A DNA stretch of 64,000 nt from an uncultured Actinomycetes bacterium (GCA_963707525.1 CAVPQJ010000002.1:372138-436137); one strand, 5' to 3'. Shown: positions 1-64,000, numbered from the stretch's first letter. Notes: generated from the letters alone by a model not told the origin. Made by a program: numbers and translations.

Positions 1-1
1 G

Positions 2-884
2 CGCATCCAGGTCGAGCACACGGTCACCGAAGAGGTGACCGGGCTCGATCTCGTTCGCGAGCAAGTCCGGATCGCGCTCGGCGAGCCACTGTCGCTCACC
101 CAGGAGCAGGTGGAGCTGCGCGGTCACGCGATCGAGTGCCGAATCAACGCCGAGGACGCCGCGCACGGCTTCCTCCCGTCGCCCGGGGTTGTGACGGCGT
201 ACCGCGAGCCGTCCGGGCCTGGCGTGCGCGTCGACTCGGGCGTCGCTGCCGGAAGCGAGATCTCCGGCGTGTACGACCCGATGATCGCGAAGCTGATCGT
301 CCACGGCGTCGACCGCGAGCACGCGCGCAGGCGCATGCTCCGCGCGCTCGACGAGTTCGTGATCGAAGGCCCGAAGACGCTGCTCGGCTTTCACAAGGCG
401 CTGCTCGAGCACCAGTGCTTCGTGCGTGGAGAGACGTGCCACGGACTTGTCGAGTCGGATGAGCTGGCAGCGCGCGCCGCCGAGCTCGACGGAGCCGTTG
501 CTCCGTAGCGGTCCGTTACCGGGTCGTACCGTTGAGCGTTCGCGCACCGTCGAGGTCGACGGTCGCCGTTTCGAGGTGCGCGTGCTCGAGCCCGAGCAGC
601 CGTGGCGAGCGCTCGCGCGCAGGCGCAAGGAACGCGTGCACGCGGGCGGCGCGGGAGGCAACGACGCGATCGTCTCGCCGATGCAGGGGACGGTGCTGTC
701 CGTGGCCGTCGCCGATGGCGACACGGTCGAGACCGGCCAGGTGCTCTGCATCGTCGAGGCGATGAAGATGGAGAACGAGGTGCGCGCGCCGCACGGCGGT
801 GTCGTCGCGGAGCTGTCGGTCGCGGCAGGCGAGCCGGTTGGGGCAGGGCAGGTCATCTGTGTCCTCGCCGGTAGCCTCACCTGA
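2..884 (+). pseudogene. Acyl-CoA (acetyl/propionyl-type) carboxylase alpha chain, 3' part: biotin carboxylase C-domain plus biotinyl (BCCP) domain. The 5' end lies outside the window and the frame breaks near 490-506.
   Basis: Frame 2 from the window edge reads RIQVEHTVTEEVTGLDLV...ECRINAED...MIAKLIVHG (biotin carboxylase) and stops at 506-508. Frame 0 continues with the linker VEVDGRRFEV and the biotinylation motif EAMKMEN (ORF 426..884). No convincing start precedes the BCCP domain, and a fused BC-BCCP is the usual actinobacterial form. Confidence 0.8.
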
Positions 885-950
885 CTGGCCAATTACTGGG
901 GGGTCCCATGCTTCGCATCACGCGTTGCTGCGTCGCTCCTTGCGGCGCTC

Positions 951-1265
951 GTGTTCTCGGTCTCTGCTCTCGCGTCTGCGCCGCCGGTTGGACCGCTTCC
1001 GAAGGGTCCCGTGACGTCGATCTCCACCGCCAAGGACTCGCTCGTCTCCGTCGCGCTGCCGTCGCGCGCAGGCAAGTCCTGGCGGCTTGCCCGGGCCGTC
1101 AACGCGCATGTGCTCGTCGAGGTGTCGGAGGCGAATGTCGGCAGCGCCGTTGTCGTCGTCTACCGCGCAGTCGGGCGCGGGAGCGTCAGCGTCCGCTACG
1201 GCCTGACCCGTGGCGAGACGCGTAAGGCGTACGCCTCCGCGACGTTCAACGTGAGCGTTCGCTAG
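951..1265 (+). CDS. Hypothetical protein, possibly secreted
   Basis: ORF 951..1265. In-frame upstream residues (RVAASLLAALVFSVSALASA) look like a signal peptide, but there is no canonical start before GTG 951. No family recognised. Confidence 0.35.
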   Translation: MFSVSALASAPPVGPLPKGPVTSISTAKDSLVSVALPSRAGKSWRLARAVNAHVLVEVSEANVGSAVVVVYRAVGRGSVSVRYGLTRGETRKAYASATFNVSVR

Positions 1266-1289
1266 TTCAGCCGTTCGCGGCTGCGATCG

Positions 1290-2061
1290 TCAGATAGAGC
1301 GCTGATACGCGCGGAAGCACCACGTCGCGAACAATGACGTGACGGCGGTCGCCGCGAGCAGGAAGAGGAGGTAGAGGCCGCTCGACCCCAGTGGCCGCCG
1401 GTGACGATCGCGTTGCGAGCGGCGTGGACGCCCCAGTTCACCGGGTTGAATCGCGAGAGCTGTGCGATCCAGTTCGGCATCTGCCGCTGCGGGATCAGGA
1501 TCGCGGAGAGGAACATCAACGGCAGGCCGACGAAGTTCGCGGCGGCGATCATCGACGCCTCCTTGCGGACCGTCAGCGCGATCCCGTGCGACAGACCGGC
1601 GAAGGTCATCGCGAGGAGCGCAGCTGCGGCGAGCACGACGAGCCAGCCGACGCACGCCGCCGTGGACGCGCACGCCGAGCGCGAGCCCGACGAGGAGCAG
1701 GAGCAGCGCCTGAATCACGGCGATGATGCCGGAACGCACGACCTGCGAGAGGACGATCGCGAAGCGCGATGCGGGCGCGGCGAGGAAGCGGTCGAGCACG
1801 TGCCGGTTGAGGTCGGCTGATCATCGCCATGCCGGACCAGCTGCCACCGAAGAACGCGTTCATGCAGATGATCCCGGGCGCCAGGAACTCGATGTACGTC
1901 GACGCGCCGCCGCGCAGTGCTCCGACGCGCGAGAAGAGCTGCCCGTAGAGCAGCAGCCAGATCAGCGGCTGGATCACCATCAACGCGATCCAGATCGGCT
2001 CGCGCATCAGGTTGCGCAGCTGCCGCACGATCATCCAACCGGTTTGGCGGAGAAGCTGCAT
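1290..2061 (-). pseudogene. ABC-2 type transporter permease, with three frame breaks near 1805, 1645 and 1385
   Basis: N-terminus MQLLRQTGWMIVRQLRNLMREPIWIALMVIQPLIWLLLYG (ORF 1606..2511). Middle LDRFLAAPASRFAIVLSQVV (ORF 1290..1799). Then IAAANFVGLPLMFLSAILIPQRQMPNWIAQLSRFNPVNW (ORF 1262..1636). The tail returns to the 1290 frame. Its ATG overlaps the ATPase stop (ATGA at 2059-2063). Confidence 0.8.
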
Positions 2062-3038
2062 CAGCTCTTGCCCGCCGCGGCATCTTCCGACGCGAAGTCG
2101 CGGCCGGTGTAGTGGAGATAGACGTCGTCGAGCGACGGCCTTGCCGTCGTGACCGACGCGACCTGGAAGCCGCGGCCGTCGAGGGTGGAGAGAATCGTCG
2201 GGATCGCCTGCGCGCCGTTCGGAACGCGCGCACGCACGAGGCGGCCGTCGACGCCGACCTCGCTTGCGCCGTCGATCGAGCGCACGATCTCTGCTGCGTC
2301 CTCGACGCGCCCGTTGGGATCCCCGAGCTCGACGGTCACGAGCTCGCCGCGCAGGTTCGCCTTCAGCTCCTCGGGCGTTCCCTCGATGACGACTTTCCCG
2401 CGGCTCACGATGGCGACGCGCTCCGCGAGCCGGTCGGCCTCTTCGAGGTAGTGCGTCGTGAGCAGGATCGTCAGGCTCTCCTGCTCCGCGAGCCGCTCGA
2501 CCTCGACCCACATCGCCGCCCGTGCTTCCGGGTCGAGCCCGGTGGTCGGCTCGTCGAGGAAGAGCACGCGCGGCCGGTGGACGAGGCCGATGGCGATGTC
2601 GAGCCGCCGCTTCATCCCGCCGGAGTAGCCGCGCGCCACGCGTTCGGCGGCGTCGCGCAGGCCGACGAGCTCGAGCACCTCGTCGACGCGCGATCGCAGC
2701 GGCGCACCCGCCATCCCGTGGATCCGGCCCTGCAGCAGGAGGTTCTCGCGGCCGGTCGCCTCCCAGTCGACGCCCGAGTCCTGCGCGACGTAGCCGATGG
2801 CGCGGCGCACGCGGTTCGGGTGGCGCGTGACGTCTTCACCGGCGACGATCGCGCGCCCGGAGTCCGGCTGCGTCAGCGTCGCGAGCGTGCGCACCGCCGT
2901 CGATTTGCCGGCGCCGTTCGGGCCGAGCAGCCCGAACACCTCGCCGTCGCGCACGGAGAACGAGAGGCCGTCGAGGGCCTGCACGTCCTTGTAGCGCTTG
3001 TACAGGTCTTCGGCGACGATCGCGTCCACGGCCGCCAA
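2061..3038 (-). CDS. ABC transporter ATP-binding protein (DrrA-like, ABC-2 exporter partner)
   Basis: Walker A GPNGAGKST, signature YSGGMKRRL, Walker B VLFLDEPTTGLD. Intact 325-aa ORF. Confidence 0.95.
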   Translation of the reverse strand: MAAVDAIVAEDLYKRYKDVQALDGLSFSVRDGEVFGLLGPNGAGKSTAVRTLATLTQPDSGRAIVAGEDVTRHPNRVRRAIGYVAQDSGVDWEATGRENLLLQGRIHGMAGAPLRSRVDEVLELVGLRDAAERVARGYSGGMKRRLDIAIGLVHRPRVLFLDEPTTGLDPEARAAMWVEVERLAEQESLTILLTTHYLEEADRLAERVAIVSRGKVVIEGTPEELKANLRGELVTVELGDPNGRVEDAAEIVRSIDGASEVGVDGRLVRARVPNGAQAIPTILSTLDGRGFQVASVTTARPSLDDVYLHYTGRDFASEDAAAGKS

Positions 3039-3066
3039 CAGTAGTCACGCAACGTGGTCTGCAGCC

Positions 3067-3249
3067 CTACGACTCGGAAATTCGCACGCCGGCCCAGATG
3101 CCCGCGATCGCACCGATCACGCCGAAGAGGAACGACGAGAGCGAGAACGAGCTTGCGCCCCAGAGCACGGGCACGTAGCCGCCGACGAACATGCCGAAGC
3201 CGCCGCAAAGACCGATTGCAGAACGTCCCATGCCCGGAGTAATCGGCAC
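3067..3249 (-). CDS. Small glycine-zipper membrane protein (hypothetical)
   Basis: 60-aa ORF with two hydrophobic Gly-rich segments (GLCGGFGMFVGGYV, VIGAIAGIWAG). No family assignment. Confidence 0.4.
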   Translation of the reverse strand: MPITPGMGRSAIGLCGGFGMFVGGYVPVLWGASSFSLSSFLFGVIGAIAGIWAGVRISES

Positions 3250-3279
3250 CTAGCCGGCGGATCGTTAGAGTCCGCCGCC

Positions 3280-4431
3280 GTGGATCTGTACGAGTACCAG
3301 GGCAAGGAGCTCTTCCGCCGCGTCGGCATCCCGGTGTCCGACGGCCGCCTCGCCGTCTCGCCGGAGGAAGCCCGCGCTGCAGCGTCTTCGCTCGGCGGCC
3401 CGGTCGTCGTCAAGGCGCAGGTGCTCACCGGCGGCCGCGGCAAGGCGGGTGGCGTGAAGCTCGCCGACGATCCGGCCGACGCCGAGCAGAAGGCGCGCGG
3501 CATCCTCGGGCTCGACATCAACGGCCACATCGTCCGCAAGCTCTGGATCGAGAAAGCGTCCGATATCGCGAAGGAGTACTACCTCTCGATCACGTTCGAC
3601 CGTGGCGAGAAGAAGCCGCTCTTCATGTTCACGACGCAGGGCGGCGTCGAGATCGAGCAGGTCGTGGAGGAGAACCCGGACGCGCTGATCCGCCTTCACG
3701 TCGACCCCTCGGAAGGCTTTCAGCCGTGGGTCGCGCGCCGGCTCATCTACGGCGCAGGCGTCGAGGACGCGAGCGAGCAGAAGCAGATCGCGTCGATCAT
3801 CGAGAAGCTCTACAGGGCTTTCGTCGAGTTCGACGCGATGCTCTGCGAGATCAACCCGCTGATCGTGACGCCGGACGGCGAGGTGAAGGCGCTCGACTCG
3901 AAGTTCACCGTCGACGACAACGCGCTCTTCCGGCATCCGGACGTCTCGGAGATGCGCGACACCGCGGCGGCCGACCCGCTCGAGGCATTCGCACGCGAGA
4001 AGGGCGTGACGTACGTCAAGCTCGACGGCGACGTCGGCATCTGCGGCAACGGCGCGGGCCTCTCGATGTCGACGGTCGACGTCGTCGCACACGTCGGCGG
4101 CAGGCCGGCGAACTTCTGCGATCTCGGCGGCGGCGGCAACGCGCAAGGCGTCGTCGATGCGCTCGAGGTGATCACGCGCGATCCGCAGGTGAAGTCGATC
4201 TTCTTCAACGTCTTCGGCGGCATCACGCGCGGCGACGAGGTCGCGCGCGGGATTCTCGAGGCGCTCGAGCGGCTCGACATGTCGAAGTACCCGATCGTCG
4301 TGCGCCTCGACGGCACGAATGCCGAGGAAGGCCGGAAGATCCTCGCCGACGCCGGCAAGCCGAACATCTATCCCGAGGCGACGATGCTCGACGGGGCAAA
4401 GCGCGCGGTGGAGTTGGCGAAGACGGCATGA
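3280..4431 (+). CDS. sucC: Succinyl-CoA ligase (ADP-forming) beta subunit
   Basis: GTG at 3280, then VDLYEYQGKELFRRVGIPV..., VVVKAQVLTGGRGKAGGVK, and the C-terminal ligase-CoA domain GNGAGLSMSTVD. The long upstream part of ORF 2998..4431 is non-coding read-through. Confidence 0.95.
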   Translation: MDLYEYQGKELFRRVGIPVSDGRLAVSPEEARAAASSLGGPVVVKAQVLTGGRGKAGGVKLADDPADAEQKARGILGLDINGHIVRKLWIEKASDIAKEYYLSITFDRGEKKPLFMFTTQGGVEIEQVVEENPDALIRLHVDPSEGFQPWVARRLIYGAGVEDASEQKQIASIIEKLYRAFVEFDAMLCEINPLIVTPDGEVKALDSKFTVDDNALFRHPDVSEMRDTAAADPLEAFAREKGVTYVKLDGDVGICGNGAGLSMSTVDVVAHVGGRPANFCDLGGGGNAQGVVDALEVITRDPQVKSIFFNVFGGITRGDEVARGILEALERLDMSKYPIVVRLDGTNAEEGRKILADAGKPNIYPEATMLDGAKRAVELAKTA

Positions 4432-5070
4432 CCGATCTCTGGAGCGACCGTGCGGAGCAGTACCGGCAGAGCCCGATCCATGCGGCGGGCGAGGACCTCG
4501 ACCTCGTCGTCGACTGGTGCGAGCCCGGGCCGGGTGTGACCGTCCTCGACGTCGCAACCGGCGGCGGCCACGTCGCACGTCGTCTGCGCGAGGCCGGCGC
4601 AACGGTCGTCACGGTCGATCCGGCTCCCGGCATGCAGGCCGACACGACCGCGACTGCGGAGCATCTTCCCTTTGCCGACGGCAGCTTCGACGCCGTCGCT
4701 TGCCGCCTCGCCGCGCATCACTTCGCCGACGTGATCGCCGCGGTGAAGGAGATGGCGCGCGTCGCGAAGCACCGCGTCGTGATCTGCGACAACACGTTCG
4801 TCAGCGAGTCCTCGGAGGAAGCCGACCGCGTGCGCGACCCGAGTCACGTGCGCAACTACTCGCAGCCCGAGTGGCACAGCTTCTTCGAGCTCGCGGGCCT
4901 CGAGGTTGCGGACGAGCGCTACCTCGAGCGGCCGCTCGAGATCGAGCCGTGGCTCGCCCGCGTCGAGCTGCACCGGCGAAGACGCGGCTCGCGTGCGAGA
5001 GCTGCTCGGAGACCGCGTCGTCGACGGCGTCATGCCGCTGCCGACGCTCGTCATCAAAGGCGTCAAGTAA
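4428..5070 (+). pseudogene. Class I SAM-dependent methyltransferase (Methyltransf_11-like), one frame break near 4966
   Basis: Motif I VLDVATGGGHVA, and PFADGSFDAVACRLAAHHF. After PWLARVEL the frame shifts by +1 to give TGEDAARVRELLGDRVVDGVMPLPTLVIKGVK*. The ATG overlaps the sucC stop (ATGA 4428-4431) and the stop overlaps the sucD ATG (TAATG 5068-5072). Confidence 0.85.
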
Positions 5071-5941
5071 TGGCGATCATCGTCGACAACGACACGCGCC
5101 TCGTCATCCAGGGGCTCACCGGGAGCGAGGGCCGGTTCCACGGTCTGCGCAACCGGGACTACGGCACGAATGTCGTCGCGGGCGTCACGCCGGGCAAGGG
5201 CGGCCAGGACGTCGAAGGCATTCCGGTGTTCGACACGGTCGCGGACGCGGTCGACAAGGCCGGCGCGAACGCGTCGCTCATCTTCGTGCCTGCGCGCTTT
5301 GCCGCCGACGCGATCTACGAGGCCGTGGACGCGGGCATCGCGACCGTCATCTGCATCACCGAGCACGTCCCGGTGCACGAGATGCTGCGCGCGTACACGT
5401 ACTTCCGTCCGAAGGGCATCACGATGATCGGCCCGAACTGCCCGGGCGTGCTCTCGCCGGGCAAGGCGAACGTCGGGATCATCCCCGCCGAGATCTTCAG
5501 CGAGGGATCGGTCGGGCTCGTGTCGCGCTCCGGCACGCTCACGTACCAGATCGGCCACGAGTTGACGCAGCTCGGACTCGGGAACTCGACGATCGTCGGG
5601 CATCGGCGGCGATCCGGTCGTCGGCTCGTCGTTCATCGACGTGACTCGCAAAGTTCGAGGACGATCCGGAAACAGAGTTGATCGTCATGGTCGGCGAGAT
5701 CGGCGGCGACGAAGAGGAGAAGGCCGCCGCGTTCATCAGCGAGCACGTGAAGAAGCCGGTGCTCTCCTACATCGCCGGCTTCTCGGCTCCGCCCGGCAAG
5801 ACCATGGGCCATGCCGGCGCCATCATCTCGGGCTCGTCGGGGACCGCGCAGGGCAAGAAGGAAGCGCTCGAGGCGCGCGGCATCGAGGTCGGCACGACGC
5901 CGACCGAGGTTGCCCAGATGGTCGCCGACCGCATGAAGTAG
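5070..5941 (+). pseudogene. sucD: Succinyl-CoA ligase alpha subunit, two single-base insertions near 5598 and 5647
   Basis: MAIIVDNDTRLVIQGLTGSEGRFH..., GPNCPGV, SRSGTLTY. IVG|IGGDPVVGSSFIDV|[21 protein letters not shown] is recovered only by two +1 shifts. The tail is ORF 5678..5941 ([10 protein letters not shown]). Confidence 0.9.
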
Positions 5942-5974
5942 TTCTCTCATCGCAGCCTTAGCTGCCTTGCCGTA

Positions 5975-7384
5975 GTGTCTTCACACGTGCGCCGCCTCGA
6001 AGCTCTCACGCTGGTCGCGGCGGCGACCGCGGTACTGATCTTCACTGCGAGGGCCGGCGCAAAGCCTGAGGCCGACGCATCGTGGACGTCGTACGGCCAC
6101 GACCAGCAGCTCACCGCGTTCACCGACGCGCCCGCGTTCACGTCTCAGGTGAAGGGCTTCACGCTGGCCTGGAAGGCCGCGCTCTCGGGAGCGATCGTCG
6201 CCTCCCCGCTCGCGGCGCGCACCTCGGCGGAGGGACTCGTCATCTTCGCCGCCACCGAGGGCGGAAACGTCTACGCGATCGGGGACCAGGGCACCGTGCT
6301 CTGGCAGAAGTCGATCGGCACGGTCAGCGCCAACGGCAACTGCGGCACGTATGGCGTGAGCTCGACAGGAGTCGTCGACACGGCGCGCGGCCTGCTGTAC
6401 GTCGCCGGCGCCTCCGGCGCGCTCCACGCTCTGAGTCTGACGGACGGAACCGAGGCGCCGGGATATCCGGTCCAGGTCGTGTCGCGGCGGCGCACCGAGT
6501 ACATCTGGGGCGGCCTGCGCCTCGTCGGCGGGACGCTCTACGTCCCGGTCGCCTCGTATTGCGACGCTCCCGATCGACGCGGGGTGCCGGCGGAAGGTCG
6601 ACTCGTCGCGTACGACGTCACGCAGCCGTCGGCTCCTGCGGCGATCTTCGACCCGGTTCCCGGCGCTGACAACCTCGGCGGAATCTGGGGGTGGGGCGGC
6701 GTATCCGTCTCGCTCGACGGTGACGTCCTCTACACCGGGATCGGCAACGCCGAGCCCGATGTCGACACCGGCTTCAGCGACAGCATGGTCGAGCTCTCCG
6801 CGGATCTGTCAAAGACCATTGGGGTGAACCGGCCGATCGAATCGGTCGACGGGATGGACACAGACCTTGGCGCCGCACCGATGCTCTTCAAGCCGATCGG
6901 GTGTCCGGCTCTGCTCGCGGCGAACGACAAGTCCGGTGACCTCCTGATCTGGCGACAGGACGCTCTCGACCAGGGGTTGTACGCGCGCATTCCGCTCAGC
7001 GACGGGTTGAGCGCATTCGTCGGCGCACCGAGCTGGTCCCCGCGCACGCAGATGCTCTACGACTCGACGGCGACGGCTCAGAGTGGGAGTACGCGTCTCG
7101 TAGGCACGCTCGCGTTGAAGGCCACGGCGAAGTGCGGGTTCACCAAGCGCTGGTTCACCGCCACCGGCGACGGAACGCAACCGCAGCCGCTCATCGCGGG
7201 CGACCTCGTTGCGGATGCGGGCGGCTCGACCGGCGGATTCGTCGTCGAACGGGCCGCGACGGGGGTCGTCGTCTGGCGCTACCCGACGACAGCTCCGACC
7301 CTCTCGCCTCTGATCGAGGCCGGCGGTGAGTTGATCGGCGGCGACTGGAGCGGCAACCTCTACGCCTTTCGGCCGACGCGGTAA
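5975..7384 (+). CDS. Secreted PQQ-like / BamB-like beta-propeller repeat protein
   Basis: N-terminal signal or TM segment (LTLVAAATAVLIFTARAGA). Repeated G-x-V/L-Y-A/V motifs (GGNVYAIGDQGTVLW, GALHALSLTDG, GNLYAF) typical of PQQ-like propellers. Confidence 0.8.
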   Translation: MSSHVRRLEALTLVAAATAVLIFTARAGAKPEADASWTSYGHDQQLTAFTDAPAFTSQVKGFTLAWKAALSGAIVASPLAARTSAEGLVIFAATEGGNVYAIGDQGTVLWQKSIGTVSANGNCGTYGVSSTGVVDTARGLLYVAGASGALHALSLTDGTEAPGYPVQVVSRRRTEYIWGGLRLVGGTLYVPVASYCDAPDRRGVPAEGRLVAYDVTQPSAPAAIFDPVPGADNLGGIWGWGGVSVSLDGDVLYTGIGNAEPDVDTGFSDSMVELSADLSKTIGVNRPIESVDGMDTDLGAAPMLFKPIGCPALLAANDKSGDLLIWRQDALDQGLYARIPLSDGLSAFVGAPSWSPRTQMLYDSTATAQSGSTRLVGTLALKATAKCGFTKRWFTATGDGTQPQPLIAGDLVADAGGSTGGFVVERAATGVVVWRYPTTAPTLSPLIEAGGELIGGDWSGNLYAFRPTR

Positions 7385-7393
7385 CCTCAAGGC

Positions 7394-8497
7394 GTGGCTG
7401 TCATCTCCTTTGCGCGCGGAGTTCCCGCGCCGGAATGTCTCCCGGTCTCGGAGCTCGCCGACTGCGCGCAGAGCAGCGATCGAGGCGGACGGCACCTCGG
7501 TTCTCTCCTACGGGCCCGGTGGCGGCTACGCGCCGCTGCGGGAGTGGATCGCGGCTCGCCACGGCGTCGAGCCCGCCCGCGTCGTCATCACGAGCGGGTC
7601 GCTGCAGGGCTTCGTCTTCCTCGCGGAGCAGCTCGTCCAGAAGGGATCGCGCGTGCTCGTGGAGGCGCCGACCTACGACCGGCCGCTCAAGATCCTCACG
7701 CCGTCTCGGCGCCGACATCGTCGGCCTGCCGATGGACGACGACGGGCCTGCAGATCGACCAGCTCGAGCGCGCCCTTGCCGATGGCGAGAAGCCGGCCTT
7801 CCTCTACACGATCGCCACGTTCCAGAATCCGAGCGGACGGACGCTCACGCAGGAGCGCCGCGCGCGCATCGCCGAGCTCGCACGCGAGCACGAGCTGCTC
7901 GTCCTCGAGGACGATCCGTACGGACTCGTGCGCTACGAGGGCGATGCGCTGCCGACGATCTTCGAGCTGGAGGGCGGCACGAACGTCGCCTACGCGTCGT
8001 CGTTCTCCAAGACGATCGCGCCGGGCGTGCGCGTCGGCTACTTCGTCCTGCCGCCGGCGCTCGCAGCGCAGATCGAGGCTCTTGCCGTCTCGACGTACAT
8101 CTCGCCGCCGTTCATGACGCAGGCGACGGTGCACGAGTTCCTGCGTCGCGGCAACTTCGAGCCCAATCTCGAGCGGGTGAGCGGGCTGCTGAAAGCGCGG
8201 CGCGACGCGATGCTCGATGCGCTCGAGCGCCACATGCCGGACGGCGCGCGCTGGAGCCATCCCGACGGCGGCTACTTCATCTGGCTCGACCTGCCGGAGG
8301 AGACCGGCGATCTGCTTGCGCGTGCCGAGGCGGCAGGCGTCACGTTCGTGCCGGGCACGGACTTCTTCGCGGACGGCGGCGGCACGAAGTCGCTGCGGCT
8401 TGCGTTCAGCTTCGTCTCGCCGGAGGAGATCGCCGACGGAATCGAGAAGCTCGCGGGACTACTTCGCGGTGCGCCGTCGCCGGCGTCTGCGCTCTAG
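7394..8497 (+). pseudogene. PLP-dependent aminotransferase (class I/II), three +1 frame breaks near 7470, 7705 and 7745
   Basis: The pieces come from three ORFs. ORF 7394 gives ISFARGVPAPECLP. ORF 7410 gives LSYGPGGGYAPLREWIAARHGV...VLVEAPTYDRPLKIL. ORF 7435 gives LGADIVGLPMDDDG. Reading then returns to the 7394 frame with FQNPSGRTL and SSFSKTIAPGVRVGY (PLP-lysine). Confidence 0.85.
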
Positions 8498-8737
8498 CTG
8501 CGACAGCAAGATCCCGACGACGAAGCCGACCGCGAGGCTGAGCAGGATCAGCCAGACGAGCGAGACGTTCGCGGTCGCGAAGACGAAGTGCAGATGCACC
8601 GACTTCTTGTTCTCGAGCACGAACGCGACCGCATACGCGGCGAGCAGAAGGAGCGCGATCAGCCGGGCGTACAGCTTCGGCTGCCAGTTCTCCTGGAGCT
8701 CTTCGGTGTCGATGGAGGGGCGGCGCCTGAAACGCAC
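8459..8737 (-). CDS. LapA-domain (DUF1049-like) small integral membrane protein
   Basis: 92-aa ORF with two TM helices (LIALLLLAAYAVAFVL, LVWLILLSLAVGFVVGILL) and a basic C-tail. Its 3' end overlaps the aminotransferase 3' end convergently. Confidence 0.6.
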   Translation of the reverse strand: MRFRRRPSIDTEELQENWQPKLYARLIALLLLAAYAVAFVLENKKSVHLHFVFATANVSLVWLILLSLAVGFVVGILLSQLERRRRRRRTAK

Positions 8738-8746
8738 GCGCAGATC

Positions 8747-8923
8747 TTACGCGGCGACGTGCGCAGGGACGGTGCGAGGCACGAGCCGCGGCTGCTGCGG
8801 GCGAGCCATGCGGCCGGCGCTGTGGAGGCGGAAGGTGGGGCAGGTCTCCTCGCCGGGAAGGGCGCAAAGGCCCGCGCGGCGGAAGTAGCAATCACTGCAG
8901 GTTGCTTTGGGTCGTTTGCTCAT
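8747..8923 (-). CDS. Small Cys-rich protein (58 aa), absent from the ORF track
   Basis: ATG at 8923 to TAA at 8747: MSKRPKATCSDCYFRRAGLCALPGEETCPTFRLHSAGRMARPQQPRLVPRTVPAHVAA. It has four Cys (C9, C12, C20, C28) and ends 9 nt upstream of the LapA-domain gene on the same strand. Confidence 0.45.
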   Translation of the reverse strand: MSKRPKATCSDCYFRRAGLCALPGEETCPTFRLHSAGRMARPQQPRLVPRTVPAHVAA

Positions 8924-9058
8924 TTGTCCTTACGGTCTGGGGGATCGGACGTGGACTACGCGGCGATACTAGGGCCGAATCCGCGCGAAGCAAGCGTTGC
9001 CGCAGACGAAAACTGACGAATTTCCGGCAGTTTCCAGGCTGCCGAAAAATGGCGTTTT

Positions 9059-10072
9059 CTAGTGCTTCAGGGGCAGCGTTGCCAGCGCCTGCAACGCCTG
9101 GGGAAAACTCTTCACAGGGATGATGCGGAGGCCATTCGCATAGCGCCTCGCCTCCTGCGCGTTATCCCCAGCGGGAACGAGGAAGACGTCCGCTTTTGCC
9201 TCGGCGCGCGCCGAACGTCTTCTGCTTCACGCCGCCGATCGGATCGACTGCCCCGTTCAGCTCGATCTGACCCGTCACGGCCACGCGATAGCCGCGATCG
9301 ACGTTGTGGCCGAGCTTCTCCAGCACCTCGAGCGCGAACGCGAGCCCGGCGGATGGTCCGCCGACGTTGCGCGCGTTGATCCGGACCTTCAGCGGCAACG
9401 TGACATCCACGGCCTGCGCCGGCGCAAAGCCGATGATCGCGTGCTTCTTGTTTTGCGGGTCGGTGATCGTCTGGACGTGAACGGTGAGACGCTCACCGCC
9501 GCGATTGATCGAGAGCGCGACCGTCCCGCCTGGCTTGATTTCGCGAGCTGCGCACGCAGCCGCGCGAGCGATAGCGTCGACACGCCGTTGACGGCGACGA
9601 TCAAGTCGGACGGTTGGAGCTTGCCGACGGCGTGGCTGCTCTTGGAAAGAGCAGCCACGATGACGCCGCGTCGGCTTCGCGACGATCTTGTATCCCAGGT
9701 GGCGGAGCGCGACTGCGGCGGCGATCTTCTGCGAGATCGTCATCGCGCGCAGGTCGGCTTGCCGCGCCGCCTTGTCGCTGACGCCGGGCGGCACGATCTC
9801 GTTCGCGGGTACGAGCGTCGCGTCGCCGTGGATCGAGGGAAAGATCGACTCGAAGACGCTCGCCTTCCGCTCGATGACGTCGACGAAGTAGATGCCTCCC
9901 GGACCTGTGCGGGTCGTGGCCGCCCTGCACCGTCACGAGGGGTGCGACCGGGTGCGCAACATCGGGAAGCAGCAGGTAGTCGCTCGACGGGATCACGTAG
10001 AGGACGACTGCGACAAGGGCGGCGAGCCCTATCGAGTACTCCCACGACTTTCGCGGCGACGACGCCGCCCAC
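9059..10072 (-). pseudogene. PDZ domain / Lon-type S16 serine protease (YlbL/SdrC-like), about 5-6 frame breaks
   Basis: TM segment [31 protein letters not shown]-like VGKLQPSDLIVAVNGVS. Lon S16 motif NVGGPSAGLAFALEVLE...VAVTGQIELNGAVDPIGGVKQK. The tail AKADVFLVPAGDNAQEARRYANGLRIIPVKSF...LKH* ends at 9059. Pieces lie in ORFs 9601..9996, 9162..9794 and 9389..9658. Confidence 0.8.
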
Positions 10073-10818
10073 TAGAAGAGCGCCTCTCTGCAGCCCGCCG
10101 TCGACGACGATCGTCTGTCCCGTGACGTAGCGCGCCCGGTCGGACGCGACGAAGCAGACGACGTCGCCGAACTCGCGCGGGTCACCCCAGCGGCGCAGCG
10201 GTATGTCCTGCAGGTGCTTCCTCCGTCGGACCGTCCGGATAGAGGTACTCGAGGCGAGGCGTCGCGATGCGGCCGGGTGCGACGCAGTTGACGGTGATCC
10301 CGCGCGGACCGAGCTCATCGGCGAGCGTCTTCAGCCAACCGGTCAGCGCAGGGCGGAATGTGTTCGAGAGCGCGAGGTGGCGCGTCGGCTCTTTCGCTGC
10401 AAGCGACGTGATCGCCACGATGCGAGCGGCCGGGCTTTGCTCGAGGTGCGGGCAGCGCGAGGTGCACGAGCCGCACGGCCGGCTGCAGCATCAGCTCGAG
10501 CGCCTGCTCGAGCGCGTCCGGCGTGACCTCGGTGCCGGTGCCCGCGGGTGGGCCACCGGAGTTCCAGACGACGATGTCGAGCCCGCCGAAGGCTTCGATC
10601 GTCTTCGCAACCGCACGCTCGAGATCCTGGGGGAGCGTGACGTCACCGCGGACGGCGAGTGCGCCGATCCGGTCGGACTCCCGCTCGAGCACGTCGCGTC
10701 TGCGCGCGAACATCGTCACGTTTGCGCCCTCGGCGGCAAGCGCCTCGGCGCTCGCGAGGCCGAGCCCGGACGATGCGCCGCAGACGAGGGCCGTGCGGCC
10801 TTTCAGTCCGAGATCCAC
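10072..10818 (-). pseudogene. Short-chain dehydrogenase/reductase (SDR) family oxidoreductase, 2-3 frame breaks
   Basis: GRTALVCGASSGLGLA (TGxxxGxG), [57 protein letters not shown]. Pieces lie in ORFs 10315..10818, 10182..10418 and 9740..10318. The exact stop is uncertain (TAG at 10072-10074 requires a third shift). Confidence 0.8.
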
Positions 10819-10884
10819 GACGGCCCGAGCGTACCTACGTGGAGCGGCGGAAGCCGCCCTCGGAATCGATCACCTGTCCGGTAC

Positions 10885-11815
10885 TCAGGTCGTCAGGACG
10901 CCGACGACTTCGCGCACGGCCTCTGAGCTTGCCTGCATGGCCTTCTGCTCGTCGTCCGAGAGGTCGAGCTCGATGATCTGCTCGATTCCCTTCGGCCCGA
11001 GCTTCACCGGGCACGCCCATGTACAGGCCGTCGATGCCGTACTCGCCCTCGAGGTAGGCGGTGCACGGGAGCACGCGCTTCTCGTCGAGCATGATCGAGT
11101 CGACCATCTGCGCGGCCGCGGCGCCCGGCGCGTACCACGCCGACGTGCCCATCAGGTTCACGAGCTCGCCGCCGCCCTTGGCCGTGCGCTCGACCATCGC
11201 CTGGATCTGCGGCTCCTCGACGAGCTTGCGCAGCGGGACGCCGCCGACGGTCGTGGCGGAGACGATCGAGACCATCTGGTCGCCGTGGCCGCCGAGCACC
11301 ATCGCCTGCACGTCCTTGACCGACGCTCCGGTCTCCCAGGCGATGAAGGTCGAGAAGCGCGCGGTGTCGAGGATGCCCGCCATGCCGAACACGCGCTCCT
11401 TCGGCCAGCCGGAGACGTTCTTCGCGACGTGGCACATCGCGTCGAGCGGATTCGAGACGACGATGAGGATCGCGTCGGGGCTCTGCGCGATCACCTTCTC
11501 GGTGACGTCCTTGACGATCTTCTCGTTCGTCGCGACGAGATCGTCGCGCGACATCCCGGGCGAGCGAGGGAGGCCGGCGGTGATGACGACGACGTCGGAG
11601 CCCGCGGACTCCTCGTAGCCGTTCGAGCCGGTGACGTTCGGCTCGTAGCCGAGCACTGCGCCCATCTGGTTGATGTCGAGCGCCTTGCCCTGCGGCAGGC
11701 CTTCCTTGATGTCGACGAGGACGACGTCGGCGTAGTCGCGCGTCGCGAGCACCTGCGCGCACGTTGCTCCGACATTCCCGGCACCGACGACCGTGACCTT
11801 GCGCCTCGCGCTCAT
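10885..11815 (-). pseudogene. mdh: Malate dehydrogenase (LDH-like, NAD), one inserted base near 11010 close to the 3' end
   Basis: [45 protein letters not shown]. Dropping one G at CCCGGTG restores [40 protein letters not shown], with TGA at 10885-10887. Confidence 0.9.
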
Positions 11816-12910
11816 ACCGGCGACTTCCGCCTCGAGCTTCTCGATGATCGCGTCCGCGACCTCGCTCGTGCCGACCGCAGTCGGGTCGTCGCGGGACGGC
11901 TTCATGTCGTAGGTGACGCTCGCGCCCTCGGCGATCACCTCCGAGATCGCGCGCTCGAGGCGGTCCGAGGCCGACTGCTCGCCGAGATGGCGGAGCATCA
12001 GCATCCCGGAGAGCAGCTGAGCGATCGGGTTGACCTTGTTCTGGCCGGCGTACTTCGGCGCCGATCCGTGGGTCGGCTCGAACACGGCGACGCTCTCGCC
12101 GTAGTTCGCGCCCGGGGCGACACCGAGGCCGCCGATCATTCCGGCGCAAAGATCGGAGAGCACGTCGCCGTACAGGTTCGGGAGCACGAGGACGTCGTAC
12201 TCCTCGGGCCGCTGCACGAGCTGCATGCACATGTTGTCCACGATGCGGTCGTCGAACTCGATGTCGTCGTTCTCTGCAGCCACCTCGCGCGCCACGTGAA
12301 GCCAGAGCCCGTCGGTGAACTTCATGATGTTCGCCTTGTGCACGCAGGTGATCTTCTTCCGGCCGTTCTTGCGCGCGTAGTCGAAGGCGAAGTCGAAAAT
12401 GCGGCGAGTGCCTGTGACCGAGATCGGCTTGATCGAGATGCCGGCGTCGTTGTGCCGGAGCTTGCCGCCCTTCGACTCGATCCACCTGATCAGCTCCTCG
12501 GCGTCCTCGGTGCCCTGCTCGTACTCGATTCCGGCGTACAGGTCTTCGGTGTTCTCGCGGACGATGATCAGGTCGACGTCGTCGAACCGCGAGCGCACGC
12601 CGGGGTAGCTCTTGCACGGCCGCACCTGCGCGTACATGTCGAGCTCCTTGCGGAGCGCGACGTTGACGGAGCGGAAGCCGCCGCCGACAGGTGTCGTGAT
12701 CGGGCCCTTCAGCGCGACGCCGGCCTCGCGGACGGCGTCCAGCACCGCGGGCGGAAGCGGGTTTCCGCCGTAACGGTCCATCACGTCGGTGCCGGCTTCC
12801 TGCACGTCCCACTCGAACTCGACGCCGGTCGCCTCGAGGACACGGCGTGTCGCCTCCGTGAGCTCGGGGCCGGTTCCGTCGCCCGGAATGAGGACTACGC
12901 GGTGTGCCAC
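11812..12910 (-). CDS. icd: Isocitrate dehydrogenase (NAD(P), isocitrate/isopropylmalate dehydrogenase family). As given it has no stop and reads in frame into mdh.
   Basis: GTG at 12910. [45 protein letters not shown]. The only nearby stop is the TGA of GGTATGAGC (11812-11814), in the +1 frame and overlapping the mdh ATG. Confidence 0.9.
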
Positions 12911-12948
12911 GGGCCGAATCTACCTATGCGCCCGTTAGAGTCGCGGCG

Positions 12949-13455
12949 ATGAGCGAACTCGCAGATGCTGCAGCCGAGGCGGACGCCCTCGCACAGGATG
13001 GGTCGGAGCGCGAGCTCGCGGATCTTCGCGCGAAGTGGGGCGACGATCTCGAGGCGTCCGCGCGCAGCGCCGACTTCCGCGAGCGCGCCGTGGCGTACCG
13101 TGCGATCGGCCAGTTCCGCTGGCGCGCGAAGGAGGAGTTGCTGCGACGTGGGCTGGACGACGCGAGCCCTGCTGCGCGGGGCTCGGCGCTCCTTTCGCTC
13201 GAGCTGCTCTCGCGCGACCACCCGAGCACGATCAATGCCGTTCGCCCGCTGCTGCACACGATGGCGACCGCAGACGGCAACGCTGCGGTCCGCCGGCTCG
13301 CGATCCTCTGCCTGAAGAACGGCTCCCCGCAACGCGAGACGATCGTCCTGCTCGAAGGTCTTGCGCAGGACGACGAGGCGGACGCCGAGCTACGACGTGC
13401 GGCGGCAAGCGTCGCGCAGCAACTCAAGCAGCGGGCGCCGAAGCAGCCGAAGTAG
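12949..13455 (+). CDS. HEAT-repeat protein
   Basis: ATG at 12949 (MSELADAAAE). Repeated A-x-R-x-A-A-x-x-L helical pairs (RERAVAYRAIGQF, SPAARGSALLSLELL, NAAVRRLAILCL, ELRRAAASVAQQL). Confidence 0.65.
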   Translation: MSELADAAAEADALAQDGSERELADLRAKWGDDLEASARSADFRERAVAYRAIGQFRWRAKEELLRRGLDDASPAARGSALLSLELLSRDHPSTINAVRPLLHTMATADGNAAVRRLAILCLKNGSPQRETIVLLEGLAQDDEADAELRRAAASVAQQLKQRAPKQPK

Positions 13456-13463
13456 CGGGCACG

Positions 13464-13634
13464 CTAGACGCAGGACGCGCAGGTGCGCGCATCGATGCGG
13501 CGTCCGCACGACGGGCAGACACGGCGGCGCTTCTTGAGCTCGAGTGCGCTCTTCTGCAGGCCGGCCATGGTCATGAGCCAACCGACTGCGAGCGTTGCGA
13601 CGGCCAGGATGGCCAGGTGCGGCGCGAAGGTCAT
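13464..13634 (-). CDS. Small membrane protein with C-terminal zinc-ribbon-like CxxC...CxxC
   Basis: MTFAPHLAILAVATLAVGWLMTMAGL (TM), then CPSCGRRIDARTCASC. Start choice (13634 or 13667) is uncertain. Confidence 0.4.
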   Translation of the reverse strand: MTFAPHLAILAVATLAVGWLMTMAGLQKSALELKKRRRVCPSCGRRIDARTCASCV

Positions 13635-13663
13635 TCTGGTACCTCTCTCGCGGAGCGAGTTCG

Positions 13664-14551
13664 TCAAACCTTTTTCTTCGTGCGAGCGTGGGGGTGAGCT
13701 TGGAAATACAACTCGCGACGCCGCCGATCGGATACGTGCGTATAGAGCTCGGTGGTCGCCAGATCCGCGTGCCCGAGCATTTCCTGAACCGAGCGGAGGT
13801 CGGCGCCGCCCTCCAGCAGGTGGGTGGCGAACGAGTGACGCAGAAGGTGCGGGTGTACCCGTCCGGGCTCGAGCCCGGCCACTTCGGCGAGCCGGCGCAG
13901 GATGAGGAACGCGCCCGCGCGGGTGAGCGGGCCTCCTTGTGCGTTCAGGAACAGCTCGGGTCGGTGGCGTTTGTCGAGGTACGGGCGCCCACGAGAGTCG
14001 TAGCGGCGCAGCGCGTCGACTGCCTCGCGGCCGATCGGAACGACGCGTTCCTTGGATCCCTTGCCGATCGTTCGCACGAGGCGGCGCTCGAGGTCGATTG
14101 ACGCCCGGTCGAGCCCGACGGCCTCGCTTACGCGCAAGCCGGCGCCGTAGAGCAGCTCGACGAGCGCCCGGTCGCGCAGCGACCGTGGCGTCGTTCCCGC
14201 GGCCGCATCGATCAGACGCTCGACCTCACCGGGCGACATCGTCTTCGGCAGCGCACGGCGCCGGCGCGGCAGCTCGAGCTCAGCGGCCGGGTTGTCGGGC
14301 CGGATGCCGAGCAGCACCTGGTGCCGGTAGAAGGAGCGGAGTGCGGCAACGCGGCGAGCAATGGTCGTCGCAGCGAGCCCGTCGGCGCGCAGCTGTGCGA
14401 CGTAGGCCGCGAGCTGGTCGTTGGTCGCGTCGTCGGGAGCTCCGCCGAGCCACGCTTCGAGGTCGCGAAGGTCGCGCTGGTACGCCTCGACTGTGCGCGG
14501 CGCAAGGCGCGCAGCGGAGAGCGCAAGAAAGGAGTCGATTGCCGAAGACAT
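13664..14551 (-). CDS. Tyrosine recombinase, XerC/XerD family (downstream copy)
   Basis: MSSAIDSFLALSAARLAPRTVEAYQRDL (SAM-like N-domain). Catalytic set: GLRVSE (Arg), GKGSKERVVP (Lys), HLLRHSFATHLLEGGADLR (His-x-x-Arg), LGHADLATTELYTHV (His, Tyr). In-frame upstream ATGs lie inside the repeat. Confidence 0.9.
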   Translation of the reverse strand: MSSAIDSFLALSAARLAPRTVEAYQRDLRDLEAWLGGAPDDATNDQLAAYVAQLRADGLAATTIARRVAALRSFYRHQVLLGIRPDNPAAELELPRRRRALPKTMSPGEVERLIDAAAGTTPRSLRDRALVELLYGAGLRVSEAVGLDRASIDLERRLVRTIGKGSKERVVPIGREAVDALRRYDSRGRPYLDKRHRPELFLNAQGGPLTRAGAFLILRRLAEVAGLEPGRVHPHLLRHSFATHLLEGGADLRSVQEMLGHADLATTELYTHVSDRRRRELYFQAHPHARTKKKV

Positions 14552-14753
14552 CCAGCTTCTGCATTCGTTCTCACGGTGCAAAGTCATGCGACCTGGTCGC
14601 GACCAGGTCGCTCCGCCGTTCACGCTTCGAGGTCTCGCAGGTCGGCGCCGCCCTCGAGCGATTGCCGAAGACATCCAGCTTCTGCATTCGGTCTCGCGGT
14701 GCAAAGTCATGCGACCTGGTCGCGACTACGTCGCGACCAGGTCGCTCGCCGTT
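14536..14753. repeat. Tandem direct repeat (about 84 and 95 bp, copies at 14536-14619 and 14659-14753). Each copy carries a perfect palindrome: a 24-nt palindrome at 14588-14611, and a 16-bp stem with 3-nt loop at 14711-14745.
   Basis: Both copies read cgattgccgaagacatccagcttctgcattcg(t/g)tctc(a/g)cggtgcaaagtcatgcgacctggtcgcgac...caggtcgct. Copy A lacks 11 nt at the palindrome centre. Between the copies lies a 36-nt fragment encoding LEGGADLRDLEA*. Confidence 0.9.
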
Positions 14754-15598
14754 CAGGAACGCGGGTGCGAGCTGTCGTAGACCTTGCGGAGCCGCCGCGC
14801 GTCGACGTGGCTGTAGATCTGCGTCGTCGAGAGCGACGAATGGCCCAGCAGCTCCTGGATCGTGCGAAGGTCGGCGCCGCCCTCGAGCAGGTGCGTCGCG
14901 AACGCGTGACGGAGGCGATGCGGGTGCGGGATGAGCCGGCGCAACGTGCTCGTGTCGAGCCGCTTCCCCGTCGCCGATAGGAACAGCGCGTCGTTCGCGC
15001 CGCGCGCGAGCCCGGGCCGCGCGTCGTGCAGATAGCGCGAGACCCAGAGCGCCGCCTCCTCGCCGAGGGGCACGACGCGATCCTTTCCGCCCTTGCCACT
15101 GCGCACGTGCACGAGCTCCTGCTCGAAGTCGACGTCACCGAGATCGAGGCCGACCGCTTCCGCGCTTCTCAGCCCGGCGGAGTACACGAGCTCGACGAGC
15201 GCGCGGTTACGCAACTTGAGCGGACCTTCACCTTCGAGCGAGGCGAGCTCCTTGTCGACTGCGTCGCGACGCGGGGCATCGGGCAGCCGGCGGCCACGGC
15301 GCGGCCCAAGGCGCGCATCGGGCACGCGCGCTGCTCCGAGCGAATGGCGCAGGAACGCACGCACGGCCGCGAGCTTGCGGCTGATCGTCGCCGGTGCGAG
15401 GCGGCCGCCGGGGCGGCGTCCCGAGCCGAGCAGGCCGACGTAGTCCACGAGCGTGCGCACGTCGACGTCGTCGAGCGCGGTTCCCTGCGACTCGAGCCAG
15501 CGGCAGAACTCCGTGACATCGACGCGATACGCACGCCGTGTCCCTTCGGCGAGCGCCGGAGACTCGAGAAAGCGTGCAGCTGCCGTATGGGCGTCCAC
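14753..15598 (-). CDS. Tyrosine recombinase, XerC/XerD family (upstream copy)
   Basis: GLRSAEAVGL (Arg), GKGGKDRVVP (Lys), HRLRHAFATHLLEGGADLRTIQELLGHSSLSTTQIYSHV. Intact 281-aa ORF. Confidence 0.9.
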   Translation of the reverse strand: MDAHTAAARFLESPALAEGTRRAYRVDVTEFCRWLESQGTALDDVDVRTLVDYVGLLGSGRRPGGRLAPATISRKLAAVRAFLRHSLGAARVPDARLGPRRGRRLPDAPRRDAVDKELASLEGEGPLKLRNRALVELVYSAGLRSAEAVGLDLGDVDFEQELVHVRSGKGGKDRVVPLGEEAALWVSRYLHDARPGLARGANDALFLSATGKRLDTSTLRRLIPHPHRLRHAFATHLLEGGADLRTIQELLGHSSLSTTQIYSHVDARRLRKVYDSSHPRS

Positions 15599-15652
15599 GA
15601 GGACGGATTCGACGCCTGTGCTGCCCCGCCTGCGCCGAAACGGCGTAAGAGG

Positions 15653-16177
15653 CTAGAGCTCGTCCGGCAGCAGCGAGTACATCGCCCAGTTCTGCCGTCG
15701 GCCGAGCCGCGCATTCCAGTACACGCTCCGCAGCACACCTTCGAGCTGGAAGCCCGCCTTCTCGGCGCGCGTCGGGAAGGAAGATTGTCGACGTCCGCGC
15801 GCAGCTGCAGGCGCTCGACGTCCCCGCGCCCGAACGCCCATTCGGAGACGACGCGAAGCGCCCGCGCAGATCGTGCCGCGTCCGCGCGCATCGGCGCGGA
15901 GCCAGTAGCCGATCTCGCCCACGTCGCCGGCCTCGCTGAACCGGACGCCGATCGAGCCGAGCACGCGGCCGGTCTCCGGGTCGGTGACGGCAAAGGCGCT
16001 CTCGCCGATGCCGCGGATGTAGGCGAGTGCGTCCTTGGCGCGATAGGGCTGTGGAACCTGATCGAGCCAGCGCGTGATCTCCGGGTCGCCGTTGATGCAC
16101 TCGACGAGCTCCGCCGCGTCGGCTTTTCGCCAGGGGCGGAGCGTCACGACGCCGTCGGTGAGCAGCAGTTCGGCCAT
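15653..16177 (-). pseudogene. GNAT family N-acetyltransferase (RimJ/RimL-like), two frame breaks near 15960 and 15790
   Basis: MAELLLTDGVVTLRPWRKADAAELVECINGDPEITRWL...GEIGYWLRADARGRG. Then SARALRVVSEWAFGRGDVERLQLRADVDN is found only in ORF 15169..15993. Reading then returns for AEKAGFQLEGVLRSVYWNARLGRRQNWAMYSLL. Confidence 0.8.
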
Positions 16178-16217
16178 CGGGCGTACCATACGGACGCATG
16201 GGGAAGGAGATGATCCG

Positions 16218-17804
16218 ATGACGGCCATGGACGTCCGCGGGCGTGTGGATCTCTCCACACACGGCATCAATCCGACGGGTCTCGTCGTGTGGAACCCGTC
16301 GACGCCTGTTCTCTACGAGCACGCGATCCGGCGCGGTGAAGCGCGGATCGCCGACGGCGGCCCGCTGGCCGTCGACACCGGCAAGCACACCGGCCGCTCG
16401 CCCCAGGACAAGTTCATCGTTCGCGAGCCCGCCTCCGAGGCTCGGATCTGGTGGGACGGCAACAAGGAGCTCGCCGAAGACTCCTTCGAGCGCCTGCGCG
16501 ACAAGGTCACCGACTTCCTCGGGAACGAGGAGACGCTGTACGTCATCGACGCGTTCGCCGGCGCCGATCCGGCGCATCGGATCGCACTTCGCGTCGTGAC
16601 GACGCATCCGTATCACGCGTTGTTCGCGAAGACGATGTTCATCGACCCGACGCCGGAAGAGCTGAACGGCTTCACTCCGCAAGCGCTCGTCTTGCACGCG
16701 CCCGCGCTCGAGGCGGTGCCTGCCGAGGACGCGACGCGCACGTCGACATTCATCGTGCTGCACCCGTCGCGCACCGAGGTGCTGATCGGCGGGACGTTCT
16801 ACGCGGGCGAGATCAAGAAGTCGATCTTCACGGTGATGAACGACCGGTTGCCGCTCGAAGGCGTTCTGCCCATGCACTGCTCGGCGAACGTCGGCGACGA
16901 CGACCGGGCGGCGATCTTCTTCGGGCTCTCCGGCACGGGCAAGACGACGCTCTCCGCCGATCCCGAGCGTGCGCTCATCGGCGACGACGAGCACGGGTGG
17001 GGATCGAGCGGCGTCTTCAACTTCGAAGGCGGCTGCTACGCGAAGGTGATCCGTCTCTCTGCAGAGGCCGAGCCCGAGATCTACACGACGACGCACACGT
17101 TCGGGACGATTCTCGAGAACGTCGCGATCGACGCGCAGGGCAAGGTCGATCTCGACGACGACTCGAAGACGGAGAACACGCGCGCCGCCTACAAGCTGGA
17201 GCAGATCACGAATGCGCATCCGGACAAGCGCGCCGGCCATCCGAGCAACGTCGTGATGCTCACCGCCGACGCGTTCGGCATCCTGCCGCCGATCGCGCGC
17301 CTGAGCCGCGACCAGGCGCTGTACTACTTCCTCTCCGGCTTCACCGCGAAGCTCGCAGGCACGGAGATCGGCGTCACGGAGCCGCAGCCGACGTTCTCGA
17401 CGTGCTTCGGAGCCCCGTTCCTACCGCAGCGTCCGTCGGTCTACGCACAGATGCTCGGGACGAAGCTCGACGAGCACGGTGCGGCCGTCTGGCTCGTGAA
17501 CACCGGATGGACGGGTGGCCCGTTCGGCGAGGGCAAGCGGATGCCGATCGCCGCGACACGAGCGATGCTGAGCGCCGCGCTCTCCGGCGAGCTCGCCGGC
17601 GCGAAGTTCCGCGTCGACGACGTCTTCGGCTTCGAGGTGCCGGTGGCTGTCCCCGGCGTCCCGTCTGCGCTCCTCGATCCACGCTCGACCTGGAGCGATC
17701 CGGCCGTGTACGACGTGAAGGCGCGCGAACTCGCAGCGATGTTCCGGAAGAACTTCGAGCGTTTCGACGCCCCGGAGCTCGCCGCCACCGGGCCGCGGCT
17801 CTGA
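16218..17804 (+). CDS. pckA: Phosphoenolpyruvate carboxykinase (ATP)
   Basis: ATG at 16218 preceded by GGAAGGAGA. GKHTGRSPQDKFIV, the kinase-1a loop FFGLSGTGKTTLS, and GDDEHGW. Intact 528 aa. Confidence 0.95.
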   Translation: MTAMDVRGRVDLSTHGINPTGLVVWNPSTPVLYEHAIRRGEARIADGGPLAVDTGKHTGRSPQDKFIVREPASEARIWWDGNKELAEDSFERLRDKVTDFLGNEETLYVIDAFAGADPAHRIALRVVTTHPYHALFAKTMFIDPTPEELNGFTPQALVLHAPALEAVPAEDATRTSTFIVLHPSRTEVLIGGTFYAGEIKKSIFTVMNDRLPLEGVLPMHCSANVGDDDRAAIFFGLSGTGKTTLSADPERALIGDDEHGWGSSGVFNFEGGCYAKVIRLSAEAEPEIYTTTHTFGTILENVAIDAQGKVDLDDDSKTENTRAAYKLEQITNAHPDKRAGHPSNVVMLTADAFGILPPIARLSRDQALYYFLSGFTAKLAGTEIGVTEPQPTFSTCFGAPFLPQRPSVYAQMLGTKLDEHGAAVWLVNTGWTGGPFGEGKRMPIAATRAMLSAALSGELAGAKFRVDDVFGFEVPVAVPGVPSALLDPRSTWSDPAVYDVKARELAAMFRKNFERFDAPELAATGPRL

Positions 17805-17841
17805 CGCAAGGCCTTCTCGGCTTGAGGTAGCGTCAGTCGAG

Positions 17842-19524
17842 GTGATCGGAGAGCACGACGTCCTGGTAGTGGGCGCCGGCTGCGCAGGCATGCGCGCGGC
17901 CATTGCCGCCTTCGATGCGGGGGCGGACGTCGCGATGATCTCGAAGCTGCACCCGACTCGAAGCCACTCCGGCGCGGCGGAGGGCGGCATCAACGCGGCG
18001 CTCGGCAATGCGTCGGAAGACTCGCCCGAGATTCATGCCTACGACACGGTCAAGGGCTCCGACTACCTCGGCGACCAGGACGCGATCGAGATCCTCTGCG
18101 AGGAGGCTCCCGGCGACGTCTATCAACTCGAGCACTGGGGTGCGGTCTTCTCGCGCACCGACGACGGCCGCATCGCCCAACGGCCGTTCGGGGCCGCGGG
18201 TGCGCCGCGCACCGCCTACGCGGCCGACATCACCGGCCACGTCCTCGTCCAGGTGCTCTACGAGCAGGTGTGCCGGCGCGACATCAAGGTGTACGAGGAG
18301 TACTTCGCCTGGCAGCTCGTGGTGAACGACGACCGCTGCCAGGGCGTCATCTGCTGGGATCTCTTGAACGGCGGTCTGAAGACGCTCGGCGCCAAGACCG
18401 TGATCCTGGCAACGGGTGGCGCGGGCCGACTCTACGTCGGCACCACGAACGCCTACTCGTGCACCGGTGACGGGATGGCGATGGCGCTCCGCGTCGGCGT
18501 GCCGCTCGAGGACATGGAGATGATGCAGTTCCATCCGACGACGTTGTCGCCGACGGGCGTGCTCATCACCGAAGGCTGCCGCGGCGAGGGCGCGTTTCTC
18601 CTCAACAAGGACGGTGAGCGGTTTCTCAAGCGCTACGCGCCGAACGCGATGGAGCTCGCATCGCGCGACGTGATCTCGCGATCGGAGCAGACGGAGATCG
18701 ACGAGGGTCGCGGCTTGAACGGGAACGTGATGCTCGACCTGCGCCATCTCGGTGCGGAACGGATCATCGAGCGTCTGCCAGGCACGCGGGAGCTGGCGAT
18801 GACGTTCATGGGCATCGACCCGATCTTCGAGCCGATCCCGGTTCGTCCTGGCGCTCACTACCACATGGGTGGCGTGGACACCGACGTCTGGGGCCAGACC
18901 GAGCTCACGGGTCTCTATGCCGCGGGTGAGGTCGCGTGCGTCTCCGTCCACGGCGCGAACCGCCTCGGCGGAAACGCGCTGATGGAGACGATCACGTTCG
19001 GCAAACGGGCTGGACATCACGCAGCCGAGTGGGCGCTCTCGCATACGACGATCGATGTTCCCGAGGCCGTTGAGCGCGATGCCGAGCGCCAGCTCCGCGA
19101 GCTTCTCGACCGCGAGTCCGGCGAGCGGCCGTGGAAGATTCGCGACGAGCTGGCAACGACGATGCACGAGAACTTCGGCGTCTTTCGACGCGAGCCGCAG
19201 ATGCAGCAGCAAGGCGAGATCATCGCGGGCCTGCGCGAGCGTTACCGCAGCGTCTACGTCGAGGACAAGGGACAGATCTTCAACAGCGATCTCACGCAGG
19301 CGCTCGAGCTCGGCTATCTCCTCGAGCTAGCCGAATGCATGGTGGTCGCAGGACTCGCGCGCAAGGAGAGTCGCGGCGCGCACGCGCGGCCGCACGACTA
19401 CCCGGAACGCGACGACGACAACTTTCTCAAGCACACGCTCGTTCGCTGGGTCGGAGGCGGGCCGGACCTCGACTGGAAGCCCGTGACCATGACGAAGTGG
19501 ACGCCGCAGGAGCGAACGTACTGA
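17842..19524 (+). CDS. sdhA: Succinate dehydrogenase / fumarate reductase flavoprotein subunit
   Basis: DVLVVGAGCAGMRAA (FAD), HPTRSHSGAAEGGINAAL (covalent-FAD His region), HYHMGGV, ESRGAHAR. Confidence 0.95.
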   Translation: MIGEHDVLVVGAGCAGMRAAIAAFDAGADVAMISKLHPTRSHSGAAEGGINAALGNASEDSPEIHAYDTVKGSDYLGDQDAIEILCEEAPGDVYQLEHWGAVFSRTDDGRIAQRPFGAAGAPRTAYAADITGHVLVQVLYEQVCRRDIKVYEEYFAWQLVVNDDRCQGVICWDLLNGGLKTLGAKTVILATGGAGRLYVGTTNAYSCTGDGMAMALRVGVPLEDMEMMQFHPTTLSPTGVLITEGCRGEGAFLLNKDGERFLKRYAPNAMELASRDVISRSEQTEIDEGRGLNGNVMLDLRHLGAERIIERLPGTRELAMTFMGIDPIFEPIPVRPGAHYHMGGVDTDVWGQTELTGLYAAGEVACVSVHGANRLGGNALMETITFGKRAGHHAAEWALSHTTIDVPEAVERDAERQLRELLDRESGERPWKIRDELATTMHENFGVFRREPQMQQQGEIIAGLRERYRSVYVEDKGQIFNSDLTQALELGYLLELAECMVVAGLARKESRGAHARPHDYPERDDDNFLKHTLVRWVGGGPDLDWKPVTMTKWTPQERTY

Positions 19525-20307
19525 TGCGCAAGGCTCTGTTCGTTCTGCTCGTGCTGCCCCTCGCCGCCTGCGGCGGCGGCGGCAAGTCGAGCGGGCAGCC
19601 GTCGAACATGACACCGGTCGCGTACGTCAAGAGCTCGGCGGCAAAGACCGCACAGACACCAAGCGAGCACATCACGCTGAAGGGCTCCGTGACGCTCGGA
19701 ACGACGCTCGTGACGATCGACGGGAGAGGCGACTTCGACAATCCGGGCAAGCGGGGCTCGCTGCACGCGGACTTCTCGGCCGGCGGGCTCAGCGGTACGC
19801 TCGACGAGGTGCTGAACGGCACGACGATCTATCTGCAGTCACCGCTTCTCACGTCGAACCTCCCCAAGGGGAAGACCTGGTTGAAGCTCGACCTCCAGAA
19901 GGCCGCGCCGAAGGGCCTGGACCTGTCGGCGCTCACGAGCGCAGAGCCCCACGAAGCTGCTCGCCCTGCTGCAGGCTGCGCGGAACGTGACGAAGGTGGG
20001 TGACGAGACGATCAATGGCACCGCGACGACGCAGTACCGGGCGAAGCTCGACGTCGCGAAGCTGCCCAAGGTCGCCGCACTCGCCAACGCGACCTACGGC
20101 CCGCTCGACATCTGGATCGGGAAGGACGACGGGTACGTCCACCGCCTGCACTCGACGTACACGACCAAGTCGGCGAACGCGTCCGCGCAGTCGGTCACAC
20201 TGACGGTGGACTTCTCCGACTTCGGGAAGAGCGTGAGCGTGTCGGTTCCGGCCGCGTCGGCAACGGCCGACGGGACGGGTCAAGCGATACCGGGACTGGG
20301 AGGCTGA
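19524..20307 (+). pseudogene. Lipoprotein (LolA/LppX-like fold candidate) inside the sdh operon, one frame break near 19945
   Basis: MRKALFVLLVLPLAAC with lipobox LAAC. The ATG overlaps the sdhA stop (TGATG 19522-19526). The second half is ORF 19987..20307 (TKVGDETINGTATTQYRAKLD...). Confidence 0.75.
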
Positions 20308-20311
20308 ACAC

Positions 20312-21394
20312 GTGCAGGTAGCGTTGAAGATCTGGCGGTACGACGCGTCGAGCGGCGAGCGCGCGCTGCGCGAGTACGAGATCGACGCTCCGGAGGAGGC
20401 GACGCTGCTCGACTGCCTCGACATCGTCAAAGACCGGCACGACGGATCGCTCGCGTACCGGAAGAGCTGCAGGATGATGATCTGCGGCTCGTGCGGCATG
20501 CGGATGAACGGTGCAGCGGTGCTCGCGTGCAAGGTGCGCATGTACGACATCGCGCAGGCGGGCGAGGTGCCGGTGGTCTCGGCGATGGGGAACCTGCCGA
20601 TCGTCAAGGATCTCGTCGTCGACATGGAGCCGTTCTGGGAGAAGTTCAAGGCGATGAAGCCGTACTTGCAGCCCGGCTTCGAGCGTCCGGAGGACGGGAA
20701 GGAGTACCGGATCTCGCAGGAGCGCATGGACGCCGTGCACAAGGAGTCGCTCTGCATCAACTGCGGCTGCTGCGTGTCCGAGTGCAACGCGATGGAGTCG
20801 GACCCGGAGTTCCTCGGGCCGCAGGCGCTCGCGAAAGGCATGCGTTTCGTCGGCGACCCGCGTGACGGGGAGAAGGTCGAGCGGCTCGAGGAGTACAGCG
20901 GGCAGCACGGCATCTGGGAGTGCACGCGCTGCTTCTTCTGCACCGAGCGCTGCCCGAAGGGCGTCGACCCGCGCGACGCAATCGCGAAGCTCGGCGCCGA
21001 GGCGATCAAGGAAGGCATCGACCGCGACATGGGCGCGAAGCACGCAAAGTGGTTCATCCGCTCGTCGGAGACGACCGGCTGGCTGCGCGAGACCGAGCTC
21101 GTGCCGAAAACGCAGGGCATCGTCTCGAGCGTGAAGCAGATGAAGTTCGCGATGAACCTGATCAAGCACAACAAGGCCGGTCTTGCCTTCCCGCCGCATG
21201 TCGCAGCCGACGTGGGCGAGGCGCGCGCGCTGCACAAGATCGTGCACGCGCAGGGGCGCACCGGGTACGAGGGCCATGTTCAGGGCGAGCACGCGCTCGC
21301 GAAGCTCGAGCATGGCTACAAGGAAGGACGCGATCCCTACGGGCCGGGCTCGTTCCCCCGCCCCTATCTGCCCGGCGAGGAGGGATCAGCGTGA
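20312..21394 (+). CDS. sdhB: Succinate dehydrogenase / fumarate reductase iron-sulfur subunit with a C-terminal extension of about 100 aa
   Basis: 2Fe-2S motif CRMMICGSCGMRMNG...LAC, 4Fe-4S motif CINCGCCVSEC, and a third motif CTRCFFCTERCP with four Cys. 360 aa, against about 250 for classical SdhB. Confidence 0.9.
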   Translation: MQVALKIWRYDASSGERALREYEIDAPEEATLLDCLDIVKDRHDGSLAYRKSCRMMICGSCGMRMNGAAVLACKVRMYDIAQAGEVPVVSAMGNLPIVKDLVVDMEPFWEKFKAMKPYLQPGFERPEDGKEYRISQERMDAVHKESLCINCGCCVSECNAMESDPEFLGPQALAKGMRFVGDPRDGEKVERLEEYSGQHGIWECTRCFFCTERCPKGVDPRDAIAKLGAEAIKEGIDRDMGAKHAKWFIRSSETTGWLRETELVPKTQGIVSSVKQMKFAMNLIKHNKAGLAFPPHVAADVGEARALHKIVHAQGRTGYEGHVQGEHALAKLEHGYKEGRDPYGPGSFPRPYLPGEEGSA

Positions 21395-22275
21395 AACGAG
21401 TCGCGTATTACAAAGGGTGCCTGGCGTCGCTGTCGGCGAAGGAGCTCGACGTCTCGACGCAGGCGCTCGCGCCGCAGGTCGGGCTGGAGCTCGTCGAGCT
21501 CGAGTCGGTCACGTGCTGCGGCGCCGGCGACATCCACGAGGCGGAGCCCGACTATTACCTCCACCTGAACGCGCGCATCCTCTCCTACGCGCAGGCAGCG
21601 GGCTGCGACACGCTGATGACGGTCTGCAACGTCTGCACGCTCAATCTGCGCCAGGCGAACTTCATGCTGCAAGGCGACGCGAACCTGCTCGACCGCGTCA
21701 ACGAGAACCTGAAGACGGTCGGGGTGCCGGAGTACAGCGGCGGCGTCGATGTGCGCCATCTGCTCTGGGAGATCGCGGAGGGCGAGGGCTACGAGAAGCT
21801 GAAGGTCGCGGCGCACAAGGGGCTGAAAGGCCTGAAGGTCGCGCCGTTCTACGGGTGCCAGATCCTGCGCCCGTCGAAGATCATGCAGTTCGAGGATCCC
21901 GACCGCCCGTGGTCGCTCGAGCGGATCATCGAAGCGTGCGGCGGCGAGGCGATCGACTATCCCGCGAAGATCAAGTGCTGCGGGTTCCCGATCATCCAGG
22001 CGCGCGAGGAGACCGCGCTCGGCGAGCTGATCCAGCCCATCGAGCAGGCGATGGAGGCCGGCGCCGACGTGATGGTGACGCCGTGCCCGCTGTGCCATCT
22101 CTCGCTCGACGCGTGGCAGCAGAAGCTCGAGGCGGCGACCGGCAGGAAGTTCGCGATGCCGATCCTCCACCTCTCGCAGCTCGTCGGCGTCGCGGCCGGG
22201 CTCGAGGCATCCGAGCTGATGTTCAAGCGCCACATCGTCGATCCGCGCCCCGCGCTCGACAAGCTCCAGGTCTGA
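21391..22275 (+). CDS. CCG-domain protein (HdrB-like, equivalent to the SdhE subunit of type-E succinate:quinone oxidoreductases)
   Basis: GTG at 21391 overlaps the sdhB stop (GTGA). Two Cys-rich CCG motifs: VTCCGAGD...VCNVCTLN and IKCCGFPI...TPCPLCHLS. Confidence 0.85.
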   Translation: MKRVAYYKGCLASLSAKELDVSTQALAPQVGLELVELESVTCCGAGDIHEAEPDYYLHLNARILSYAQAAGCDTLMTVCNVCTLNLRQANFMLQGDANLLDRVNENLKTVGVPEYSGGVDVRHLLWEIAEGEGYEKLKVAAHKGLKGLKVAPFYGCQILRPSKIMQFEDPDRPWSLERIIEACGGEAIDYPAKIKCCGFPIIQAREETALGELIQPIEQAMEAGADVMVTPCPLCHLSLDAWQQKLEAATGRKFAMPILHLSQLVGVAAGLEASELMFKRHIVDPRPALDKLQV

Positions 22276-22334
22276 GAGCGACCGCAGGTCTCGCCTCGCC
22301 GCGGCGTGTAGTACACGGAGGGGCCTTCCTTGGC

Positions 22335-23100
22335 TTGCTTACGGGTTGGGGGCTCTTCGAGGCAAGCTGGACGCGCTTCCGCGTGCTCGAGCTCGACGTG
22401 CCGGGCCTGCCCCCCGAGCTCGACGGCCTGCGCATCGCGCACCTGTCGGACTTCCACCTCGGCGTGCCGTCACCGGGAGCGGTCGCGGTCGAGCGCGGCG
22501 TCGACTGGGTCGCGGAGCGCCGGCCCGATCTCGTGTGCATCACCGGCGACCTGCTGACGCACCCGCGCGGGGAGCCGCGTCTCCGCCGACTGGTCGAGCG
22601 CTTGCCGCAGCCGACCTTTGCGGTGCTCGGGAACCACGACTACGCGATTGCGCGTGATCCGCAGGCGAAGGCATCGAACCTGCGCGAGCTCAAGCCGGCG
22701 CGGCTCTTGCTCGACCGAGGGCGAGCTCCTCGAGGTGCGTGGGCGCAGCGTCTGGATTGCAGGCGCCGATCCGTGGGGCCGTCCGAAGATCGACCCGAAT
22801 TCGTTGTCGCACGATGCCGACCTCCGCATTCTCATGGCTCACTTTCCGCGCACGCTCGACCGCCTCGAGCCGGGCCGGTTCGAGCTCGTGCTGGCGGGTC
22901 ACATGCACAACGGCCAGATCGCGATCCCGTATCCGGGGGGCAAGCTGCGGTTGGCGCACCCGAGTGCGCGGTATGCGAACGGTGTGTACGGGACGGACGC
23001 AGCGGTGATGCACGTCTCTCCAGGGCTGGGGACGACGTTCGTTCCGTTCCGTTTTGCGGCGCGTCCCGAAGCCACAGAGCTGGTGCTACGTTCGGCGTGA
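22335..23100 (+). pseudogene. Calcineurin-like metallophosphoesterase with N-terminal TM segment, one frame break near 22715
   Basis: IAHLSDFHLG, CITGDLL, VLGNHDY (frame 0), then LAGHMHNGQ in ORF 22618..23100. The start is uncertain (TTG 22335 chosen). Confidence 0.75.
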
Positions 23101-23387
23101 TGGAGGGTCAGGCTTCGATTTCCGCCGACATCCTCGCTCGCTACGCCGCTGATGCGGCGATCGAGGTCGAGGGCGTCCGGGCGCTTGCGGGCCGCCGCGG
23201 TGTGAAGGTCCAGGGCGAGAACGGCAGCGTGCGCGTCGAGCTGCACCTCGAGGTGGAATGGGGTGCGGCGATCCCCGATGTCGGGCGCGACGTGCAGGCG
23301 CGTGTCGGCGAGTATCTCGCGCACATGGCCGACCTCGAGCCGGCCGAGGTCGAGGTCATCGTCGACCTGATCGGGCCTGGGGCATGA
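23100..23387 (+). CDS. Asp23/Gls24 family envelope stress protein
   Basis: MEGQASISADILARYAADAAIEVEGVRAL...VELHLEVEWGAAIPDVGRDVQARVGEYL. The ATG overlaps the upstream stop (TGATG). Confidence 0.8.
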   Translation: MEGQASISADILARYAADAAIEVEGVRALAGRRGVKVQGENGSVRVELHLEVEWGAAIPDVGRDVQARVGEYLAHMADLEPAEVEVIVDLIGPGA

Positions 23388-23998
23388 CCCGGATCGTCGG
23401 ACTGACGGGGGCGACGCTCGCGACCGTGCCGACTGTCTGTCACGAATGCGTCTTCTGGCAGTCGCCGGCTGGACGCACCGTCGACAAGCGCCGTTGGATC
23501 CGAGGCACCGAGGAGGAGTGGGGAGCGTGGGGAACCGTCTACTACGACGACGACGGACGCCTGCTCGGGTCAATGCAGTACGGGCCGTCGGATCTCTTTC
23601 CGCGTGCCGCGGAGCTACCGGCCGGACCGCCGAACGAGGACGCGGTCCTCGTCACGTGCGCCTACCTCGTCGACTCGTCGAAGCCATGGGTGATGCAGTC
23701 CCTCTTCCTCACCGCGATCGGTGATGCCCGCGACAAGGGAGCTCGTGCGCTCGAGGCGTTCTCCTATCGCTACAGCGAGAGCGACTCGACCTTCGAGCGC
23801 TTCCAGGTGCACAAGACGATCTTCCCGCGCGACTTCCTGGCCGACTTCGGGTTCCAGACCGTACGAGTGCAAGGCCGGGTCGAGCTGTCGCGGCTCGAGC
23901 TTGGCGGGCTCGTGCCGGTCGTCGAAGGGACGCGCGAGCGCGTGCTTCGGGTCGTGCGGGAGGCGTTCGTGCCGGCGCCTGCGCCTACGCGGCCCTAA
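23384..23998 (+). CDS. Conserved hypothetical protein (GNAT-like fold candidate) with an N-terminal CHECVFW motif
   Basis: MTRIVGLTGATLATVPTVCHECVFWQSP.... The ATGA overlap with the Asp23 gene suggests an operon. The GNAT assignment is only from general resemblance. Confidence 0.55.
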   Translation: MTRIVGLTGATLATVPTVCHECVFWQSPAGRTVDKRRWIRGTEEEWGAWGTVYYDDDGRLLGSMQYGPSDLFPRAAELPAGPPNEDAVLVTCAYLVDSSKPWVMQSLFLTAIGDARDKGARALEAFSYRYSESDSTFERFQVHKTIFPRDFLADFGFQTVRVQGRVELSRLELGGLVPVVEGTRERVLRVVREAFVPAPAPTRP

Positions 23999-24948
23999 CG
24001 GGTCAAAAGGGTGTCTGACACCGCTCGTGGCTTGAGCAGCAGCTCGGCGATCTGAATTGCATTCAGCGCGGCGCCCTTGACGAGGTTGTCGCACGCGAGG
24101 AAGAGCACGAGGCCGTTATCCCCCGCGCGGTCGGCACGGATGCGGCCGACGAGTACCTGGTCGGTCCGCGCTGCGTCGCGCGGCGTTGGCACATCCACCA
24201 CGCGAACCGACGGCGCGTGGGACAGGAGATCGGTCGCCTGCCCGGCCGTGAGCGCATCGTCGAGCTCGATCCAGACGGCCTCGGCATGCCCGACGAGCAC
24301 CGGCACGCGCACGGTCGTCGCGCTGATCGGCAGCTCCGGCAACTCGAGGATCTTCTGCGTCTCGGCGCGGATCTTCGATTCCTCGTCGGTCTCGTCGCCG
24401 TCCCAGCTCCAGTCCATCGCAAGGTTGTGCTGCTCCTGCGGTTCCGACCGGAGCTGCTCCATGCGCTGCGCACCCGCACCCGACACCGACTGGTACGTCG
24501 AGACGCGCACGCGTTTCAACCCTGCGGCGTCGTGCAGCGGCTTCAACACGCACGTGAGCGGGATGGTGCAGCAATTCGGGTTCGCGACGATGCCGTCGTT
24601 GGTGAGCGCGCTCGCCCCGTTCACCTCGGGGACGACGAGTGGGATACCCGGCTCGAGCCGGTACGCCGCCGACTTGTCGACCGCAACCGCACCGCCGCGA
24701 ACGGCGTGCGGCACGAGCTCGAGCGACGCCGACGTGCCCACGGAGAACAATGCGAGGTCGATGTCGCCGGCTGCAAGCGCATCCGGCGTAGCCTCCTCGA
24801 CGACGTGGCCGCCGGCGAGTGTCTGCCCGGCGGAGCGCGAAGAGGCAAATGCACGAACGTTCTCGTAGCCGCGTTCGCTCAGCAGTCGCAGCGTGACCGC
24901 GCCAACCGCACCGGTGGCGCCGATCACCGCGATGCGCGACTCAGCCAT
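23995..24948 (-). CDS. asd: Aspartate-semialdehyde dehydrogenase
   Basis: [16 protein letters not shown], the active-site region [20 protein letters not shown], and [11 protein letters not shown]. Its start overlaps the ask 3' end by 8 nt. Confidence 0.95.
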
Positions 24949-26242
24949 TGACGCGCTGCTCCGCGAACAGCCGGAAGCGCTCGTGCACGGCGCGCACGGC
25001 CTCCTCGACCTGCGACGCGCGCACGACGCACGAGACGCGAATCGACGACGTCGAGATGATCTCGATGTTGATTCCCGCCTGCGCCAGTGCCTCGAACATG
25101 TCCGCGGCGACACCGGGATGGCTTTTCATGCCCGCGCCGACAAGCGAGACCTTTGCGATCTCACGGTCGTACACGACTCCGCTGGCGGCGATCTCCGCCG
25201 CAAGCCGCTCGAGGATGGGCTCCGCAATGGGGAGATCGGTCTTGGGCAGCGTGAACGTGATGTCGGTCGACCCGGCCGCAGAGCTGTTCTGCACGATCAT
25301 GTCGATGTTGACGCCCGCATCCGCGAGCGCGCGGAAGACGAGCGCGGCGACGCCTGGAAGGTCAGGCACGCCGAGGATCGACGCCTTTGCCTCAGTCGTG
25401 TCGTGTGTGACGCCCGAGATGATCGCTTTTTCGAGCACGAGCCCGGCCTCCTCGACGATCCACGTGCCTTCGGTTTCGCCGTGCGCGGCGCGGACGTGGA
25501 GCGGAACACGGTACCTGCGCGCGATCTCGATCGAACGCGCCATCATCACGCGAGCGCCGCTCGTCGCCATCTCCAGCATCTCCTCGTACGAGATGCGCGG
25601 CAGCTTCAGCGCGTCCGGGACGACGCGAGGGTCCGCGGTGAATACGCCCTCGACGTCGGTGTAGATCTCGCAGGCGCCGCCAAGGGCAGATGCGAGCGCG
25701 ACCGCGGTCGCATCGGATCCGCCGCGACCGAGCGTCGTCACCTCGAGATCCGTCGAGACGCCCTGGAAGCCGGCGACGAGCACGATGCGGTCTCGATCGA
25801 GCTCCTCGTTCAGACGCCGGGCCCGAACCTCCACGATCTTCGCCTTGCCGTGAACCGTGTCGGTGACGATTCCCGCCTGCGAGCCCGTGAGCGACACGGC
25901 TTCGTGGCCGAGGTCGCGGATCGCCATCGCGCACAGCGCGTTCGAGATGCGCTCGCCGACCGAGACGAGCATGTCGTACTCGCGCGGGTGCGGTTGCGGC
26001 GAGACCTCGTGAGCGAGCCGGATCAGCTCGTCCGTCGTATCTCCCATGGCCGAAAGCACGCCGACGACGCGCTGGCCGGTCTCGCGTGCGGTCACGAGGC
26101 GGCGGGCGACGTCTTTGATCTTCTGGGTGTCGCCGACGGATGTGCCACCGAACTTCATCACGACGAGATCGCGTCCGCGAACCTCGGCGTCCGCCGCAAC
26201 CTCGGGTACTACCTCGTAGTTCTCCTCCGCCGTGACTGGCAC
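24941..26242 (-). CDS. ask: Aspartate kinase (two C-terminal ACT domains)
   Basis: [35 protein letters not shown], and ACT repeats ([36 protein letters not shown]). The true start may be about 25 codons downstream of 26242. Confidence 0.9.
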
Positions 26243-26290
26243 AAACGAAGTGTAGGCGGGGCCCCGTTCGGAGCCCCGCCCGGTTCTGCG

Positions 26291-26488
26291 TTATTCCTCG
26301 ATGACGGTGGTGCGCCGGCCGCCCGCGCGGGCGCCGCCGAAGCCGCCCCAGGCAGACCAGAAGACGAGCGAGAGCAGGATGCCGAGCGCGCCGACGGCGA
26401 GCAGGATCCAGCCGATCGTGTTGAAGGTGGTCGCGGCGACGATCACCGCTCCGACTGCGATCAAGATCAGACTGACGCTGATGCCCAT
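26291..26488 (-). CDS. Small two-TM membrane protein (DUF6458-like)
   Basis: MGISVSLILIAVGAVIVAATTFNTIGWILLAVGALGILLSLVFWSAWGGFGG. Confidence 0.55.
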   Translation of the reverse strand: MGISVSLILIAVGAVIVAATTFNTIGWILLAVGALGILLSLVFWSAWGGFGGARAGGRRTTVIEE

Positions 26489-26568
26489 GAAGAGCTCCCT
26501 TCTTGGGGTGGTGTCGCCTCGTGTAACGCCTGCGTATACCTGCCGGTTACGGGCGTTACACTCACGCC

Positions 26569-27132
26569 GTGCTTCGGATGCTTGCCGTCGCTGCGCTCGT
26601 CGCAGCGCCCACGTCCGCCTTCGTTCCCTGGCCGGCTCCGAAGAACCCGATGGCTCTGGCGCGGGCCGCCGGGCTCGTGCCCGAGGTGAACGAGCACCTC
26701 ACGTTCCACGTCCACTCACACCTTGACGTCTTTCTCTCCGGCAAGCGCGTGCGCGTGCCGGCGGGCATCGGGATCAACATCGCCGACCCTGCGGTCAAGA
26801 GCGGTCAGCTGCCCGATGGCTCTACGGCGTACGGCGGCATCGTCAGGTGCAAGCGCGTCTGCATCTCGCCCTTGCACACGCATGACGACTCCGGCGTGCT
26901 GCACACGGAGACGTCAAAGCCGATCCCGAATCGGCTTGGTGAATTTTTCATCGAGTGGAACGTCCGCCTGACGCGCACCTGCGTGGCGACACATTGCAAG
27001 GACGTGGCGTTTTACGTGAACGGCCACCGGTATCGAGGCGACCCGCGCACGATTCTGCTCGCCGATCGCACGGAGATCGCGGTCGTGATCGGCCGCCCGC
27101 CGAAGACGATTCCTTCTGCTTTTCCGCGCTAG
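26569..27132 (+). CDS. Secreted hypothetical protein
   Basis: Signal peptide MLRMLAVAALVAAPTSAF. His- and Cys-containing body (HVHSHLDV, CISPLHTHDDSG). No family recognised. Confidence 0.55.
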   Translation: MLRMLAVAALVAAPTSAFVPWPAPKNPMALARAAGLVPEVNEHLTFHVHSHLDVFLSGKRVRVPAGIGINIADPAVKSGQLPDGSTAYGGIVRCKRVCISPLHTHDDSGVLHTETSKPIPNRLGEFFIEWNVRLTRTCVATHCKDVAFYVNGHRYRGDPRTILLADRTEIAVVIGRPPKTIPSAFPR

Positions 27133-27163
27133 CTACACCATCTCGGCTAGCTACACCATCTCG
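27128..27163. repeat. Exact 18-bp tandem duplication (gctagctacaccatctcg x2) at the convergent 3' ends of two genes
   Basis: Unit 1 (27128-27145) contains the TAG stop of the + gene. Unit 2 (27146-27163) contains the recR stop (cta at 27151-27153). Confidence 0.9.
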
Positions 27164-27774
27164 CGGCGGCCGACGAGGGCCCGCCCGAGGGTCACTTCGT
27201 CCGCGTACTCGAGGTCGCCGCCCACGGGCAGCCCGCTGGCGAGGCGAGTGACCCGCACCCGGCCGCGGAGCCGGTCGGCGAGGTACGCCGCAGTTGCCTC
27301 GCCCGTCATGTTCGGGTTCGTTGCCAGCACGACCTCCTGGACGCCGTTCCGCTCGACGCGGTGCATCAGCTCGTCGATGCGGAGGTTCGACGGTTCGACG
27401 CCGTCGAGGGGCGAGAGCGCCCCGCCGAGCACGTGGTAGAGGCCGCGGAACTCCGCCGTGCGCTCGAGCGAGATCAGGTCGACCGGCTGCTCGACGACAC
27501 AGATGATCGAGTGGTCGCGGCGGGCATCGAGACAGATCGCGCAGACCTCCTCCTCGGTGAGGTTGCCGCACTCGCGGCAGAAGCGCACCCGTTCTTTCAC
27601 GACCTGGATCGCCTCCGCAAGCGCCTGCGCCTCTTGCTTCGAGGCTTGGAGGATGTGGAAGGCGAGCCGCTGCGCCGTCCGGCTGCCGATCCCCGGCAGC
27701 CGTGTCAGCTGGGCGACGAGGTTCTCGACCGCGGGGCTCAGCATTTGCGGAGCGTAGCCGTCCACTGCGGACAT
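27151..27774 (-). CDS. recR: Recombination protein RecR
   Basis: HhH motif [15 protein letters not shown], zinc finger [16 protein letters not shown], Toprim [12 protein letters not shown]...[15 protein letters not shown]. Confidence 0.95.
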
Positions 27775-27909
27775 CCCTGCCGTTCGCGGTTACCGTTTGC
27801 AGCGTGCGAGGTCGTTACCTGGCGTCGAACTGGGTCTGGGCATTCGTCTTCCTTGCCCTGACCGGCATCGTGGTTTGGGGCTGGGCGTTCGACTTCGCGG
27901 GTGGCTAGC

Positions 27910-28239
27910 TCAGGCGCCCATGCCGGGCAAGCCGAGGCCGCCGAGGAGATCGGCCTGCATCTGCTGCGCCTTCGCCTCGACTTTCGCCGCCGCCGAGCGG
28001 AGCGCTTCGTTCACGCCCGCGAGCACGAGGTCGCCGAGCGCCTCGGGGTCGGACGGATCGATCGCGTCGGGCGAGATCGCGATCGAGAGCACGGCGCCTG
28101 CGCCGTTCGCGGTCACCTTCACAAGGCCGCCACCGACCGACGCCTCGGCGGTCTCCTTCTCCGCTTCCTCCTGCATCTGCTGCACCTTCGCCTGCATCTC
28201 GGCCGCCTGCTGCATGAGCTTGTTCATGTCGAAATTCAT
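27910..28239 (-). CDS. ybaB: YbaB/EbfC family nucleoid-associated protein
   Basis: MNKLMQQAAEMQAKVQQMQEE...GGGLVKVTANG...LVLAGVNEAL. Classical position between dnaX and recR. Confidence 0.9.
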   Translation of the reverse strand: MNFDMNKLMQQAAEMQAKVQQMQEEAEKETAEASVGGGLVKVTANGAGAVLSIAISPDAIDPSDPEALGDLVLAGVNEALRSAAAKVEAKAQQMQADLLGGLGLPGMGA

Positions 28240-28306
28240 GTCCGCTCCAGCGGCGGCAAAGCCGCCGCCTCCGCTACTTGTCCGGCTCCGTCAAGCCTAC
28301 GCCGGT

Positions 28307-29902
28307 TCATTCGTCTCGCTCCCGTGCGTCGAAGGTCTCTTTCATCAGCTCGAGGAAATGTTCCTCGCCGGCCGGCCCTTCGGGCTCCGCGTCCTCGCCG
28401 TCGCCTTCGCCGACCGCGAAGGTGATCGCCAGCTTGCGCCCTGTCACTTCGTAGAGCGCATCGCGCAGCATGGTCGTGTTCTTCGGTTCCTCGGCAAGCT
28501 GGCGATGGAAGGACGCGCTCGCCGGGAACTCGATCGTGAGCGTGTCGCCGTCGAGCTCTGCGGGCCGCGCTTCGCCGAGCACGGTCGAGATCGGGATCGA
28601 TTTCTCCGCGACGGCCGGCACGATCGTGCGCGCCCACGCCTCCTGGAGCTGCTCGAGCTCGACGTCCGGCGGCGCGCCGACCGGGACAGGCACCTTCACC
28701 GCGGCCTGTGGCTCTTCGGGGCCTGTCCTGGTGTCTGACACCGGGGCATGGCTCGGGAGGACAGAGCCGCGCGTCTCGAGCTGCTCGAGGCGGTACGCAG
28801 TCGACTCCCGCGAGAGATCCGCCGCCGGCCGCGTCACCTTGACGAGCGCGAGCTCGAGTGGCAGGCGCGGATCACCGCCCTGGCGCATGTCGTCGACGGC
28901 GACCGCGAGCAGATCGATCAGTCGCACCACCGTCGGCTCGCCGAGCTGGTTCGCCTGTGCGCGCAGCCGCTCCCGCGTCTCCTCGGTAACGGGCAGCGAC
29001 TCGGGCACCTCGTGCATGTGCTGCACGAGCATGAGGTGTCGCAGGTGCTCGATCAGGTCGCTGACGAGCCGGCCGAGATCATTGCCCTGCTCCGACAGCT
29101 CCTCGACGAACGTCAGTGCGCCGGCGGTATCGCGATCGATGACGAGATCACAGAGCCGGAAGAGTGCGTCCTCCTCGACGGTGCCGAGCAATTGCAGCAC
29201 CGACTGCACCGTGATCTCTTTCCCCGTGGCCGATGCAAGCTGGTCGAGCGTCGACGTCGCGTCGCGGAAGGAGCCCCGCGCCGCGCGCGCGACGAGCGAC
29301 AGCGCCTGCGGCGGTGCGTCGATGCCCTCGCCCTCCGCGACGCGGGTCAGCACGGTGACGAGATCCTGCAGCCGCGGCCGCTGGAAGACGAACGTCTGGC
29401 ATCGCGAGCGCACGGTCGGCAGCACCTTCGAGAGATCGGTCGTGCAGAAGACGAAGACGAGATGGGGCGGCGGCTCCTCGATCAGCTTCAGCAGCGCATT
29501 CCACGCGGCATCCGTCAGCTGATGTGCCTCGTCGAGGATGTAGACCTTGTAGCGACCTTCGACCGGCTGCAGGACGACTCGGTCGCGCATCTCGCGGATG
29601 TCGTCGATGCCGCGCTGCGATGCCGCATCCATCTCGATCACGTCGAGTGACGTGCCGGCTGCGATCCCGAGACAGACGCTGCACGTGCCGTCGGGATTGG
29701 GCGTCGGTCCCTGCACGCAGTTGAGGCTCTTGGCGAGGATCCGAGCCATCGATGTCTTGCCGGTACCGCGCGGACCCGCAAAGAGATAGGCCTGTCGCAC
29801 TTGCTCGGACGTGATCGCGTTCTTCAGCGTGCGGACGACCGCTTCCTGACCGACGACCTCGTCGAACGTCTGGGGGCGGTATTTCCGGTAGAGCGCAGCC
29901 AC
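28307..29902 (-). CDS. dnaX: DNA polymerase III subunit gamma/tau
   Basis: GTG at 29902 (VAALYRKYRPQTFDEVVGQ), Walker A GPRGTGKTS, Zn module CVQGPTPNPDGTCSVC, Walker B YILDEAHQL, SRCQTF. Confidence 0.95.
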   Translation of the reverse strand: MAALYRKYRPQTFDEVVGQEAVVRTLKNAITSEQVRQAYLFAGPRGTGKTSMARILAKSLNCVQGPTPNPDGTCSVCLGIAAGTSLDVIEMDAASQRGIDDIREMRDRVVLQPVEGRYKVYILDEAHQLTDAAWNALLKLIEEPPPHLVFVFCTTDLSKVLPTVRSRCQTFVFQRPRLQDLVTVLTRVAEGEGIDAPPQALSLVARAARGSFRDATSTLDQLASATGKEITVQSVLQLLGTVEEDALFRLCDLVIDRDTAGALTFVEELSEQGNDLGRLVSDLIEHLRHLMLVQHMHEVPESLPVTEETRERLRAQANQLGEPTVVRLIDLLAVAVDDMRQGGDPRLPLELALVKVTRPAADLSRESTAYRLEQLETRGSVLPSHAPVSDTRTGPEEPQAAVKVPVPVGAPPDVELEQLQEAWARTIVPAVAEKSIPISTVLGEARPAELDGDTLTIEFPASASFHRQLAEEPKNTTMLRDALYEVTGRKLAITFAVGEGDGEDAEPEGPAGEEHFLELMKETFDARERDE

Positions 29903-29910
29903 GGAACGAT

Positions 29911-31579
29911 TCAAGCAGGACCGAGGGTGCGCCGCACTCGGCCGTGCAGCGCGAGGGCTGCAACGGCGAGAAGTGCCAGCAGGAGAGCCCATTTCGTGTG
30001 ATCGTCGAAGTGAACCGTGGCGAACGGCACGAGCAGGAAGCCCTCAGGGCGGAGCCGGAGAACGGCCCAGACGGCTGCCACGACGAGCCCGATCGCCGCC
30101 AGCAGGCCCCAGCGCTCGTGCACGAGGCGGTCGACGCGCAGGAGCTCCGGTGCACCGTGCTCGACGAGTATCCACGCGAGCACGGCCGCTCCGGCCATGA
30201 GCAGGTCCCGCCGCGAGAGGGGTAGGGGCGTCGCCATGATCGCGGCAGCCACCGCGACCAGCACGAGCGCATAGAACGGCACGATCGCGAGCCAGCCGTG
30301 GCCGACTCCGCCGAGGCTGACGACGGTTGGGACGAAGTTGCCGTGCACGATCCGCGACAGCCAGTGGCGCGTGTCGTCGTTCTGCAGCAGCGGCTCGGCG
30401 CTCGTCGCGACCACCATTGCTCCGGTCGAGATCAGCGCGAGCGCGCCGACCGTCGCGGGCGCGCGCCTCAGCGCCGGCGCGAGCGCGAAGCAGAGAAACG
30501 GCATCAGCGGGATCAGGAACCGCGGTCCGGGCGACCAGCCGCCGAGCGCGAAACCGACGGGATGCCGCGCCGAGTTCCAGATGAGCTCGACGAGCACGAG
30601 CGCGGCGATCAAGCCGGCCTCCGAGCGGAAACCTCGACGCCAGAGCAGCACGCAGCCGACCACGCCGGCCGCGACGACCGGTGTCATGACGAGCAAGCCG
30701 CGCTGGCTCAGCAGCAGCTCGACGAGAATGCGAAAGCTCGGCAGGCCCTGGCCGAAGAACCCCGTCGCCTGCCAGCCGCCGCTGGCGCCCTGGCCGGCCG
30801 TCCCCGAGTAGGGCAGATGAAACGGATTGCCGAACGCCCACGTGTCGAAGGCAAAGAGCGGGAGCAGTCCGACGACACCGCCCGCGGCGAATGCGGCCAG
30901 TCGTCGCAATCGCGGGCCTCGCGTGGCTGCATAGAGCCCGAGCAGCACAGCCGGCAGAGCGAGTGGCAGGTCGACCGCGACGGCGAGTCCGGCGGCCGCG
31001 CCTGCGCCGGCGATCCGCCAATAGTGCACCGTCGCTACGGAACAGGAGCCAGAACGAGAGAAATGCGAGTGCCGCGGCAGGCACGTGCGCGAAGAGCAGC
31101 GTCGAAAACGGAAGCACGAGCGTCCCGAGCCCCAGGATGGCCGCCACCGCGGTCCCGAGCCCGGGCTCGATCCACTCGACGGCCCGCCGGATGAGGAGCA
31201 GCAGTCCGATTCCCGGCAACACGACCGCCCACAAGCCGATCTGCCAGACCGCGCGGAGCGGCACGCCCGCCATCGCATCCGGATAGCGCAGGCCGGCATT
31301 TGGATTCGCCGGCACGGCGCCGACCGAGCGCAGCAGCAGATAGATCGGCGCAGACCACAGCTCGAGCGCGGGGCCTTTGGCGGCGTAGTAGTGACCGTTG
31401 ATCCGGACGAGGTCGCAGGTCTCGTTCTTGTAGCGGTCGATGTCCGGGTGCCCCTCGGCGATCGAGCGCGTCGCAGCGTAGTGCGCCGACTGGGCGCAGC
31501 CGACCGATTGCAGCGGCATCGCCCAGGCGAGGGCGATGGCGGCGATCGCGATGACGCCGAGTGTGGCGGGGCGGAACAT
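29911..31579 (-). pseudogene. Polytopic membrane protein, ArnT/PMT-like (GT-C) glycosyltransferase candidate, one frame break near 31042
   Basis: About 12 hydrophobic segments. N-terminal part in ORF 30044..31744 (MFRPATLGVIAIAAIALAWA...INGHYYAAKGPA...), the rest in ORF 29911..31299. Family call is from topology only. Confidence 0.5.
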
Positions 31580-31715
31580 CCGCGGAGACCTTACGGGCCG
31601 GGCTGACCGCACACCTGGGAGTGAATGCTTAGTGCTGCTTCCTCCCGGATCTGACACGGTTCGCACGCTCCCACTGCGCGGAGCCCGACCCGGCGGCAGT
31701 GTAGCGTTGCCCGCC

Positions 31716-32772
31716 GTGGTGAGCGGATACGGCGTCTTCTCCACCAGCGGCGGCGGCGCGCGAATCGGTTGGCGGGACGGCGACGAGGTCGTCGATCTTT
31801 CAGCGCTTGGCGACGTCTATGCGCAGCCGTCGCTCAATCCGCTGATGGCGCTCGGCCGAGCGGCGTGGGACGAAGCGCTCGCTGCTGCCCGCGTCCACGA
31901 TGGTCCGCGTGCGCGGCTCGACGCAGTGACCTTGCACCTGACCGTTCGAGGTTGCGGACTACGTCGACTTCTACTCGTCACTCGAGCACGCGACGAACAT
32001 GGGCCGGCTCTTCCGTCCGGATGGAGACCCACTGCCTCCCAACTGGCGCCGGCTTCCCGTCGGCTACCACGGACGCGCGGGCACCGTGGTCGTCACCGGC
32101 ACGGATGTGCGGCGCCCGCAAGGACAGCTCAAGCCGCCCGGCGAGGACGCTCCGGTGTACGCGCCTTCGCAGCGGCTCGACATCGAGCTCGAGCTCGGGT
32201 TCGTCGTTGGTGTGCCGAGCGCGCTCGGCGAGCCCGTGCCGGCGGAGCGCTTCGCCGACCACGTCTTCGGCGTCGTGCTCGTCAACGATTGGAGTGCACG
32301 TGACATTCAGGCCTGGGAGTACGTGCCGCTCGGGCCGTTTCTCGGCAAGTCGTTCCAGACGTCGATCTCTGCCTGGGTGACGCCGCTCGCGGTGCTCGAG
32401 GTACACCGCGTCGAGGCTCCGCCGCAGGATCCGCCTGTGCTCGGCTACCTGGCGGCCGGCCGTGACTGGGCGCTCGACATCGACCTGGAGATCGTGCTGA
32501 ACGGCGACGTGATCTCGCGCGGAAACTCTCGAACCCTCTACTGGACGATGCCGCAGCAGCTCGCGCATGCCACGTCGAACGGTGCATCTCTCCGGACCGG
32601 CGATCTGATGGCGACGGGCACGATTTCGGGCCCGGAGCCCGGATCGGAGGGATCGCTGATCGAGCTGACCCAGGGCGCGTTTCTCGAAGACGGCGACGAG
32701 GTGGTGCTCCGCGGCACGGCCGGAGAGATCGAGCTCGGCGAGGTCCGCGGCCGAGTCTTGCCCTCATTCTGA
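31716..32772 (+). pseudogene. fahA: Fumarylacetoacetase (FAH), one frame break near 31945
   Basis: FEVADYVDFYSSLEHATNMGRLF is recovered by a +1 shift. Then LPVGYHGRAGTVVVTG, DIELELGFVVG, VLVNDWSARDIQAWEY, GDLMATGTISGPE. Confidence 0.85.
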
Positions 32773-32835
32773 TCACCCCCCGTTTCATACCCGGGCCTAC
32801 GCTCTCTTCGTCCCGGGGCCGCCCAGGGTCTGGTC

Positions 32836-33177
32836 ATGGCGGCGACGATCCTCGTGAGTGAAGTGGACCCCGATGTGCGACGGCTGCTCGTGGTGCTGAT
32901 CGAGCGCCTGGGGCACGAGGCGCTCGTGCTCGACCCCGACGTCGTGGTTCCGCCACGTGCGGATCTCCTGCTCGTCGAGCCCGAGTCCACCATTGGTCTC
33001 GACCACGCGCGGCTCGTTCGCGCCTACTTCCCCGACCTGCCGGTGCTCTGCCTGAACGCCCTCCCGGCCGCCGGAAACTTCCTCACGCAAGGCCCGCTCG
33101 GGTACCTCCAGAAGCCCTTCACGGTCGATGTCATGCGGACGACGGTTCAGGCCGCCCTCGGCATGTCCCCCGTCTAG
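32836..33177 (+). CDS. Stand-alone receiver-like domain with Glu in place of the phospho-acceptor Asp (pseudo-receiver)
   Basis: ILVSEVDPDV..ADLLLVEPES..LCLNA..YLQKPF. This has the CheY-like beta-alpha pattern, but LLLVE replaces LLLxD and N replaces the conserved T/S. Confidence 0.7.
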   Translation: MAATILVSEVDPDVRRLLVVLIERLGHEALVLDPDVVVPPRADLLLVEPESTIGLDHARLVRAYFPDLPVLCLNALPAAGNFLTQGPLGYLQKPFTVDVMRTTVQAALGMSPV

Positions 33178-33232
33178 GGGAGACGTCATACGGTGGTCTG
33201 CGGATCACCTTTGCGGTTTCCGGGTCGATGCT

Positions 33233-33625
33233 ATGAGCATGAGCAATGCGAACCCTCTCGTTCTCATCGCGGACGACGATCCAGACATTCGCATGTTGGT
33301 TCGTCTGCGGCTCGAACGGTCCGGCTACACGGTCATCGCTGCGAATGACGGGCTGGAAGCCCTGGAGCTCGCGGCGGGCTGCGATCCCGATCTCGCCATT
33401 CTCGACGTGTCCATGCCGGGCCTCTCCGGCGTCGAGGTGACGCGGGCGCTTCGGGAGCGGCAGGCCACGTTTCCTGTCATCTTGCTGACCGCACACGCGC
33501 GCGAAGCGGATGTTGCTGCAGGTGAAGAAGCTGGAGCAAATGCGTACGTCACGAAGCCTTTCAGCCCGCAAGAGCTCGAGACCCGGGTTCGCGCGCTGAT
33601 GGAGCCCGCGTCCGCCTTGCCGTAA
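33233..33625 (+). CDS. Single-domain response regulator (CheY-like, canonical)
   Basis: LIADDDPDIR, LAILDVSMPGLSG, ILLTAH, YVTKPF. Confidence 0.9.
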   Translation: MSMSNANPLVLIADDDPDIRMLVRLRLERSGYTVIAANDGLEALELAAGCDPDLAILDVSMPGLSGVEVTRALRERQATFPVILLTAHAREADVAAGEEAGANAYVTKPFSPQELETRVRALMEPASALP

Positions 33626-33661
33626 TCGGCATGCGCAACCCGAGATCGGCACGATAGAGGC

Positions 33662-35510
33662 ATGGCCCCGACCGTAGTGGCGCATCGAGCGCTCGTCGAG
33701 CACCTGCCGCTCGTTACGTACATGGTCCGTCTCGAGGCACCGTCGCGTGCGGTGTTCGTCAGTCCTCAGATCGAGCCCGTGTTCGGTTTCACGACGGAGG
33801 ATTTCGAGGCGGCGGATTTCTGGGAACGGCGCATGGCGCCGAGGATCTTCCGCGCTTCCTCACCGCCTTCGCCGAGCTGCGCGAGAAGCACGGGCAGATG
33901 TCGGTCGAATACCGGGTCACGACACGAGCCGGTCGCGAGGTGTGGGTACGCGACGTCGGCATCGTCCATCGCGCCGATGACGGCGAGTTCTACGTCCACG
34001 GTTACCTCACCGATGTGACGCGCGAGAAGGAGCTCGAGCGCGAGCAGGAGCAGTACCGGCGCCTGATCGAACAGCTGCCGCTCGTCACGTACGTGAACAC
34101 CCTCGTGCCGGACGTGAAGGCGAGGTCGACCTATGTGAGCCCGCAGATCGAGGAGCTCTTCGGCTACCCGGTCGAGTTGTGGCTCGACAACGCAGAGCTC
34201 TGGGATCCGACCTTGCACCCGGATGACCTCGAGCTCGTCGACGGTGGCGAGCAGCTGGCGCGCGATCGAGGCGAGCCGTTCGAGCTCGAGTACCGGATCG
34301 TCCGCGCGGACGGCACCGTCCGCTGGGTGCTCGATCAGATGCACACGCTGTACGACGCCGAGGGCACGCCGCTCTACGAGCAAGGCTTCCTCGTCGACGT
34401 CACCGAGCGCAAGGAAAGCGCGAACCTGTTCCAGGCCGTCTTCGACGGAGCCTTCGAGGCGATGATCATCTCGAACGACGAAGGCACCTACGTCGATGTC
34501 AACCCGGCCGCCTGCGAGCTCATCGGTCGCACGCGCGACGAGCTGCTCGGCTTGAAGCTCGGAGCGCTGAGCGGGTTGGAGGGGAACGTCGAGGAGGCCT
34601 GGCGCTCGCTGCTCAGAGGACGGCTCGGTGAAGGGGCAGTACGAGTTCACCCGGCCCGACGGGGTCGTGCGCGAGGTCGAGTTCTCGGCGAGAGCGAATG
34701 CGTTGCCCGGGAAGCACATCGCAGTGCTTGCGAGACGTCACCGAGCGCAGGCAGCTCGAACGCGACCTCTGGCGCGCGCAGCGCCTCGAAAGCGTCGGCC
34801 GCCTCGCGGGCGGTGTCGCGCAGGACTTCAACAACCTCCTCACGGCGATCCGCGGCTACGCGCAGCTGCTGATCGCGCAGGTCGAGCCGGGAAGCGTCGA
34901 GCATCACCACGCAGGCGAGATCGACCACGCGGCAGATCGCGCCGCCGCGCTGACGGCCCAGCTGCTCGCGTTCGGCCGCCGCCAGGTTCTGCAGGCTCGC
35001 CCGGCCGAGCTCAAGCGACTGGTCGAGAATCTCGAGGGCGTGCTCTCCCGCCTCGTCGGAGACGAGGTCGAGCTCGAGTTCGAGCTGAACCCGGGAGTCA
35101 ACCCGGTGCGCATCGACGCGGGGCAGATCGAGCAGGTGCTCGTCAACCTCGTCGTCAATGCCGCTGACGTCACACCTGCCGGCGGGCGTATCGTCGTTCG
35201 CACCGCGACGTCGGATGCGGCCTCGCTCGACGACCTGCCGGAGGGCCGTTACGCCGTCCTCTCGGTCCAGGATTCGGGGCCGGGCATCGACGAGTCAGCG
35301 CTCGAGCATCTCTTCGAGCCGTTCTTCACGACGAAGGATGTCGGCGGAGGCGTCGGCCTCGGCCTCGCGACCGCGTACGGGATCGCAAAGCAGAGCGGCG
35401 GCACGATCTCCGTCACAACGGCTGCCGGCGTCGGGTCGACGTTCGCGGTGTTCCTCCCGGAAGCGTCCGCGGCGCGGGCGGATGACAGAGCCTGCCGCCG
35501 GCGCGGGTGA
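33662..35510 (+). pseudogene. Three-PAS sensor histidine-kinase-like protein with Gln at the H-box His position. Frame breaks near 33838, 34612 and 34730.
   Basis: PAS cores (LPLVTYMVRLE.., LPLVTYVNTLV..HPDDLELV.., FQAVFDGAFEAMIISN). The DHp box is LAGGVAQDFNNLL (CAG codon) where the neighbouring kinase has AHDFNN. N-box NLVVNA, G1 DSGPGI, G2 GGVGLGL. Confidence 0.8.
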
Positions 35511-35796
35511 GACGATCGTCGTCGTCGAGAGCAACCCTGCCGTCCGCGACGTGCTCTTCGAAGTTCTGTCGGACGCCGGCTATCGCGCCATCACGACGGC
35601 CACTCCAACCGATGCGATGCGGGTCTCCGAGCATCTGGACCGTCCGATCGACCTCGTGCTCACCGAGCTGGACGAGACGCGTGCTGCCGCCCTGGCGGAG
35701 TCGCTCGGCGCTGCGCGGGCGCTGACACTCCAGAAGCCGTACTCGCCGGAGCGCCTGCGCGATGCCGTCCGGGGCGTGCTCGACGCATCCGAATAG
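35482..35796 (+). CDS. Degenerate receiver-like domain. It is either the C-terminal domain of the preceding kinase (needs a +1 shift) or a separate ORF starting at ATG 35482.
   Basis: ETIVVVESNPAVRDVL...IDLVLTELDE...LTLQKPYSP. There is an acidic pocket and Lys, but Glu sits at the acceptor position. It lies in the +1 frame relative to the kinase and overlaps it by 29 nt. Confidence 0.55.
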   Translation: MTEPAAGAGETIVVVESNPAVRDVLFEVLSDAGYRAITTATPTDAMRVSEHLDRPIDLVLTELDETRAAALAESLGAARALTLQKPYSPERLRDAVRGVLDASE

Positions 35797-35905
35797 GGTG
35801 ACCGGCATCCCCGATTCGGAGGATGCAGACGCAACGATCCGTCGTAGGCCGAAATGACGGTCGGCGCCTAGCGCGAGCACCCGGATTCCGTCGAAGCTTC
35901 CCCCG

Positions 35906-37492
35906 ATGGATGTTTCGCTGTCAGAAAAGGAGCTCGAGCGCCGCGTCGCGGAGCGGACGGCGGAGCTCGTCGCTGCGTTGCAGAAGAGCGAAGCGCGCTT
36001 TCGCGCGCTGATCGAGAACTCGATCGACGTCACGGCGATCCTCGATGCCGACATGCGGGTGCAGTACGTCAGCCCGTCGGTGACGCGCATACTCGGCTAC
36101 TCGGCGGACGAGATCACGGGCTCGGCCTCGCTCGATTTCGTTCATCCGGAGGATGCGGCAGTGGTCGGCCGAGCTCTTCACCCGCGAGCTCGACGAGCCG
36201 AGCGTCATGCAGACGGATCAGTTCCGCGCGCGCCACAAGGACGGAACCTGGCGGCTGATGGACGCTGTCGGGCTCAACCTGCTCGCGGATCCCGGCGGTG
36301 CTCGGCATGGTCATCACAGCCCGCGACGTCACGGCGCGCCGCGCGCTCGAGGAGCGGCTCAAGCAATCCGAGCGTCTCGAGGCGGTCGGCCAGCTCGCCG
36401 GCGGGGTGGCTCACGATTTCAACAACGTTCTGCTCGTGATTCGCGGCTACAGCAGCGTCCTGCGTTCCGCGCTCACCGATCCGCAGCACATCGCGGACGT
36501 CGACGAGATCGCGAAGGCAGCCGACCGCGCTGCCGAGTTGACGCGCCAGTTGCTCGCCTTCGGCCGTCGCCTTGTCCTCGAGCCGCGTCTGCTCAGCCTG
36601 GCCGAGGTCGTTGGCAGCATGCAGAAGCTGCTTGCCCGAACGATGCCGGCGCGACATCGCGGTCGAGATCGCCGTCGCGGACGGCGTCGCACCGGTCGTC
36701 GCCGATCCTGCGCAGATCGAAGACGTGATCTTGAACCTCGCTTTCAACGCGCGTGACGTCTTGGAGGGCGGCGGGACGGTCACGCTCTCCGTCGACGAGA
36801 CGACCGTGAGCGGTGCGGAGGAAGGAATCGCTCCTCCGCTCACGCCGGGGCGCTACGTCACGCTCTCGGTTGCCGACGACGGCCCCGGCATCGCCGAGGA
36901 CGTCCTGCCGCACATCTTCGAGCCGTTCTTCACGACGAAGCAGGACGGAATCGGTACCGGCCTCGGGCTCTCGACGGTGTACGGAATCGTTGCGCAGAGT
37001 GGCGGCGGCATGGAGGTGTCCACATCCGAGTCGGGCGGCGCGCGATTCACGATCTATCTGCCCGCGGCGACGGGCCCGCTCGAGGACGGGGCGTGGGGAC
37101 CCACGGCCGGATCCCTCGCGGGCGGCGCAGAGACGATTCTGCTCGTCGAGGACGAGGCCCCGGTGCGCGAGCTCGTTCGCCGCGTCCTCGAGAGCCTCGG
37201 CTACGTCGTCCTCGCCGCGGGGCTGCCGAGCGAGGCGGAGCGCTTGCTCGAGGAGACTGCCAAGGTCGACCTCCTGCTCACGGACATCGTGATGCCGGAG
37301 ATGAGCGGCTACGACCTTGCGGAGCGCATCGGCGCGCAGCGCCCGGATGTGCGCCGGCTCTTCATCTCGGGCTATGCGCCTCGCGTGCAGCAGGTCAAGG
37401 GCCCGCTGCTCAAGAAGCCGTTCGCGCCCGAGCAGCTCGCGCGCGCCGTGCGCGCCGCGCTCGACGACAACGGACTGGTGGAGATTGCATGA
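35906..37492 (+). pseudogene. Hybrid sensor histidine kinase (PAS-HisKA-HATPase-REC), frame breaks near 36160, 36293 and 36650
   Basis: FRALIENSIDVTAILD (PAS), LAGGVAHDFNNVL (H-box), NLAFNA, DDGPGI, GTGLGLS, then ETILLVEDE..DLLLTDIVMPEMSG..FISGY..LLKKPF. Confidence 0.85.
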
Positions 37493-37504
37493 GCACGTGA
37501 ACGC

Positions 37505-38471
37505 GTGCTGTGCGTCGACGACGATGAGCAGGTACGGGCGCTGATCAGGCGCGTGGTGGTCGCCGCTGGATACGAGTGCATTGGGGCCGGCACGGTCGAC
37601 GACGCGCGGCGATTGCTTGCGGACGAGGAGTTCTCCGTTGTGCTGTGCGACATCGGTCTTCCTGGCAGCTCCGGACTCGAGCTGCTCGACGAGCTCGGAC
37701 GGACACGACCGGACATCGCGACGATCATGGTCACCGGGCACGACCACGTCGGCATCGTCGATGCAGCGCTGAAGCTCGGCGCCTTCGGCTACATCACGAA
37801 GCCGTTCGCCCCCAACGACCTGATGATCGACATCTCGAACGCGCTTCACCGCCGGCGGATCGAAGCCGAGCGCCGCGAAGCAGCAGAGTCCGCGCTGCAA
37901 CGCGCGTATGCGGGAACCCTCAGCCGGCTCAGCCGCGCTGTCGAGTATCACGACGGGGCGACCGGCGCGCATCTCGAGCGCGTGGGCTCCTTTACAGCCG
38001 ACATTGCGACTGCACTCGGGCTGCCGGAGGCGCAAGTGGAGCTCCTGCGCTTGGCGGCGCCGCTGCACGACATGGGGAAGATCGCCGTCGGCGACCGAAT
38101 CCTGCGCAAGACCGGAATGCTGACCGACGACGAGCGGGACCTGATGGAGCAGCACACCGAGATCGGCCGCGATCTGCTCGGCGACTCGGGCAGCGAGCTG
38201 CTCGAGCTGGCCGCGACCATCGCCTGGACGCACCACGAGCGCTGGGACGGAAGCGGCTACCCGCGCGGTCTCAAGGGCGACGAGATCCCGCTCGCAGGAC
38301 GCATCGTCGCAGTCGCGGACGTGTTCGACGCGCTCTCGAGCGATCGTCCGTACCGCCCACGGCTTTCGGTCGAGGAGGCGCAGGCCTGGATCCTCGACGG
38401 CTCCGGGCACCGCGTTCGACCCGGACGTGGTCGAGGCGTTCGTGCTCTCGATGGACCTGGTCGCCGCATGA
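37505..38471 (+). pseudogene. Response regulator with HD-GYP domain (putative c-di-GMP phosphodiesterase), one inserted base near 38408
   Basis: LCVDDDEQVR..VVLCDIGLPGSSG..IMVTGH..YITKPF. HD-GYP motifs: AAPLHDMGKI, HHERWDGSGYPRGL. The tail GTAFDPDVVEAFVLSMDLVAA* appears after the shift. Confidence 0.85.
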
Positions 38472-39088
38472 GCATCACCTGCGTCATCGCGGACGACCAT
38501 CCGCCGGTTCTCCAGTTTCTCTCGCGCTATCTCAGCAACAACGGGATCACGATCACGGCGAGCGCGCGGGACGGTGACGAGGCGCTGCGGAAGATCGTGG
38601 AGACCAAGCCGACGGTCGCCGTGCTCGATGCGCGCATGCCGCGCGTGTCCGGGCTCGACGTCCTGCGTGCGCTGACCGAGTCGAAGTCGTCGACGCGCGT
38701 GATCCTCTACACCGGTTACGGCGACGATGCATTGCTGAGCGACGCGCTCGACGCCGGCGTTGCCGGCGTGCTCGACAAGGAGGCGCCGCCCGACGATCTC
38801 GTGCGCGCGATCAAGATCGTCGCCGAGGGTGGCACGTATCTGGATCCGATCGCGGCCGCTGCGCTCATCCAGCAACGGCGGCGCAACCGCAACCGCGAGC
38901 TCACGCAGCGCGAGCGGGATGTCCTGCGCCTCCTCGCCGAGGGAAACACGAACAACCAGATCGGCGCAGTGCTGACGATCTCGCCTCAGACGGTGCGCAC
39001 GCACGTGCAGAAGGCGATGGAGAAGCTCGGCGCGACGACCCGCGTGCAGGCTGTCGCCATTGCCCTGCGCGAGTCCCTGATCAGCTAG
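38468..39088 (+). CDS. NarL/FixJ-family response regulator (REC + LuxR HTH)
   Basis: CVIADDHPP, VAVLDARMPRVSG, ILYTGY, LDKEAP. HTH: LTQRERDVLRLLAEGNTNNQIGAVLTISPQTVRTHVQKAMEKLG. ATGA overlap with the upstream gene. Confidence 0.9.
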   Translation: MSITCVIADDHPPVLQFLSRYLSNNGITITASARDGDEALRKIVETKPTVAVLDARMPRVSGLDVLRALTESKSSTRVILYTGYGDDALLSDALDAGVAGVLDKEAPPDDLVRAIKIVAEGGTYLDPIAAAALIQQRRRNRNRELTQRERDVLRLLAEGNTNNQIGAVLTISPQTVRTHVQKAMEKLGATTRVQAVAIALRESLIS

Positions 39089-39117
39089 CAGCGACCAGGG
39101 ACCCTGCGAAGAGAGCT

Positions 39118-39870
39118 TCAGCGACTGACGAAGGAGCTGAGGAAGCCGCGAGCGGACGCACTGTCGAGCCGCGTCGCGGTTGCATTGCCCTTGCACACCG
39201 GGTTGCCGCCGCTCGTCACGGAGACGACCGTCGAGCTGCCGGGGAGGTACTGGGGGCCGCCGGAGTCGCCGAAGCAGAGCTGTGCTCCGGTCTGTGAGCT
39301 GATCCGCAGGAGCGTCGCCGTCTGAGACACGACCGGCATCGCCGCCGCGTGGCGGAGTCCGTCGTAGGCGAAGCCCTTGCCGAGCAGCCCCGAGTAGCCG
39401 TAGCCGACGCTGAGAGGCGCGACTCCATCCTTGGCGAGGCGATCGGCGGCACCGGCAGTGGGGAGCGTTGCGGGCGCGACCGGAGCGTTCTCGTCGAGCA
39501 CGATCACGCCGAGGTCGTGCGGGTCGGAACTGTCGTGACCGAAGGCCGGATCGGTGACCGCGGTGCCGTGCATCGGCGTCCACGATCCGGGATCGAGGGC
39601 GTCGCCGAAGACGACATAGGCGCCGCCTGCGGCGAGAGCGTAGTTCGTGCAGTGACCGGCGGTCAGGAACACACGCGGCGCGACGAGCACGCCGGAGCAC
39701 TCCGGAACGAGCCCGTTCGGACTAGGGACGAGCAGCGCACCCGCGGCCGGATGCTGCCCGGCGTCCAGGTTGCCGCCGATGACGCCTTGCGCGGCGGCGG
39801 TCGCTGTGAGCGCGACCGTCACCGCCACCAGCGAGAACAGTGTTCGAACGTTGATGACGTACCTCCGCAT
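39118..39870 (-). CDS. Secreted trypsin-like serine protease (S1 family)
   Basis: Signal peptide ...ALTATAAAQG followed by VIGG. Catalytic triad context: LTAGHC, DLGVIVL, GDSGGP. Confidence 0.9.
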   Translation of the reverse strand: MRRYVINVRTLFSLVAVTVALTATAAAQGVIGGNLDAGQHPAAGALLVPSPNGLVPECSGVLVAPRVFLTAGHCTNYALAAGGAYVVFGDALDPGSWTPMHGTAVTDPAFGHDSSDPHDLGVIVLDENAPVAPATLPTAGAADRLAKDGVAPLSVGYGYSGLLGKGFAYDGLRHAAAMPVVSQTATLLRISSQTGAQLCFGDSGGPQYLPGSSTVVSVTSGGNPVCKGNATATRLDSASARGFLSSFVSR

Positions 39871-39895
39871 TGAGTCGAGAGAAAGGGGTGGGCGA

Positions 39896-40000
39896 CTAGC
39901 GGCCGCCGCTGAAGCCGTAGCCCCACTTGAGGCCGCCGACGAGCGATGCGAGCGCGATGGCCGGAAGGGCCACGCGAGTGATGATCGAGAAATAACGCAT
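39896..40000 (-). CDS. 34-codon small ORF (hydrophobic N-half, aromatic/Gly C-tail), absent from the ORF track
   Basis: ATG at 40000 to TAG at 39896: MRYFSIITRVALPAIALASLVGGLKWGYGFSGGR. It is preceded by AAGGAGGTG plus a 7-nt spacer, and that SD begins immediately after the TPR gene stop. Confidence 0.6.
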   Translation of the reverse strand: MRYFSIITRVALPAIALASLVGGLKWGYGFSGGR

Positions 40001-40007
40001 GTGCATT

Positions 40008-40016
40008 CACCTCCTT
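40008..40016 (-). promoter_or_regulatory. Shine-Dalgarno element AAGGAGGTG for the 34-codon ORF
   Basis: The reverse complement of cacctcctt is AAGGAGGTG. It sits 7 nt upstream of the ATG and directly abuts the upstream TAG (40017-40019). Confidence 0.6.
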
Positions 40017-41322
40017 CTAGAGATGGACGTCTTGGAGAGAATCTGCAGCGCGGCGATAGAGATCGGCGGCGGCGTCGAGGTCGCCGGTCTCGCGCGCGAG
40101 GTCGCCGCGCGCGACCCAGGCCAAAGCGAGGTGGCTCGTCGAGCCGATCGCAGTCGAACGTGCTGCTCGGCCGCGTCGATCCACTCGACTGCGAGGGCGT
40201 GGTCGCCCTCGGCCGCGAGTGAGCGTGCGACGACGAGCTGGGCGTTGCCGAGCTCGTCGCGAAAGTCGATCCGGCCGGTGAGCAGCTCGACGGCGCGCTC
40301 GGCGCGTACGCGGGCTTCGACGGGGCGTCCCGTCTTCAGGAGGACGTGCGCGAGCGTGTTGACAGCCTGCGCGAGATCCGGGTCGCTGCCGGCCTTCGCC
40401 GCCGTCTCCGCGGCGTCGATCAGGTTCTCTTCGGCCGCCGCGACGTCGCCGAGCAGGAAGTCGATGCCGCCGAGGTTGTTGAGGATCTTCGCGGTGGCGA
40501 GCGTGTCGTCGTGCTTGCGGTAGAGCTCGAGCGCTCGCTCGCCGTAGAAACGAGCGACGAGCCAATCCTTGCGGCGCTCGGCGATGCAGGACGCCTGGAA
40601 GAGCGCGTGTGCCTGCGCCGGCTCGTCGCCTGCGCGGGTCGCAAGCTTGAGCGACCATTCGGCGTCGCGTCGCCGCTGCATCCCAGTCGCGGCGGAGCTG
40701 ATGGCAGCGCGAGCGCCACTCGTAGATGTTGGCGGCGAGCAGAGTGCGCGGGCGCGGTGCGTGCTCGTTCAGGTCGAGCGCGCGAGTGAAGAGCGAGGTC
40801 GCGTCCGCGACCTGTGCGCTCTTGAGCGCGACACAGCCGCGCCGGTAGAGAACCTCGGCGCGGTCGCCGGCGTCGAACCTCGGTGACTTGACGATCGCTC
40901 TCGGCGTGCTCGAGCAGCTCGGCCGCGTGCTCGAGCTCACCGCGGTACATCTCGCTCCAGGACAGCGCCAGGCGGTGTCGCAGGGCGAGCGCGGCATCCG
41001 AACGCACCCCGCTCCAGAGGTCCTCGAGCGCTTCGACTGCTTCGTCGTGACGGTTCGTCGCGACGAGTTGCTCGGCGGCTGCGAGCGCATCCGCAAGGTC
41101 GTCGCGGACGAGCGCAAGCGTCGTCACGGGGGGAAGTTCGAAGAAGGAAGCCGCAGCAGCCATCCGTCTCAGCATCGCGAGGACGAGCGCCGCTGTCGAT
41201 TGACGCAACCGGTCGACCGCTCTACGGCGTTTTGTGGCTGCAGCGTCTCTTCGGGTCAGTCCGATCGCTCGCTGCAGCGACACCAGGTCTCCCCGGCAGT
41301 GCGTGACGTCCGCGTGCCGCAT
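40017..41322 (-). pseudogene. TPR-repeat protein (about 435 aa, possible N-terminal HTH), frame breaks near 40895, 40685 and 40160
   Basis: Helical repeat pairs run throughout (HDEAVEALEDLW, RAEVLYRRGCVALKSAQVADATSLFTRALDL, AHALFQASCIAERRKDWLVARFYGERALELY, LATAKILNNLGGIDFLLGDVAAAEENL, LAQAVNTLAHVLLKTGRPVEA, LALAWVARGDLARETGDLDAAADLYRRA). Pieces lie in ORFs 40420..42009, 40017..41117 and 40007..40681. The start is uncertain. Confidence 0.7.
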
Positions 41323-41344
41323 ATGAACGACAGGTCTAGAGGAC

Positions 41345-41910
41345 ATGCTGAAGCGTCTCGTCCTCCCGCTCGTTCTCGCTTTCGCGCTCGCGCCGGCCGC
41401 GCACGCCGGCCGGCGGCAGGTACGTCTTCGACGGCGGAACACGCGCGCAGCGCGGCCAGGTGACGTCGGCGCTCGCGCGCCAGCAGCTTCGACTGGAACC
41501 TCGTGCCCGGCCGGATCGTGATCCACATCGGCAAGGGGATCTCCTCCCACGCCGTGGCCGGTCAGATCTGGCTCGACGGAGGCTCTCCTCGACACCGGTC
41601 GCTTCTCCTGGGGGGTCGTCCAGCACGAGTACGCCCACCAGGTCGACTTCGGGCTCCTGAGCGATCCGATGCGCGCGCAGCTCCAGCCGCTCCTCCAGGA
41701 CAGCTGCGTGGTGGGGCTCGATCGACCAGCACGCGCAGCTCGGCTGCGAGCGCTTCGCCGATCTGCTCGCGTGGGCCTACTGGCAGTCGCCCAGACAACG
41801 TCATGAAGCCCTCGAGCGCAACCGACGAAGGCGGGCAGGTATCGCCGGCTGCCTTTCGCGCGGCGCTCACGGCACTGATTCAGAGCAAGACCCCTCCCCG
41901 AAAAGGGTGA
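41345..41910 (+). pseudogene. Small secreted protein with HExxH motif (putative metallopeptidase-like), about 5 frame breaks
   Basis: Signal peptide MLKRLVLPLVLAFALAPAAHA. Reconstructed pieces: RYVFDGGTRAQRGQVTSALAR / SSFDWNLVPGRIVIHIGKG / LLDTGRFSWGVVQHEYAHQVDFGLL / AWWGSIDQHAQLGCERFADLLAWAYWQSP / DNVMKPSS... The reconstruction is by eye. Confidence 0.45.
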
Positions 41911-41968
41911 TACGGGATACGTCGGGATGTCGATCCGGCTGCGCCGGATGAGGGACGACAACTGAGGT

Positions 41969-42616
41969 ATGGCTTCTGTTCGCTCTCTCCATGTCCGGTC
42001 GGAGACCACCTGCGTGATCGCGGACGATCACCCGCCGATCATCGACTGCCTCTCGCGATACCTGACGGGCGCCGGCTTCACGGTGGTCGCTACGGCACAG
42101 GATGGGCAAGCAGCGCTCAACGAGATCCTTGCTCACCGTCCGACGGTCTGCATCGCCGATGTTCGCATGCCACACATCGATGGGCTCGAGCTCGCCCGGC
42201 GAGCCTTGATCGAAGCTCCCGAGACCGCGGTGCTCCTCTATTCGGGCGTTTCGGATCGCGGCCTCGTCTCTGATGCGCTCGACGCCGGCGCCCGTGGCTT
42301 CGCGCTCAAAGATGCTCCGCTCGACGATCTTGGCCGCGCGCTCGACTCGGTCGCGTCCGGCGGTCTCTATGTCGACCCGGTCCTCGCCGCGTCGCTTGCC
42401 ACCCGCCGTGGTGACGACCGCAAGCCGCTCTCGGAGCGCGAGCGAGAGGTGCTGCGTCTGCTTGCCGAAGGCGGTTCCTATGCGGAGATCGGCGAATCTC
42501 TCTTCCTGTCGCCCGACACGGTGCGCGCACATGCGCAGCGGGCGATGCTGAAGCTCGGCGCTCGCACGCGCACGCAGGCCGTCGCGGTCGCGCTGCGCGA
42601 AGCCGTTATCGGCTGA
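41969..42616 (+). CDS. NarL/FixJ-family response regulator (paralogue of 38468..39088)
   Basis: CVIADDHPPIIDCLSRYL, VCIADVRMPHIDG, LLYSGV, ALKDAP. HTH: LSEREREVLRLLAEGGSYAEIGESLFLSPDTVRAHAQRAMLKLG. Confidence 0.9.
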   Translation: MASVRSLHVRSETTCVIADDHPPIIDCLSRYLTGAGFTVVATAQDGQAALNEILAHRPTVCIADVRMPHIDGLELARRALIEAPETAVLLYSGVSDRGLVSDALDAGARGFALKDAPLDDLGRALDSVASGGLYVDPVLAASLATRRGDDRKPLSEREREVLRLLAEGGSYAEIGESLFLSPDTVRAHAQRAMLKLGARTRTQAVAVALREAVIG

Positions 42617-42728
42617 TCGATCTCGCGGCTCATCAGCCCCACCAGTCTCGGAGGGACCGACGCGGCGAAGGTCCCTCCGGGAACTCTTCGAGAAACCGAT
42701 CGGCCCTCGCCCGCGTAGGACTGGTCAA

Positions 42729-43224
42729 ATGCGCCTGCTCGCCCTATTCGCACTCGTCGCCGCCCTCGTTGCGGTGCCCGCGTTCGCAGCTCCCCCACGC
42801 GCGAAGGTGCTCGTTCGGTCGACGACGGTCGGTGGACGTGCTCGTGGACGCGCGTGGGCGCAGCCTCTATCTCCGCACGATCGATGGATCGCGCAAGAGC
42901 AGGTGTTATGGCTCGTGCGCTGCTGCGTGGCCGCCGTTCGTCACGTCCGGTACGCCTCGCGCGGGAGCGGGGGTGAAGCAGGCGCTCCTCGGTACGGCGA
43001 AACGCAAGGACGGGACGCTGCAGGTCACGTACGCGGGCCACCCGCTCTACTTCTTCGGCCAGGACACGAAGGCGGGCCAGATCTCGGGCCAGGGCACCGC
43101 CGGCACGTGGTGGGTGCTCGGACCATCGGGGAAGAAGATCACGAAGACGTCGACGCCGCCCGGCACGACGACCGCACCGCCGCCCGGCGGCGGGTACGGC
43201 GGCGGCGGCTACGGGCCTCCTTAG
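42729..43224 (+). pseudogene. Secreted COG4315-type protein (Y-x-F-x-x-D repeat lipoprotein family) with Gly/Pro tail, one frame break near 42830
   Basis: Signal MRLLALFALVAALVAVPAFA. Then VDVLVDARGRSLYL...CYGSCAAAWPPF...GTLQVTYAGHPLYFFGQD...GTWWVL in ORF 42769..43224. Confidence 0.7.
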
Positions 43225-43228
43225 AACT

Positions 43229-44595
43229 CTAGGCCGCGGAGTAGCCCTCGCGGCGCAGCAGCGTCCGCGCGAGCTCGGCGTTGTCGCCGCCGGAGATCAG
43301 GATGACGAGCACGGCGCCGTACTCCGGCGAGACGTGGCGCAGCTCGAAGTCCTCGATGTTGATGCCCGCGGCGCCGAGCGTCTGCGTGATGCGGGCGAGC
43401 ACGCCGGGCTGGTCGGGGATCCGCACGCGGATGCGGTTCAGCATGCGCGCCTCCGTGCGGTAGGCGTACTCGAGCATGCGGCTGCGCGTTTGCGCGGCCT
43501 CGGCGATCCACCGCTCGAAGAACGCGCGGTCGCGCTCGCGTAACGCGCGCTCGACCTCGCCGAGCGCTTCGCCGTGGGCGGCGAGCGCGTCGGCGATCAG
43601 ATCTCCGTTCTCGACGAAGATGTCCGCCCAGACCGCGGGGTTCGCACCGGCGACGCGCGTCATCTCGCGCAGCGACGCACCGGCGTACCCGAGCGCTTCG
43701 TCGCCGGCCTGCGCGACGCTCTGCATGAGCAGGTTCGCGAGAGCATGGGGGAGGTGGCTCGTGAGCGCGAGTAGCCGGTCGTGTGTTTCGGCGTCGAGCT
43801 TGATCGTGCGGGCACCGAGCGATGCGACGAACCGCTCGACGAGCTCGATGCGACCGGCATCTGTCGACGCGACCGGTGTGAGGAACCACGTCGCGCCGTC
43901 GAAGAGGTCGGCCGCCGCTCGAGCGGGGCCGCCGGTCGCGCCGCCGGCGAGCGGATGCCCCGGAACGAGGCGCGCGTCGTCGATCTCCTGCGCGAGCGCG
44001 CGCTTCGTCGAACCGACGTCGGTCACCGTTGTGTCGGCGACGCCGAGGCGAGCACATCGCGGGTCGTCGCCACCAGCACACCGACAGGGACGGCGACGAC
44101 GACGAGCTCCACGCCGGCCACGGCTTCGGCCAAAGACCCTGCCGAGGCGTCGAGGGCCTTCGCGCCGACGGCTTCTTGCAGGGTTTCCGAATCGGCGTCC
44201 CAGCCGGTCACCCGGGCGACTCCGGCCCGCTTGGCGGCGAGGGCGACAGAGGCTCCGAGGAGGCCCGTTCCGACGATCGCGAGCGAGCCCACGGCGGGCT
44301 TTCGTGCCCGCACCGGGGCCTCCGGGGCGGGGGCGTCCCCCCGGACCTCTTGCTTCATGACGTCGAGCACAGCGGCGAAAACTCCCTGCACAGAGCGCTC
44401 TGAGAGGGGTCCGGCGTTGGCGTCGGCGAGCTCCCGGAGCAGCTCGGCCTCCCGCTCGGCGTCGATCAGCGGCGTCCCCGTATCCTGCTTGTGCCGAGTG
44501 ACACGACGGACGAGCTCGAGGCGCCGGTTCAGGGTCTCGAGCACGGTCCGATCGAGCGCTCCGATCTCCTCCCGCAGGCGATTCAGGTCGTCCAT
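43229..44595 (-). pseudogene. tyrA: Bifunctional chorismate mutase / prephenate dehydrogenase with C-terminal ACT domain, one frame break near 44030
   Basis: CM type II: LNRLREEIGALDRTVLETLNRRLELVRRV. PDH: LAIVGTGLLGASVALAA, VPGHPLAG. ACT: IRVRIPDQPGVLARITQTLGAAGINIEDF. Confidence 0.85.
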
Positions 44596-44685
44596 TCGGG
44601 GCAGTTTTGCACGGTTCCCCGCCCCCTCCGTCCTACGCCTACGCTTGAATCCACCGCTGACACGTAAACCCAGGAGGTTTTTCGA

Positions 44686-45006
44686 ATGCCAATGACGCAG
44701 ACGCAGCTCGCCGACGCGGTCGCCGAGAAGGCTGGTCTCTCGCGCGCAGACGCGAAGAAGGCACTCGCCGCTCTCGAGGAAGTCATCCTCGACGAGATCG
44801 GAAACGCCGAAAAGGTGAAGATCGGCGGCGTCGTGCAACTCGACGTGCGCGTGCGTCCGGCGACCCAGGAGCGCCCGGGCCGGAACCCGGCGACCGGCGA
44901 GGAGATCACGATCTCCGCGAAGCCGGCATCCGTCGCAGTGAAGGCACGGCCGCTTGCGAAGGCGAAGGCCGCCGCTCCGCCGCTCTCGCGCGTCCAGGGC
45001 CGGTAG
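44686..45006 (+). CDS. hup: HU family DNA-binding protein with a short Ala/Lys/Pro tail
   Basis: MTQTQLADAVAEKAGLSRADAKKALAALEEVI...RPGRNPATGEEITISA. AGGAGG lies upstream. Confidence 0.9.
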   Translation: MPMTQTQLADAVAEKAGLSRADAKKALAALEEVILDEIGNAEKVKIGGVVQLDVRVRPATQERPGRNPATGEEITISAKPASVAVKARPLAKAKAAAPPLSRVQGR

Positions 45007-45032
45007 CAAGTTCAGCGAGGCCGCGTCCGGCG

Positions 45033-46365
45033 ATGCCGGGCGCGGCCTGCTTTCCTGTTGGCGTGCGTTTGCTCGCCGTCGTCGTTCTGTTCGCCGCGGT
45101 TGCGGGGAATGCAGCTGCGGCTGTCGGCAACGTGCAAGTTGCTGCGTCGTCGTCGTCCGCGACAGTGACCTGGCAGACAACCGCACCAACGCGCGGTCGC
45201 GTCGCGTACGGCATCGGCGGCTTCTATCTGTACAGCGCGCGGAGAGCACAGCTGCGATCGCGCACTCGGTCACGCTCGACGACCTCAACCCGTCGACGAC
45301 GTACTCGTTCCGCGTCGGCTCGGTCACGGGGGAGGTAACGACGACAGCACGTGCGGCGCCGGTTCAGTTCGGCACCGACGGCCCGCGCATCACTGCCGAC
45401 GGCGCGCTGTTCTTCCCGGTGCTTTCGTACGAGCAGTGCGCAGACACCTTGGGGCGTGCGCTGGCGCTTGGCGTGAATATGTTCGTTCAAGTGCCGTTCA
45501 CCGGTTGCTCGCAACCTGTCGCGGTCTCACCGCCCTATGTGTTGAGCGATCAGTACGGCGCGGAGAACGGATCGGGCTGGTACCTGCCCGACGAGCCCGA
45601 CGGCTGGGGCATCACCCCGGAGCAGATGCCGCACCTGCCGCCTGCCGCGCAGACCGGGCGCCTCAGGGTTCTGAACATCTCGCAGCATTTCTTCAGCAAG
45701 CAGGCGCCGATCAACGACCACTTCGACCGCAACGACTACAAGCGCTTCGCGGCGCTCGCCGACGTCATCGGCTTCGACATGTATCCGATCGTGAAGTTCT
45801 GTGGACGTGTGCCGCTCACCGACATGTTCCGCGCGCAGCGCGAGTTGATGACGATCTACGCGCCCGGGAAGCCGACGTTCCAATGGATCGAGACGAGCCA
45901 GATGACCGGCGAGTGCCCGTCGATGCAGATCACGCCGCAGATCGTCAATGCGGAGACGTGGCTCGCGATCGCCGGCGGTGCCTGCGGGATCGGGTATTTC
46001 ACGAACAGCTGGACCGGCGACCTCTGGAACCGCTGGGACTTCGATCCAGGGGTCGAGCAACAGATCGCAACGACCGTTGCCGAAGTGCAGCGCCTGGCGC
46101 CGGCACTCTGCGCCGATTACGGGAGCGTCGTCGTCCCGTGGGACGGCACAGTCGCGCGAGCAGCCGGACGCTGAACGGTGCGCTCTATGTGATCGCCGTG
46201 AACGGGAGCGACAGGCCGACGCGAGTTCCGTTCCGCGTCGACTCGCTTGCAGGTCGCACGCTGACGGTGATCGACGAAGGTCGTTCGATCACGCCCGTGA
46301 AGAAGGTCTTCTTCCGCGACTCGTTTGGGCCGTACCAGGTGCACGTCTACGTCGCCCAACCCTGA
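45033..46365 (+). pseudogene. Secreted protein: Fn3/purple-acid-phosphatase-N-like domain plus a putative glycoside-hydrolase-like barrel. Frame breaks near 45235 and 46170.
   Basis: Signal VRLLAVVVLFAAVAGNAAAA. SATVTWQTTAPTRGRVAYG...HSVTLDDLNPSTTYSFRVGS. The catalytic-domain call is weak (no motif recognised). Confidence 0.5.
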
Positions 46366-46399
46366 CCTTCCCGTCGCCTGGGCGGGATAGCCTTCCGGC

Positions 46400-47299
46400 A
46401 TCGCGACCGTCAATCTCAGCAGCGCCGACCGCATCCTCTTCCCCGACGACGGGATCACGAAGGGCGATCTCTTCGCGTACTACGACGCCGTGGCGCCCGC
46501 GATCCTCCCGCACCTGCACGACCGTCCGTTCACGATGAAGCGCTACCGCGAGGGGATCGCCGGCAACAGTTTCTTCCAGAAGCAGGCGCCGAAAGGGATG
46601 CCGTCGTGGGTCCCGACCCGCCGGTTCACGACCCACCCGCGCGACGGGGGCGCGCGTGAGGTCGACTTCCCTCTCGTCAACTCGAAGGAAGCTCTGCTCT
46701 GGATGGTGCAGATGCACTGCATCGACATGAACGCGTGGTACTCGCGCGTGGACAACCCTGGGAGGCCGGACTACGTCGTCTTCGATCTCGACCCGCCCGA
46801 CGAGGCCGACGGCTTCGAATTGGCGATCGAAGTGGCGCACCTGGTTGGCCGGCTTCTGGAAGAGCTCGAGCTTCCTGGATACGTCAAGACGAGTGGCGCC
46901 GACGGCATCCACGTGCTGGCGCCGATTCAGCGGCGCGCGTCCTACGAGCAGACGTACGCGTTTGCAGAAGCGGCGTCCCGCTTGCTGGAGGCGCGTCATC
47001 CGGGTCTTGTCACCACGGAGTGGTTGAAGACGAAGCGGAGTGGTGTCCTCGTCGATCATCGGCAGAACGGCTGGGGGAAGACGATCGCGTCCGTCTACTC
47101 GGTACGGCCGAAGCCTGGAGCGCCTGTCTCGACTCCGTTGCACTGGGATGAGCTGACCAAGGAGCGACGACCGCGCGACTTCACGATGAGCGTCGTCCTC
47201 GAGCGCGTGCGTCGGCTCGGGGATCTTTACGAGCCGGTGCTCTCGCGGGGAGGCTCGCTTGCAAAGGCATCGAAGCTCCTTGCAAGCCTGGCGGCGTAG
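46400..47299 (+). CDS. LigD polymerase (primase-polymerase) domain protein, NHEJ. The N-terminus is unresolved.
   Basis: VNLSSADRILFPDDGITKGDLFAYYDAVAPAILPHLHDRPFTMKRYREG, VVFDLDPP, VKTSGADGIHVLAPI, VLVDHRQNGWGKT. The frame is open from 46391, but there is no ATG/GTG/TTG before GTG 46490. Confidence 0.8.
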   Translation: MATVNLSSADRILFPDDGITKGDLFAYYDAVAPAILPHLHDRPFTMKRYREGIAGNSFFQKQAPKGMPSWVPTRRFTTHPRDGGAREVDFPLVNSKEALLWMVQMHCIDMNAWYSRVDNPGRPDYVVFDLDPPDEADGFELAIEVAHLVGRLLEELELPGYVKTSGADGIHVLAPIQRRASYEQTYAFAEAASRLLEARHPGLVTTEWLKTKRSGVLVDHRQNGWGKTIASVYSVRPKPGAPVSTPLHWDELTKERRPRDFTMSVVLERVRRLGDLYEPVLSRGGSLAKASKLLASLAA

Positions 47300-47329
47300 G
47301 GCCGTCAGGCCGACCCGTCGGCGCCGCTC

Positions 47330-48037
47330 CTAACCGCCGTGCTTGTTCGAGTTGCCGTGGTTGCCGTTGCCGTTCGAATCGTCATTTCCGCCGCCGCCGT
47401 CCTTCGACTGCCCCGGCGGGCCTGTGTGCTCGTGGTTGTCGTCGCCGTAGCCGTGTCCGGGGCGTGAGTCCACCGGCGGGGGCGTGACGGGGGGCGGGGG
47501 TGGTGGCGTCACAGGCGGCGTGACCGGAGGCGTGACCGGAGGCGTCGTGGTCGTCGTGGTCGGCGGACCGGAGGCCGCGGGCTCTCGCGTTGAGGGAGCG
47601 GCTGACACGGTCGGGCCAGGTGTCGCGACCGGAGTCGTCACTGGCGCGACCACCGGCGTTGGCGTCTTCGGGCTTGGCGGCCTTGTCGGCGGTCTTGGAT
47701 GCTTGCGCGGCGCCACCGGCTTCGGCGCGTGCGGTTTCGTACGGGTTACAGGCTTTGAGACACGGGTATGCGGAACGACGGCCGCGGGCCTCGAGTCGAG
47801 CGACGGAAGGACGACCTGCACGCTGCCGCTCCTCCGGTGTCCCGTCGAGATCGAATGCGCATTCGCCGTCGAGGCCCCGGTGGCCGTGACTCGCGGCCCG
47901 CGTGCGTGTTCGAGTGGAGCGACCGGGAGCGGCTGCACTCCCGCTTCGCGCGGCAGCACCCGTTCCCGAAAGAGCAGTGCAGTCACCGCCGCCCCGACCA
48001 GGAGCACAGATATAGCCACCATACGCACCATCCCCAT
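47330..48037 (-). CDS. Membrane-anchored Pro/Thr-rich low-complexity protein
   Basis: TM segment MVAISVLLVGAAVTALLF, then TPPVTPPVTPPVTPPPPPPVTPP and a Gly/Asn/His-rich tail. The coding DNA holds 12-nt tandem repeats at about 47484-47540. Confidence 0.6.
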   Translation of the reverse strand: MGMVRMVAISVLLVGAAVTALLFRERVLPREAGVQPLPVAPLEHARGPRVTATGASTANAHSISTGHRRSGSVQVVLPSLDSRPAAVVPHTRVSKPVTRTKPHAPKPVAPRKHPRPPTRPPSPKTPTPVVAPVTTPVATPGPTVSAAPSTREPAASGPPTTTTTTPPVTPPVTPPVTPPPPPPVTPPPVDSRPGHGYGDDNHEHTGPPGQSKDGGGGNDDSNGNGNHGNSNKHGG

Positions 48038-48181
48038 CTGAGTATCGCCGTCCTGCGGGACGGCGCCACTATGCGGCTGGGGAGGCTGTGAGCGTCACCC
48101 GATCGAGGGATTCTGCAACAGCCGACCGCGACCTATACTCGTGGACGCGCGTACCAGCGCCTTACTGCGGAGGGGTCGAAC

Positions 48182-48550
48182 ATGCTGTCAAGGGGTTCTT
48201 CGAGGTTTCTCGTTCTTGTCGCTGCGTTTGGACTGCTGGCGTTTGCCGCGGGATCCGCTCATGCATCGCTCGCAGCGCCTGCCGGTGCAGTGCCGAAGTG
48301 TCAGCACCCTGCCCTTCACGACGCCCACAAACGCTGGGAGGTTGTGTTCGGGCTCGAGCCGACACTCGCGAAGGCTCAGAAATTGAAAGCGCTCGCGATC
48401 TCACGAGGGTTCACCAAGGCCGACGTCGAGATGGAGTGCATGGGCTACTCGGTGGCGAACGCGGGCTTCAAGTCGCGCGCAACAGCACTCGTGGTATTGC
48501 AGCGGGCGAAGACCGCTGGCTTCACCAAGGCCTACACCGAAGACAGCTAG
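48182..48550 (+). CDS. Small secreted protein (SPOR-like alpha/beta repeat candidate)
   Basis: Signal FLVLVAAFGLLAFAAGSAHA. Two similar halves end in RGFTKADVE and AGFTKAYTE. Confidence 0.5.
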   Translation: MLSRGSSRFLVLVAAFGLLAFAAGSAHASLAAPAGAVPKCQHPALHDAHKRWEVVFGLEPTLAKAQKLKALAISRGFTKADVEMECMGYSVANAGFKSRATALVVLQRAKTAGFTKAYTEDS

Positions 48551-48936
48551 ACCGAGAACACGGCGCCGAGTTCGAGCTGACGTCGGCGGCCTCGCGTGGG
48601 CCGTCGACGTAGCGCTGTCGTTATCTCTGCACCGTGACGCGAGCACGAACGCGACACGCAGCTGCGCAATTCTCGTGAAGAGAGCGCGCCTAGCGTCTCC
48701 TCGAGATGAATTTCGCATCGCTTGCGAAGCGAAGTCGCCGCCCGATCTGCGGCACTTGTCGCCGAGTCGCGCTTCCAATTTGGGGAGCGAAACGCCCCGA
48801 GAGGGGCATAGCCGGCCCCGTTTCCCATGCCGTTCTCTACGCAAATGCAGTCTCCGCGTGGCACGGCGGGAGGACGAGGACACATGTGGCTCGGTTCTTG
48901 CCGAGCGTCCGCCGCAGATGTCCTCAACGTTCGGAG

Positions 48937-51900
48937 TTGATCTTCGTGTTTGCATCCCGTCTTCTCGCCGCCTCGGCAATCGCAATTGTTGCCGGCTTTT
49001 CTGCCGCCGTGGCCTCCGCTTCACCGTTTTACGCAGGCAGCCAGTCGAACCACAATGCGCACTCGGCATCGCTACCCAGCCGCACTCTGCTGCTGAACTC
49101 GTTGTCGAACGTGGCGCCGACGGTCCAGCTCGTCGGACAGCCGCCCGCGACCACGTCCTCGACGTCCGCCACGATCGCGTGGACGTCCCAGGGAGGCGTC
49201 ACGACGACCTGCTCGAAGGACAGCACGGCCGCGTTCGCCTGCACCTCGCCTGTCATCCTGACGGGTCTTTCGGTTGGTGCGCATACCCTCGCCATTCGCG
49301 TCGCGAACCCGGGCGGTTCCGGTCATGCGCTCGCCTCATGGACCACGACTGTCGCGCCTCCGGCGTCTTCACCGCCGTCCGTCACCATCGCGTCCGGCCC
49401 TGCGAACCCCACGACCTCGACGTCGGCGACATTCGCCTTCACGACGGCAAACGCGACGACCATCTCGTGTGCCCTCGATGGCGCAGCGGCAACGCCCTGC
49501 TCGGGATCGATCACGTATCCCGCGCTGACCACCGGTGCTCACACGGTCAAGATCACCGCCGCGTCCGGCGCCCTCTCGGCGTCCGCTGGTTTCGCCTGGT
49601 CGGTGACCGCTCCGGTCTCATCCAGCCTCGCCAATGCGTGGGTTGATGCGAACGGCGGAAGTTGCGCGCGCAGCGCGACGCCCGTTGCTTATGTCGACGC
49701 GGCGGCGTGCTCGACCCTGCCGGCAGCCTATGCCGCGGCACAGTCCGGCGATCACGTACTTGTAGCTTGCGGCGATTATTCCGGCCGCACGTCGGCGTTC
49801 ACGAACATTCCGTATACGCCGTCGAAGGACGGCTTTGCCTCCAATGTCGTATTCGGCTCCGCGACCGGAGTGCGATCGTGCGCGAAGCTCCCGAACGTCG
49901 GTTGGAAAATCCAGTCAGGCCATGTCGAGTTCCACCACTTCGCGATGGACCAGACATCGTGCGTCGACAGCGCGACGGTGTCGGTCCCGGCGTGCCCGTC
50001 GGTCACCGTTGCATCTTCTGCCGTAAACGCGACGACCGGGGCGCACGACGTCGTCCTTGACGACATCCAGTCGAGCGAGCTGAGCATCTCCGGCGGCGTC
50101 TACAACGTCACCGTCAAAAGCTCCGATTTCGGAGCGATGTGGGATCAGCACGGCCTCCTCGGCTGCAACGGCTCGACGAACCCGTGTACCGCTGTCCCGC
50201 ACGACATCCTGATTCAGGACGTGTCGTTCCACGACTTCTACAACACGACCGCGTGCAAGAACAACGTCCCGGCGGGTTGCTTCTCAGCACACCATGAAGG
50301 TTGCGCGCTGACCGTCAACGCCGGCTACAACCTCGTGTTCAACCGGACCCACTGGTTCAACTGCCAGGATCTGCCGTTCTACATCCACCCGTACCTCGGC
50401 GAAGTCCACGACGTCACGGTCGAGAACAGCGACATCGGCCGAGGCGCGCAGCCGTCGCAGATTCAGAACGACTGGATGCCCTCCACGCCGAACCTCGGCA
50501 TCTGGAATCTCAAGCTCATCAACAACACGTTCACAGGCCCCGTCTCGCTGTTTCCGAGCAAGCATCCGAACGTGTGTGCAGGTCAGGGCGGCAGCGGCGG
50601 GTGCGAATACCGCGGCAACGTCGGCGGTGTCGCGACCTGCTCGCAGTTCTCGGACGGGTGGATCGTCGAAGACAATGCATCGCTCGGCCAATATTGCGGC
50701 GGGGGAATGTTGCTCGCCGGCGCGACCGGCGCTGCAACCCCCTGCTCCGGAATGGCGATCTGCCAGAACAACTACAAGGCGCTCGCCTTCGGCTATGCAC
50801 CTGATGGCTATCACCTGCTTCCGAACTCGCCGCTTCTAGGCATTCTCCCGTCCGGTCTCTCATGGCTGCCCTCGACGGACATCGATGGGCTCGCTCGCTT
50901 CGCCAACTCATCGCCGGGAGACGACGACGGAATATCCCTCCTGCCGGGGCCGCCCCCGATCGCCCCGCCCCCGATCGTCCCGCCCCCGATCGTGCCGCCG
51001 ATCGTGCCGCCCCCGATCGTCCCCCCGATCGTCCCGCCGCCGACCGGCTCGGTTCAGACGGGCGCCTCGCTCGCGACGTGCTCGCCATCGCCATGCACCG
51101 CCGGCGTGAACCCGACGTTCGCGGGCGCGACCAATCTCGGGCCTATCAGCGATGGAGTAAATACGGACACGAGGTATTACGGGATCTACATCCCGGCCCA
51201 TCTCGTGATGAACGACCCTGCGCACAAGCCGGCCGCGCTGTTCTTCACAGCGGGCGGCGGCGCCGACGTCGCTCAGGGAGTGATGGCGGGTGCATCGAAC
51301 GCGACTCTTGCGCGTTCAGGGCTGATGCAGGTCGCGGATGCGAATCGGTTCGTGATCGTCATGCTCGTGCCGCCTCCGTCAGGTGGCAGCCACACCGGCT
51401 GGCATCACCCGCAGACGGACTGTGGTGGCGCGGCAGGAGTTGTCGGCGGCGGAAACTGCGGCGCAAGCGGCACGAGCCCGAGTGACGTCCCCTACGTGAT
51501 GGCGGCAGTCAACTCCGTCAAGAACGCATATCCGAACCTCGATACGAGCAGGTTCTACGACGTCGGCGGCTCCTCGGGCGCCAACATGGCCCGCGAGCTG
51601 ATCTGCGATTCGCGCAGCGCCAGCACGTTCCGCGGAGTCGCAACACTCGGTGGCGGCGCGAACGCGAAATACGGCACGACCGGCTCAGGCTCGTGTCCCG
51701 CCGCGGTGAAGGACAGGTTCTACCTCGAGATCGTTGGCAAGAACTCGCAGCAGGACCCCTACACGACGTTCAATGTCGGCACCGACCATGCGATTCTCGG
51801 TTACGACAACACGCGCGCCTGGTGGTCGAGCTACCTCGGCGGCTGCTCCACCCCCGTCCACAGGATGGCCGGATCGGGCGTGCTGAGCGACGTGAACGAC

Positions 51901-52083
51901 TACGCGTGCACGAACGTTCCGGAGTCGAGCCAGTTCGAGGCGGTCGCTGTTACGAACGGCGGCCACACCTGGTGTGCCCTCGACACCACCCCGCAGCCGG
52001 CTTGCGGCATCGCATCGAACAACACGGGTGGCTGGTCCACCGCGCCGTGGGTGTGGAACTGGTTCGCCACGCGACAGTGGTGA
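48937..52083 (+). CDS. Large secreted multidomain protein: two Ig/Fn3-like repeats, a Cys-rich beta-helix-like region, a (PPPIV)n linker and a C-terminal esterase (PHB-depolymerase/LpqC-like) domain
   Basis: Signal IFVFASRLLAASAIAIVAGFSAAVASA. Repeats TSTSATIAWTS..C / TSTSATFAFTT..C..GAHTVKI. Linker PPPIAPPPIVPPPIVPPIVPPPIVPPIVPPP. Esterase features: YYGIYIPAH, RFVIVMLVPP, nucleophile elbow YDVGGSSGANMA. The 3.1-kb frame is uninterrupted. Confidence 0.75.
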   Translation: MIFVFASRLLAASAIAIVAGFSAAVASASPFYAGSQSNHNAHSASLPSRTLLLNSLSNVAPTVQLVGQPPATTSSTSATIAWTSQGGVTTTCSKDSTAAFACTSPVILTGLSVGAHTLAIRVANPGGSGHALASWTTTVAPPASSPPSVTIASGPANPTTSTSATFAFTTANATTISCALDGAAATPCSGSITYPALTTGAHTVKITAASGALSASAGFAWSVTAPVSSSLANAWVDANGGSCARSATPVAYVDAAACSTLPAAYAAAQSGDHVLVACGDYSGRTSAFTNIPYTPSKDGFASNVVFGSATGVRSCAKLPNVGWKIQSGHVEFHHFAMDQTSCVDSATVSVPACPSVTVASSAVNATTGAHDVVLDDIQSSELSISGGVYNVTVKSSDFGAMWDQHGLLGCNGSTNPCTAVPHDILIQDVSFHDFYNTTACKNNVPAGCFSAHHEGCALTVNAGYNLVFNRTHWFNCQDLPFYIHPYLGEVHDVTVENSDIGRGAQPSQIQNDWMPSTPNLGIWNLKLINNTFTGPVSLFPSKHPNVCAGQGGSGGCEYRGNVGGVATCSQFSDGWIVEDNASLGQYCGGGMLLAGATGAATPCSGMAICQNNYKALAFGYAPDGYHLLPNSPLLGILPSGLSWLPSTDIDGLARFANSSPGDDDGISLLPGPPPIAPPPIVPPPIVPPIVPPPIVPPIVPPPTGSVQTGASLATCSPSPCTAGVNPTFAGATNLGPISDGVNTDTRYYGIYIPAHLVMNDPAHKPAALFFTAGGGADVAQGVMAGASNATLARSGLMQVADANRFVIVMLVPPPSGGSHTGWHHPQTDCGGAAGVVGGGNCGASGTSPSDVPYVMAAVNSVKNAYPNLDTSRFYDVGGSSGANMARELICDSRSASTFRGVATLGGGANAKYGTTGSGSCPAAVKDRFYLEIVGKNSQQDPYTTFNVGTDHAILGYDNTRAWWSSYLGGCSTPVHRMAGSGVLSDVNDYACTNVPESSQFEAVAVTNGGHTWCALDTTPQPACGIASNNTGGWSTAPWVWNWFATRQW
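50947..51042 (+). repeat. Imperfect 12/15-nt tandem coding repeat (ccgcccccgatcgt(c/g)) encoding the PPPIV linker
   Basis: Direct reading of 50947-51042. There are 6-7 units of varying length. Confidence 0.85.
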
Positions 52084-52267
52084 GATAACGGCCGGTCTGA
52101 TGGCTCGCCGGGCGGTTGGCATTTGTTCGCCAGCTGCCCGGCGTTTCGCCCTGCGGTCGCGCCTCCGACGTCCAAGCCCTCGGATGGGCGCGCGGCTGGG
52201 ATCGAACGCTGATGAGCTCTGCAGGCGCAATGTGCGTTCGGCGCCGTGACGGCTGCGGCGAACGACT

Positions 52268-55200
52268 TCAGCGCGGGCGAGGGCGCCACGCCGGGTTCCA
52301 GAACCCGACCGTGGACGACTCGACGACTACCCGCCGATGCGAGCCGTCGTTCCTGACAATCGACAGTCGCCTGGTGCGTCCGCGGGGAGACTCGCCGTCC
52401 GAGTAGGCGATCGTCGATCCGTCCGCGGAGACCGAAAACTGGGGGAACGCCCAACGGCTGGCTGCGACGGCTAGGCGCGTTGAGCCATCGATCCGGGCGA
52501 CGTAGATCCGACGTTGCTCGCTGTAGACGATCCTCTTGCTGTCGGGTAACCACGTGACGTACCCGCAACCGCTCGAGCAGCCCGGCACCCGCCGCACGGA
52601 GGCGCCGTCGCTTCGCACGAGGAAGAGTTTCCAGAGAGCGTTGAATCCACGGCTGACGAGAAACGACCGGCCGTCCGGAGACCAGCCTCGAATGTCGCCC
52701 TCGTAGGCGCGTGTCAGGCCGCTGCCATCTGGACGTACGAGATAGATCCAGTTGCCGTTCGGCTGGTAGCCGTTCGCGCAGCATTCGAACGCGAGTCGGG
52801 TCCCGTCGGGAGACCACGTGGGTGCGGAGTAGGACGGCGCGGGTCCTCCGCCTGGGATCGAGACGTCGATGCGCCTTGACTGCGGGGAGCCCACCGTGTT
52901 GACGATGAACAGTGCTTTTCGACCGTCGCCGGAAATCCCGACATAGGCGATCCGTTTGCCGTCCGGTGACCAAGACCAGCCGCGATCGGCATATCGCGTT
53001 AGCCGCTTCAGGTCGCCGCTGCCGTCTGCGTTCACGACGTACAGCATGTTGTTGTCGTGGAACGCGATGCGCCGGCTGTCGGGCGACCACGCAACGTCGT
53101 CGTACCCCGACGTCACACCGGTGACGCGAATCGTGGTCGAACCCGTGGCGGAAACGACGAAGATGCCTCGATCGTCGCCTGCGAGGAACTGGGAGCCGTC
53201 GGGCGCCCAGACCGGTGCGAGCGGCACCGCCGAGGCGGACGCGAGGTGTGCCACCCGTACGACACCGTCTGGTCTGGCGAGAGCGATGCGGAACCCTGTC
53301 CGCTCGGTTCCTTCGGAGAACGCGATCGTGTTGCTCGTCGCCGAGGCCGCGGTCGCCCTGCCTGCGGAGCGTGTCTTGGAGAGACGAACGAAGGTGCGCG
53401 CGGGGCTGCTCGGATCCAGTCCGAACGCGACCTCGAGCGGTTCGCGGCGGCTCCGGAACGTGCCGGTACATCCGAGGAGTGCGGGCTCGGAGCCATAGGG
53501 AGCTGCATGTTCCAGGGCCGGGATACGCGGCGGCGATTCGTTGCTGCAGCGCGATCGGCTGCATCCCGAGGACGCGTCCGATGCGCGTGTCGGTCGCTCG
53601 GGGGTCCCTCACCTCGAGCCAGACAGCCCTCGCCGCGGGCCCGCTCGGCGCGAGATGAATCCTCACCGCCGCGTCCCCGTTCGAGGCGAGGCCGTAAAGG
53701 AGGTCCTGCCCGCGGTACGCGTTCGGCCGGCCGAGTGCGCTCGCGATCGAAGCGGCATTGTGACCCAGGACGACGTGCCCGTCGATCGTTCCGGTCGTGA
53801 GGTTCAGACGCTCGTACGGCGGCGCCGCGCCAGCGGGTGCTGCTGTTGCGACGGCAGTCGGACAGGGTGCGATCACCGCCCTGGATTTCTGACTGTCGAT
53901 CGGATAGACCCCGAGAGCCCGACCGTGGGGGTCGAAGGCGACGAGTTTCGCGGGCCACTGGGCGCTGGGCGCCTCCACCGTGTAGGCGTTGTCACGCAAG
54001 CCGGCCGGTATCACCCGGCCGCTCGCCAGGTAGAGGTCGACCTCGCCGACGCCGTCGGCCGCCAGCCCGGAGACGCGCGTGAACGCCTCGCGGTACATCC
54101 GGTTGACGGTGAGGACGTGGCCCTCGGGGAAGAGCCCGCTCGACTTGGCGTGCAGCACGCAGTTGTTGAACGTCGGCGCTGGACGCAAGGGGAACAGTTC
54201 GTCGGAGCAGAGCAGCAGCGTCCCGGGGCGGAGCCTTACGCGATGCGGGCGCGCGTCGGCGGAGCGTTTGACCCACGTGAATTCGAATGGCTGTGAGACG
54301 TGTCTCACCCGAATCACCGCCAACCCGATCCGGTACGCGTCGTCCGGATCGGGCTGGACGCTGCGCGCGAATACCACCTGGCGTGACGTTGGCCCGTATG
54401 CCTTCAACGACGGTACGAAGGAGCGGCCTCGTCGCTCGCGGCGGTCGAGCCAGCCGATTTCCGCGCGCGGCAAGGTCGCTTCTTGACGCGTGGGGCCAGG
54501 GAGACGCACTGCCTCGTACCGCAGGTAGCTCGGCACCTGGGATTGCACTAACGCACCGAGAGTTGTGAACGGCAGCACGATCGAGGCGCCGGTCCGCAGC
54601 CTGGCGGTCACCTGCACGACGGGGTCATAAATCGGATCGCTCGGCCCCGCGTGGAGCGCAAGGAAAACGTTGTTGATTGCCGGCACCGTCTGCGGGCCAC
54701 CGATCGCATGGGTGACGCGCACCGAGTGCACGGTGTCGTCGGCAAAGCCGAAGACGGCGGCGACCCGACCTCCTGCGTTCGGGTAATACGCCGTCGAGGC
54801 GACGACTGCAGGTACGGGCGAGCGTTGCAGCTCGCGGAGCGTCACGCACTCGTTGACGCCTCCTAGGGCAGGAGCATCGGTCGGCACGAGCCTCAGACAG
54901 AGCGACCCTCCGTCGCGAAAGCCGAGGAGCGTGAAGGTCTTACCTCCCACGCGTCGCGTGTCGAGCAGGCGAAGTCTCGTGTGAATCGGGAACGACGCGT
55001 ATGACGCGCCGTTCCGTTGTGCAAATGCATTCTGCTGCGCCAGTGGCGCGGGCTTGCCCGGCGCTCCGCCGAGCCACGAGCTGAGCCCTCCGAACAGATC
55101 CTGGCCGAGTGCCGCGGCAACAGCCGACGCGATAGCGAGCGCCATGACAGCAATCGTCAGAGCTAGTACGAGGCGCCTCAAGCGACGTCGCCGAGGCGCA

Positions 55201-55331
55201 GCACGTGCGACGCTCATGACGGTCGGTCTAACGCCCGCGCGCGCGAGGACGTCGTCCCAGGCAGGCGTGCGTTCGAGCCGCAGCGGCACGAGCGCGTCCA
55301 TCCCGACAGCGACGAGATCGCGCTCGGTCAT
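52268..55331 (-). pseudogene. Anti-sigma-factor-like membrane protein (about 1020 aa): short cytoplasmic N-terminus, one TM, large extracytoplasmic region and a C-terminal TolB-like beta-propeller. One frame break near 53515.
   Basis: The ATG overlaps the ECF sigma stop (ATGA 55328-55331). TM segment LVLALTIAVMALAIASAVAAAL. After AAYPG a +1 shift gives LEHAAPYGSEP...VAHLASASAV, joining ORF 52268..53254, which carries repeated WSPDG motifs (WAPDGSQ, WSPDSRR, WSPDGKR, WSPDGTR, WSPDGRS). Confidence 0.75.
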
Positions 55332-55843
55332 GCCGGCACGTCCTCGAGTTGTCGCCTGAGTGCTGCGTGCGCCTGGTTCAGCGTCGCTCCGACCGTCCCA
55401 GAGCTGATCTCGAGCGTGTCGGCGATCTGCTGGTAATCGAGATCGGCGTAGTAGCGAAGGAAGAGGACGAGCCGCTGACGTTCGGGCAGCACTGCGACGA
55501 GTGAGCCGAGCTCGCTGTGCGAGCCTTCGGTGCCGCGTGCCGGCAAACCGTCGCCGACCGCCTCGAGCGGAAGGTGCGGCGGCGGAGCATCGCGGCGTGC
55601 GGACTTGGCAGTGTTCACAACGGTCCGCCAGAGCCAGCCCTCGACGCTTCCCGTGCCGCGATATCCGGAGCGGCTTCGGAGCGCGCGAGCGAACGCGTCT
55701 TGAACCGCGTCGTGAGCGATCTCGGTGTCCCCGACGATTGCCTCCGCGACTCGCAGGTATCTGCGGTATCCGTCCTCATAGAGGCCCGCGAGGGTGGCGA
55801 GTGTCGTTCCGTCGGCTGAGCGTTCAGAGTCCACGTGGGGCAC
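55328..55843 (-). CDS. ECF-type RNA polymerase sigma-70 family factor
   Basis: Region 2: AHDAVQDAFARALRSRSGYRGTGSVEGWLWRTVVNTA. Region 4: LPERQRLVLFLRYYADLDYQQIADTLEISSGTVGATLNQA. Confidence 0.9.
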   Translation of the reverse strand: MPHVDSERSADGTTLATLAGLYEDGYRRYLRVAEAIVGDTEIAHDAVQDAFARALRSRSGYRGTGSVEGWLWRTVVNTAKSARRDAPPPHLPLEAVGDGLPARGTEGSHSELGSLVAVLPERQRLVLFLRYYADLDYQQIADTLEISSGTVGATLNQAHAALRRQLEDVPA

Positions 55844-55856
55844 GGCCTCGATTGTT

Positions 55857-56939
55857 CTACGGGACCCATGCGTAGAACGCGTACTCGGCGGCGGTACTGC
55901 TGATCTCTTTCAGCGCGGTGCCGTCGGCCTTCACCGTCCAGAGCGTGGCAGCTGAAGCGTCGCCGCGCTGGAAGACGAGATGGGTGCCATCTGGAGACCA
56001 GGCTGCGCAACACGAGCCGAGCCCGTCACGCGCTGCGGAGACGACCGTTCGGACGCCGGTGCCGTCGGGGCGCATGAGTAGGAGATCGTGACCTGGTAGA
56101 CGATCGAAGGCGATCCACGCGCCGTTCGGCGAGAACCTCGCGCTCGTCGTCCACTCCTCCCACGGCGTGATCCGATGTATGCGTGCACCCTGCGGAGTGA
56201 TCGTGAAGACGGCACTCCGTCCAGCATCGGACGAGCGCAGAGCGAAGGCGGCAAACGCGATCGTTCGGCTGTCCGCCGACCATGTGGCCGGAGTGCCGAA
56301 GGATCCCCAGCGCACGCCGGTGCCACTCGGATTGAGCTTTTGCAACGCCCTTCCGTCTGTCTGAACTGCGTACAGATCGGCCGGTGTCGAGTCGTCAGCC
56401 GTCGTCGAGCGGGCAAAGAGGATCCACCTCCCGTCGGGCGAGTACACGAGCGGTATGTCGTGGCTCGGACCCCTGCTGTTGGTCACGCGCCGAAGCCCGC
56501 TCCCGTCGACGGCACTGCCCGTGTACATGCCGTTCTGCGCGCCCCGCTCGGCCCATCCTTCGAAGGCGATCCGGCGGCCGTCGGTCGACCATGCGCCGGG
56601 GCCGAGATTCAGTGTCCGCCCGGGAAGCCGAAATGCCCGGTAGCCGCTTCCGTCCAGCTTCTCGACAGCCGTCGTGATCCGCTTTCCTTTGTACGCCGCG
56701 GTCAAGAGGCCTGTCCCGTCCGACGACACCTGAAGGCAACCTGCGCAACCCGGTGGCGGCAGTCGCAGAGAGACACGGCCGGTTCCGTCAGGGCGTACGA
56801 CCACGACCCGATCCGGTTTGCCGTGCACGTGCAGTCCGAAGACGATCGTGTCGCCGGAGTCTGCGCCGGCGAGAGCCGAGATCGTCCCGGCGGCCGCTGT
56901 CACGGCGAGCCCAGCCACCAGCCAGACGCGAATGTTCAC
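55857..56939 (-). CDS. Secreted TolB-like (WD40-like beta-propeller repeat) protein
   Basis: GTG at 56939 preceded by GGAGGA plus 6 nt. Signal VNIRVWLVAGLAVTAAAGTISALAGA. Repeats: WSTDGRRIAF, YSPDGRWILF, WSADSRTIAF, FSPNGAWIAF, WSPDGTHLVF. Confidence 0.85.
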   Translation of the reverse strand: MNIRVWLVAGLAVTAAAGTISALAGADSGDTIVFGLHVHGKPDRVVVVRPDGTGRVSLRLPPPGCAGCLQVSSDGTGLLTAAYKGKRITTAVEKLDGSGYRAFRLPGRTLNLGPGAWSTDGRRIAFEGWAERGAQNGMYTGSAVDGSGLRRVTNSRGPSHDIPLVYSPDGRWILFARSTTADDSTPADLYAVQTDGRALQKLNPSGTGVRWGSFGTPATWSADSRTIAFAAFALRSSDAGRSAVFTITPQGARIHRITPWEEWTTSARFSPNGAWIAFDRLPGHDLLLMRPDGTGVRTVVSAARDGLGSCCAAWSPDGTHLVFQRGDASAATLWTVKADGTALKEISSTAAEYAFYAWVP

Positions 56940-57167
56940 GAGATGTCCTCCGTTGTCGGTGTTCACTCCTTCCTATGACCCGAGCGCAGCCGAGTTTCTT
57001 TAATTAGGCGCTCGGGCCGGGGCGGCGCAGTTGCGGCGCGTCGTCGTGCGTCGCAGCGAGCCGGTGGTCGATCGGGATACGGTTCCGCCGGAGCCTGCAG
57101 CGGACGGCGAGATGCCGATGGTGCCAACCACTAGCCAGCAAGGACCCAACCTTGGATCACGGCACCT

Positions 57168-57195
57168 GCGACGGCGCCGGTAGAGGCGCCGTCGC
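57168..57195 (-). terminator. Perfect 11-12 bp GC-rich hairpin downstream of the small Thr/Ser-rich peptide gene
   Basis: gcgacggcgcc-ggtaga-ggcgccgtcgc, 15 nt after the stop at 57210. There is no U-tract, which is common for high-GC intrinsic terminators. Confidence 0.5.
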
Positions 57196-57209
57196 ACGCA
57201 TCTGTCGAG

Positions 57210-57404
57210 CTACATGCCTGGGCAGTTCGGGTTCGCGTTGCCTTGCGACGGTGTCGTCGACGAGCCCCCTGGTGTCGTGGTGCTCGGGGTCGTTGTGCTC
57301 GGGGTCGTCGAGGTCGAGGTCGCTGCGTTCGCGATCGCGGCGCCGCCGCCCGCGAGGATCCCTGCGCTTCCCAGGGTGAGAAGGGCTGCTCGCATCCGAT
57401 TCAT
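57210..57404 (-). CDS. Small secreted Thr/Ser/Pro-rich peptide (64-aa precursor)
   Basis: ATG at 57404 preceded by GAGGAGGTG plus 6 nt: MNRMRAALLTLGSAGILAGGGAAIANA|ATSTSTTPSTTTPSTTTPGGSSTTPSQGNANPNCPGM. The track ORF 57210..57440 starts further upstream at a non-SD start. Confidence 0.65.
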   Translation of the reverse strand: MNRMRAALLTLGSAGILAGGGAAIANAATSTSTTPSTTTPSTTTPGGSSTTPSQGNANPNCPGM

Positions 57405-57410
57405 GGCGTT

Positions 57411-57419
57411 CACCTCCTC
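57411..57419 (-). promoter_or_regulatory. Shine-Dalgarno element GAGGAGGTG for the small secreted peptide gene
   Basis: The reverse complement of cacctcctc is GAGGAGGTG, 6 nt upstream of the ATG at 57404. Confidence 0.6.
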
Positions 57420-57616
57420 TCTGCTTCGGTTCTGATGCAAGGAAACCCGACGAGCATGAGAACCTCGTGTGGCGAACCTAAGAACTCTGGTACGGCTACG
57501 ACCGCGACCGTGGTCGGCGCGCGTTTGAGCGAGGGATCCCCTTTACGTCAATACCCGGCCGAGCGGATCTACACATCGTTGGTCAGCTCACGGACGCGGC
57601 CGTCTACTCTGTTGGT

Positions 57617-58036
57617 GTGGCCGATCCGAGTGGTAGCGGCATCGAGTTGCCTGGTCAGGAGCGCGACTTCGATCTGTCGGCGGCCTCCCTGCGTGCATCG
57701 AGCGGCGATCTGCGGACGTTCGTCGATGTGCTCGCGGACAGGCTCGACCAGGCGCTACCCGGACGCGTCAATGTCGAACGTCGTGGAGCGCGGCTGCTGT
57801 CGAAGCAGAAGCATGTGACCGCAATCGAGGTCGACCTCGGCGAGACGCGCTACATGCTCGCGGCGCAGGACGGCGCGGTCGAGACGCGGTGCGCGACGGC
57901 GGTGCGCGGGATCGTGTTGAAAAGTGCGGCTGTCTCGCTGGATGCCTGGATCGATGCGCTTCTGCGCGAACTTGCGAACGAAGCCCAGACGAGCGAGCAG
58001 GCAAGGCTCGCGCTCGGGCAGCTTCTCGAGGGTTAG
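57617..58036 (+). CDS. Hypothetical protein (first gene of the YbjQ-domain operon)
   Basis: 139-aa ORF with GTG start. It ends 8 nt before the next ATG. No family recognised. Confidence 0.5.
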   Translation: MADPSGSGIELPGQERDFDLSAASLRASSGDLRTFVDVLADRLDQALPGRVNVERRGARLLSKQKHVTAIEVDLGETRYMLAAQDGAVETRCATAVRGIVLKSAAVSLDAWIDALLRELANEAQTSEQARLALGQLLEG

Positions 58037-58044
58037 AGAGGCGG

Positions 58045-59013
58045 ATGTCTTTCTTCCGCCGCGGTAGCGACGACGAGCGCGAAGCGCGGTCCCGCGCGCA
58101 GACCGAACAGGCTGCGTCGCTGGATGCACTTGCCCGCGGCGGGCTGCCGTTGCGCGCCCAGCAGCGGCTCGGGGAGATCGGCAGAGCAGCGTCAGGTTTC
58201 TTCACGTCGGATCTCTCGGTCGACGAGTTCGCGCTTGTGCACGCTGTTGGGCTGCGGCCGATCTCGCAGGTGATGGGTAGCTCGGTCTACCACGTCGGCT
58301 GGCAGCAGCGTCCTGGCTCGTATGGCGGCTGGCAGCCGGGCGGGGTCTCGCAAGAGCTGACGGTTGTCTCTGAAGCGTGGAACACGGCCCGTCTGCGCGC
58401 GTTCGCGCGGCTCGAGCAAGAGGCAAAGCTCGTCGGCGCCGATGCGGTCGTTGGCGTGCACGTGACGAAGGGACAGCACGATTGGGCGGCTGGTGCGATC
58501 GAGTACGTCGCTGTCGGTACAGCGGTACGCGCCGACGGGGCCGAGAGGCTAGAGCGGCCCGCGGTCAGTGACCTTTCCGGGCAGGACACCTGGAAGCTGT
58601 GGCAAGCCGGCTACCAACCGTTGGGGGTTGTCGGCGCGTCGACGGTGCACTACGTCGTTGCGGGCTGGTCGACGCAGCAGGCGTCCGGGTACTGGTCGAG
58701 CTGGGCAAACCAGGAGCTTCGAGACTTCACCCGCGGCGTCTACGACGCCCGCGAAACCGCGCTCGGCCGCATGACTGCGGAAGCACACAAGCTCGGCGCC
58801 TCCGGCGTCGTCGGCGTCTCGATCGAACACAACGTCCAGGAGCGGGAGTCCGGCGCGGGCGGATCGCAGCGAACCGATCTCGTCGTCACCTTCCACGTGA
58901 TCGGCACGGCGATCGGCGAGCGACGCGCCGAGGGACGCGACCTCGACGTGTCGCCGCGCATCGAATTACGCAAGGACACCCTTTCCCCGCACGTCCTAGG
59001 AGGCAACAGATGA
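58045..59013 (+). CDS. Double YbjQ/UPF0145 (DUF74, 'heavy-metal-binding') domain protein
   Basis: Two copies of the motif block (S/T)DLS(V/G)..(F/W) / VGV: GFFTSDLSVDEFALVHAVGLRPISQVMGSSVYHVG...GADAVVGVHV and VSDLSGQDTWKLWQAGYQPLGVVGASTVHYV...GASGVVGVSI. The exact 3' end is uncertain. Confidence 0.75.
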   Translation: MSFFRRGSDDEREARSRAQTEQAASLDALARGGLPLRAQQRLGEIGRAASGFFTSDLSVDEFALVHAVGLRPISQVMGSSVYHVGWQQRPGSYGGWQPGGVSQELTVVSEAWNTARLRAFARLEQEAKLVGADAVVGVHVTKGQHDWAAGAIEYVAVGTAVRADGAERLERPAVSDLSGQDTWKLWQAGYQPLGVVGASTVHYVVAGWSTQQASGYWSSWANQELRDFTRGVYDARETALGRMTAEAHKLGASGVVGVSIEHNVQERESGAGGSQRTDLVVTFHVIGTAIGERRAEGRDLDVSPRIELRKDTLSPHVLGGNR

Positions 59014-59818
59014 GCTACGACCCAACCTCGACGGAAGGCGTGCCCGAACACGGACGCGAGCGGCTCGCCCAGATGAAGGCCGGTTTCTTCACGTCCGATC
59101 TCTCGGTCAACGAGTTCCTGCTCGTCAAGCAAGCAGGCTTCGACCCGCTTGGCCTCGTGATCGGCAGCTCGATCTACCACATCGGCTACCAGCAATCGAG
59201 CTGGAAGCAGTCGATGGAGATGGAGGTGCTCTCGCAGGCGATGTACCAGGCGCGCGAGCTCGCGATGACGCGGATGGAAGAGGAGGCCGACCAACTCGGC
59301 GCCGACGGCATCGTGGGCGTGCGGCTCGACATCGGCCGCTACGAGTGGGGACAGCACCTGGCCGAGTTCATCGCGATCGGCACGGCCGTGAAGCACCACG
59401 ACGGCGAACTGCACCGGGCGCCGAACGGGCGGCCGTTTACAAGCGACCTTTCCGGCCAGGACTTCTGGACGCTGCTCGCCTCAGGGCACCGCCCAGTCGG
59501 GCTCGTAATGGGCTCGTGCGTCTACCACGTCGCGCACCAGGGAATGCTTCGCGACGATGAAGCAAGCGGGCCAAAACGTGGAGATGCCGAACTTCACGCA
59601 GGCCCTCTACGACGCACGAGAGCTCGCGATGGAACGGATGCAGAAAGAAGGCGAGGAGCTCCAAGCCGAAGGCATCGTCGGCGTGCAGCTACAGGAGCGC
59701 TCGCACGGTTGGGGATCGCACGTGATCGAGTTCTTCGCCGTCGGAACAGCGATCGTGCCCAGCGACGGGTGTCCATACGTTGCCCGAACCAATTCCCACG
59801 ATCAGTCTCAACGACTAA
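59011..59818 (+). pseudogene. Double YbjQ/UPF0145 domain protein (paralogue), frame breaks near 59550 and 59770
   Basis: GGAGG upstream, and the ATG overlaps the upstream stop (ATGA). GFFTSDLSVNEFLLVKQAGFDPLGLVIGSSIYHIG...GADGIVGVRL, then TSDLSGQDFWTLLASGHRPVGLVMGSCVYHVA. The rest is in ORF 59557.. (EGIVGVQL...). The tail PEPIPTISLND* needs one more shift. Confidence 0.75.
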
Positions 59819-59844
59819 TCGCCTGGTTTCACGCGTCAGCGGAT

Positions 59845-61500
59845 CTAGTAGCCGAGTTGGCTGCGGGGTACGGTTGCGAGTATCTGTTGCTGGTAGTAAA
59901 CGGGGCCGCCGCTGTCCGCCGTGATGTTCGATGGGTAGTGGGTCGAGACGAAGAGCGCGTAGATGTTGCCCGCGGAGACGGCGAGGCCGAAGTAGTCGCC
60001 GATGAATTGCGAGGCGCAGTTCGCGTCGGCGCAGGTCTCCTGTGGGATGCCGCCGACGCTCTGTGCGGGCTGCTCTGGATCCCAGGTCGCCTTGGTGATG
60101 CGAAGGTTTCCGCCGGAAGGAACCGCACCGAGGCCGAGGTCGCGATAGGGCTGCATTGAGACGTCGATGCAGAAGTTCGTGCGCCCGACGTCTTGCGGGA
60201 GCACAGCTGGATCGTTTGGACAGGCGAGCCGCCTGTCGTAGAACGCGACCGCGACGGCGCCTTTCGGTCCAGCGGCGACCGACGGCTGGAACTGGTCTGT
60301 CGCCACCGCCCCATCGACATTGTCGTTTACTACGACCGGCATCGACCAGGTGATGCCGCCATTCGTCGATTGGGTGAACTTGACGTCGAATTGCGTTCCG
60401 TTCCAGTCCTCGTAGGTGAGATAGAGATGCCCTGCGAAGCTCGGGCTCGCCGAGAAGTTCTCGGTGATTCCGTCACGGAACGTTGTGTTCGGCAGGTTTG
60501 TCGCCGGAAGGGACCCGAGGGTCGCGGCGGCAACGAACGGCGAGAACGTGTTTCCGTCGTCTGCCGACCGGGCGACGTAGAGCGTCACCTGCCCACCTTT
60601 CTTCGGGAACGACGCGAACGCGATGTACAGATCGCCGGCGGCGTCGACAGATGGGTAGATATACGTGTTCGAGGGACCCGTCTGGGACGGCGCCGTTATC
60701 GTCACCGCCTTCGAGAATGTGAGACCGCGGTCGCGAGAGACGGCTAGGTCGATCTTCGTGTTGTTGTCCTCGAACACCGACCACATCGCGTAGACATGGT
60801 CCTGGTTCGGGCTGCCGGGGATGTTGTTGACCGCGACCCACTGCTTGTCGGCAACGTCGCCAAGTTGCTTCGCGCTCGAGTTCGAGCCGTTACGGAGCGC
60901 CTGGCCGCCGTTACCGGTCGTCCAATGCTTGCCCATGTCGTCGGAGTAGCTCAGGTAGACGGCGCCGTCCGGATGCAGCTTCGAGCCGCCCCAGAAGGCG
61001 TTGAACGGCAGCATCGTCTGATACACACGGCCCTTCGAGTCGAAAGCTGCGTTCGGGTCGGTCGTGTCCGTCCAGCTTGGCGGCATCGCCTGCGTTCCGG
61101 TCGAGATGCAGTCGTACCCCTGAACCTGGTTGTTGCCCGCGGGCTTCCCGTTCGGAATCTGGTACGCGCCGTTGTAGAACATGTAGTCGTCGGAATAGCG
61201 GTCAAAGAAGAACTTCGACACCCCGACGAGATCCTCGCTGCCCGGCTTAACGGCAAGCCAGGACTCTGAACGGTTCGTGAACGTCCCCGTCGTGCACGTC
61301 CCCGGAGCGGGGACCGTCTGGCCCGCGGCGACCGGATAGCCGCCGCCCGTCGTCGGCGAGCTCGCGATCTGGTTCGTGAAAGCCACGGTCGACGTCCACG
61401 TGCTCGGGCTCGACGCGCCAGACCCAGCCGACGCACTGATGAGAACCGCCAAAGCCAGCGTCACCACCGCGAGGCCGCTAGCTGCAACTCTTCCGCGCAT
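59845..61500 (-). CDS. Secreted BNR/Asp-box repeat glycosidase-like protein (sialidase superfamily)
   Basis: Signal LAVVTLALAVLISASA. Four Asp-box motifs: SDDMGKHWT, SRDRGLTFS, SADDGNTFS, STNGGITWS. Intact 551 aa. Confidence 0.8.
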   Translation of the reverse strand: MRGRVAASGLAVVTLALAVLISASAGSGASSPSTWTSTVAFTNQIASSPTTGGGYPVAAGQTVPAPGTCTTGTFTNRSESWLAVKPGSEDLVGVSKFFFDRYSDDYMFYNGAYQIPNGKPAGNNQVQGYDCISTGTQAMPPSWTDTTDPNAAFDSKGRVYQTMLPFNAFWGGSKLHPDGAVYLSYSDDMGKHWTTGNGGQALRNGSNSSAKQLGDVADKQWVAVNNIPGSPNQDHVYAMWSVFEDNNTKIDLAVSRDRGLTFSKAVTITAPSQTGPSNTYIYPSVDAAGDLYIAFASFPKKGGQVTLYVARSADDGNTFSPFVAAATLGSLPATNLPNTTFRDGITENFSASPSFAGHLYLTYEDWNGTQFDVKFTQSTNGGITWSMPVVVNDNVDGAVATDQFQPSVAAGPKGAVAVAFYDRRLACPNDPAVLPQDVGRTNFCIDVSMQPYRDLGLGAVPSGGNLRITKATWDPEQPAQSVGGIPQETCADANCASQFIGDYFGLAVSAGNIYALFVSTHYPSNITADSGGPVYYQQQILATVPRSQLGY

Positions 61501-61706
61501 TGTCCCTCCCCAGGGTGGTGAGCTGTCGGCGGCCGTAGCCGCGCATCGCGTGGCATTCGTAGCAGTCCGCTACGCATTACGTCAACGGACTCGACTAATC
61601 GGGTCGAAATGCGCGATCGCCCGGCACGGGGGCCTCTGGGAGAGGAGAGGGTTAGATGGCACCTACGCCTTTGCTTTGCCCCCTTCGCTGTGCAGGAGCT
61701 TCGTGA

Positions 61707-61778
61707 TGGGCGCGGCTGGGATCGAACCAGCGACCCCTCGCGTGTGAAGCGAGTGCTCTCCCGCTGAGCTACGCGCCC
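61707..61778 (-). tRNA. tRNA-Val (anticodon CAC), CCA not encoded
   Basis: GGGCGCG-TA-GCTC-AGCGGGA-GAGC-A-CTCGC-TTCACAC-GCGAG-GGGTC-GCTGG-TTCGATC-CCAGC-CGCGCCC-A folds as a 72-nt cloverleaf with a 7/4/5/5 stem pattern. Confidence 0.9.
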
Positions 61779-61831
61779 GAGAGCCAGCACTTTAGCGACT
61801 CGTGCGCGTGGCAACTCACACCGGAGGCGCT

Positions 61832-62026
61832 CTAGTTGACGAGGCTGGGACCTAGACCCGCCAGTTCATCGAGCAGGGCGATTCGCAGGCCGCAAAGCTT
61901 CGTGCGCGCGCCTTCCCAATCGTCGCCCGCCTCTGAAATTCCGTCGATGGTCTCGCTCAGCGCTTGGAGGACGACGAGCAAGCGCCATTCGGCGGTCTCT
62001 ACATGCTCCTCTTGGCTCTCGCCCAT
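61832..62026 (-). CDS. Small acidic hypothetical protein
   Basis: MGESQEEHVETAEWRLLVVLQALSETIDGISEAGDDWEGARTKLCGLRIALLDELAGLGPSLVN. This is the tail of track ORF 61832..62794; the upstream part of that ORF belongs to the frameshifted MFS gene. Confidence 0.3.
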   Translation of the reverse strand: MGESQEEHVETAEWRLLVVLQALSETIDGISEAGDDWEGARTKLCGLRIALLDELAGLGPSLVN

Positions 62027-62085
62027 GTGGACGCGTCTACCCCGGACAACGACATCAAACCTTGGTCTTGCCGCGCGCGCCATAG

Positions 62086-63329
62086 TCACGGACCGAGGCC
62101 GGCTGACGTTCTGTGTCGCGTATCTCGATCCGAGAATCCGGTGCGACTGACTCGCGGTCGCACGACGAACAGGATCGATGCACACAGCACCGATCCGAGC
62201 ACGAACGGAATCCAGTCGCCGGTCGCGTTCGCGATCGCGCCGCCTGCTGAGGGTCCGGCCACGGCGCCCGTCGCCCACGCCGCGCTCATCAAGCCGAACG
62301 CCATTCCCTGTGCGAGGCCGGTGCTCTCTGCGCCGTCCGCGATCATCGCGAACGCAGGAGTGAAGAGGACGCCGTACGAGACCGCGGCGATCACGATCAG
62401 CGGTGCGTAGAAGAGAGGACGCGCACCGGTAGCAAGACCGAGCGACACGACGGCGCCCGCTGCAAGCGCAACGCGAACCGGCACGAGCGGGCCGCGCCGA
62501 TCGCTGATGCGGCCCACAATCGGTGCCTGCACCGTCTCGAGGCGCGGCTCCGACGAGCCACACCGCTCCAATTGCCGCGGCACCCCAACCGGCACGGGAG
62601 AGATGCAGCGGGCCGAGCACCGCCAGGACCCCGAAGAGCAGGGAGGGCACCGACATCAACACGAGGCCCCCGGCCAGTTGCCGGTTGCGAAGCGCTCGCC
62701 GGAGCGCCGCGAGCGACGGGACCTGCGCGGGCGGCGAGGAGCCGAGCCGGAGCGTCCAGACCACGAGAACGACCGACAAGCCCGGCGAGCGCACAGAAGA
62801 TCACCGCTCGTCCGGCGAGCGCGGCCGCCGCGCCGATCACCGGACCGAACAGTGCGCCGAAGACGGCGGCGCCCATCGCGCTGCCGATCAGCTCTCCGCG
62901 CCGCTCGCGCGGCGCAGCAGCGAGTAGCCACGAGAACGAGCCGGCCCAGGTGAATGCGCTTCCGAGTCCTTGCAGGAACCGCGCGAGAAACAACGTCGAG
63001 AAGCTATCCGCAAACGCGAAGCCGACGCTCGCGAGCCCCATGCCGACGAGCCCGACGAGCACGGCGCGCCTCGCGCCCATCCGTGCCGAAGCCCAGCCGC
63101 CTGGAAGTCCGCCGACGAGGGCCCCGGCCGCGTATGCAGCCACGAGCGTTCCTGCACGGGCCTTCGAGAAGTGCAGGTCGTGCGCGAAGTGGGGCAGCAA
63201 CGGCGTAAGAGCCGCGTAGAGCATCGTGTCGACGAACACGAGCACGGCGACAAGCAGCAGCAGACGGCGCACCAACGCCACGCTACCAATGCTCAGGAAA
63301 ACGATTGCGCCTGCCGATAAAGCCGGCAT
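62086..63329 (-). pseudogene. MFS transporter, about 3 frame breaks (62.4-62.8 kb)
   Basis: VLVFVDTMLYAALTPLLPHFAHDLHFSKARAGTLVAAYAAGALVGGLPGGW...FLARFLQGLGSAFTW (ORF 62397..63482). LAGGLVLMSVPSLLFGVLAVLGPLHLS (ORF 61832..62794). PLIVIAAVSYGVLFTPAFAMIADGAEST... (ORF 62086..62595). The start is uncertain. Confidence 0.75.
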
Positions 63330-63661
63330 GAGCCGGTCTTTCGGATTCCCGTTGCTGATCGTCACGCTTGCCATCGGCGGGTTCCTCTTCGTGAAGCAGT
63401 CGCAGACCGTCGGACCCACCTCGTCCGTCGCACAGCAAGCCGAGACACAGGCCGCCGCGGCCGCGTCGGCGACGAATTTCAACGCGGCGCTTCCCGACCT
63501 CCAGGCGCTGGTTCGCAGATCACGGCACCTACGCAGGCGTGACTCTTCCGCCCGTGTACGGGATCACCGTCGTTCGGGCGGACGCGACGTCCTTCTGTCT
63601 CCAGTCGGGCGCCGAGCACGAGGTTGGGCCGGCGGGGCCGCCGCAGCCCGGCCCCTGCTGA
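63328..63661 (+). pseudogene. Small membrane-anchored pilin-like hypothetical protein, one frame break near 63515
   Basis: MSRSFGFPLLIVTLAIGGFLFVKQSQ. After the shift: WFADHGTYAGVTLPPVYGITVVRADATSFCLQSGAEHEVGPAGPPQPGPC*. Confidence 0.5.
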
Positions 63662-63755
63662 ACCGCTCTACGCTGCGGATGTGACGATCGATGGCCCCGG
63701 CGCCGTATCAAAGGGCGTGAACGCGGCTACGTCCTCGCTCGACGTCCCACGGCTG

Positions 63756-64000
63756 ATGACCGCTCGCCCAACCTTTGCCGACGTCGCCGCCGAGCAGCTC
63801 GACGCCGTCTACCGCTACCTCGTCTATCTGACGGGCGATCGTGGAGCCGCAGAGGATCTCACCGCCGAGACATTCGAGAAGGCATTTCGGTCGTGGCGGC
63901 GCTTCGACCCGCGCCGAGGCTCGCCGCGCACGTGGTTGTGCCGGATCGCGCGCAGCGTCGCCGTCGACTGGTTTCGGGCCGAGTCCCGGCGTAAGCGTCG
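63756..64000 (+). CDS. ECF-type sigma-70 family factor, 5' part (runs off the window). An alternative start is GTG 63681.
   Basis: Region 2: LDAVYRYLVYLTGDRGAAEDLTAETFEKAFRSWRRFDPRRGSPRTWLCRIARSVAVDWFR. Confidence 0.8.
   Translation, partial: MTARPTFADVAAEQLDAVYRYLVYLTGDRGAAEDLTAETFEKAFRSWRRFDPRRGSPRTWLCRIARSVAVDWFRAESRRKR

Follow-up and report, generated by a model that had tools for sequence, protein, structure and literature searches.

A three-gene cassette on the minus strand of the window, a 64,000-nucleotide stretch of DNA from an uncultured Actinomycetes bacterium, may constitute an RRNPP/Rap-Phr-like module of receptor, pro-peptide and maturation protease. We give this reading a probability of about 0.5; the short peptide would be exported, processed, re-imported and bound by the TPR protein encoded next to it. 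The pair formed by the TPR gene and the small ORF is supported as a conserved, co-inherited module across the Gaiellales (Actinomycetota). Peptide signalling through cytoplasmic TPR receptors is regarded as a hallmark of the Bacillota and of their phages and plasmids, and the Actinomycetota are held to signal by small molecules (PMC10075063). If the reading is true, the mechanism would reach a further phylum through a receptor/pro-peptide pair conserved among thousands of sequences from soil Gaiellales, and would open a way into the physiology of a soil lineage that is dominant yet almost uncultured. More tentatively, and at somewhat under even odds, the cassette would represent the first RRNPP-type cell-cell signalling outside the Bacillota, an ancient system passed on vertically across the Gaiellales with both HTH-TPR and HTH-less receptors and with an S1 maturation protease that co-evolves with the peptide tail. 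The literature search found no prior description of RRNPP systems in Actinobacteria, Actinomycetota or Gaiellales. The cassette and its surroundings comprise the following features:

40017..41163, minus strand: TPR receptor-like gene, 380 aa after removal of four single-base insertions
40008..40016, minus strand: Shine-Dalgarno (SD) sequence AAGGAGGTG, adjoining the TPR stop codon and spaced 7 nt from the ATG of the peptide gene
39896..40000, minus strand: 34-codon peptide gene MRYFSIITRVALPAIALASLVGGLKWGYGFSGGR, ATG at 40000, stop codon at 39898..39896
39118..39870, minus strand: secreted serine protease, 250 aa, family S1A (chymotrypsin family), Pfam Trypsin
41164..41344, no strand: divergent intergenic region of 181 nt that separates the TPR gene from the gene for the HExxH protein
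41345..~41940, plus strand: signal-peptide/HExxH protein of about 197 aa, divergent, frame-broken in the window
41969..42616, plus strand: NarL-type response regulator, divergent neighbour
38468..39088, plus strand: NarL-type response regulator of 206 aa, convergent, joined through a frame error with the RR-HD-GYP gene upstream of it

The TPR gene and the stretch upstream of it

The TPR gene lies on the minus strand and ends with the stop codon TAG at 40019..40017, as the initial annotation had seen in the sequence. The protein of about 435 aa reaching 41322 that was proposed there has to be shortened: the gene spans 41163..40017 because its homologues, of which there are 696 with a length of mostly 380 aa, start by alignment at MAAAAS.ELPPVTT. 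Instead of the three frame breaks counted earlier, comparison with an 88.5%-identical contig reveals four extra single bases at 40898, 40669, 40165 and 40152. Genes near the cassette, including that for chorismate mutase/prephenate dehydrogenase, are also frame-broken and sequence error is therefore more likely than pseudogenisation; a window-wide alignment to a further contig (L001, 83% identity) is too divergent to tell sequence errors from real indels. The repaired protein is cytoplasmic, consists of nine TPR-like helix pairs without a signal peptide, and scores 64.3 bits against TPR_12 and 51.3 bits against TPR_2 in Pfam.

The N-terminus of the TPR protein had been thought to resemble an XRE-type HTH weakly, a resemblance that does not survive closer inspection. 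The stretch concerned, LQRAIGLTRRDAAATKRRRAVDRLRQ, is non-coding and located within 41164..41344 upstream of the real TPR start, several relatives carry in-frame stops at its position, and it scores at chance level against an HMM of the family's own HTH (-2.2 bits, E=62). The window protein thus starts at MAAAAS and has no HTH. The idea of an HTH relic was rejected: three-frame translations of upstream regions, that of the window included, matched the family-HTH HMM at chance level only, and tblastn alignments that seemed to reach into the upstream DNA of the L028 clade crossed stop codons and owed their score to the homologous N-terminus of the TPR protein. The intergenic region 41164..41344 presumably holds promoters; the scan for promoters and terminators gave nothing beyond shuffle expectation, and no sigma-70 consensus was found in this region.

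The peptide gene and the S1 protease

On comparative sequence evidence the 34-codon ORF is a genuine gene, and its tight coupling to the TPR gene is confirmed. In the window 16 nt separate the TPR stop from the peptide ATG, and nearly all relatives have a spacing of 7-34 nt. The search for the small ORF beside orthologous TPR genes, suggested in the initial annotation as a check, found it in 46/46 genome loci and, with a length of 28-50 aa, in all evaluable loci (about 120, those with enough sequence downstream) of 124 related Gaiellales loci, whose TPR proteins share 38-94% identity. Each of these ORFs has a strong SD site and encodes a peptide with basic N-terminus and hydrophobic core, and a 6-mer match to the SD sequence of the window precedes the peptide ORF in almost all related loci. 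The ORF also adjoins TPR orthologues that are 83%, 74% and 65% identical to the orthologue P0008 and are situated in different neighbourhoods. Pooled pN/pS values of 0.2-0.6 and a surplus of changes at third positions point to coding constraint on the ORF, and gene callers independently predict it on many contigs. A profile search with the peptides gave 48 protein clusters, all unnamed and without Pfam assignment; Pfam and NCBIfam searches with the peptides returned no family, and no SHP-type model matched. The TPR-peptide locus is conserved, and apparently vertically inherited and single-copy, and no relatives of it were found on viral contigs.

The window peptide begins with a basic N-terminus, followed by a hydrophobic core and a Lys, and ends in the conserved tail G-F-S-G-G-R. 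Among 99 unique peptides, 84 have two N-terminal K/R and the uncharged hydrophobic core has a median length of 16 residues (range 13-28) with small residues near its end; the Lys that usually follows directly is atypical just past a Sec cleavage site. A core of this kind could be a signal peptide or a short membrane anchor. Two Gly are invariant in the alignment, and 98/99 unique peptides end in G-[FWLHY]-x-x-G-x(1-3). Of the tail KWGYGFSGGR, whose conservation the initial annotation had proposed to check, it is this G-aromatic/Leu-x-x-G-x(1-3) pattern that persists, whereas the tail otherwise diverges in lineages where the protease has been lost. One variant of 50 aa carries a 20-aa hydrophilic spacer between the hydrophobic core and the tail motif, which are therefore separate functional modules.

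The protease gene starts 25 nt past the peptide gene. Its product has a Pfam Trypsin score of 53.5 bits (cut-off 20.6) and a signal-like N-terminus, MRRYVINVRTLFSLVAVTVALTATAAAQG, followed by VIGG, in line with the secreted trypsin-like protease described earlier. The H/D/S triad motifs are TAGHC, HDLGV and GDSGGP, and the residue at chymotrypsin position 189 is Gln in an alignment with the PDB sequences of factor D and trypsins. A same-strand protease lies directly downstream in 25 unique-peptide loci, and in 25/25 of these the peptide has a [YF]GF tail; of the 85 unique peptides whose downstream sequence could be scored, 60 lack a protease gene at that position. On the TPR tree, presence of the protease is dispersed across the two major clades and requires 8 parsimony changes. 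Lineages with the S1 protease gene have peptide tails of the K-x-(G)YGF type, a correlation that involves few independent lineages. This co-variation would fit a processing role, and since the protease has a signal peptide, the peptide tail should be outside the cell at some stage. The idea that a co-transcribed protease acts as the maturation enzyme agrees with the co-variation with the tail, but the protease is no fixed component of the system, given the 60/85 peptides that have none directly downstream.

Receptor structure and RRNPP-like features

The AlphaFold2 (AF2) model of the orthologue P0008 (pLDDT 91) contains 18 helices arranged in nine pairs. Its best full-length Foldseek match is peptide-bound RapJ-PhrC (4gyo, TM 0.69/0.72), and the corresponding TM values are 0.68/0.72 for NprR, 0.68-0.69 for phi3T Rap with its pheromone and 0.66 for RapF-PhrF. 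The best matches by E-value are eukaryotic LGN/Pins TPR domains (1e-9). TPR folds are generic, and a Rap-like fold match alone is therefore weak. At the sequence level RapJ is the best natural match of the TPR protein in the PDB (E=1e-6 over 75 residues); in Pfam and NCBIfam only generic TPR models are matched, and there is no family-level membership of Rap, NprR, PlcR, PrgX, Rgg or AimR. A structural test for the HTH+TPR fold of RRNPP receptors, as put forward in the initial annotation, accordingly gives a TPR part that is Rap/NprR-like over its full length and no HTH in the window.

In RRNPP receptors a conserved Asn on the TPR A-helix hydrogen-bonds the peptide backbone (PMC3601957, PMC3763537), and the position of RapF Asn227, which binds the peptide backbone, is strictly conserved in RNPP proteins (PMC3601957). 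In the family studied here N228 is at least 95% conserved among 89 members, and N229, which is invariant in the clade of the window, aligns in a profile alignment with RapJ Asn225, the putative equivalent of RapF Asn227. The groove-lining A-helices are more conserved than the B-helices (0.69 vs 0.60, p=0.003).

The published RRNPP signature comprises five criteria, namely a pro-peptide of 10-100 aa that is exported, and a receptor of 250-500 aa that contains TPRs and is encoded by an adjacent gene, where export is taken as Sec/SPI by SignalP or as SHP-like via PptAB (PMC10075063). Four of the five, peptide size, receptor size, TPRs and adjacency, apply to the module: the pro-peptide has 34 aa in the window and 28-50 aa in 99 unique orthologues, the receptor has 380 aa after repair and 446 aa in its HTH-bearing orthologues, TPRs are present, and the TPR stop and the peptide ATG are 16 nt apart. 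The RRNPP-like layout recognised in the initial annotation thus stands with respect to these features and to the Rap/NprR-like model, but the window protein has no HTH and lacks sequence-family membership.

An HTH is present in a large sister clade, where an XRE HTH is fused to the same TPR domain (HTH_31 45.7 bits, HTH_3 40.2 bits); these orthologues have retained the peptide gene next to them. This 446-aa form is represented by at least 6898 clusters, and its combination of XRE HTH and TPRs is canonical for RRNPP receptors. The model of the HTH-TPR form matches phi3T Rap with a TMt of 0.73-0.75 and the PlcR-PapR7-DNA complex with a TMt of 0.68; sequence matches of the orthologues to PlcR and ComR are restricted to the HTH. 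The HTH-bearing clade has no adjacent protease.

Under the RRNPP-like reading, the peptide would be inserted or exported N-in/C-out via its hydrophobic segment and its tail set free outside the cell, by the cognate S1 protease where present and by signal peptidase or other proteases in lineages without it. A C-terminal peptide of roughly 6-10 residues would then be re-imported and bind to the concave groove of the TPR superhelix, thereby switching the receptor. HTH-bearing orthologues would act directly on DNA; the HTH-less window protein, which has no output domain, would act on a partner protein, like Rap. The predicted ligands are 6-10-mers ending in G-aromatic-x-x-G-x; DNA binding by the HTH-bearing orthologues would be a simple read-out, and the protease-bearing lineages offer a defined processing step.

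Comparison with known systems and competing explanations

The closest parallel is Rap-Phr of Bacillus, the RRNPP member without an HTH. Like the window protein, Rap is an all-helical protein of about 380 aa that has nine TPR-like pairs when peptide-bound and no DNA-binding domain, and its small pro-peptide gene follows it directly within one operon. In both cases the peptide has a basic and hydrophobic N-terminus and a C-terminal functional part. Rap binds and inhibits a response regulator (Spo0F or ComA), and response-regulator genes near the cassette of the window add to the likeness. Phr peptides are matured by secreted serine proteases. These are of the subtilisin type, whereas the cassette described here contains, in some lineages, a dedicated S1 protease gene. 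Rap-Phr belongs to the Bacillota and this cassette to the Actinomycetota, and the two share only generic TPR similarity, without sequence-family membership. Rap-Phr systems are multi-copy or mobile with diversified tails, whereas this locus looks single-copy and core-like, with a tail motif conserved across an order. More generally, RRNPP systems of the Bacillota are fast-diversifying and often mobile, unlike the conserved system of the Gaiellales.

NprR-NprX and PlcR-PapR of the Bacillus cereus group resemble the sister-clade orthologues, which likewise consist of an XRE HTH and nine TPRs (446 aa) with a peptide gene downstream. The chromosomal nprR-nprX pair adjoins the secreted protease gene nprA, and this gene order recalls the TPR-peptide-protease order of the cassette. 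NprR and PlcR possess an HTH, which the window's own protein lacks, the peptides described here are shorter (28-40 aa) than theirs and have little or no pro-region, and the TPR protein is not a member of either sequence family. The protease next to NprR is a regulated target, whereas for the one described here a processing role is suggested by its co-variation with the sequence of the peptide.

Very short pro-peptides also occur in the Rgg-SHP systems of streptococci. SHP pro-peptides have about 22-35 aa with a Lys-rich N-terminus, a hydrophobic stretch and an active C-terminal part, and several end in Gly-Gly. They are not recognised by SignalP and their export is Sec-independent (PMC10075063). 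Rgg receptors are smaller (about 285 aa versus 380 aa) and have a different repeat domain, the active part of SHP is hydrophobic and not Gly/aromatic as in the present tail, and no SHP or Rgg model in Pfam or NCBIfam matched the cassette proteins. Eukaryotic TPR domains of the LGN/Pins type share conserved A-helix Asn residues that line a groove for extended peptides; these are scaffolds for which no evolutionary or functional link is implied, and their full-length TM of 0.5-0.6 is below that of Rap and NprR.

The order-wide conservation of the tail motif and the core-like, apparently single-copy locus contrast with the diversifying pherotypes that known RRNPP systems display, and these traits suit an intracellular partnership just as well. 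The peptide could thus be a single-pass membrane microprotein that is bound by the TPR protein, through a C-in tail or in a pre-insertion form, and that tethers or titrates the regulator in the absence of any diffusible signal, with the protease, where present, clipping or sensing the exposed part. This explanation is less probable, though a serious one. The same order-wide tail conservation and single-copy distribution would suit a fixed intracellular contact, TPR grooves often bind the C-terminal tails of partners (LGN-type domains being the top Foldseek matches by E-value), and in many members the core is 18-28 residues long with basic residues on both sides. However, many other cores have just 13-16 uncharged residues and are rich in Ala, Thr and Ser, which is short for a membrane helix, and tails of 5-8 residues past the core (GFGHFGGR) would be hard to thread into a TPR groove while anchored. 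The two N-terminal K/R of 84/99 peptides favour an N-in/C-out topology, with the tail outside and away from the cytoplasmic TPR protein, where the co-variation with a secreted protease also puts it. Even as a retained microprotein, the peptide would form part of a new widespread regulator/microprotein pair that annotation has missed or labelled "hypothetical".

The tight association of (G)YGF tails with the protease gene might also mean that the module is built around the S1 protease, the small protein being its membrane anchor, inhibitor or substrate-like regulator and the TPR protein an operon regulator that does not bind the peptide. The HTH-bearing orthologues, which show that the TPR family includes transcription factors, would agree with this. 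It is nevertheless improbable: the G-x-x-x-G tail is conserved also in the 60/85 unique peptides that lack a protease gene directly downstream, so that the TPR-peptide pair must have a protease-independent function, and no protease is adjacent in the HTH-bearing clade. Even less credence can be given to a RiPP-type precursor with an aromatic/Gly core and a TPR scaffold as in cyclophane RiPP clusters. The tail is indeed rich in aromatics and Gly, and in NCBIfam the TPR protein matches best to HaaT, a TPR protein of cyclophane RiPPs (E=5e-9), but the score of 34.7 bits compares with a cut-off of 1125, and in no clade is a gene for a radical-SAM enzyme, cyclase, dehydratase or transporter conserved beside the pair. 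High-GC sequence yields many overlapping spurious ORFs, and in such a GC-rich genome the peptide gene could in principle be one of these that by chance adjoins a generic TPR scaffold. The conservation data already refute this, leaving it a negligible likelihood: every evaluable locus, even at 38% TPR identity, retains the ORF with its frame, SD sequence and C-terminal motif, substitutions show third-position bias, and gene callers independently predict the ORF on many contigs.

For an HTH-less receptor of the RRNPP-like kind, the NarL-type regulators flanking the cassette at 41969..42616 and 38468..39088 would be the obvious candidate partners; no partner gene is syntenic with the cassette across clades. 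Clustering of neighbouring ORFs was swamped by spurious high-GC ORFs, and neighbourhoods were compared by tblastn with defined neighbours and on Pfam-annotated contigs. The position of the cassette between two NarL regulators and its divergent orientation to a secreted HExxH protein (41345..~41940) are both as initially annotated. The HExxH gene and both NarL-type regulators are syntenic only in the sub-clade of the window, and the HExxH protein and the NarL-type regulator at 41345..42616 lie outside the core module.

Organisation of the locus and of the TPR gene

The window, which has a G+C content of about 68% and, from the names of its homologues, derives from Gaiellaceae/Gaiellales (Thermoleophilia, Actinomycetota), carries three consecutive minus-strand genes for a TPR protein, a small peptide and a secreted serine protease, all present in the order and on the strand of the initial annotation, which had described a TPR gene, a coupled 34-codon ORF and an S1 protease with VIGG.

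Features of the cassette and its upstream region
41164-41344: divergent intergenic region of 181 nt, containing LQRAIGLTRRDAAATKRRRAVDRLRQ
41163..40017, minus: TPR gene, 380 aa, stop TAG at 40019..40017
40016..40008, minus: Shine-Dalgarno-type AAGGAGGTG, directly after the TPR stop, followed by 7 nt and the peptide ATG
ATG at 40000, stop 39898..39896, minus: small peptide ORF MRYFSIITRVALPAIALASLVGGLKWGYGFSGGR
39870..39118, minus: S1 protease gene, 250 aa, beginning 25 nt beyond the peptide ORF

The TPR protein had been taken to reach about 435 aa from a start near 41322, with three frame breaks and an HTH-like N-terminus. Its homologues (n=696) are almost all 380 aa long and start with MAAAAS.ELPPVTT, so the gene begins at 41163 and encodes 380 aa. 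Frame breaks are present, and comparison with a metagenomic contig of 88.5% identity puts their number at four, as single extra bases at 40898, 40669, 40165 and 40152 whose removal yields a clean 380-aa protein. All four lie outside homopolymers. The divergent HExxH protein, a hybrid histidine kinase, an RR-HD-GYP/NarL pair and a chorismate mutase/prephenate dehydrogenase are likewise frame-broken, and the breaks are therefore read as sequence errors and not as signs of a pseudogene. Compared with syntenic relatives, many genes between 35900 and 45400, housekeeping genes included, carry single-base frame shifts (stretches 41345-41940, 35906-37492, 37505-39088 and 43229-45327, plus the four TPR-gene sites), which look like error-prone assembly and not gene decay.

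The proposed HTH-like N-terminus, LQRAIGLTRRDAAATKRRRAVDRLRQ, had to be abandoned, as it lies upstream of the start in intergenic DNA that has in-frame stops in several close relatives, and it scores at chance level against an HMM of the family's own HTH (-2.2 bits, E=62). No HTH was found in the window protein by Pfam. Part of 41164-41344 is conserved to the point that its in-frame translation (..KRRRAVDRLRQSTA..) recurs at the equivalent position in relatives (related loci L052, L054, L059, L061/62 and L132), and the divergent operons probably share a promoter or operator element here.

The small peptide family and its link to the protease

Across related loci the small ORF proves to be genuine and conserved. 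Independent gene callers had placed a gene of 32-38 aa directly 3' of TPR orthologues 83%, 74% and 65% identical to P0008, the orthologue used here as model and reference; one of these three loci lies in a wholly different neighbourhood and two are without a protease. A scan of species-representative genomes gave 46 loci, all from Gaiellales or Thermoleophilia MAGs, and a metagenome scan a further 80. An ORF of 28-50 aa follows the TPR stop by 7-34 nt in every locus with enough downstream sequence and persists at TPR identities to the query as low as 38%. In almost all loci it is preceded by a 6-mer match to AAGGAGGTG, and the peptide is translationally coupled to the TPR gene. Variation falls preferentially on third codon positions, with a pooled pN/pS of 0.0-0.63 in six sub-clades. 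A chance ORF is excluded.

At the sequence level, 84 of 99 unique peptides have exactly two N-terminal K/R. The N-terminus leads into an uncharged, hydrophobic core of 13-28 residues (median 16), after which there is usually a Lys before the C-terminal tail; this tail ends G-[F/W/L/H/Y]-x-x-G-x(1-3)-COOH in 98 of the 99. This motif is kept across the order, and an alignment of 48 sequences shows no variation at its two Gly. The family has no match in Pfam or NCBIfam, and a profile search of 5.8 billion proteins returned 48 peptide clusters, all "hypothetical" and none with a Pfam domain. A 50-aa variant (L035:4613-4765, MKMRSLIALVVLVQAALFLAAAGPDRSVEATKGSSDPASYLVSPGFHRGG) carries a 20-residue hydrophilic spacer between core and C-terminal motif, which implies that the two behave as separate modules; its layout resembles that of a signal peptide, pro-region and mature peptide. 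One sub-clade (L041, L043-L045, L050 and L051) has a Cys within the tail (GFCRGG), through which the putative mature peptide could undergo disulfide or thiol chemistry.

The protease belongs to the chymotrypsin family (Pfam Trypsin, 53.5 bits against a cut-off of 20.6). Its basic and hydrophobic N-terminus ends ...TAAAQG before VIGG, the protein contains TAGHC, HDLGV and GDSGGP motifs, and Gln occupies chymotrypsin position 189. It is not a fixed member of the cassette: a same-strand S1 protease gene begins 42-450 nt 3' of the peptide gene in the loci of 25 unique peptides, and no protease occurs within at least 700 nt in the loci of 60. All 25 protease-linked peptides have a [Y/F]GF tail (19 GYGFS, three YGFHDGR and one each of YGFFGGK, GFGFAYGR and HYGFSNGG). 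One GYGFSSGR locus (L018, first survey only) is exceptional in having no protease. The tail co-varies with the secreted protease, a correlation for which the independent events are limited in number. Protease lineages are scattered over both major clades of the TPR tree (8 parsimony changes), and in the window's clade the lineages that have lost it (L004, L056/L062) are also without the Lys-x-Gly-Tyr part of the tail. The most economical reading would be an ancestral TPR-peptide-protease operon in which the tail diverged at each protease loss, which would imply that protease and tail are functionally linked and, since the protease is secreted, that the tail is outside the cell at some stage.

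The TPR fold and its HTH-bearing orthologues

P0008, which shares 83% identity with the composite window query, was modelled with AlphaFold (pLDDT 91). Residues 1-16 are disordered and lead into 18 helices that form nine TPR-like pairs; neither a signal peptide nor another domain is present. By Foldseek E-value, LGN/Pins TPR domains are the best matches (TM 0.5-0.6). By full-length superposition these are peptide-bound Rap proteins and NprR (RapJ-PhrC, TM 0.69/0.72; phi3T Rap with pheromone, 0.68-0.69; RapF-PhrF, 0.66; NprR, 0.68/0.72), and the overall modelled fold is Rap/NprR-like. The best natural PDB match by profile search is RapJ (E=1e-6 over about 75 residues), an alignment that places the family's ILNNLGG opposite RapJ YYNVG and N229 on RapJ Asn225, a suggestive correspondence. 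According to PMC3601957, RNPP proteins strictly conserve the RapF Asn227 position, which binds the backbone of the peptide, and RapJ Asn225 may be its counterpart. In TPR proteins the A-helices line the concave groove. Among 89 family members A-helices are more conserved than B-helices (0.69 vs 0.60, p=0.003) and account for most of the polar residues that are nearly invariant (R62, W69, R101, WRSRC149-153, S191, R196, N228, D262, D299, E303 and S342). HTH-less forms share a conserved N-terminal (E/D)LPPVTT with two invariant prolines, predicted to be disordered (window 41119-41163, minus strand, residues 1-16), approximately where the HTH domain and linker end in HTH-bearing orthologues, and may act as a docking motif.

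In a large sister clade (L023-L025, L027, L031-L037, L039-L045, L047, L048, L050 and L120; e.g. L031:4752-6089) the TPR domain, about 40% identical, is fused to a preceding canonical XRE HTH (...LGERVRQLRIARGLTQTDLAG.RFSKEYVSQIERGKTRP...) that scores above both Pfam cut-offs (HTH_31, 45.7 bits; HTH_3, 40.2 bits). The small peptide gene is still found 3' of it, with the tails GHFGGR, GFHRGG and GFCRGG. This 446-aa form is very common, with 6898 or more protein clusters in public data at E<=1e-20; the names given to some of these include "transcriptional regulator" and "helix-turn-helix domain-containing protein [Gaiellaceae]". Its model (pLDDT 90) consists of five short and 18 long helices, and its structural matches include phi3T Rap with pheromone (TMt 0.73-0.75) and the PlcR-PapR7-DNA complex (TMt 0.68). 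HTH, TPR and adjoining small peptide together make up the canonical receptor layout of RRNPP (Rap/NprR/PlcR/PrgX/Rgg-type) quorum sensing. The HTH may have been lost in the window's lineage or gained in the sister clade; in a midpoint-rooted NJ tree the HTH clade is nested. In the HTH-bearing clade a 28-aa peptide gene was missed by the gene finder (L133:7342-7792 and L031:6194-6500). The approximately 450 nt of unannotated DNA between the HTH regulator and a rhodanese gene (L133:7342-7792) may hold the regulator's operator or a target promoter.

A candidate signalling module and its surroundings

Peptide size, receptor size, TPRs and adjacency all agree with the published RRNPP signature, in which export is the remaining feature (PMC10075063). 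The window's HTH-less form is reminiscent of Rap-Phr and its HTH orthologues of NprR-NprX or PlcR-PapR, and the pro-peptides match streptococcal SHPs in their shortness. The RRNPP-like reading proposed initially is partly supported, by layout, fold and HTH-TPR orthologues, but the window protein is without an HTH and the sequences belong to none of the Rap, NprR, PlcR, PrgX, Rgg or AimR families; the cassette is classed as a lineage of the same architecture that is either independent or very distantly related. Unlike known RRNPP systems, it occurs in another phylum, is apparently inherited vertically in single copy, conserves its tail motif across an order instead of diversifying into pherotypes, and can include a dedicated S1 protease. 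Actinomycetota typically signal with small molecules (PMC10075063, the RRNPP_detector paper), and full-text literature searches brought up no description of an RRNPP-type system from Actinobacteria, Actinomycetota or Gaiellales.

The comparative data argue strongly for a conserved receptor/peptide(/protease) module whose genes for the receptor-like TPR protein and the peptide are co-inherited, and the putative signalling function is well motivated. It is proposed that the peptide is exported or inserted N-in/C-out, that its tail is freed, by the S1 protease where that gene exists, and that the tail would then be brought back into the cell to bind the TPR groove. Binding would switch the receptor, HTH forms acting on DNA and HTH-less forms such as the window protein acting on a partner protein, as Rap does. 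This whole scheme is given a probability of about 0.5. The main rival, a microprotein kept in the membrane to tether or titrate the regulator, would fit the order-wide tail motif, the single-copy, core-like locus and the basic residues flanking the core, but the cores are short and Ala/Thr-rich, the charge bias is N-terminal and the tail is tied to a secreted protease, and this reading is considered rather unlikely. A module centred on the protease is improbable, as pair and motif are kept in the 60 protease-less unique peptides, and a RiPP precursor, for which there are no modifying enzymes, is more improbable still.

The universal module is TPR and peptide only. It occurs as one locus per genome record, including four complete chromosomes of 2.4-2.6 Mb, and the cassette was not found on viral contigs. 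Where TPR identity is at least about 58%, that is in the window's sub-clade, the cassette lies within a signalling block that is conserved in this sub-clade only.

Syntenic signalling block
34000-42700 (and the whole of related locus L001): NarL regulator and secreted HExxH protein without Pfam match; strand change; TPR, peptide and (optional) protease; strand change; NarL regulator, RR-HD-GYP and two PAS hybrid kinases

The initially described setting between two NarL regulators, with a divergent HExxH protein, is thus correct for the window, but the neighbours are unrelated in other clades, which have TetR/MFS upstream, rhodanese and MscL downstream, or MoxR/DUF58. As partners of the receptor, the flanking NarL regulators are candidates only.
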